A program made the position numbers and the translations under genes. From IMG/VR virus record IMGVR_UViG_3300025005_000028, positions 1 to 29,660 of that record: DNA of 29,660 nt. One strand, written 5' to 3'. Below, piece after piece: positions 1 to 29,660 of the stretch. Source of the stretch: a virus. Taxonomy: Duplodnaviria > Caudoviricetes. Below the pieces are notes generated by a model. That model was not told the origin of the DNA. It made no database searches and saw only the letters and a program-made list of their open reading frames with translations. The first letter of the stretch is position 1; every line of letters begins with the position of its first letter.

Positions 1-194
1 GCCAGCAGGTACTCACGCTGCAACAAGTAGGCCATGCTGTCGTCGATGGCGCTGTGAATCTGGTGCAGTGCGGTGAGCCATGCTGCGTACCATTTCTTTG
101 GCGGGTTCCCTTGAGCCATCGCGTGCCCAACAGGGTGCGCTTCGCAGGCGTGGTGGATGTCTCGTGTTGCTTCCCAGAGAGGGGTGATAGACAT
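1..194 (-). CDS. Heme oxygenase-like protein, N-terminal part (runs off the window edge; not in ORF track)
   Basis: Manual translation from ATG at 194 (RBS AAAGGA): MSITPLWEATRDIHHACEAHPVGHAMAQGNPPKKWYAAWLTALHQIHSAIDDSMAYLLQREYLL. This aligns without gaps to the HO N-terminus pattern LxEATxxxHxxxE...G...L..I...(I/L)(D/E). Confidence 0.75.
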   Translation of the reverse strand, partial: MSITPLWEATRDIHHACEAHPVGHAMAQGNPPKKWYAAWLTALHQIHSAIDDSMAYLLQREYLL

Positions 195-209
195 GGCGTA
201 AATCCTTTC

Positions 210-758
210 TTAAATGGGCCAAGCTAGAGGAGGGAGAAGGGGTTCAATGTCAGCGTATGAGGATGGGGCCACTCGGGTTCCAGAAGCCACCTCTTCGAGC
301 ACTGTGTAGAGAGCGGCCCAGGTATCGTCCCGCGCATGAAGCGCATAGGTTCCCTCAAGCTGGAACCTTGGAACAGTGGAGCCTACATACGTGGTTGCGC
401 TCAGGATGCCATCGTAATTGCGTGTCTTTGCAAAATCGTCCAGCCTTTGTTGAGTAGCATTCACAATCCCATCTTGAAGCTCTTTGGCGGCCTTTGCTTG
501 ATTCGCTGCAACTTGAGTTGGCGTGAGATCGTTGACCTGCCACTGCTGGGTGAACACACCCCCAACCAGAGCAGGTGGTAACTCTGTCACGCTCTGGGTA
601 ACGCGGTCATAGGTAGGTGTCACCAGTGCCACGCGAGGGTATCCAACAGAGGCAAGAATCTCGTCAGTCAATATCTGAGGAAGGAAAAAGCCTGATGCGT
701 GTACTCGAATCTCAGCATGAGAGTGGAATACCATATTCGTATTTTCGTGAATCCACAT
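210..758 (-). CDS. Putative tail fibre assembly / DUF4376-like protein
   Basis: ATG at 758 preferred over TTG at 770. Motifs PTYDRVTQ, QQWQV.DLT, QQRLDDFAKTRNYDGILSA..Y, RDDTWAALY and LPPLAWP are typical of tail-fibre-associated proteins; the gene follows the fibre genes. Confidence 0.65.
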   Translation of the reverse strand: MWIHENTNMVFHSHAEIRVHASGFFLPQILTDEILASVGYPRVALVTPTYDRVTQSVTELPPALVGGVFTQQWQVNDLTPTQVAANQAKAAKELQDGIVNATQQRLDDFAKTRNYDGILSATTYVGSTVPRFQLEGTYALHARDDTWAALYTVLEEVASGTRVAPSSYADIEPLLPPLAWPI

Positions 759-773
759 AATTTTCCCCAATCC

Positions 774-1580
774 TTAAAAGTAATCAAATGTCAGTGTTGA
801 TGGATACCTGCGGCCAGGCCCCCAGATAATTCTGATGCCCCCTATGGAGTTATATCCTCCACCGCCATAAAGACCAGGAATATTAGCTTCGCTGTAAATC
901 CCAGAACTGTTTCCACCTCCGCTTCCTCCACCACCAATAATAGTGGCTGACGGGCCTTCGCCTTTTAGACCAACACCCCCTCCTGCCGCCATTACGCGGT
1001 TTAAGCTGCCGGAGCGGCTTGTTGCGGATTGGGAGCCACCGCCTCCGCCTCCGCCAAAAATAGGAGTTGGGAGTAGGGTTAGATCAACACCATACGGAGC
1101 AGCCGGTACGCCATCTCCTCCGTTACCAGAATATCCAGCAGCGCCTCCGTATCCAATACCTAAAGTCGAATAAAGAAGCGGTGGCCCAATACCTCCGTTA
1201 CCACCTCCATCGCCGAGGTTTGGTGTTGCGTCAATCGTGGAGTTCCCACCGGCAGCACTACAAACAGCAACCCCATTTATTTGCAAAACTGACCCATAGC
1301 CTCCTCCGCCAACGTACATAGTCGCAGTATCTCCTGGGCTGACGGGTATGTTATTTTTGTACCGTAAATTTCCACCATTTCCAGAACTTGTGTAGACATC
1401 TTCGTCTCGGTACGAGTCGTAATACCATGCCATGGTCCCTCCTGAGCCAACGCAGACTGCGCAGATGGAGTACACCTCATCAGGGATGATGAAGGTGTAA
1501 GTACCAGCAGTAGGTGGAGTCTCAATCTGCCCACCTGGGAGCTTAGTTCTTTGCGGAATCAGCAGTGCTCCGATGCTCAT
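774..1580 (-). CDS. Glycine-rich tail-associated protein
   Basis: GTYTF.IP..V..I.AVCVG.GG, GGNLRYKNNIPVSPG and GGIRIIWG belong to the glycine-rich domain common in phage tail genes; ATGA overlap with the upstream gene. Confidence 0.75.
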   Translation of the reverse strand: MSIGALLIPQRTKLPGGQIETPPTAGTYTFIIPDEVYSICAVCVGSGGTMAWYYDSYRDEDVYTSSGNGGNLRYKNNIPVSPGDTATMYVGGGGYGSVLQINGVAVCSAAGGNSTIDATPNLGDGGGNGGIGPPLLYSTLGIGYGGAAGYSGNGGDGVPAAPYGVDLTLLPTPIFGGGGGGGSQSATSRSGSLNRVMAAGGGVGLKGEGPSATIIGGGGSGGGNSSGIYSEANIPGLYGGGGYNSIGGIRIIWGPGRRYPSTLTFDYF

Positions 1581-2509
1581 TTCACATCCAATCTATAGGT
1601 TCCAACCCACGTTACGCCGCCGTCGATGCTGTAGAACCCAAAAGAGTCTCTTCCAGCAGTGGTTAGCGCAGGAGACATGCCTTGCTCCCACTTTATCCCG
1701 GTAAACCATGCGCCAACGGCGGAGCCGCCATTGATGACATCAAGAATGAATCGGTTAACTTGCGGCAATGGAAGCGCGTTTATCACGTTCATCGTAGTTG
1801 GGCCTGTGACAGTGATAGTAAAAAAGTCAGCCACAGCAAGGTCAATCGTCCCCGACACAGCGTTCGCAAAAAGATCAACGGTGCCGTTGTGTCCTGGCGC
1901 GCCTTGCGGCCCTTGAATGCCGGTGAAGTTTCCTGCATTCACCCACAGCGCGCCATCAAAAAACCAGATGAACTTGGTGTCTTCTGCCAAGATTCCTTCT
2001 CCCCGTACAGCGCCTGGGCGCGCTGCTCCCAGCGATGTCTGAGGGAATGCGCCTACAGTGGCAATGGTGGCTACAACAGTCATTGCCGGGCCTACAGGGC
2101 CTGGAACTGTGCTATCTGCGCCAGGGTCGCCTTTCGGCCCCTGGATATTCCCAACGTCAACCCAGATACCTCCAGTCGTGGTCAGTGTGTTCAAGACCCA
2201 GAGATGCTTGTCGTACTCATTGATCACTCCGTTGCCACGAATCGCAGAAGGGAAGCCTGAGTTGAGTGCCGACGAGCTGATAGATGCTGTGTTGACAGAG
2301 CCAATGACAGTGAGGCCTGGGCCGATGGGGCCTTGCGGGCCAACGATGCCACCGTAGGGCAAGTCGAGGTAATGGAGCACGCCATTACCAATTTTGAACT
2401 TGCCTGTATCACGCTCCAATACCAGCTCTCTATCAGCCAGAATTGGATTGAAGGATGTCCAACGGGCGAGGGTGTCGCCGCGCAAAGAAAATTGAATGAT
2501 TGAACTCAT
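1577..2509 (-). CDS. Tail fibre protein with Mtd_N/hyaluronidase-N-like domain and collagen-like repeats
   Basis: N-terminus LRGDTLARWTSFNPILADRELVLERDTGKFKIGNG...LPY; several Gly-X-Y runs (GPQGPIGP, GPKGDPGA, GIQGPQGAPG); two duplicated internal modules ending in W...GN. Confidence 0.8.
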   Translation of the reverse strand: MSSIIQFSLRGDTLARWTSFNPILADRELVLERDTGKFKIGNGVLHYLDLPYGGIVGPQGPIGPGLTVIGSVNTASISSSALNSGFPSAIRGNGVINEYDKHLWVLNTLTTTGGIWVDVGNIQGPKGDPGADSTVPGPVGPAMTVVATIATVGAFPQTSLGAARPGAVRGEGILAEDTKFIWFFDGALWVNAGNFTGIQGPQGAPGHNGTVDLFANAVSGTIDLAVADFFTITVTGPTTMNVINALPLPQVNRFILDVINGGSAVGAWFTGIKWEQGMSPALTTAGRDSFGFYSIDGGVTWVGTYRLDVK

Positions 2510-2769
2510 GCTTGCGAACTCCCTAAGTCAAATTTAGCGCCGCCGGTGTAGGTCGTCCCCGCATTGCCAGCGTCGAACAATGCGGAGTGGGCTGGCGCGA
2601 GGCCGATCCACTGCGTTCCATCAGAGTAGTACATCAACCGATCTGTCCCTTGAATCAATGCTCCGACGAATGTTGCCGGATTGAGTACGGAGACATCCTT
2701 GATGCCCGACTCGCCAGCGAGGAGCGAGCGCCCAGAAAGTAACTGCTGGTCACTGAGTAGACTCATCAC
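2506..2769 (-). CDS. Small tail-associated hypothetical protein
   Basis: Translationally coupled within the tail operon; MYYSDGTQW beta-rich motif. Confidence 0.6.
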   Translation of the reverse strand: MMSLLSDQQLLSGRSLLAGESGIKDVSVLNPATFVGALIQGTDRLMYYSDGTQWIGLAPAHSALFDAGNAGTTYTGGAKFDLGSSQA

Positions 2770-3233
2770 ACCACCCCGATATGTTCTGCCGACGGCTTCT
2801 CTTCACCGGAACCCCATACGTCGATGGACGCTGGGAACTGAGCACGCATCAAGAGCTGATCTCCAGTTGCGCCAAGTGAGTTGCGTTTCATAATCGACCG
2901 GCCCTGGACGGGAACCAGTGCAGTGTCTCCGGGCGGAATGACCAGCACACCTGGGCACATCACATTCAGTCCAGTCTCCGTCAAGATGGATACCTCAATC
3001 CAGCAGTCAACCGTGGATTTGTTGCGGGCGTAGACCGGAGTCATAAAGAAAATCTCGCCCGGTCTGATGGCTCTACTGTTGTCCAGGACATCGCGCGTTG
3101 AGTACATATAGCTGGCATCAGGCACAGAAAAGTCACTCGCTTCCGCGACCGCAGTCCATGCTGTCGGAAGGTCAACTGAAAAGAAGTTGACCGAGCGCCC
3201 GGTGGATGGAGTTTTGCAGGTAATACGTGGCAT
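2766..3233 (-). CDS. Tail-associated hypothetical protein
   Basis: 155 aa ORF overlapping its neighbours by 1 and 4 nt; beta-strand-like composition. Confidence 0.65.
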   Translation of the reverse strand: MPRITCKTPSTGRSVNFFSVDLPTAWTAVAEASDFSVPDASYMYSTRDVLDNSRAIRPGEIFFMTPVYARNKSTVDCWIEVSILTETGLNVMCPGVLVIPPGDTALVPVQGRSIMKRNSLGATGDQLLMRAQFPASIDVWGSGEEKPSAEHIGVV

Positions 3234-5473
3234 CAGAAGCTCCTTGAAATTGCTGCACGGGTAGCAATCCGGCGTACAGCTTGGTCAAATGGCGGGCCGT
3301 TCAGCTCGCCTGTATCGGCAGTAATTTGCAGGCCGCCGACAAAAAGTGCGTTACCCTGATCGTCCTGACCGGAGGCAATGACAACACCCTCGTTCTCTTC
3401 GATGATGGAGTCAGCAATGGTGGCGCTGTTACGGGCCGGAGGAATCTTTGTCAGTGAGACACCAGACATCACAGCCGTCCACGTATGGCCAATGGCCGTG
3501 ATTCTGCTTGGGTCTGTGCGTCGAACCGGAGCGCCAACAGTCGCAATCAGCGCGTTGAAAAGCTGTGTGACATCGTTCTGCGTTGCCACATCGAGGCTCA
3601 GAGTCGTGTTGATCCGATCCCGCATGTAGGCAAATGCGTACAGGAACGCAGGCAATGTTTCGGGCGCGAAGTTCGGATCGCCCATGACATTGAACAATCC
3701 CTTGGCTACGTCAAGCATTGGCTGTTGATTTGCCGTCTTGAGAGTCCAGCGTAATGCTTGCATGATGCTCGCGGCATCGTCCCTTGTATGCTGCTCCCTC
3801 GCTGCCGTCCACCCGGTCACGTAGCCATCAAAGACCAAGGCCCCCCACATCATGTCGATGATGTCTTGCGTTGCTGCCGCAAGGTTGGCATCTATGGCTA
3901 GCCGGGCGGGCAACGGAGAATGCAACGTCAGACCAGGAACTTCAGTCGGAATGACGATCTGGCGAGTACCCTTTGCGTAGAGGCTGTAATCCCCAAATTG
4001 CGTACTGCAAGCGCTGAGAATGATTTGCCCACCATTAATGGCCAGGAAGTGCTTGTGTGCCCACATGGACACAGCATTCACTGCGTTGATCAGAGCGCCA
4101 TTCTTTGCGCAGTACCCAATGCCGTTTGGAAGGACTGGCGTTGCGCCCCATGCCATGATGTTCGGGAAGACGGAGTATTGACTGCATACCAGCCCGTCTG
4201 CCAAGAGGACGCCTCCGCTGCGCGGAACCTCCGGGTTGCCATTGGCGCGGTCGAGGGGAGGGGCAATAAGACCCCATTTCGGGATAGTGCGAACCGCGAT
4301 CTTGTGGGCGTAAGGAACTCGACGGATCACAGCACCTGGGCGGAAGCTCACAGCAAAACCCTCTGTCGGGTTGGTCATGTCATCCAACTGCCAGCCCTCG
4401 AACATGATGCCTTCGATGAAGCACCCGCTCCCCATGCGGAACACGTTTCGCTGCTCAAACCCTGGGTTTGGACGGACGAAAACGGTTCGGTGGGTTGCCT
4501 TGATCACGCAGTTGTCCGGCATGTCCAGATGCCCGTTCGTGTACACGAGATGGTTTGGTGCCCACTCGATCACTGTTGGGTTGGAATGCGACCAAGCGAT
4601 CTCAAGGGCGCGCTCAATGGTAGCTACGGCTTTGTGCCAAGATGATCCATCGAACCCGTCATTGCCGTTTTCTTTGACGTGGACAAGGTTGGCGATGGTG
4701 TAGTCGGTGCCAGCAACGCTGGGGTAGGTGCTGATCTGCGTCGCAACATCACCGGTGTCGTGCAGGTACAAGATCAGGTACTCTGTCTGCAACGTCGAGA
4801 TGACGCTGAAATACTGTCCAACAACAGTTGCAGCAAGGCCTAGAGCCGTGTTGGCATAGACGGCAGCAGAGAGCTGGGCAGCGTCTCTTGCGGCTTCAGA
4901 TGCAGCTCTTGCGACATCAGAGAGGCCTGCCTGGGTTGCAGAGATGCCAGCTTGTAGGGTGGATTCGTCTGCTGCGTTTTTGGCGATCTCCGCCTCAGCC
5001 GTGGCCCGGATGGCATTCTCTCGCGTGGACAGGACATCCAGTGCGGTAGCAGCGCGGTCAGCGGCAACTTGAATCCTGTCAGCCGCTGTCGCTGCTGCAT
5101 CTTCCGCTGTTGAGATTGCTGCCGCTTCTGCCAATGCGGAGGCCGCTGAGGCGGATGCAGAGTCAAGACCTACCTGGTACCTGTCTGCGGCTGTTGATTC
5201 TGCATCCAAGCCAGTCTGAATGCGATCCAGGCCAGTTTGAACACGGTCGAGTCCAGTCTGAACGCGATCTGCTGCGGTAGCTGCTGCATCCAGAGAGGTT
5301 GGCTTCTGGTTGACGACCCCTGTGGATGCGTCGAACAAGTCTCCAAGTAGAGACCCGATAGGCCGTCCACCAATCTCGGCTGCTTCGAGGTACTCTTCAA
5401 GGATATGCTCACCACTGTACCGGCTGGTGAACTTGAGTTGGTCTGCGTCAGGGCGCGTGATTTGAGTTGCCAT
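3233..5473 (-). CDS. Tail spike/fibre with Ala-rich coiled stalk and probable right-handed beta-helix
   Basis: DR(V/I)QTGL heptad repeats and an Ala-rich region, then VHVKENGNDGFDGSSWHKAVATIERAL, the usual cap at the start of pectin-lyase-like beta-helices. Confidence 0.7.
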   Translation of the reverse strand: MATQITRPDADQLKFTSRYSGEHILEEYLEAAEIGGRPIGSLLGDLFDASTGVVNQKPTSLDAAATAADRVQTGLDRVQTGLDRIQTGLDAESTAADRYQVGLDSASASAASALAEAAAISTAEDAAATAADRIQVAADRAATALDVLSTRENAIRATAEAEIAKNAADESTLQAGISATQAGLSDVARAASEAARDAAQLSAAVYANTALGLAATVVGQYFSVISTLQTEYLILYLHDTGDVATQISTYPSVAGTDYTIANLVHVKENGNDGFDGSSWHKAVATIERALEIAWSHSNPTVIEWAPNHLVYTNGHLDMPDNCVIKATHRTVFVRPNPGFEQRNVFRMGSGCFIEGIMFEGWQLDDMTNPTEGFAVSFRPGAVIRRVPYAHKIAVRTIPKWGLIAPPLDRANGNPEVPRSGGVLLADGLVCSQYSVFPNIMAWGATPVLPNGIGYCAKNGALINAVNAVSMWAHKHFLAINGGQIILSACSTQFGDYSLYAKGTRQIVIPTEVPGLTLHSPLPARLAIDANLAAATQDIIDMMWGALVFDGYVTGWTAAREQHTRDDAASIMQALRWTLKTANQQPMLDVAKGLFNVMGDPNFAPETLPAFLYAFAYMRDRINTTLSLDVATQNDVTQLFNALIATVGAPVRRTDPSRITAIGHTWTAVMSGVSLTKIPPARNSATIADSIIEENEGVVIASGQDDQGNALFVGGLQITADTGELNGPPFDQAVRRIATRAAISRSF
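5205..5269 (-). repeat. Imperfect 21-nt coding tandem repeat (DR[V/I]QTGL x3)
   Basis: CCAGT(C/T)TGAA recurs with a 21-nt period; end coordinates approximate. Confidence 0.8.
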
Positions 5474-5488
5474 GGTGCGTTCCGCCTG

Positions 5489-5701
5489 CTAAGTGTTGAG
5501 GGCAGCGTGAACCTCTGCTTCCAGAAGATTCACTCTTGCCAATGCTGTGTTGACAGCGTTCGCGGAGGACAGCACTGTAGCTTCCAGCGATAAGTAATCC
5601 ATCTGTGCTTTGGCAATGGCCTCTGCGATTGCTGCGTCGATGTAGTCGCGCGTCAGCGGAGGTACTGTAAAAGCAAGTTGTGCTTTGCTCGGGGTGGTCA
5701 T
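5489..5701 (-). CDS. Small helical hypothetical protein
   Basis: ATGA overlap with the portal stop codon; GGAGG upstream. Confidence 0.65.
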   Translation of the reverse strand: MTTPSKAQLAFTVPPLTRDYIDAAIAEAIAKAQMDYLSLEATVLSSANAVNTALARVNLLEAEVHAALNT

Positions 5702-7608
5702 TTCATGCCTCCTGCGCTGCGGAGAGGAACGATATTCCCGGCTCCAAGTTGTTTTTCAAGGTTCTCAACCGGGATTATTTGCGATTGGCCCCGCGCTTTC
5801 TCCATGATCGCCATCTGTTGAGACGGGCTAAGCCCCTCTTTTGCCAGCGTTTCTCTGGAAATTTTGAACTGATCAATGTCGGGAACGCCCATTGACCTGA
5901 TGGCCTCTTCCACCAGTCGGCCAGCGTCGTATTCCATGGTAAGGCCAGCCTGGTTTACCACCGTGAGTATCTGCATCCACGTCTCTGGAGACCGAGTTGG
6001 TTCCAGCGGAAGGGTTCCGTCCACCACCATGTAGTCGATCTGGCCCTGAAGCATGGACACGTCGTAGTTCACGTACCCGTTGTCCACCAAACCACCCAAA
6101 ACATCGTTCTTTTGATCGTCTGGAACCCGGATTGAGCCTGAATAGTTCAAAGCGTCCTGAATGTTGGAGGCCATAAGGCGCACGCCGGGGCGTATCCCGG
6201 TGGCTGAGATCACTCTTGACAGCACGCCAAGGCGTTGGGAGCCAAGCTGGCTCAATCGTTGAATCTCGGTGGCTGTACGCACGTCTGCCGTTGGCATACC
6301 CTGCTGGGCATCGCTGGCGGCGGCCACACGCTGCTTCATATCCGATAAAAACTGGATGTCCTGGTAGTGCCCCTTGGTCACATCCGGCACTTGGGCAATG
6401 TGAACCCCGTCTCCGGGCTTGGTTCCGGGCAAAGTACGCACAATGCCCCAAGGATTCCGGTTGATCAGGTCATGGATGGCGACCTTGGTGGGGTCGGCAA
6501 AGATGAGGTTGTTGAGAGCAGCCTGTACGTTATCCACACGAGAGCGGAGAAGCCAAGTACCAAGATCATGGAGCGGAAGGAGGATGTCATACAGGCTCTG
6601 CTGATGGGATTTGTGGCTGTCGAAACCGAATCCTGGGTTCGTGACCGGAAACTGGCGTCCATACGGGGAAAGTTGCGCCCGAATGACGAATCGCTCGTCA
6701 AGAATTGTCACCACCATCCACACTTCACCCAGCGATGGCATCCCAAGTTCGTATCCCGTGAAGCAAATCCATGCCTCATCGACTACGTGGCTTCGTCCGA
6801 CCTTAAATTGGTGGTTGGTTGTCCCGTCGAGCTGAGTTTGTGGGTTGATATTCCACCCATTCCCGTTTTCCTTGTGCCATTCGTGTGAAATCCAGCCCGT
6901 AACGAGCGTTGAATTGTCCAGAAGGCGAGGGTACTGTGCGACTTTGGGATACATCCCTGTGCGCCGGAGGGAGGAACCAGATGCGTGGTCTGAAAAAACG
7001 ATGAATGCCATCTTGTCCACATCACCGGCAGGCGCTCGGGGGTCTGGGAAGGTCTTGCGTGGGTCGGCATTGACGATCAAATTGGTGTTGAGCCTGTCAC
7101 TCCAGACCCATTTTGTAGGCGCTGTGCCATACCGGATGATGTCCAGGAACTGTTGAGCGAACTTTGCCTCCGCTGCGCCAGCGCGCATCTGCTGATGAAG
7201 CACTCGCTCCATCAAAACGGCAGGTTTCCTGCTGGCGCGGTTCAATCCCTCGAACTGAAACATGGGATTCCGACCGGTAATGGCGGCCATGAAGTAGGTC
7301 AGGACGGTATCGGAGATGGCACGGGTGTCAGAGATGACAACCTTGTTGCGGAATGACGTTGCGTCAGCCGGGACATAAAGATCATGGGCACGATCAGCCT
7401 CTTGCCATGCGGAGTACCGTCCCGAAACCGACTTGTGGGACATCTCTGAGATGACCCTGACGTACTCAACCAGCCTGTTTTCCTGATCCTGTGTCAGGTC
7501 AATGGAAACATCGTCGTACCCCATCAACTTGTTGGCCAGCGGGGACAGGTCTACAACCACCGAATCACTCGTTGGGGCAGCTCTGTAGTCAAACCAGGAT
7601 GAGTTCAT
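5698..7608 (-). CDS. Portal protein
   Basis: Directly downstream of TerL, ~640 aa, with podovirus/P22-like portal motifs (DIIRYGTA.., AQQG...DVRTATEI). Start uncertain: ATG 7608 versus 7644 in the ORF track. Confidence 0.85.
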   Translation of the reverse strand: MNSSWFDYRAAPTSDSVVVDLSPLANKLMGYDDVSIDLTQDQENRLVEYVRVISEMSHKSVSGRYSAWQEADRAHDLYVPADATSFRNKVVISDTRAISDTVLTYFMAAITGRNPMFQFEGLNRASRKPAVLMERVLHQQMRAGAAEAKFAQQFLDIIRYGTAPTKWVWSDRLNTNLIVNADPRKTFPDPRAPAGDVDKMAFIVFSDHASGSSLRRTGMYPKVAQYPRLLDNSTLVTGWISHEWHKENGNGWNINPQTQLDGTTNHQFKVGRSHVVDEAWICFTGYELGMPSLGEVWMVVTILDERFVIRAQLSPYGRQFPVTNPGFGFDSHKSHQQSLYDILLPLHDLGTWLLRSRVDNVQAALNNLIFADPTKVAIHDLINRNPWGIVRTLPGTKPGDGVHIAQVPDVTKGHYQDIQFLSDMKQRVAAASDAQQGMPTADVRTATEIQRLSQLGSQRLGVLSRVISATGIRPGVRLMASNIQDALNYSGSIRVPDDQKNDVLGGLVDNGYVNYDVSMLQGQIDYMVVDGTLPLEPTRSPETWMQILTVVNQAGLTMEYDAGRLVEEAIRSMGVPDIDQFKISRETLAKEGLSPSQQMAIMEKARGQSQIIPVENLEKQLGAGNIVPLRSAGGMK

Positions 7609-7662
7609 ACCCCTATTTGACCACAAAAGCTGCACAAGTGGCAAACGAAAGCAACTACTTGG

Positions 7663-9402
7663 TCAAAAACCCCAGCCCTTCCATTCGATATTATTGGCGG
7701 CAGACTTGAACCCATTTTCTCCAAGCCATCCATGGGGGTCTGCCTTCAACTCCCCACCAGCAAAAAGCAGCTCCGACATCTTTGGGCCAGCCACAAGATC
7801 GCCAATCGGGGCGGAAAAGTCCTTCATGCCGGTAATCACCATGCGGGACATCACATCCACAAGCATCACAAACGAGTCAACCTGATCGTCGTTCTTCGCA
7901 GCAGGGAAGGTTGAAAGCTCCGTCATCCAATCTTCCAGCCAGTCGGCTTCCTCCGGGATGAACACACGGCCACCCTCAACGAGCGGAGTGATGCTGGCGG
8001 CCCGCTGGAACTTCTCCACAGCTCCAGGCTTCCACGGGATCACAGGGACGCCGCTGTTAGCGCGGAGTTCCTGGATGAGAGACTGGCCAGATGCGTTGTC
8101 CTCCACCCAAAAACCACGCAGCCCTTGGCTTCGGTATGTAGCGTTGATGGCGATGGCCTTGCGCTTCAAGTCTGGGAACTCCAGCTTCTCACGAAACACA
8201 CGGAGAACGTAGATGTCACCCATTTCCGTAATCCCGCCTACCGTGAACACGGAGTAGTCGTTTGATGTTTTCGACTTGAACGCCGTGTCAACCGTTACAG
8301 CGAGCGCATGGAAAGTCTGAGGGACTGTATCCCTGTTGTACTTCCTGAACCACGACTCCTTGATCAGGTTGCCGCCAAGGACGTAGGGATTCTGCTGATA
8401 CAGCGCCTCAAAGTCCCGGTCTCCAATGATGGCCTTCTGCTTCAACAGCCATGGCACGGAGAAGCGGGATGGCCAGAGCGCGTCGTAACTGTCTGCCACG
8501 TTGACCAGTGGGTTGACCAGCTTATCGCTCAGCAGCTTTGTCACATGTTCCGATTTTCGATCACCGGTGTCGATCTGCTCGGTTGAAAGGTTGGGGATGT
8601 ACCTTGGGTCATCCTTTGGCAAATGGTTTCTCCGAACGTAGACGCCGCGCTCGCGCAACGTCAACGCCTTGAAGTTCAGGTGAACCCACTCGCCAGCGTG
8701 GAACTCCTTGGAGTCAATGATCCGGCCAGCCAGATCGTCGGGATGCCATCGCGTCTGGGTCACGATCTGCATGGCTGGCTGGCCAGTGCGGTCTGGCTGC
8801 ATCCGGCTCAGCAGCCCGGAGGTGTAGAAGTCCCAGACTTTGCGTCGCTGGGTAGTGCTGTCTGCCTCCTCTCTGGATTTGTACGGGTCGTCAATAATCA
8901 GGCAGGAACTGCCGCGCCCGGTGGTAGTTCCATTCAACCCAACAGCGTAGTACGCTCCGCCAGTGGTCGTCTTCCAGAAGTCAACAGCACGGCTTTCCTT
9001 GCTCAGGTCGAAATCCTTGAAAGCCTTCCGCGCCTTCTTGTCCGTGACGATCTCGCGCGTTGCTCGGCCAAACGTGGCTGCCAGTTCGTTGTTGTACGAG
9101 CTGACCATTACCTCGCGGGTTGATCTCCGCATCAGTGCGTATGCTGCAAAATTGATAGTGGAGTTTGTTGATTTGGCATGTCGAGGCGGCATCGTAATGA
9201 GAAGATTCCTTACAGGATTTCCACCCTTGGAAAGCAGTGCATCCTTCTCCAGCAAGTCCAGAACCTCCTGCATCTCCTTCTGGAACTTCTCCCAGACAAA
9301 ATCGTAGTAGTACGACATGAATCCCTGAAAGCTGTTGGCGCTTTGCTTCAGCTTGAGCAGATACCGCGCTGCGTCCTGCTGGCTAATTGAAGAATTGACC
9401 AT
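7663..9402 (-). CDS. terL: Terminase large subunit
   Basis: Walker A MPPRHAKS, Walker B LIIDDP, QTRWHPDDLAG, ALYQQNP; RNase H-like nuclease residues VDTA..., DYSV and NDDQVD. Confidence 0.97.
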   Translation of the reverse strand: MVNSSISQQDAARYLLKLKQSANSFQGFMSYYYDFVWEKFQKEMQEVLDLLEKDALLSKGGNPVRNLLITMPPRHAKSTNSTINFAAYALMRRSTREVMVSSYNNELAATFGRATREIVTDKKARKAFKDFDLSKESRAVDFWKTTTGGAYYAVGLNGTTTGRGSSCLIIDDPYKSREEADSTTQRRKVWDFYTSGLLSRMQPDRTGQPAMQIVTQTRWHPDDLAGRIIDSKEFHAGEWVHLNFKALTLRERGVYVRRNHLPKDDPRYIPNLSTEQIDTGDRKSEHVTKLLSDKLVNPLVNVADSYDALWPSRFSVPWLLKQKAIIGDRDFEALYQQNPYVLGGNLIKESWFRKYNRDTVPQTFHALAVTVDTAFKSKTSNDYSVFTVGGITEMGDIYVLRVFREKLEFPDLKRKAIAINATYRSQGLRGFWVEDNASGQSLIQELRANSGVPVIPWKPGAVEKFQRAASITPLVEGGRVFIPEEADWLEDWMTELSTFPAAKNDDQVDSFVMLVDVMSRMVITGMKDFSAPIGDLVAGPKMSELLFAGGELKADPHGWLGENGFKSAANNIEWKGWGF

Positions 9403-9934
9403 ACTTATCCTTTCTACCTTCTGCTTTCAGCAGCTCGTGAATACGCCTGATTGATTCGATTGACGTGAGTCCCTTTGGCATCATGTAGAAAATATCAGGA
9501 CGCTGTTTGCGAAGTTCCTGAAGCCTGATGCTGCCATCCTCCTCAGTCGTGATCCCCTTGAGTCCTGTCAGACCCTTGATCTTTGGGTTGAACTCGTAGT
9601 CCCTGCGCTTGTCCTCCTTCGCCTTGTCCTTGGCCAACTTGCGCTGGATTGCGGCCTGACTCCTTACTCCACGGAGAGGGGACGCGCGGAACTCTCTGGT
9701 GATCTCCTGGTGCTTCTTGTCGATGACCTTGGCCAGGTAGGCCTCTTGTCCAAGCCCCATGGCCAGAGCTTTCATTTCCAGCCGCTTGGCCATGGTGCGG
9801 GCGCGAGTGGCAACGATCTTGTCCAGTCGTTCCTGATGCCTGCGCTCAACCTCTTCCTCGCTAAGACCTCGCGCGCGCCAGAGGTCTTTCAATGTTTTGC
9901 CAGGTACTGCCAATCCTTTCGACAGGTTGGCCAT
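9383..9934 (-). CDS. Highly basic hypothetical protein
   Basis: 183 aa, K/R-rich and helical; overlaps the TerL start. Confidence 0.7.
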   Translation of the reverse strand: MANLSKGLAVPGKTLKDLWRARGLSEEEVERRHQERLDKIVATRARTMAKRLEMKALAMGLGQEAYLAKVIDKKHQEITREFRASPLRGVRSQAAIQRKLAKDKAKEDKRRDYEFNPKIKGLTGLKGITTEEDGSIRLQELRKQRPDIFYMMPKGLTSIESIRRIHELLKAEGRKDKYGQFFN

Positions 9935-9954
9935 GACGTGAGGTGGAAGCTCAC

Positions 9955-10635
9955 TCAGTTTTTTTTTACCTTGGGAGGCTTGGCAGGAGGCTTGGCTGAG
10001 TAGGCTTTGACAGCTTCATCAATGCTGGCAATATGCTTGGTGATCTTTTTCAGCTTTCTGGTGGCGTTGGCGCTTTCCTGTCTGTCCTCGCGCTCTGCCA
10101 GCTCCTGACCCTGCTTCATCACGGCATCCACTGCCAAGTGCTTTGCTTTGCCAAGTGCGAGGTTCTCCAGCTCTTCGAGAGTCAACTCTTCAAGCTCCCT
10201 GTTGACGCTCTGGGCAATAGGCTTCATCGCTGAAACCTTTGGCATGAACCGCTCTGCCAGCAGAGAGAAGATTCGCATCTGGGCGCTATCCCACTTCTTG
10301 ACACCCGTCATCACAAGGGAAGCATCCTCCATACCCTGAGCAAACACTTCAAAGCCACGGCGGGTTACAGCAGCTATCTCGTCAGGACGGACAGCATTCT
10401 TGGCAAACAGGGAGGCCACGTTGGCAGCCTCCACTTGGCGGCGTTGAATCGCTGGATCGACGTTTTTGTTGAAGTCTGCCAGTGCGTACTTGTTCACGTA
10501 GACTGGCTTGGCGTTGTGGCCAAGTGCTCGTTTGGGTATGCCAGCGCTGGTCTCGAAGGCTGGGATTGCGTCAGGATCAGTTGGACTCGTAGTTGAGGTG
10601 TGATCGTTCCTGACGAGAGTCTTGATCCTTGGCAT
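9955..10635 (-). CDS. Hypothetical protein, terminase small subunit candidate
   Basis: Upstream of TerL; carries the ELEELTLEELENLA motif often seen in the C-terminal part of TerS. Function inferred from position. Confidence 0.55.
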   Translation of the reverse strand: MPRIKTLVRNDHTSTTSPTDPDAIPAFETSAGIPKRALGHNAKPVYVNKYALADFNKNVDPAIQRRQVEAANVASLFAKNAVRPDEIAAVTRRGFEVFAQGMEDASLVMTGVKKWDSAQMRIFSLLAERFMPKVSAMKPIAQSVNRELEELTLEELENLALGKAKHLAVDAVMKQGQELAEREDRQESANATRKLKKITKHIASIDEAVKAYSAKPPAKPPKVKKN

Positions 10636-10637
10636 GG

Positions 10638-10913
10638 TTAGAAACCGAACTGGTGGAGGCTGGCCAGGTACTCCGCGCGCGCCTTCTCCTCAGACGCGAT
10701 GGCAGCTTTCATCTTTTCAAGGTTGTCCAGGATCGCCCCTTGGCAGGCTTGGTACGTCCGTTTTTCTTTCGGAAGGGCAGCATTCAACCGAAGGTAGGTG
10801 ATGTGCTCGTTAAGCGTGTGAGGCGATATGCCCAACTTTTCCTCGACCTGTTTTGCAGTATGTCCAGAGCAGAGCAGTTCGACGATGGAGATGGCAATGG
10901 GAGCGAGGTGCAT
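10638..10913 (-). CDS. LuxR/GerE-like HTH protein
   Basis: ATG at 10913 with AGGA RBS; IVELLCSGHTAKQVEEKLGISPHTLNEHITYLRL matches the LuxR HTH pattern. Confidence 0.7.
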   Translation of the reverse strand: MHLAPIAISIVELLCSGHTAKQVEEKLGISPHTLNEHITYLRLNAALPKEKRTYQACQGAILDNLEKMKAAIASEEKARAEYLASLHQFGF

Positions 10914-10941
10914 GATTTTCCTGTTGGTTGATGAGGATTTG

Positions 10942-10970
10942 ATTATCGCAAAAGTAAGCAATAAAAGCAA
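10942..10970 (-). promoter_or_regulatory. sigma70-like promoter for the leftward packaging/structural operon
   Basis: TTGCTT-N17-GATAAT with an extended -10 TG (TGcGATAAT). Confidence 0.6.
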
Positions 10971-11168
10971 CCTATGTTCGGAAGAATTTACGCTGCTTGT
11001 TGAAATCTTTCGACGTCTTCTGGAGTCGTAACCCTCCTACTCATCCCGTTGCGAAAGATCACGTTCCCAACGAGCATCTCGCCATCGACGGTTGCGAGCT
11101 TCTTTGTGCTGCCTTGGCTCGTGGTGGTCTCAACCTTCTCTGTCTCTTCGATGTCTTGGTTATTGTTC

Positions 11169-11534
11169 TCAACCCCCCTTGGCCATGACCCTTGGCTCGA
11201 ACTCGGCCTTGTTGCTTAAGGCGATGTTGGATCGGCACAGCCTGCCATCAACCGCTATCCGTTCGGCTTTCATGTAGCCACACTCCTCAAGCTGGTCAAA
11301 AGCTCTGGTCACATCCCGACGGTCTATGCCAAGCCTTCTCGATACCCTCCTGGCCGAGATTTCCCAACTTGATTCGTGTAGGAGGATGTAACAAGCAATC
11401 CTGAAAGTGGTCGGTGGCAAGCGTCGATCTTCGGTCATGCTTGCCAAAACGGGGGCGAATGGTTGATCTGTGTGGGCGAAGACGTTCACGGGTGATCCTT
11501 TTGGAAAGTTGAGGGGTGCTACATTTTTACCCAA
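11169..11534 (-). CDS. Winged HTH protein resembling phage replication-initiator N-termini (possibly frameshifted)
   Basis: DRRLPPTTFRIACYIL...SARRVSRRLGIDRRDVTRAFDQLEECGYM; TTG start is uncertain. Confidence 0.65.
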   Translation of the reverse strand: MGKNVAPLNFPKGSPVNVFAHTDQPFAPVLASMTEDRRLPPTTFRIACYILLHESSWEISARRVSRRLGIDRRDVTRAFDQLEECGYMKAERIAVDGRLCRSNIALSNKAEFEPRVMAKGG

Positions 11535-11651
11535 CCCCTACAAAATCACCCCACCCCTACAAAATCACCTCATGACTCAGTGGGTCAATTTCCCTCACCA
11601 CCCCCACATTAGCATAATTACCCCACTCACCAGTGAGGTGATTTGACCCAC
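11534..11651. repeat. Iteron-like direct and inverted repeats
   Basis: ACCCCTACAAAATCACC at 11534-11550 and 11553-11569 (exact copies); 19-nt inverted repeat at 11580-11598 / 11633-11651 (16/19 match). Confidence 0.8.
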
Positions 11652-11695
11652 CCCCTTACCTAAACCAACCTTGGCCATGTTGGTATTTAGCAAAG

Positions 11696-11724
11696 TTGCT
11701 TCCAAAAGCAATTTGATGTAGAAT
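11696..11724 (+). promoter_or_regulatory. sigma70-like promoter upstream of the structured RNA candidate
   Basis: TTGCTT(11696-11701)-N17-TAGAAT(11719-11724); expected +1 near 11731. Confidence 0.7.
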
Positions 11725-11730
11725 TTTTTT

Positions 11731-12130
11731 GTCAAGCGGCGCAACTGCTCGACAAACCAAGAGCCTTTAAGTCTTGGCTTTCAATCCCGTAAGGGACACG
11801 GTTGCGCAGTGGAAAGCCAAGAACCTTAAAGGCTTTTTTCGTTTCAGTTGCGTCGCTTGACCGTACTCCACACGTTAGCAGTGGCCTTGCATGGGGCGCT
11901 TGGAGTCGGACACCGAAACATGGGCACACACACCATGTTCATCGACCAGCCTGTTTGCTAGGGACTGGTGAGCGCTGTTTTGGCAAAGTGGTGAGAAGCC
12001 GGAACAGCGTGAAGCGAATAGCTTGCTCATGGCTTGTTGTCGGTGACGGCAACTATCTGGGCCTCCCCTCATGGATCGTTTGGGAGGTTGGGATCAGAGA
12101 GTGATCGAGGTAGTAATCCTCATCACCCTT
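11731..12130 (+). ncRNA. Candidate ~400-nt structured non-coding RNA, family not recognised
   Basis: About ten helices found by eye, with G-U-compatible mismatches on the + strand, GNRA tetraloops, an upstream promoter and no convincing ORF. Confidence 0.6.
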
Positions 12131-12182
12131 TGCTGAACCTATGGAAAATCCAAAAATGGCAAACTCTAAATTCACGCGCATC

Positions 12183-12249
12183 GCATGTTTGCGCGGTGGG
12201 GCATTTTTGTAAAAAGCATGTTGGCATGGTGGGGCCTTTTTGTAAAAAG
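12183..12249 (+). repeat. 33-nt-period tandem direct repeat
   Basis: GGTGGGGC(A/C)TTTTTGTAAAAAG at 12195-12216 and 12228-12249 (21/22 match), each preceded by GCATGTT. Confidence 0.85.
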
Positions 12250-12366
12250 TGCTGAAAAATGTCGGGGGGATGGGTCACCAATCACACGCGCGCGAACGGC
12301 GGGACGGCCACCACCCCCCCCGAAGTCACCCCCTTTTTTAGGGGAAAACAGCTTTTCCGTAGGAAG

Positions 12367-12386
12367 TTATCCACAGGTTATCCACA
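12367..12386 (+). promoter_or_regulatory. Two tandem consensus DnaA boxes
   Basis: TTATCCACA at 12367-12375 and 12378-12386. Confidence 0.7.
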
Positions 12387-12552
12387 GGCCCGTGCTATAG
12401 AATACATAGTATCCTCCTCACCTCCCGCGCGCTCTCGCGCCCTCGCACGCGCACGCTCGCATTCCCCAAAGGGGAAGGGGTCTCCTTCCCTTTGTCAGCA
12501 ACAGAACGCAGATTCGCTGTGCTTCCGCCTGATGTTTTACAAGGAGTTCTCC

Positions 12553-12945
12553 ATGAGCACGTTCAAATTTCCCAAGGGTTCGACCCTAAACGCAATCTTC
12601 GCCGCCATCAACAGCGGCGTCGCAACGCCCGCTGACGCGCTGGCGTTCCTGGCCGAAAGGGCCGCCGACCAGTCCACGGGCGCTGGACGCCGGGCCGCCA
12701 AGGCGATCGAGCGCATAAAAGATGGCACGTTTAGAGGCTACGAAGTAGCACCGTCAAAAGCGGCCGCGTTCGCCCGCAGTGCGCCAGTGGCGGCGCCAGC
12801 GGCAGCGCCAAAGGCCCCAAAGGCCCCGAAGGCCACAAAGGCCCCGAAGGCCCCTACCGTTCGCTCTCGCCTCCTGGCGATTGAGGGAACGCTGGTGCAG
12901 CAGAATGCCGCACTGAGCAAAATTTGCGAAAAGCTGGGCCTGTAG
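12553..12945 (+). CDS. Ala/Lys/Pro-rich basic protein (histone H1-like repeats)
   Basis: AAGGAG RBS at 12541 and ATG at 12553 (the track ORF from 12259 is over-extended); APKAPKAPKATKAPKAP. Confidence 0.75.
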   Translation: MSTFKFPKGSTLNAIFAAINSGVATPADALAFLAERAADQSTGAGRRAAKAIERIKDGTFRGYEVAPSKAAAFARSAPVAAPAAAPKAPKAPKATKAPKAPTVRSRLLAIEGTLVQQNAALSKICEKLGL

Positions 12946-12962
12946 TAAGCCAGCTCGTCCAG

Positions 12963-12984
12963 AAAGCCGCACACGCGGCTTTTT
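12963..12984 (+). terminator. Rho-independent terminator candidate
   Basis: AAAGCCGC-ACAC-GCGGCTTTTT just after the stop codon. Confidence 0.6.
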
Positions 12985-13078
12985 GGCGTTGGACAGACCA
13001 GCCTGATGCGCATACACCATGCGCATTGGAGTGCTCTGTCGCACAAACGTCCCAGCGTTACCTGGGTAGGAGTACGTC

Positions 13079-13546
13079 ATGTCTGCATCAATCACCTTCG
13101 CGCTGCCCACCAGCAGCTTCCACGTTATTGGCCAGGATTTTGATGCCTGTTCCCTCCACATGGCCAAATCGGGCCGGAGGGTTCACGGGGTAAACCCAAC
13201 CTACCAATACAACGACGTCGTGGGGTACGTGACTGGGACTGTCAAGCTATATAGGTCGTCCAGAGTTGAATACCACAAGGAGGAATATAACGGCAGTACG
13301 TTCCATTTCAGTGGAACGTGGGAGGGGTTAGTCGAAACCCTTCTCACGAGGGATTTCATGCCCGCATTTTGTGGGTCGTCCCCCGGTTGGGTGTCGGGCT
13401 GGATGATGAAGAAGGAGGCCGATTTGCTGGCCAAAATGATACACGGAGGAAGGGTTCAGAAACCCGAATTTGTGGCGTGGGAAAACCAGCCGCGATGGTT
13501 GGTGGCTGTGGACGGGAGAGAGAGGCCAAGGTTGGCCAGGGGGTAA
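13079..13546 (+). CDS. Hypothetical early protein
   Basis: AGGAG RBS, ATG, 155 aa. Confidence 0.7.
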   Translation: MSASITFALPTSSFHVIGQDFDACSLHMAKSGRRVHGVNPTYQYNDVVGYVTGTVKLYRSSRVEYHKEEYNGSTFHFSGTWEGLVETLLTRDFMPAFCGSSPGWVSGWMMKKEADLLAKMIHGGRVQKPEFVAWENQPRWLVAVDGRERPRLARG

Positions 13547-13730
13547 TCCCTTTGGTGCCTTGCGGCGTCAGGGCATGACGGATGTCCAGCGCCGACAGTG
13601 TAGCGCATTGGCTCAGCCAATGCAGTGCTCTGTCCAACCCCATACGACAACACTGAGCCTGGCAACCAGGTCGTGGCATTCCCTACCCTTTAGGTCACGT
13701 AAAAAAGAAAAGGCATTGTCTCGACGCAAG

Positions 13731-13768
13731 GCCCCCATGCGCTGATCACGCACAGGGGCTTTTTTCTT
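13731..13768 (+). terminator. Rho-independent terminator / attenuator candidate
   Basis: GCCCC-ca-TGCG-loop-CGCA-ca-GGGGC followed by TTTTTTCTT. Confidence 0.55.
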
Positions 13769-13810
13769 GCCCGCTTTTGGGCTTTTTCAACCACGCAACC
13801 AGGAGTAATC

Positions 13811-14083
13811 ATGCGTAAATCTCACAATGTCAAGGCCATTGGCCAATGTTTCAACCGTCAGACCGAGGTGTTCGAGCCGGAGGTCTCATTTATGCGGGCT
13901 CTACCGTCTGTGGCAACAGTTATCACGACAAGACACGTGATAGCCGACCGAGCCAAGGCTGCCGAGCTGGCCGAATTGGTGCGAGAGCACTTCGGTTCAA
14001 TACCCGTGTTTACGTTCGTTAAGAGGGAAGTCTCCCTCGACTTCTGTCTGCCCGGCGAGCTTGGCCAACGCATCGCCAGCTAA
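13811..14083 (+). CDS. Hypothetical early protein
   Basis: AGGAG RBS, ATG, 90 aa. Confidence 0.7.
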   Translation: MRKSHNVKAIGQCFNRQTEVFEPEVSFMRALPSVATVITTRHVIADRAKAAELAELVREHFGSIPVFTFVKREVSLDFCLPGELGQRIAS

Positions 14084-14098
14084 GTTTTGTCACGTTCG

Positions 14099-14133
14099 TT
14101 GCATTCGTTGCATACGAATGCGATAATATGCAA
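14099..14133 (+). promoter_or_regulatory. sigma70-like promoter with an embedded palindrome
   Basis: TTGCAT-N17-GATAAT with extended -10 TG; perfect inverted repeat GCATTCGT-N5-ACGAATGC at 14101-14121. Confidence 0.7.
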
Positions 14134-14161
14134 TCATCAACAATTAAAAGGAGTGAGTGAC

Positions 14162-14320
14162 ATGGCAACACCATACAACACGGGCAAGGTCTTGATCGGC
14201 ATTGCCTACCAACCACGGCCAGCGCCCATCGGGGGCGACATGGTCAAGATTCAAACAGGCTTGCTCGACAAGAGCAAGCCTGCCCATTGGCTCCTCGAGC
14301 TTATCTGGAGGTTGCTATGA
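14162..14320 (+). CDS. Small hypothetical protein (52 aa)
   Basis: AAGGAG RBS; MATPYNTGKVLIGIAYQP...; ATGA overlap with the next gene. Confidence 0.7.
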   Translation: MATPYNTGKVLIGIAYQPRPAPIGGDMVKIQTGLLDKSKPAHWLLELIWRLL

Positions 14321-14565
14321 GCGGCCTACTTAATGAACCAGAGGACGTTCAATGGCTGCTCCACGCCCACCTCAAGGGGATGAATGTTGCGCCCTTTCGC
14401 AGCTTCATCTTGGTGGGCAATGAGGACTGCCCGGAATCCGTGTTTCTGTACGAGGACTCAGACCCTCTCATTACAGACAAGGCGCGCATCGTCAACCTTG
14501 TATCTATGAAGGAGGCAGCCAGTAAGCTGGGGGATGAGGTCGAAATACCAGAGGAGCTGAAATGA
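14317..14565 (+). CDS. Hypothetical protein
   Basis: GGAGG RBS, ATG at 14317, coupled on both sides. Confidence 0.7.
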   Translation: MSGLLNEPEDVQWLLHAHLKGMNVAPFRSFILVGNEDCPESVFLYEDSDPLITDKARIVNLVSMKEAASKLGDEVEIPEELK

Positions 14566-15128
14566 AAACAACACTGAACAAAATACGCGCCCACAGTCCC
14601 TGTAAAGAGGGTTGGGAAAAGCTGCTCAAGAACCTCGGAAAGACCAAGGCTGATGACGAGCCATTGCTGATCACCACGATCCTTGATAGCAATGGCTTGG
14701 ATGACGCGCTGTGGTGCATGAGAGCTGTCGATGGACGGGACAAAGAGATCAGGCTGTACGCAGTCTGGTGTATACGTCAAGTCCAGCACTTGGTACAAGA
14801 CCCCCGCAGCCTGGCAGCGTTGGACGTAGCAGAAAGGTTCGCCAACAGCGAAGCTACAGAAGAGGAGCTGGCTGAAGCGAGGGATGCTGCAAGGGATGCT
14901 GCGTGGGATGCTGCGGGGAATGCTACGAGGGGCGCTGCGTGGGCTGCTGGGAGTGCTGCCGGGGGCGCTGCGTGGGCTGCTGCGTGGGCTGCTGTGGGTG
15001 CTGTGGGGGCTGCTGCGTGGGCTGCGGAGGATGCTGCGTGGGGTAAGGCGAGGGAGGCGGCGAGGGAAATACAAGCAGACTATCTGAGAGTCGTCTGCGC
15101 AGAAATTGAAATGAGGGGTGAGGCATGA
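14562..15128 (+). CDS. Phage protein with Imm5-like region and AAWAA low-complexity repeats
   Basis: TTLNKIRAHSPC..GW.KLL..LGK...DDEPL....ILDSNGLDDALW, then DPRS.AALDVAERFA...AT.EEL..AR and Ala/Trp repeats. Confidence 0.75.
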   Translation: MKTTLNKIRAHSPCKEGWEKLLKNLGKTKADDEPLLITTILDSNGLDDALWCMRAVDGRDKEIRLYAVWCIRQVQHLVQDPRSLAALDVAERFANSEATEEELAEARDAARDAAWDAAGNATRGAAWAAGSAAGGAAWAAAWAAVGAVGAAAWAAEDAAWGKAREAAREIQADYLRVVCAEIEMRGEA

Positions 15129-15289
15129 ACATCATCGACTACAAGTACCGCTTCGTTATACATCTCAAATCAGGTGATTCGATTGAGTGGCTCAACCTCA
15201 CTCAGTCTGAAGTGGACTGGCTCAACGGGTTCATGCTTCGTGCCCAGCCCCGAGGATGGCAGCGTATCGCATGGGAGGTTATGCCATGA
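15125..15289 (+). CDS. Small hypothetical protein (54 aa, not in track)
   Basis: Manual translation MNIIDYKYRFVIHLKSGDSIEWLNL...WEVMP; ATGA overlaps at both ends. Confidence 0.7.
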   Translation: MNIIDYKYRFVIHLKSGDSIEWLNLTQSEVDWLNGFMLRAQPRGWQRIAWEVMP

Positions 15290-15639
15290 GAGTCACCGCC
15301 CACATATACGCCCCACCCGGACGTGGAGAGTACATCGAGAAGCACTTCGACATGGCCGACAGCGCAATGCCTGCATCGCAGGATGAGTTCATTGCCCGCT
15401 CAACCCGTGCTCTGAAGCACTTCTGGCCGAGGTGGAAGGCCACCAAAGCAAAGACCCTCAAGCTGTGCGAGAAGAGCACGGTCGTTGAAGGCGAAAGTTG
15501 GCGTGTGGAGTGGGCCACTGATGCCCACATCGCAGCGATGGACGCCTTCACCAGGGAGCACATCAAGCAATCATCCACCTTGGGCGACCTGTTCAAGGCG
15601 GCAGCATTTTTTCAACCACTGAAGGAGTTATCTCTATGA
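15286..15639 (+). CDS. Hypothetical protein
   Basis: GGAGG RBS; ATG at 15286 overlaps the previous stop codon. Confidence 0.7.
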   Translation: MRVTAHIYAPPGRGEYIEKHFDMADSAMPASQDEFIARSTRALKHFWPRWKATKAKTLKLCEKSTVVEGESWRVEWATDAHIAAMDAFTREHIKQSSTLGDLFKAAAFFQPLKELSL

Positions 15640-15998
15640 TATCAGAAGATGCGACAGTAGCTCTGCGCCAAGCCTTTGGCATGATAGATGGATACAAAGA
15701 ACGCAAGGGTGCCGTGTGGGCCAGAGACCCCGACGGGAAACCAATTCCGATTGCGTTTGATAAAAAGACGAAGCAGCCGTTCGTCTGCGACAACCAACGC
15801 CAGGGGGTCAAGCTGGTCATGGAGTACATCTGCTCGCTTGCCATCAGCTCACTCATTGATCGTGATACCAAGCTGTTCGTCCCGATGCCAGAGGACTTCA
15901 TGTACGTCTTCACGGAGGATGTGGACGATGAAGGCGACGAGATCATGGTCACGTCCGATGCAATCGACATCATCAGCAGAGCGAAAGGCAAAAAATGA
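15636..15998 (+). CDS. Hypothetical protein
   Basis: AAGGAG RBS, ATGA overlap, 120 aa. Confidence 0.75.
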   Translation: MISEDATVALRQAFGMIDGYKERKGAVWARDPDGKPIPIAFDKKTKQPFVCDNQRQGVKLVMEYICSLAISSLIDRDTKLFVPMPEDFMYVFTEDVDDEGDEIMVTSDAIDIISRAKGKK

Positions 15999-16099
15999 AA
16001 CAGGACAGCATTGACTACATCGACGATCTCCGTGTAGCCGCATGGTGGGTGGTGATCGCATACACAGTCGTCGTTCTGTTTTGGTGGTTGCTTTCGTGA
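15995..16099 (+). CDS. Small single-pass membrane protein (34 aa, not in track)
   Basis: MKQDSIDYIDDLRVAAWWVVIAYTVVVLFWWLLS; ATGA and GTGA overlaps. Confidence 0.6.
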   Translation: MKQDSIDYIDDLRVAAWWVVIAYTVVVLFWWLLS

Positions 16100-16233
16100 G
16101 CAACCAACGCGGCGATCTGCTGCGTCTTTGCAGCAAATGCAAGGCGATCAAGGTGCCAGAGGGAGGGTGCCAGATGAGCACAACCCGCTGGTACTGCTAC
16201 GCCTGCTACCGAAGCTACCTCTTCCGCAAATAA
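16096..16233 (+). CDS. Small zinc-finger protein (45 aa)
   Basis: GTG start overlapping the previous TGA; CSKC...WYCYAC. Confidence 0.6.
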   Translation: MSNQRGDLLRLCSKCKAIKVPEGGCQMSTTRWYCYACYRSYLFRK

Positions 16234-16330
16234 CCCAGCACAAGCCAGCCTGATGCGCTTCAGCAATGGAGCGTATTGGAGTGGCACGTTCATTCGCCTC
16301 GGCCACAGGGGCACAACCAGGAGTTTTGAT

Positions 16331-16747
16331 ATGACAACCGCAACCGCAACCGCAACCGCCGCCACCGCCATCAAGCAGCTTGAGGCGATGGGAATCAAAG
16401 ACCTCGAACGTGAGGTGCTGGAAGGACGGGCAAACGCTATGAGCGTTTACCTAATCGTCAAGGCACGCATTGACCGGCGAACGAAGGATGGACGCACTCA
16501 GCTCCGCCCAGTGGTGGAGTTTGCAAACAAGCTGGCAGAGCTGGTGAATTCAACCAACCAAAGCACGCCAGTACCGACGTTCCCTGTGCCGGTCTATACG
16601 CAGCCTGCCCAGCCCAACGCAGCCATCCCTACTGACCCGAGCCAACTCGCTGATGTGATTGTGGCAACTGTAGGACTCTCGAATCTCGCGGAGGTTATCT
16701 CCGCACTCACCGCCCGCATTGTCGGGTCTTCTGCAACTGGCAACTAA
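16331..16747 (+). CDS. Hypothetical protein
   Basis: AGGAG RBS and ATG at 16331; an in-frame (AACCGC)x4 repeat encodes a TA run. Confidence 0.7.
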   Translation: MTTATATATAATAIKQLEAMGIKDLEREVLEGRANAMSVYLIVKARIDRRTKDGRTQLRPVVEFANKLAELVNSTNQSTPVPTFPVPVYTQPAQPNAAIPTDPSQLADVIVATVGLSNLAEVISALTARIVGSSATGN

Positions 16748-16758
16748 GGAGTAACACC

Positions 16759-18726
16759 ATGCCAAACACAGCAATAACCTTGTTTATCGAGGAAGCGAAC
16801 AAGAACGTAACGATGGTATTGAACCGGCTTCCAACCGGCATGACGCCACGTTATCAACCAACCCTCTTTGCAGGCGGGACAGAGATCACTGATCTGGTTA
16901 ATTCGACCACAGACTTCTTCTTGTCTGACCAATTAAAGCATCAAGGTATGTTGGCTCAGGTCTACTCCGTGCTGTCATGCGGTGGACTCAGGCCATCGGA
17001 GACGAAGGATGCCTTGACCAAGATCATCCGAGCCGGTCTTGTTTATGAGGCGGAGGCAAACAACGCCATGGCGGCGTACATCCGTAGCGGTCTGCTATCA
17101 CAGTACAAGCAGCTTAGCTTCCGGTGGTTGTTGAAGGTGATCAGCGTCAACGACATGGCCATGCTGGCCATCAGCTTGAGCAATGCGAGGGTGACTGAGG
17201 CAATCCTTGTTAACAGACTGGTTACAGGCGCTTGGACTAACGCAGCCGGAAACCTCGGCTTCGATGTTACGGCGTGGGTCTCTAGTTTCAAAACCAAGGC
17301 GGAGTCGAAACGTCCAGGAGAAAGCGTCGCCTATATGTGCTCCCATTGGCTTACCGGCCCATTCTTAAACGGGTTCAGTAAAACGCCAAGCTCGGTAAGT
17401 GTTTCCTCTTCATCATTCAGTTCTTTCGTCAACCAAGGAGTAAATCAAATGGCCTCTATCAACACCGCTTCCAATGTCCTGTCCTCTGTGTCCAACCTCA
17501 AGCCTGAGCTGAGCACCCTGATCAACGGTATGTTGACGCAGTTCGGTGTCCCATCAACGCTTGCAGAGCTGGCGGAGAGCGCAGCAAAGGCTGAAGAGTA
17601 CGCCTTGCGTGTGGATGCTGTTGAAGCTCAGGCAACCGCCGCCCAGGAGGCTTCGGATAAGATGATTTCGGAGCTTCGCATCAAGTTGTCGAGCCAATCG
17701 GCCATGCCAACCACAATGGCTATCCCAAGCGCGGCAACCACTATCCCGGACGGGACAATGAGCATGGTTCAAGCATCCGATCTGTTCCCCTTGCTTGCTG
17801 GCACGACACTGATGGTTCCGCACTTCACATGGGACAGCGCCCACCCGGACGTGCCAGCAGTCGATGATGAGTACATCTTCCGCAAGGAGATGCTTATCAA
17901 GGCGCTCCAATGCCTCACCTCAAACGATAACCTCTGGCTTACCGGCCATACGGGTTGTGGCAAGACGACGTTCATTGAACAGATCGCAGCTCGCCTCGGT
18001 TGGCCGGTGGCACGAGTTGCTTTTGATAGCAATGTTGACCGCGCGGAGTTGGTCGGGCGCATGAGTCTGAGCGGAGATGGCAAGGGTGGCACAGTGTCGA
18101 GCTGGCTACCCGGAGTTCTGGAGATCGCCTTGTCACGTGGCTACATCCTGCTTTGCGACGAGCTTGATGCTGGCCATCCCAATGCGCTCTACACACTCCA
18201 GCCAGTGCTTGAGCACAAGGGATTGCTGCTACTGGAGGACGGTGGTCGGCGTGTCCCATTCACTCCCATGGCAAGGGTGTGCGCGACCGGGAATACCACT
18301 GGCAATGGCGACGACTCCGGCTTGTACCCAGCCTGCCGCATCATCTCCGCTGCTACGCTTGATCGCTTCACGACCTTCGTCATGGTTCCGTACATGACTC
18401 ACGATGAGGAGGTCAAGATGATCAACTCGAAGGTGCCTGGGTTGGCTCCGCAACTGGTTGAGGCAATGGTCAAGTTTGCAATCGAGATGCGACAAGCGTT
18501 CGTGACCCACCAGACACCGATCAGCTACTCGCCGCGTCGCTCTGTAGCGTTCGCCCGTGAGGTTCAAGGCCTGATGTTTATGGGGTACACGAATGAGACG
18601 ACGGCACTCACGGCAGCCTTCCGCTCGAAGCTGTACGACGCATCACCCGAAGAGTACCGTCAGCGCATCACTGAACTGGCGAACGCTTGCTTCGGGTCAA
18701 TCGACCCAACCAAGGTTCTTGAGTAA
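16759..18726 (+). CDS. CobS-like MoxR-family AAA+ ATPase with a long N-terminal extension
   Basis: VPAVDDEYIF, Walker A GHTGCGKT, EQIAARLGWP, Walker B LLCDELD, ATGNT.G.GD.SGLY, ATLDRF, SPR. Confidence 0.9.
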   Translation: MPNTAITLFIEEANKNVTMVLNRLPTGMTPRYQPTLFAGGTEITDLVNSTTDFFLSDQLKHQGMLAQVYSVLSCGGLRPSETKDALTKIIRAGLVYEAEANNAMAAYIRSGLLSQYKQLSFRWLLKVISVNDMAMLAISLSNARVTEAILVNRLVTGAWTNAAGNLGFDVTAWVSSFKTKAESKRPGESVAYMCSHWLTGPFLNGFSKTPSSVSVSSSSFSSFVNQGVNQMASINTASNVLSSVSNLKPELSTLINGMLTQFGVPSTLAELAESAAKAEEYALRVDAVEAQATAAQEASDKMISELRIKLSSQSAMPTTMAIPSAATTIPDGTMSMVQASDLFPLLAGTTLMVPHFTWDSAHPDVPAVDDEYIFRKEMLIKALQCLTSNDNLWLTGHTGCGKTTFIEQIAARLGWPVARVAFDSNVDRAELVGRMSLSGDGKGGTVSSWLPGVLEIALSRGYILLCDELDAGHPNALYTLQPVLEHKGLLLLEDGGRRVPFTPMARVCATGNTTGNGDDSGLYPACRIISAATLDRFTTFVMVPYMTHDEEVKMINSKVPGLAPQLVEAMVKFAIEMRQAFVTHQTPISYSPRRSVAFAREVQGLMFMGYTNETTALTAAFRSKLYDASPEEYRQRITELANACFGSIDPTKVLE

Positions 18727-18754
18727 TCACAACATCAACACATAAGGAATCAAA

Positions 18755-21043
18755 ATGAGAGCAGCAATTTTCCAAGACGCTGTTGAATCCAGCGCAAAGG
18801 TAATCGGACGCAAGAATGTTCGAGTGGTTTTCAGTGGCGATCAAGCGTGTACGGATGGCTACACCGTTACCTTGCCATCAATACCGCCATCCCACGAAAT
18901 CACGGTCGATCAGGCAGATGTGATCAGAGGCTACAGAGACCATGAGTCGATGCACGTAAGGTGTACCAACACCTCGAAAGGAACCATCGAAAGGCTGACC
19001 AAGATGACGAAATCAAGCCCCTTGTTGGGTAGCATGGCGCAATACTGTGAGGACATCAGGATTGAGCACGCTGGGGTGCAGGAGTATGCTGGGATGAAGC
19101 ATACCCTGAGCGCCACCAACACTCGCGCAGCCCTTGGTTTGGAGGAAGAGATCATCAAGCACGGAGGGATGGCCGACGTAATGGCTGGTCTCGACGTGCC
19201 TAAAAAGATGCAGATCATTCTGCAAGCGATGGGTCGACGCAAGATAGGGGTGCATTCTCATAGCATCTACGACAAGATGTGCGACGCTGTGAAGGCAGTT
19301 GACCCAGCAACCTATGACCTTGCGGAACGCTTCTCCGACCTCATGGTGGCACTGCCTACGGGCTACAAGGACGGCAAGCTGGATGAAGCTGCAAGCAAGA
19401 AGGGGACTGCTCTGGCGCTAAACCTTGCACAGGAAATCTGCGATGCAATCGACGCGCTCCAACAAGCGCCAGCGGGGCAACCTCCTCAGCCTCCTCAATC
19501 CGACCCTGGTGAAGAGCAAGGCCAGGGGCAGGGGCAGGGCCGAGAGCAGGGACAGGAGCAAGGTGATGGCGGCGACCCGTCCACAGAGCAAGGTCAACCC
19601 GGCGACCAATCAGATGGCAAGGGTGGCAATGGAGAGCAGGGTAACGGCGCCAATGGCCAAGGCGATGGCGGCGATGAGGACGGTGGAACCCAAGGCAGCG
19701 GAGATAGTGGCGGCGAAAGTGAAGGCGATGACAAAGCACCCGGCTCCAGCGATTCGCAAGGAGGAGGGGGTGGTGGAAGCAGCAGCACCACAGAGCAGCA
19801 AGACGGCAAGGCACCGCGAGCCAATGGCGGTGGCGATCACAAGCCAGAGGATGTGAAGCAGGGTGGCTCAGCGAATGCGTCTGGACGTGGGTCAGGTGGT
19901 GTCGTGATGCCGTCGGATGCTCTGTCACAGTTGGATGACTTGTTCAAGAGTGCGCTGAACAGCGTGGTCAATGACATCTCAAACAATGACCCGCTCAAGA
20001 AGAACCGTGTTACCAAGTCGTTCTGCGTTTACTCCCGCAACTTTCAGCAGGTCGTACCCATCATGGATGCTGTGCTCGCTGGCCAGGGTGAGACCGGCAG
20101 TGGGTACAGAACGTCTGCAATCCGTCGCGCCTTATCCATAGCAGATCGGATGAAGTTGGAGATCGCTGGCAAGAGGGCCATGATTCGTCGAGTCCTGGAG
20201 CTTGAGTTGCAAGCGCGCAGTGATCGTCGTTGGGAGTCCGGCTACCGGTCTGGACGCCTTCAGTCAATACGTGTCGTGGATGCAATTCAAGGGCGGGACA
20301 CGGTGTATCAACAGCGCAGAGATGGTAAGGACATGGATACCCTGCTCTTCATCTCTCTGGACGGAAGCCAGTCGATGACGGGCTTGGGTCGTGCGTACAA
20401 TTCTGCCTGCCTTGCGCTTGCGTTGTCGGAGGCTTTGGAGCGTACTGGATGCGACATTATTGTGAGCATGTGGGGAAACATCGCTGTCACGCAGTCACAC
20501 AGTAGCGCGTCAAAGTACACGTCAGCGGATGTCCAAAGGCTCAGAAAATCCGGCGGCTTCGATGAGTATGGCCGACCAGATTGTTCGGATAACAATTATG
20601 TCAGCTCAGGCCTCCTCACTCGCGGTCGAATCAAGGATATACGTCAGTGCGTAAGCGATCCCGTTGTACTGGCCGGGTTCGGAGCCAGCGTTGAGGCGCT
20701 GAACTGCTGTACCCCTGCTTACCACGCCATATTCACTGACCTTGAAGAGCTTTCAAAGCAACGCCACTCCAAGAAAATCTACCTTTTCCTGACGGATGGC
20801 CAAGCTGATACCCTCCCGAGGGCGTTCTCAAAGTCTGCATTGATGAATGAAGCGCATCAGTACGCTGCATCCATTGGAGTCCACATGATTGGGGTTGGTA
20901 TCGGTGGGATGGATGTGAGCCACCTATTTACTGACTCAATATCAGTCCAAGGTTCGGATGCTTATGAGCCGGTCATCCGAAAGCTGGCCAAGCTGGTAGC
21001 AAAGGAGGCAGGCCATGAAGCGGGTTTCCGTCGCGCGGCTTGA
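18755..21043 (+). CDS. CobT-like vWA-domain protein with N-terminal HExxH and acidic Gly-rich linker
   Basis: ACTDG..V.LP, DHESMH, EDIRIE...Y.G; G/Q/D/E-rich linker; MIDAS motif DGSQS, CTP and LTDG. Confidence 0.88.
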   Translation: MRAAIFQDAVESSAKVIGRKNVRVVFSGDQACTDGYTVTLPSIPPSHEITVDQADVIRGYRDHESMHVRCTNTSKGTIERLTKMTKSSPLLGSMAQYCEDIRIEHAGVQEYAGMKHTLSATNTRAALGLEEEIIKHGGMADVMAGLDVPKKMQIILQAMGRRKIGVHSHSIYDKMCDAVKAVDPATYDLAERFSDLMVALPTGYKDGKLDEAASKKGTALALNLAQEICDAIDALQQAPAGQPPQPPQSDPGEEQGQGQGQGREQGQEQGDGGDPSTEQGQPGDQSDGKGGNGEQGNGANGQGDGGDEDGGTQGSGDSGGESEGDDKAPGSSDSQGGGGGGSSSTTEQQDGKAPRANGGGDHKPEDVKQGGSANASGRGSGGVVMPSDALSQLDDLFKSALNSVVNDISNNDPLKKNRVTKSFCVYSRNFQQVVPIMDAVLAGQGETGSGYRTSAIRRALSIADRMKLEIAGKRAMIRRVLELELQARSDRRWESGYRSGRLQSIRVVDAIQGRDTVYQQRRDGKDMDTLLFISLDGSQSMTGLGRAYNSACLALALSEALERTGCDIIVSMWGNIAVTQSHSSASKYTSADVQRLRKSGGFDEYGRPDCSDNNYVSSGLLTRGRIKDIRQCVSDPVVLAGFGASVEALNCCTPAYHAIFTDLEELSKQRHSKKIYLFLTDGQADTLPRAFSKSALMNEAHQYAASIGVHMIGVGIGGMDVSHLFTDSISVQGSDAYEPVIRKLAKLVAKEAGHEAGFRRAA

Positions 21044-21437
21044 GGCCTTGGCTCGAAGAGCGCCCCCTGCGGCTGGACGCAAGTCAATACCAAGCTGGTG
21101 GCGCCCCCTTGCTCCGTCCCGTGGAGCAAGGTTCTGGGCATACGTAGAGTCCATGCGCAAGCTCGCGTCCATCGACCAAGATGACAGAGCTGGCATGGCA
21201 TATCTCATTGACAACTTAAACCGGAGAACGAAGTGGACATCAACGAAATCACCAAAGACTTATCCCGCAAATACAGTGGGGGAATCAATCTCGGGAAAGT
21301 GGCAGAGGATGAGGATGAGGTTATCGGCCTTAGACCAGCCAAGTGCTTCTACACCCCACCGTCGAGCGGGCGCAGAACCACCATCCTCGGAGGCAATGAT
21401 GCCGATCCCCTGCCCAGCAGGCCAAGCGTTAGGATGA
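21015..21437 (+). CDS. Hypothetical protein (3' part overlaps the next ORF)
   Basis: Strong AAGGAGG RBS before ATG 21015; fills the gap after the vWA gene. Confidence 0.45.
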   Translation: MKRVSVARLEALARRAPPAAGRKSIPSWWRPLAPSRGARFWAYVESMRKLASIDQDDRAGMAYLIDNLNRRTKWTSTKSPKTYPANTVGESISGKWQRMRMRLSALDQPSASTPHRRAGAEPPSSEAMMPIPCPAGQALG

Positions 21438-21619
21438 GTGAATACCCCCCCGAGCGACTGGCTAAGATGTTCGACGTGAGAGTGGAGAGGAGCTGGACAT
21501 TCACCGACTTCCTGCTGGCGGTCGGCCTGCCCCGTGACTTGAACGAGCACAAGGATGTGCTGATGTTTAGAGAGGCCAAGCGGGCTTACTTGGACAGGAA
21601 GCAGGCAGCGTATCGCTGA
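21233..21619 (+). CDS. Hypothetical protein
   Basis: GGAG RBS and GTG start; 128 aa with normal composition. Confidence 0.6.
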   Translation: MDINEITKDLSRKYSGGINLGKVAEDEDEVIGLRPAKCFYTPPSSGRRTTILGGNDADPLPSRPSVRMSEYPPERLAKMFDVRVERSWTFTDFLLAVGLPRDLNEHKDVLMFREAKRAYLDRKQAAYR

Positions 21620-21704
21620 AAAAAATTCATCAAACAGTGTTGGATAAGGAAAATGATGATAATCGCAATAGTAAGCAATGGTAAGCATAGAAATGGTGGT
21701 AATT

Positions 21705-22148
21705 ATGAACAGGATCGAACGAGATGTCGCATCTATATTGGCGACGGTTAAGCGGATTGAGTCAACGCTGAACAGCGGGAGTCATGCCGCCAGCTCGGAG
21801 ACAGACGTGCTTAGAGAGCGGCTCATGCACCTGACCATCAAGCGCCACGCTGTGCTGACAGCGACGCTTGGCGGGGTCAGCTACTCTGCCATCGCGCGCA
21901 TGATGCAGTGCGACGAGACGACCGTTAAGCTGCATCTGAAAGCGGCGATGACCGCCTTGGGAGTACAGAACCGGAGCCTATTGCTTGTGTCACACAAGGC
22001 CATGCTGGACGAGATACCGGACAAAGAGTACGCCTCCAGGTACGGCCTCAGCAAGACGTGGTGGCTTGAGCAAAAGCCCGATCTTATGGATGTGCTCAAG
22101 GCATCCAAAGGGACATCCAATCAACACACAAAAGGAGTTGTACCGTGA
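21705..22148 (+). CDS. LuxR-family HTH transcriptional regulator
   Basis: LTIKRHAVL...LGGVSYSAIARMMQCDETTVKLHLKAAMTALGVQNRS. ATG 21705 preferred (GGTGG RBS); the track start is 21678. Confidence 0.85.
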   Translation: MNRIERDVASILATVKRIESTLNSGSHAASSETDVLRERLMHLTIKRHAVLTATLGGVSYSAIARMMQCDETTVKLHLKAAMTALGVQNRSLLLVSHKAMLDEIPDKEYASRYGLSKTWWLEQKPDLMDVLKASKGTSNQHTKGVVP

Positions 22149-22960
22149 CAATCAACAGACTGCTGGCGCACTACGTCAGCGTCAAGGAAGTTCATGCACC
22201 AATGTCTCCGTCTCTGGCGGAGAAGGTCGTGCATTTGCGCCGAGTCTTTGGTGAGTTGCCAGCGGGCACACCAGGCTCGGAGCTGGCAGCCATTGCCAGC
22301 AAGGCATGGGCAGGGAGATCGCCAGGTACGATCAAGAGATACCTTGTCCAGCTTAGGGCCGTGATGACCCGTTGCTTTCGTGATGGGTTGATTCAACGCC
22401 AGCCAGTGATCGACGTTCCATACGTTCACGATACCGTGTACATCGACATCAGCACGGATGAGTTGAAGTCACTGATCTCGTACATCAAATGGGTTGAACC
22501 GAAGTGGTATCCACTCGTGCTGATCTTGTCCCATACAGGAGCGAGATTGAGCGAGGCCATCGCGGTGACGCCTGCAAGTTTCACCAAGCACGGCACCCGC
22601 ATTGCCAAGCCGGTCAACCGGAGAAGCAAGACGATTGACCGCGTCATCCCGTACTCGCACACGTTGCGTGAGGAGGTTGCGTCTGGTGCTATCTTTCGCA
22701 CCGGCATCGTTCCTTCTGGGATCGCAATTGGGTCTGTGTCTACGTGCCTTGGTCGTGTCATTGACGATGCCACCAAGGCGCTAGGATTGCCGCCACTGCG
22801 TGTGCATGACCTGCGCCACGCCTTCGCCTCGGTGCTGGCGGAGCAAGGCGCAGACATCGCTGATTTGGCGTCGGCCCTTGGCCACTCCAGCACTGCGATG
22901 TCTATGCGTTACCGTGGTCTCGTGAAGAGCAGACTGACCGGCATCATCGCGCAGCTTTAG
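22145..22960 (+). CDS. Tyrosine recombinase / integrase
   Basis: HTGARLSEA (R), K, HDLRH (HxxR), LGHS and MRY (catalytic Tyr). Confidence 0.93.
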   Translation: MTINRLLAHYVSVKEVHAPMSPSLAEKVVHLRRVFGELPAGTPGSELAAIASKAWAGRSPGTIKRYLVQLRAVMTRCFRDGLIQRQPVIDVPYVHDTVYIDISTDELKSLISYIKWVEPKWYPLVLILSHTGARLSEAIAVTPASFTKHGTRIAKPVNRRSKTIDRVIPYSHTLREEVASGAIFRTGIVPSGIAIGSVSTCLGRVIDDATKALGLPPLRVHDLRHAFASVLAEQGADIADLASALGHSSTAMSMRYRGLVKSRLTGIIAQL

Positions 22961-23426
22961 CGCTGCGTTTTTTGACAGCGCCCTTGGCCTCGCGCAGCTT
23001 CTGTGCTGCCTTCGCCTTGGCTTCTTTCGCCTTCAACTTGAGGGACGCGATACGCGCGCGCGAGACCTCTCGTTTTTCAGCGGCGTGAATCTTTTTCAAC
23101 TCCGATCTGAATCGACGGAGAAGACTTGATTGCGTCTTGTACTTCCCCTTCCTACCTCCTGCCATCATGTTCAGGCACATCGGGTCTGCAAGGTGTTCAT
23201 GCTGGACAATCCGCTCCTCTGCCAAGTAGGCTTCCTCCTCGGTGTCAAAGGTTTCGAGGATGCTTGTCGTCCACGTTGACTGGTCGTACCCAGGCCATGT
23301 CAGCGCCAGCTTGTAGCGTACTCCCGACCCTGTATATCTCCCGGAAAGAACAAGTTCAGTCCTGCCCTTTCCATGGTAATGAAGCCCGCTTGGGTGAGTG
23401 GTTTTGTAAGTACACCACGGCTTCAT
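22944..23426 (-). CDS. GIY-YIG (Seg-like) endonuclease with a basic C-terminal tail
   Basis: ATG at 23426 (ATGA overlap); CTYKTT....YHGK, Y.GSG, ILETFDTEEEAYLAE, CLN...GG. Confidence 0.75.
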   Translation of the reverse strand: MKPWCTYKTTHPSGLHYHGKGRTELVLSGRYTGSGVRYKLALTWPGYDQSTWTTSILETFDTEEEAYLAEERIVQHEHLADPMCLNMMAGGRKGKYKTQSSLLRRFRSELKKIHAAEKREVSRARIASLKLKAKEAKAKAAQKLREAKGAVKKRSAKAAR

Positions 23427-23653
23427 GTCAGGTCTTTCACGTCCTCTTCGAGCAGGGCGTAGTAGATCGCCTTGGCGTAGGCTAGTGCATCGCGTGAGAT
23501 GCTTTTCCCTTTGAGGTTGTCCACGCTCCACGTCACAGTGCCATCATCATCAAAGGATGCGCAGACAACGGCCTCGCTCCCATCTTCAGATTTGATTTTG
23601 GTGATTGTGATTGCGTTGCAAATTTCAATGTTTATTGATCTAACGACTGTCAT
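23423..23653 (-). CDS. Hypothetical protein
   Basis: 76 aa, ATGA overlaps at both ends. Confidence 0.7.
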   Translation of the reverse strand: MTVVRSINIEICNAITITKIKSEDGSEAVVCASFDDDGTVTWSVDNLKGKSISRDALAYAKAIYYALLEEDVKDLT

Positions 23654-25629
23654 TTTTTGTCCCCAATTTTATATACCCATGATTTGACTGTCGGCTGAGA
23701 TACGCCCGTTTTGAGGCTGATGTCTTCAATCGAACACCCTTTGCGATTTAACGCGATCACCTTTTGGATAGGTGTCAGGCTGTGTACCGTTCGCCACCCC
23801 CCCGTGGACGATGATTGAGCTAGACCAACATAGGTCGTAACATTATTATCAGTTGCTTTTCTGGTCTTCCCAAAAGCAACTTCAAATACCATCTTGATTT
23901 TGAAGTCTTCTGTAAGAGTGCGCTCCAGATAAGCCCATGCTGTTGTCTGATTGCCCGCAAAATCTGCTACAAAAGTTGCAGCATCCGGCATGGCTGCCTC
24001 ACGCTTTGCTTGCTCTGTATCCTGCACGACTTTGGTGATGATGATCTGCACATCCAAGTCCTTGAGCTGGGCCGTGCTGCCAGCCTCGCGCCCATGGCCC
24101 GTCATTGTGGGTTTGTTGCGGTGATGCACCAGTATCACGCTCATTCCAGCGTTTCGGCACGCCATCGCCAGCTCGTTGACACGCACCCACGAATGAGGGG
24201 AGTTCTCATCCATCCCTGACCACGCTTGCCGGACGGTGTCAATGATGACGAGTTGAGGCTTGACTTCGTTGATCATCTCTTGCAGACGTTGCACAGAGTC
24301 AGGCTCAGACAGCGGCATGGAGTCATCAGCAGCGCTGGCGTTCCAGATTACCAGCTCGTCGCTCATCGGCCCCATGGATTGATCGCACCAATCCACTCGC
24401 TCGTGCAGAGTAGTGATGCTGCCCTCAAAATCCAAGTACAGGGTACGCACTTTGCTTGTGCAATACCCGCTTCCAAAGCTCTCCCCTCTCGACGCTGCCC
24501 AGATCGTATGCAACAGCCACAAACTCTTCCCGTGGCCATTGAAGCCGACTACTTGAATGATGGAGTTTGGCGGCACGTATGGGTCGATCAAGAATCCACT
24601 CTCGCCAGCCATCTTTTTCAGTTCTCCAAGCGTGCTTGGCTTGATCAGACGAAGTACGCCCCGTTTCTTGTCTTGCTTCTCCCTGACCACCTGAATCGCT
24701 GCGTGCTTCTCTGGGTGATTGCGCTTGTCTGCGGCCAGCAGCGATGTCAGCGCGGCCTCTGACTCCGATATCGGTAGCACCGGGTCAAAGAACTCAGTCT
24801 GAAATTGCACGCTGGCATTCCGCAGCTCGACATCAGACATGCTCGACGAAATGCACTCTCCGATGTAGCGCACCAACCAGTTGTTGCGACCATCGCCGTC
24901 GTGCATCTTGCGCCCCATGCCAGCCACCCGATCACTGGCTTGCTTCCAGACCCCCTCTCCGTAGGTTCTTACGGCAGAAAGATTGAGCGAATCGAAGCTC
25001 CACTCACCCATGGGCACGGGTGCTGGCTCGACTCGCTTACTGATGCCTGGCCAGATCGGCAGAGAGGAAGAAAAGTTTTCGATCTCTTCGTCCGGGCAGT
25101 TGTAGGCGTACTGATGCACAAACTTTCCGTCGCCATCAAACTTGATACTTGGCGGCGCGACGACATATCCTCCATCAGCCCTTAGATCAACGCCATGCGG
25201 AGCTATCCATTCCGCGCCCGAGCCGCCGACTTGGCACTGCACCCGCGCAATGCCGTCAGGATACCGAAAATAGAAGTGCTGACCTCTCGTTGTACGGGTG
25301 CTAAGAAGACTGAACAATGACGCCTCGCCCAAGGCGTAATTGATTGCATCCTGATTGTCACAGTCAAGCACTACCAGACCACTGATCTTTCCGGTGAGTA
25401 CAGCCCAGCCAAAAATTTTTGTCAGGCCGCCATGCCCATCTGGCACGCCATCCTCAAGCCAGCTCTCTACCTGCTCTTCACTTGCGGGTGTCGTTTGGTA
25501 ATCCTTCCAAGTGACCGCTGGCTTTTTTTGAGATAAGTGCATGGGGATGATTGACCACCCCAAGCTGAGGTACAGATAGCCCATTTTTCTGAGCTGTGAT
25601 CTGTATGCGTCTTGTGCTTCTTTGTCCAT
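23650..25629 (-). CDS. Bifunctional primase-polymerase (Prim-Pol + PriCT-like) fused to an AAA_25/RepA-type helicase and C-terminal HTH
   Basis: GWSIIP, VLDCD, TTRGQHFYF, DLRADGGYVVAPPS, GDGRNNWL; Walker A GFNGHGKS, Walker B IIDT, LVHHRNK, AGS; SIEDISLKTGVSQPTVKSW. Confidence 0.92.
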   Translation of the reverse strand: MDKEAQDAYRSQLRKMGYLYLSLGWSIIPMHLSQKKPAVTWKDYQTTPASEEQVESWLEDGVPDGHGGLTKIFGWAVLTGKISGLVVLDCDNQDAINYALGEASLFSLLSTRTTRGQHFYFRYPDGIARVQCQVGGSGAEWIAPHGVDLRADGGYVVAPPSIKFDGDGKFVHQYAYNCPDEEIENFSSSLPIWPGISKRVEPAPVPMGEWSFDSLNLSAVRTYGEGVWKQASDRVAGMGRKMHDGDGRNNWLVRYIGECISSSMSDVELRNASVQFQTEFFDPVLPISESEAALTSLLAADKRNHPEKHAAIQVVREKQDKKRGVLRLIKPSTLGELKKMAGESGFLIDPYVPPNSIIQVVGFNGHGKSLWLLHTIWAASRGESFGSGYCTSKVRTLYLDFEGSITTLHERVDWCDQSMGPMSDELVIWNASAADDSMPLSEPDSVQRLQEMINEVKPQLVIIDTVRQAWSGMDENSPHSWVRVNELAMACRNAGMSVILVHHRNKPTMTGHGREAGSTAQLKDLDVQIIITKVVQDTEQAKREAAMPDAATFVADFAGNQTTAWAYLERTLTEDFKIKMVFEVAFGKTRKATDNNVTTYVGLAQSSSTGGWRTVHSLTPIQKVIALNRKGCSIEDISLKTGVSQPTVKSWVYKIGDKK

Positions 25630-25662
25630 GTTGCCCTTTCAAAAAATAAATTTCACTGCTCG

Positions 25663-25691
25663 TTGCAGTTGCTTGAATTGTGTCATAGAAT
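25663..25691 (+). promoter_or_regulatory. sigma70-like promoter in a divergent AT-rich intergenic region
   Basis: TTGCAG-N17-TAGAAT. Confidence 0.6.
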
Positions 25692-25748
25692 AACAGCCAT
25701 TGGTTGCAATAGTAATCAATAAACACAATCTTTTTTTTAAGGAACCAC

Positions 25749-26117
25749 ATGGGCACACAGACACCAGAGTACACAGTGATCAGAGACTACGTGATCAAGG
25801 AAGCTGTGCATCAGCAGGCCAAGGAGGAGTACACGGCAGCACGTAAGGCGCTGCTCAATCTCGCACCAAAGGAGGTCGGTGAGCACACCGTAAAGGCAGG
25901 AGGATTTACTTTAACCATAAAGTATCCAGAAAAGTACGCATGGGATTCAGAAGAGCTTGACGCCCTTTACGGTAGCGACAAGCCTGCTCACGTCAAGCTG
26001 GCATACAGCATCGACATGAGCGTACTGAGGCGTCTCCCGTTGGTGGAGCAACAACAGCTTCAAGGCTGCTATGAAGTCAAGCCCGGCACTCCAGCCATTG
26101 ACATAGTTAAGGAGTAA
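25749..26117 (+). CDS. Hypothetical protein of the recombination module
   Basis: AAGGA RBS; N-terminal helix then beta strands; occupies the usual position upstream of Sak4. Confidence 0.75.
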   Translation: MGTQTPEYTVIRDYVIKEAVHQQAKEEYTAARKALLNLAPKEVGEHTVKAGGFTLTIKYPEKYAWDSEELDALYGSDKPAHVKLAYSIDMSVLRRLPLVEQQQLQGCYEVKPGTPAIDIVKE

Positions 26118-26121
26118 GAGC

Positions 26122-26889
26122 ATGGCATTCACCCCACTGAACACAAAGGACGAAACTACGTCCTTTGGCAAGACCCTCATCTATGCACCCGCAGGGTGGG
26201 GCAAGACGACTCAAGCGAAGCACATGCAGAAAGCCTACGGCAAGGGCTTCATTGTCAGCGGAGAGGCTGGCCTATCGTCAGTAAGAAGTGCAGGTATCGA
26301 CTACCTGCCATTCCAGAGTTTCGATGGCCCGGTTGATGCAGCCAAGCACGTTTACAGTTTTGTGTCGATCTGTCGGATGATCCTGTCAAAAGATTTCAAG
26401 GACGCTGGCTACAAGTGGATCATGCTTGACTCCCTTACGGAGCTGTCAGACATGGTGTACTCGTGGGCTGATGCCCAAGCTGCTGCCCAAGCTGCCGCCA
26501 CCGGCAAGAAGGAAAATGGGTTTGCTCTTTGGGGCCTCTACAAAGACAAGATGATTGGAAGCTGCAAGTTCATCCGCGACCTTCCCTATCACGTTGTAAT
26601 CACTGCGCTGGTCAAGTTCGCGGAGAACGACGATGGCGAAGCCGTCAAACTGCCAATGGTGCAAGGCAACGCAGTTCAGTCGCAAATCCCCGGCATCTTC
26701 GATAACGTGCTGTGTGGCATATCTGTCAGCAGCCGCGTGGACGACAAGATCGTATCGCATCGCTCTATCGTCACGGCCACATACCTCGGGTGGCAAGGCA
26801 AGGTTCGTGACGAATCAGGGACAGTAAAGCAGGTCGAAGAGACGGGGGATATAACCACAATCTTGGCCAAGCTCGGGGCCAAGAAGTGA
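26122..26889 (+). CDS. sak4: AAA_24 ATPase, Sak4-like single-strand annealing protein
   Basis: LIYAPAGWGKTT, EAGL.S, LDSLTEL, RDLP.HVVITA, IPGIFD.V; adjacent to an SSB gene. Confidence 0.8.
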   Translation: MAFTPLNTKDETTSFGKTLIYAPAGWGKTTQAKHMQKAYGKGFIVSGEAGLSSVRSAGIDYLPFQSFDGPVDAAKHVYSFVSICRMILSKDFKDAGYKWIMLDSLTELSDMVYSWADAQAAAQAAATGKKENGFALWGLYKDKMIGSCKFIRDLPYHVVITALVKFAENDDGEAVKLPMVQGNAVQSQIPGIFDNVLCGISVSSRVDDKIVSHRSIVTATYLGWQGKVRDESGTVKQVEETGDITTILAKLGAKK

Positions 26890-26937
26890 TTTTTTTACAC
26901 CCATAGTTGTGTTAGTTGTTAACTTTAAGGACTCATC

Positions 26938-27402
26938 ATGTCAGAATTTATTTTTTCAAACTTGTCTTTGGCCGGTATCACAGCATCAGCAGGGGCTGGG
27001 GTTCTCAAGCCTGGACGCTATGTCTGCAAGGTAGCGGATGTAAAGCTCGCAGACACGAAAGCAAAGACGGGGAAAATTTTGAAGGTGGTACTACGTTGTG
27101 ATGATGGAGTAATCACTGACAACATCAACGTCGCCAACCCAAACCCAGAAGCAGTAAAGTTTGGGCTTGAGGGGTTGAAGTCTCTCCTTGTAAACGGTGG
27201 CCATCCTGACCCGGACAACATTGGCCGGTGCGGGATGGCTTCTATCAAGGGGTTGACTGTCGGGGTGATCGTTAAGGCCAGCACATACAACGGCAACCCA
27301 ACCTCTGAGGTCGGAGGGTTTTTCAACCCCGAGGAGGGTGGAAACCAGCCATCCAAAGAGCTGCCCAAGATCACGGACATGACTGACGATATCCCGTTTT
27401 GA
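26938..27402 (+). CDS. Single-stranded DNA-binding protein (DUF669-like)
   Basis: LKPGRYVCKV and an acidic DDIPF C-terminus. Confidence 0.8.
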   Translation: MSEFIFSNLSLAGITASAGAGVLKPGRYVCKVADVKLADTKAKTGKILKVVLRCDDGVITDNINVANPNPEAVKFGLEGLKSLLVNGGHPDPDNIGRCGMASIKGLTVGVIVKASTYNGNPTSEVGGFFNPEEGGNQPSKELPKITDMTDDIPF

Positions 27403-27472
27403 CCAGACATCATGCCTCAGTCATTCCAATCATTTATCAGCGGGGGCGTGGCCCCCATTCAAAGGAAACCCC

Positions 27473-27700
27473 ATGATAAAAAAACAGAAACTACCCAACT
27501 CGCAGTTCATTCCACTAAGTCAGTTCCTGCTCTTGAGCAGTCTTTCGTACGTCACCTATCGTCGCCTCCGCATGGCAGGCCGAACTCCGCAGGAGTACAA
27601 GCTGTCGGGCAAGACGATCTTGATCAAGGAGACGGACGCGGCCAAGTGGCTATCCAAGCCACCGGCTCTAGTCAAACCGGCTCAGAGAAAGAAAGCGTAG
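27473..27700 (+). CDS. Small basic AlpA/excisionase-like HTH protein
   Basis: AAAGGA RBS; LSYVTYRRLRMAGRTPQEYKLSGKTILIKETDAAKWL. Confidence 0.7.
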   Translation: MIKKQKLPNSQFIPLSQFLLLSSLSYVTYRRLRMAGRTPQEYKLSGKTILIKETDAAKWLSKPPALVKPAQRKKA

Positions 27701-27705
27701 CAAAG

Positions 27706-28539
27706 ATGGTCGTTGCGTCGCTCGACGCTGGCAGCATCATCAGCTTCTCAAAGAGCGAAGGGAAAGCGCGCAAGTACATAGGCGCATCAGGTATCTCAAA
27801 CCCATGCGGCGCCTACCACCACCTTACTCTGCGCGGTTTCCCAAATGACCCACCCGACCCGCAGCTCACGCGAATCTTTGACCAAGGCCATCGGATAGAG
27901 GCCATGGTCGTGGAGGAACTCCGGGCTGCTGGCCATCTTGTAAAGGATGTTGACCCATGCACAGGTAAGCAGTGGGAGTTCTCCAGCCACGACGGGCACC
28001 ACATTGCCCATCTGGACGGACTCATCAAGCTATTCGGAGTTGGAGAGCAGATGATTCTGGAAATCAAGTCGATGAACCGAAAAGCATTCGATCGCATCTC
28101 CAAGGTCGGAGTGCAGCTATCAAAACCGGAGTATTACGACCAGTGCGTTGATGGCATGGGCCTCTTCAAGAAGCGCTATGGGACGGACATCAAGTGCCTT
28201 CTCGTTGTGTACTGTAAAGACAACTCTCAGTATTACTCCGAGGTCATTTACCCAAACGAGGAGCGCAGCATAGAGATTGCTGCCAAGGTCACTGCCATCA
28301 TTTTTGGAGCGAACAAGGAGCGCATCGGTTCTCACAACAAGGAGTACCAATGCGGTCAATGTTTCAAGCGCTCATCCTGTTGGCAGCCAGACGTGGCTGA
28401 GCGGCATTGCAGCCATTGCCGTCACTCATCGCCAGCGAAAGATCGTCAATGGTATTGCTCCATCAAAGAGACGGTAGTAGATGAGGTTTGCTCTGAGTTT
28501 ATGTTGTTCAAACCATCAGCCAGAAAGGTAACTCCATGA
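27706..28539 (+). CDS. Cas4-like PD-(D/E)XK exonuclease
   Basis: IGASGI..PC, GHRIE, HLDG, LEIKS, YYDQ, C-terminal CxxC-x5-C plus a second Cys cluster. Start uncertain; the frame is open from 27412. Confidence 0.85.
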   Translation: MVVASLDAGSIISFSKSEGKARKYIGASGISNPCGAYHHLTLRGFPNDPPDPQLTRIFDQGHRIEAMVVEELRAAGHLVKDVDPCTGKQWEFSSHDGHHIAHLDGLIKLFGVGEQMILEIKSMNRKAFDRISKVGVQLSKPEYYDQCVDGMGLFKKRYGTDIKCLLVVYCKDNSQYYSEVIYPNEERSIEIAAKVTAIIFGANKERIGSHNKEYQCGQCFKRSSCWQPDVAERHCSHCRHSSPAKDRQWYCSIKETVVDEVCSEFMLFKPSARKVTP

Positions 28540-28730
28540 CACAAAATGGTCTCAAGTCTCAACTTCAGGAATTGCTGCGCCGGGTTCCGCCCAAGGTACT
28601 TGAGGGCAGTTATCAATTCGCAGTCGCTTACAAAAAGTGGGCATCAAAAGCGTCAAGTCTGGTTGAATCCACTTACCCATCCGGGCAGAAGATGACTGAT
28701 GCGATCAAGGAGCACGGGAGGTTCCTGTGA
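28536..28730 (+). CDS. Hypothetical protein
   Basis: ATGA and GTGA overlaps, 64 aa. Confidence 0.65.
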   Translation: MTQNGLKSQLQELLRRVPPKVLEGSYQFAVAYKKWASKASSLVESTYPSGQKMTDAIKEHGRFL

Positions 28731-29026
28731 CAGCCAAGACGTTCGATCAGCGCAAGCGAGATTGGTGGGAATGGCATAAAGCAAACCCGGACATCTGGAG
28801 GCTATTTGAAAGGTTCTCCATGGAGGCAGTATCTCGTGGGTGTAAGCGAATCAGCCACTGGTTGATCATCAATCGAATCCGGTGGGAAGTATCCATCATC
28901 ACCACCGGGCCGGACTTCAAGATCAGCAACGACTTCATCGCTTTTTACGCCCGCCTCTGGAAAGCGAAGCATCCAAACCACGCAGATTTATTTCAGACAA
29001 AACACATGATTGGAGAAATTAAATGA
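28727..29026 (+). CDS. Phage hypothetical protein
   Basis: GGAGG RBS and GTG start; WHKANP..W..F..F, IINRIRWE, FKISNDFIAFYARL. Confidence 0.75.
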   Translation: MTAKTFDQRKRDWWEWHKANPDIWRLFERFSMEAVSRGCKRISHWLIINRIRWEVSIITTGPDFKISNDFIAFYARLWKAKHPNHADLFQTKHMIGEIK

Positions 29027-29265
29027 GCGCAAACAGCAGACAGGTCGGAGGAGACCATTACCACAACCTTGGCCAATACCAGCCATGGGATGTGCTTGCA
29101 GCGTGGCTGACGGAGGAGGAATACAGGGGGTGGCTCAAAGGCAATGCCATCGTGTACCTTGCCCGTGAGCGCCAGAAGGGAGGCTGCACGGACATAGAGA
29201 AGGCGGAGCACACGTTGCAAAAGCTGGTTGAAACAATACGTGAAATAGAAGGAGAGCCGACATGA
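29023..29265 (+). CDS. DUF3310 (SaV-like) protein
   Basis: QVGGDHY, QPWD, G.LKGNAIVYLAR..KGG..DIEKA.H.L.KL.E. Confidence 0.85.
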   Translation: MSANSRQVGGDHYHNLGQYQPWDVLAAWLTEEEYRGWLKGNAIVYLARERQKGGCTDIEKAEHTLQKLVETIREIEGEPT

Positions 29266-29423
29266 AAATGACTGACTTGAGAACGCTATATCCACATAAG
29301 CTGCATGAGAGTGACATGGCTTTCAGGGGGTATGTCCTGCGCCAAATTGCTTACACCTCTGGAGGGGCTGCGGCGGTATTTGTGGTCGTCGCACTTCTGG
29401 CTTTGATGATGGGTGTTATATGA
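29262..29423 (+). CDS. Small membrane protein (53 aa, not in track)
   Basis: AAGGAG RBS, ATGA overlaps, C-terminal hydrophobic helix. Confidence 0.6.
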   Translation: MKMTDLRTLYPHKLHESDMAFRGYVLRQIAYTSGGAAAVFVVVALLALMMGVI

Positions 29424-29554
29424 CGATATACGACTACATCATCGTCGCGGGAGCAGCACTTGTTGGCATTGTGGTCGTGGCTTGGGCGCTGGTTTTTTTG
29501 CTTGAGGATTGCGAGCATCTGCTTGGTCGTGGAAAGGGGCAAGGGCATGAGTAA
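29420..29554 (+). CDS. Small membrane protein (44 aa, not in track)
   Basis: MTIYDYIIVAGAALVGIVVVAWALVFLLED...; ATGA overlap. Confidence 0.55.
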   Translation: MTIYDYIIVAGAALVGIVVVAWALVFLLEDCEHLLGRGKGQGHE

Positions 29555-29660
29555 CGTGGACAAGATAAGAGCCTATCTGCGCGATCACCCAGGCTCAACT
29601 GGGCGGCAAATATGGATGGGAGTGGACGTGCCAATGCGACCCGTATACACAGCGCTTGCT
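29547..29660 (+). CDS. Possible winged-HTH protein, truncated by the window end
   Basis: MSNVDKIRAYLRDHPGSTGRQIWMGVDVPMRPVYTALA..., no stop codon inside the window. Confidence 0.55.
   Translation, partial: MSNVDKIRAYLRDHPGSTGRQIWMGVDVPMRPVYTALA

Follow-up and report, generated by a model that had tools for sequence, protein, structure and literature searches.

The known systems that come closest to the locus examined here include RNA replicons of plasmids and sense-strand RNA leaders of phages. ColE1 and the MRB plasmids replicate from RNA, without a Rep protein (PMC3035462, PMC6380287). The MRB plasmids of Vibrionaceae possess a Rep-less origin that encodes RNAs and is convergent with that of ColE1, and RNA-mediated initiation was reported in 2010 to be known in only two plasmid families (PMC3035462). 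Three plasmid-borne covarying motifs of 223-349 nt, ARRPOF, GEBRO and PAGEV, have been linked to replication by their context (PMC5737381). In the P4 CI/seqA-seqC and Gifsy-1 IsrK leaders, short complementary segments on the sense strand accompany premature termination ahead of replication genes (PMC4825925).

The phage element described below recalls these systems in several respects. As with ColE1 RNA II/RNA I, a predicted promoter-driven, folded RNA of several hundred nucleotides lies in a replication locus that has no full initiator, and a variable 5′ loop is its likely specificity element (PMC6380287). As with the MRB replicon, the putative origin would be Rep-less and RNA-encoding (PMC3035462). 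Unlike ColE1, the element is phage-borne and has no sequence or Rfam match, homology to RNA I or RNA II being absent by Rfam and by plasmid BLAST; its control looks like a sense-strand terminator with an internal complementary pair, X-X′, whereas ColE1 has the antisense RNA I; and a headless initiator domain, that is, the C-terminal part alone, usually follows the phage RNA. It differs from the MRB replicon in being a phage RNA in other hosts, with a pseudoknotted core, a partner protein and no plasmid-collection match, and from ARRPOF, GEBRO and PAGEV in belonging to phages and in matching no Rfam model.

The element lies in a 29.7-kb phage record, the whole of which (29,660 nt) is the window analysed here. 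The record encodes an SU10-like portal, a large terminase, an integrase, a CobS/CobT-like pair, a primase-polymerase/helicase fusion, Sak4 and Cas4-like proteins. Other assemblies also contain identical or near-identical copies, as do sequencing runs from groundwater, aquifers and hot springs. A single near-identical contig from such runs covers the whole element region, and four DNA sequencing runs contained no variants within the element; the carriers listed included no RNA run, which bears neither way on expression. On its left stands a helix-turn-helix (HTH)-only gene resembling phage O-type initiators, and on its right a G-rich block (~12240-12345). The features of the locus are as follows.

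11169-11489, minus strand: HTH-only O-like initiator gene of 106 aa that corresponds to just the N-terminal half and is oriented away from the RNA
11539-11651: to the left of the promoter, iteron-like repeats at 11539 and 11558 together with an inverted repeat
11696-11724, plus strand: sigma70-type promoter candidate identified from sequence, -35 TTGCTT, 17 nt, -10 TAGAAT, predicted +1 near 11731
11731-11753, plus strand: 5′ hairpin of module A with variable segment X (11739-11745), predicted from the fold of the 108-nt form
11759-11839, plus strand: terminator-like rod of module A, with a GNRA hairpin (11785-96), X′ (11801-11807) and a six-T tract (11834-39)
11845-11861, plus strand: sequence that can also pair with the 5′ end, giving the 17-bp outer stem peculiar to the window's phage
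11861-12030, plus strand: core of module B (type I), with P1, P2 with a UGCAUG loop, P3, P4, P5 and a pseudoknot (11955-60/12019-24)
12031-12100, plus strand: variable region with two phage-specific hairpins, not alignable across homologues
12101-12143, plus strand: 3′ hairpin with a CACCC motif at its end, followed by a decayed ribosome site and by an ATG that opens a frame of just 23 codons
12183-12248: 33-nt tandem repeat with two inverted copies of the iteron-like motif (12195-12211, 12228-12244)

The HTH-only gene matches PF13730 (E 4.6e-8) and positions 37-106 of the 383 in phrog_270, its status as an N-terminal half resting also on the length of P0009; used as a query, it matched only itself. 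In the early region (16759-21043), the CobS-like protein is an AAA ATPase with a long N-terminal extension, accompanied by its CobT-like partner. The early genes are followed by a repeated unit, a hairpin plus TTTTTGGCGTTG, in the window (12959-12992) and in the related loci L017 (five copies) and L020; this unit is possibly a regulated terminator or a processing signal.

The first-pass annotation had proposed a single, highly structured RNA of ~400 nt belonging to no family it could name. The element is indeed structured and non-coding, but it consists of two modules, A (11731-11839) and B (11861-~12030), rather than one. On the plus strand, 11731-12130 folds at -177 kcal/mol (z -7.10), a value equalled by none of 100 shuffles; the minus strand folds at z -5.28. 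The rod supplies most of this signal (z -9.6). The 3′ part folded alone reaches z -2.47, with 3 of 200 shuffles as good, and this part, weak by folding energy, is the one whose helices covary among homologues. The rod itself is present as annotated, with its 17-bp outer stem (11731-47/11845-61), inner rod and TCCC-GTAA-GGGA tip, and so are the listed 3′ helices. The suggested G-U bias toward the plus strand was likewise recovered (108 G-U versus 14 A-C among paired cells, the structure having been assigned on that strand). Across homologues no reading frame is conserved, the distances between anchors falling 26/22/16 over the three frames.

Above the gathering threshold of Rfam 15, the window and the homologue loci gave only tRNAs, with hairpin matches below threshold, and no family matched the element at E-value thresholds either. 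ARAGORN found nothing in the window element, BLAST of it against phages and plasmids gave nothing useful, and no minus-strand promoter of the kind that would drive an antisense, RNA I-like transcript reached the scanner cut-off over the element in the window. A search of the literature, mostly of freely readable papers, found no description of it, the supplement of PMC5737381 being a place where motifs outside Rfam may be listed. A structured, non-coding and uncatalogued element is thus supported at the level of sequence, because its helices covary, no Rfam model matches it and a promoter is conserved upstream.

Two pattern searches combined yielded at least 121 distinct 170-nt homologous sequences. 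With a pattern taken from the beginning of the 3′ domain, at least 120 loci were retrieved (~240 estimated), of which 115 were scored with a profile that was built from those same loci, and is therefore circular for those rows, one row being a self copy. The second pattern, which targets another stretch of the domain, retrieved at least 120 more, 117 of them real, and the 5′ motif is conserved in this set though the pattern did not force it. The 15 loci retrieved by a rod-tip pattern comprised 11 unrelated sequences, one self copy and three contigs representing one true homologue, 75% identical and with a different downstream part. In GTDB, 4 of 87 pattern matches were real and 83 were chance, the real ones lying on short contigs labelled Comamonadaceae, Burkholderiales, Gammaproteobacteria and Chitinophagia. 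A complete 41.8-kb phage in GenBank, MW202484.1, carries a variant of module B (107.7 bits) with P1 changed on both sides, and its 71 features include no annotated helicase, primase or full initiator. BLAST against a plasmid collection gave no match to the family. The synteny search through terminase genes found none in GTDB, and synteny via the small and large terminase led only to relatives without the RNA or to identical copies. The family belongs to freshwater and groundwater phages. In some of these, tRNA genes stand just upstream of the cassette (L040:457-529, L058:162-509, L050).

Module B was assessed on 43 representatives under 93% identity (mean 59%), of which 38 were aligned; five that aligned poorly (L048, L049, L095, L129, L152) were left out, and the covariance model R1 still finds all five. 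The same model scores the window, which is among its members, at 114 bits. On an alignment made from sequence only, 84.5% of cells are paired as against 67.8% after shuffling (0 of 500 shuffles as high), with slid controls at 30-38%; such covariation does not separate an RNA from a displaced single DNA strand. P2 is paired in 99.5% and P4 in 97.9% of cells. The pseudoknot 11955-60/12019-24 is paired in 96.1%, all six of its pairs vary on both sides, and these pairs topped an unguided covariation scan, from which the structure was itself partly drawn. The loop-loop pseudoknot proposed earlier between TTAGCAG and TTGCTAG found no such backing: only 39.5% of its cells pair, 485 of 500 shuffles score as high, and the covarying partner is a different one. 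Two putative 3-bp pseudoknots fit the data yet barely vary. P5 is paired in just 54.7% of aligned cells because of register shifts; folded singly, it forms at least 7 bp in 38 of 38 sequences. Its GUG segment is unpaired in only 22 of the 38, so a CAY/GUG pseudoknot is weak.

Many unpaired residues of module B are invariant. The CACCCYYRG motif, whose version in the window is CACCCTTTG at 12124, occurs in 108 of 138 homologues, 210-284 nt past the start of the module, and in most homologues the 3′ hairpin adjoins a ribosome site and ATG. The two divergent subfamilies formed by L048, L095 and L152 and by L049 and L129 share the 5′ P1/P2 domain and differ in their 3′ parts. An HDV-like ribozyme was considered and rejected. 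Such ribozymes form a nested double pseudoknot with an invariant catalytic C in J4/2; here, it is a hairpin loop that contains the pseudoknot strand, and the position preceding GAA is not constant.

Upstream, the promoter of the first-pass annotation is present (TTGCTT at 11696-11701, TAGAAT at 11719-11724), but it matches the consensus at 8 of 12 positions and falls under the scanner cut-off. Promoter-like sites of at least 9/12 precede the RNA in 45 of 94 scored homologues, as against none of 76 control stretches. A stem followed by a U tract ends 98 of 116 distinct upstream regions of homologues, and in 91 of those 98 the rod contains a perfect X-X′ complement of at least 7 nt, a feature found in about 6-7% of controls (61 of 923 mismatched pairings, 118 of 1960 shuffles). 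The different X-X′ strings recorded number 38. In its 108-nt form, module A folds as a 5′ hairpin plus rod, and the rod of the window shares 73-76% identity with the L079 and L034 leaders. The 17-bp outer stem is real in the window but does not generalise: 91 of 98 homologues have a complement of at most 7 nt there, by a count that requires unbroken Watson-Crick pairs and in which the window itself scores 8. The outer stem would be an alternative fold adopted after read-through.

Internal complementary segments and a terminator ahead of replication functions are thus found in module A, as in the P4 CI and IsrK leaders, with no homology to those described families by Rfam. It departs from them in that one hypervariable 7-9-nt pair lies inside a terminator rod, and what follows is a large RNA, not protein genes. 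The related locus L016 has, in the slot of the element, a full-length initiator with internal repeats after a 90-nt rod that covers its ribosome site; this rod carries its own 6-nt X-X′ pair, so such a leader can precede a protein initiator or an RNA.

Lambda O-type initiators carry an origin-binding N-terminal domain, and their genes contain internal iterons. The gene slot and neighbours of the RNA resemble those of the lambdoid O-P operon (Sak/Erf and exonuclease; RusA, NinB and a P-like loader), whereas the origin-binding N-terminal domain and the internal iterons are absent and an RNA cassette stands in their place. In the second-pattern set, the usual arrangement is lambdoid: to the left of the RNA lie Sak/Erf and exonuclease and then a small HTH gene, and downstream follow a gene of 100-150 aa, methyltransferases, RusA and NinB. 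The gene after the RNA matches initiator profiles only in their C-terminal part, through two domain families (positions 171-274 of 288 in phrog_9474; 219-296 of 346 in phrog_678), and initiators of 260-340 aa elsewhere end in the same domain. A C-terminal-domain gene lies at most 1 kb downstream of the RNA in 50 of 70 loci; 20 are without one. The small upstream HTH gene was entertained as a split-off initiator head and rejected, since it matches MarR-like families rather than initiators; a similar-looking gene, judged by eye, precedes the full-length initiators of L450 and L451. The 5′ half of an initiator was not found upstream of the RNA in homologue loci. The headless domain has no PDB sequence match and no clear fold match: its model (pLDDT 72.6) resembles DnaD domains at Z 4.0-4.2 and SPP1 G39P at Z 4.9, within the noise of helical bundles.

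A search by the domain alone covered the best 80 of 539 viral hits and nine GTDB loci. All of the best 80 are of the short form, and 74 carry exactly one RNA (38 of type I, 13 of type II and 23 of type III, the latter two described below); in the remaining six the upstream sequence is cut off, so that 74 of 74 informative loci carry an RNA. The 80 loci are all at least 86% identical to an RNA-bearing query and form one tight clade, and truncation in that family may therefore be one event; a tree likewise places it as one change (support 80/64). Among the GTDB loci, three are short with RNA and six long without; none of the six long-form loci has any of the three RNAs, and these are distant prophage relatives rather than siblings, with the N-terminal part of L451 lacking an identification. 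The absence of a full Rep at the origin, which marks ColE1 and MRB, is thus found at 74 of 74 informative viral loci, with exceptions among records.

Those exceptions appear among 31 RNA-bearing records, 22 of them near-complete. Fifteen of the 22 have only the C-terminal domain, two also have a full-length initiator elsewhere and five have neither form; PF13730 was found in none of the 22, and a full-length initiator of the four families searched was not detected in 20. The RNA and a full-length initiator occur together in 4 of 31 records (G007, G012, G017 and G031); late genes surround the RNA in the last two. G030 has the order RNA, headless O, P-like loader. Four larger phages (G013, G016, G025, G029) have the RNA upstream of ParB-like/helicase(/primase) genes, directly so in two, and MW202484.1 has the headless gene upstream of the promoter. 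In the window's phage, the RNA is not followed by a C-terminal-domain gene; the N-terminal half is kept instead, and the phage has its own primase-helicase. Some phages, that of the window included, carry the RNA beside protein replication genes. In two unrelated phages, the cassette stands just before a major-capsid-type gene (L034:545-1000, type II; L464:12474-12641, type I; the capsid assignment was tested only in L464), which suggests mobility, and HNH genes flank some copies of the RNA.

The same slot is filled in other loci by two further conserved stretches.

L414:2095-2322, also in L417, L448 and L034:670-889: type II, conserved non-coding stretch of ~230 nt
L392:2074-2422, also in L394 and L424: type III, conserved non-coding stretch of ~350 nt

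Type II also stands behind the rod homologue L034, and neither type has an Rfam match. Type II shows six two-sided pairs in nine sequences, and its stability does not exceed that of shuffles; among the 14 sequences of type III, which are too uniform for a covariation test, there are none. The sequence-based case for types II and III as structured RNAs is accordingly weaker than that for type I. Leaders of type I loci share 94-96% identity with those of type II or type III loci, and the genes downstream share 96-97% whichever RNA type the locus has; on a tree of poor resolution the types intermingle, with 16 changes where the minimum would be 3. As judged from these comparisons, the three RNA types swap between near-identical flanks (94-97%).

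In L006, L017 and L020, a putative small terminase gene, named by position only, directly adjoins the G-rich block, and no element is present. The G-rich block, next to which the annotation had placed the RNA, aligns in the window and in L006, L016, L017 and L020, four relatives without the RNA, and is therefore independent of it. The DnaA boxes of the annotation do exist (12367 and 12378), but they are absent from all four related loci checked and do not form part of the RNA. The G/C-rich, hairpin-like block (12240-12345) lies upstream of the putative small terminase gene, with L002 ending inside it and L016 just beyond; it is possibly a genome end or a packaging signal. The iteron-like motif of the tandem repeat has no further match in the window. 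Iteron-like repeats lie upstream of the HTH-only gene in the window and inside the gene in L016 and L007, and a 20-nt direct repeat (11168-11187/11660-11679) that brackets the HTH-only gene and these repeats is possibly a rearrangement scar.

The fold, the covariation, the pairing in the leader, the slot and the interchange are observed. Because the RNA usually sits where the initiator's DNA-binding half is missing, it is likely to be an RNA-based starter of replication, and we lean, by a little more than an even chance, toward the promoter-leader-RNA cassette as a ColE1-like replication origin that replaces that half. The replication-priming role floated in the annotation thus gains from the truncated-initiator context of the homologues, but draws no support from the G-rich block or the DnaA boxes. 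Host RNA polymerase would start near 11731, and module A would normally end the transcript at the U tract; how often it is read through would depend on the variable X-X′ pair, which would probably determine replicon specificity as well. In a transcript that runs past the terminator, module B would fold and keep its 3′ part bound to the template near the CACCC motif, forming an R-loop that would open the duplex in the manner of ColE1 RNA II. Where a headless initiator domain is encoded, as is common, that domain (aided by the P-like loader, if there is one) or host proteins would load the helicase and prime. The window's phage, which has lost the downstream domain gene and encodes a primase-polymerase/helicase, would use the cassette as an accessory origin whose flanking repeats would be bound by the HTH-only protein. 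Transcription, termination control, R-loop formation and helicase loading are the steps that we infer.

Several other explanations must be weighed against this origin. The whole element could be a long cis-regulatory leader, an attenuator plus sensor, of the early replication operon, with the initiator shortened for other reasons. Such a leader would account for the promoter, the terminator-like rod and the hairpin that in most homologues runs up to a ribosome site and ATG, for the position of the RNA at the head of replication operons and for module A alone preceding a protein initiator in L016, and it has a precedent in P4, where sense RNA pairing terminates ahead of replication genes (PMC4825925). 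We consider it unlikely, for it leaves the missing origin-binding domains and the three unrelated slot-filling RNAs unexplained; moreover, only a 23-codon frame lies downstream in the window, and in MW202484.1 the headless gene is upstream of the promoter. Decidedly unlikely is a role of module B as a protein scaffold, in which the nascent RNA tethers the headless domain and helicase to the transcribed origin instead of serving as primer: the many invariant unpaired residues and the close linkage with the headless domain in two families speak for it, but three unrelated RNAs accompany domains that are 96-97% identical, so that a single binding surface is hard to envisage, and the RNA also occurs without the domain (in the window and in 20 of 70 loci).

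The same covariation is predicted if the active form is single-stranded DNA, in which case the strand that transcription displaces would carry a signal for primosome assembly or for primase. The conserved promoter and U-tract terminator upstream, the G-U excess on the transcribed strand and the GNRA loops and several pseudoknots, which are RNA-like features, make this very unlikely, even though it has been noted that replication-linked motifs could function as single-stranded DNA (PMC5737381). A selfish or catalytic cassette, a ribozyme or mobile element whose insertions at early promoters disrupt initiators by accident, would explain the copies at unrelated sites, including late regions and the slot in the window, and the HNH genes beside some of them; it seems highly improbable given that the 5′ half of the initiator was not found upstream, that no ribozyme or intron model matches and that the base before GAA varies at the HDV-like position. 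That the element is a packaging RNA acting with the neighbouring terminase, another option of the annotation, is scarcely credible. The element is ~1.1 kb from the putative small terminase gene, but a phi29 pRNA-like molecule would be conserved with the packaging motor, and this RNA is absent from L006, L016, L017 and L020, its closest relatives, which have that gene and the G-rich block; its homologues lie mostly in replication operons.

The best-supported mechanism, an RNA-based origin, thus copies a known kind, while the RNA families themselves match nothing catalogued. For a widespread group of aquatic phages, the chances appear evenly balanced that the O-type head has been replaced by any of at least three unrelated and interchangeable folded RNAs behind a shared attenuator with a 7-nt specificity pair, giving a hybrid RNA-protein initiator. 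If true, these would be the first RNA-defined origins in lambdoid phages, and the three convergent RNAs, together with the protein half that remains, would illustrate how RNA can take over from a protein initiator. They would also explain the replication of many small aquatic phages that have no recognisable initiator, and provide small, interchangeable replicons whose specificity code can be read. Should the origin reading prove wrong, there is still a new pseudoknotted RNA family with more than 100 members, together with two candidate families.
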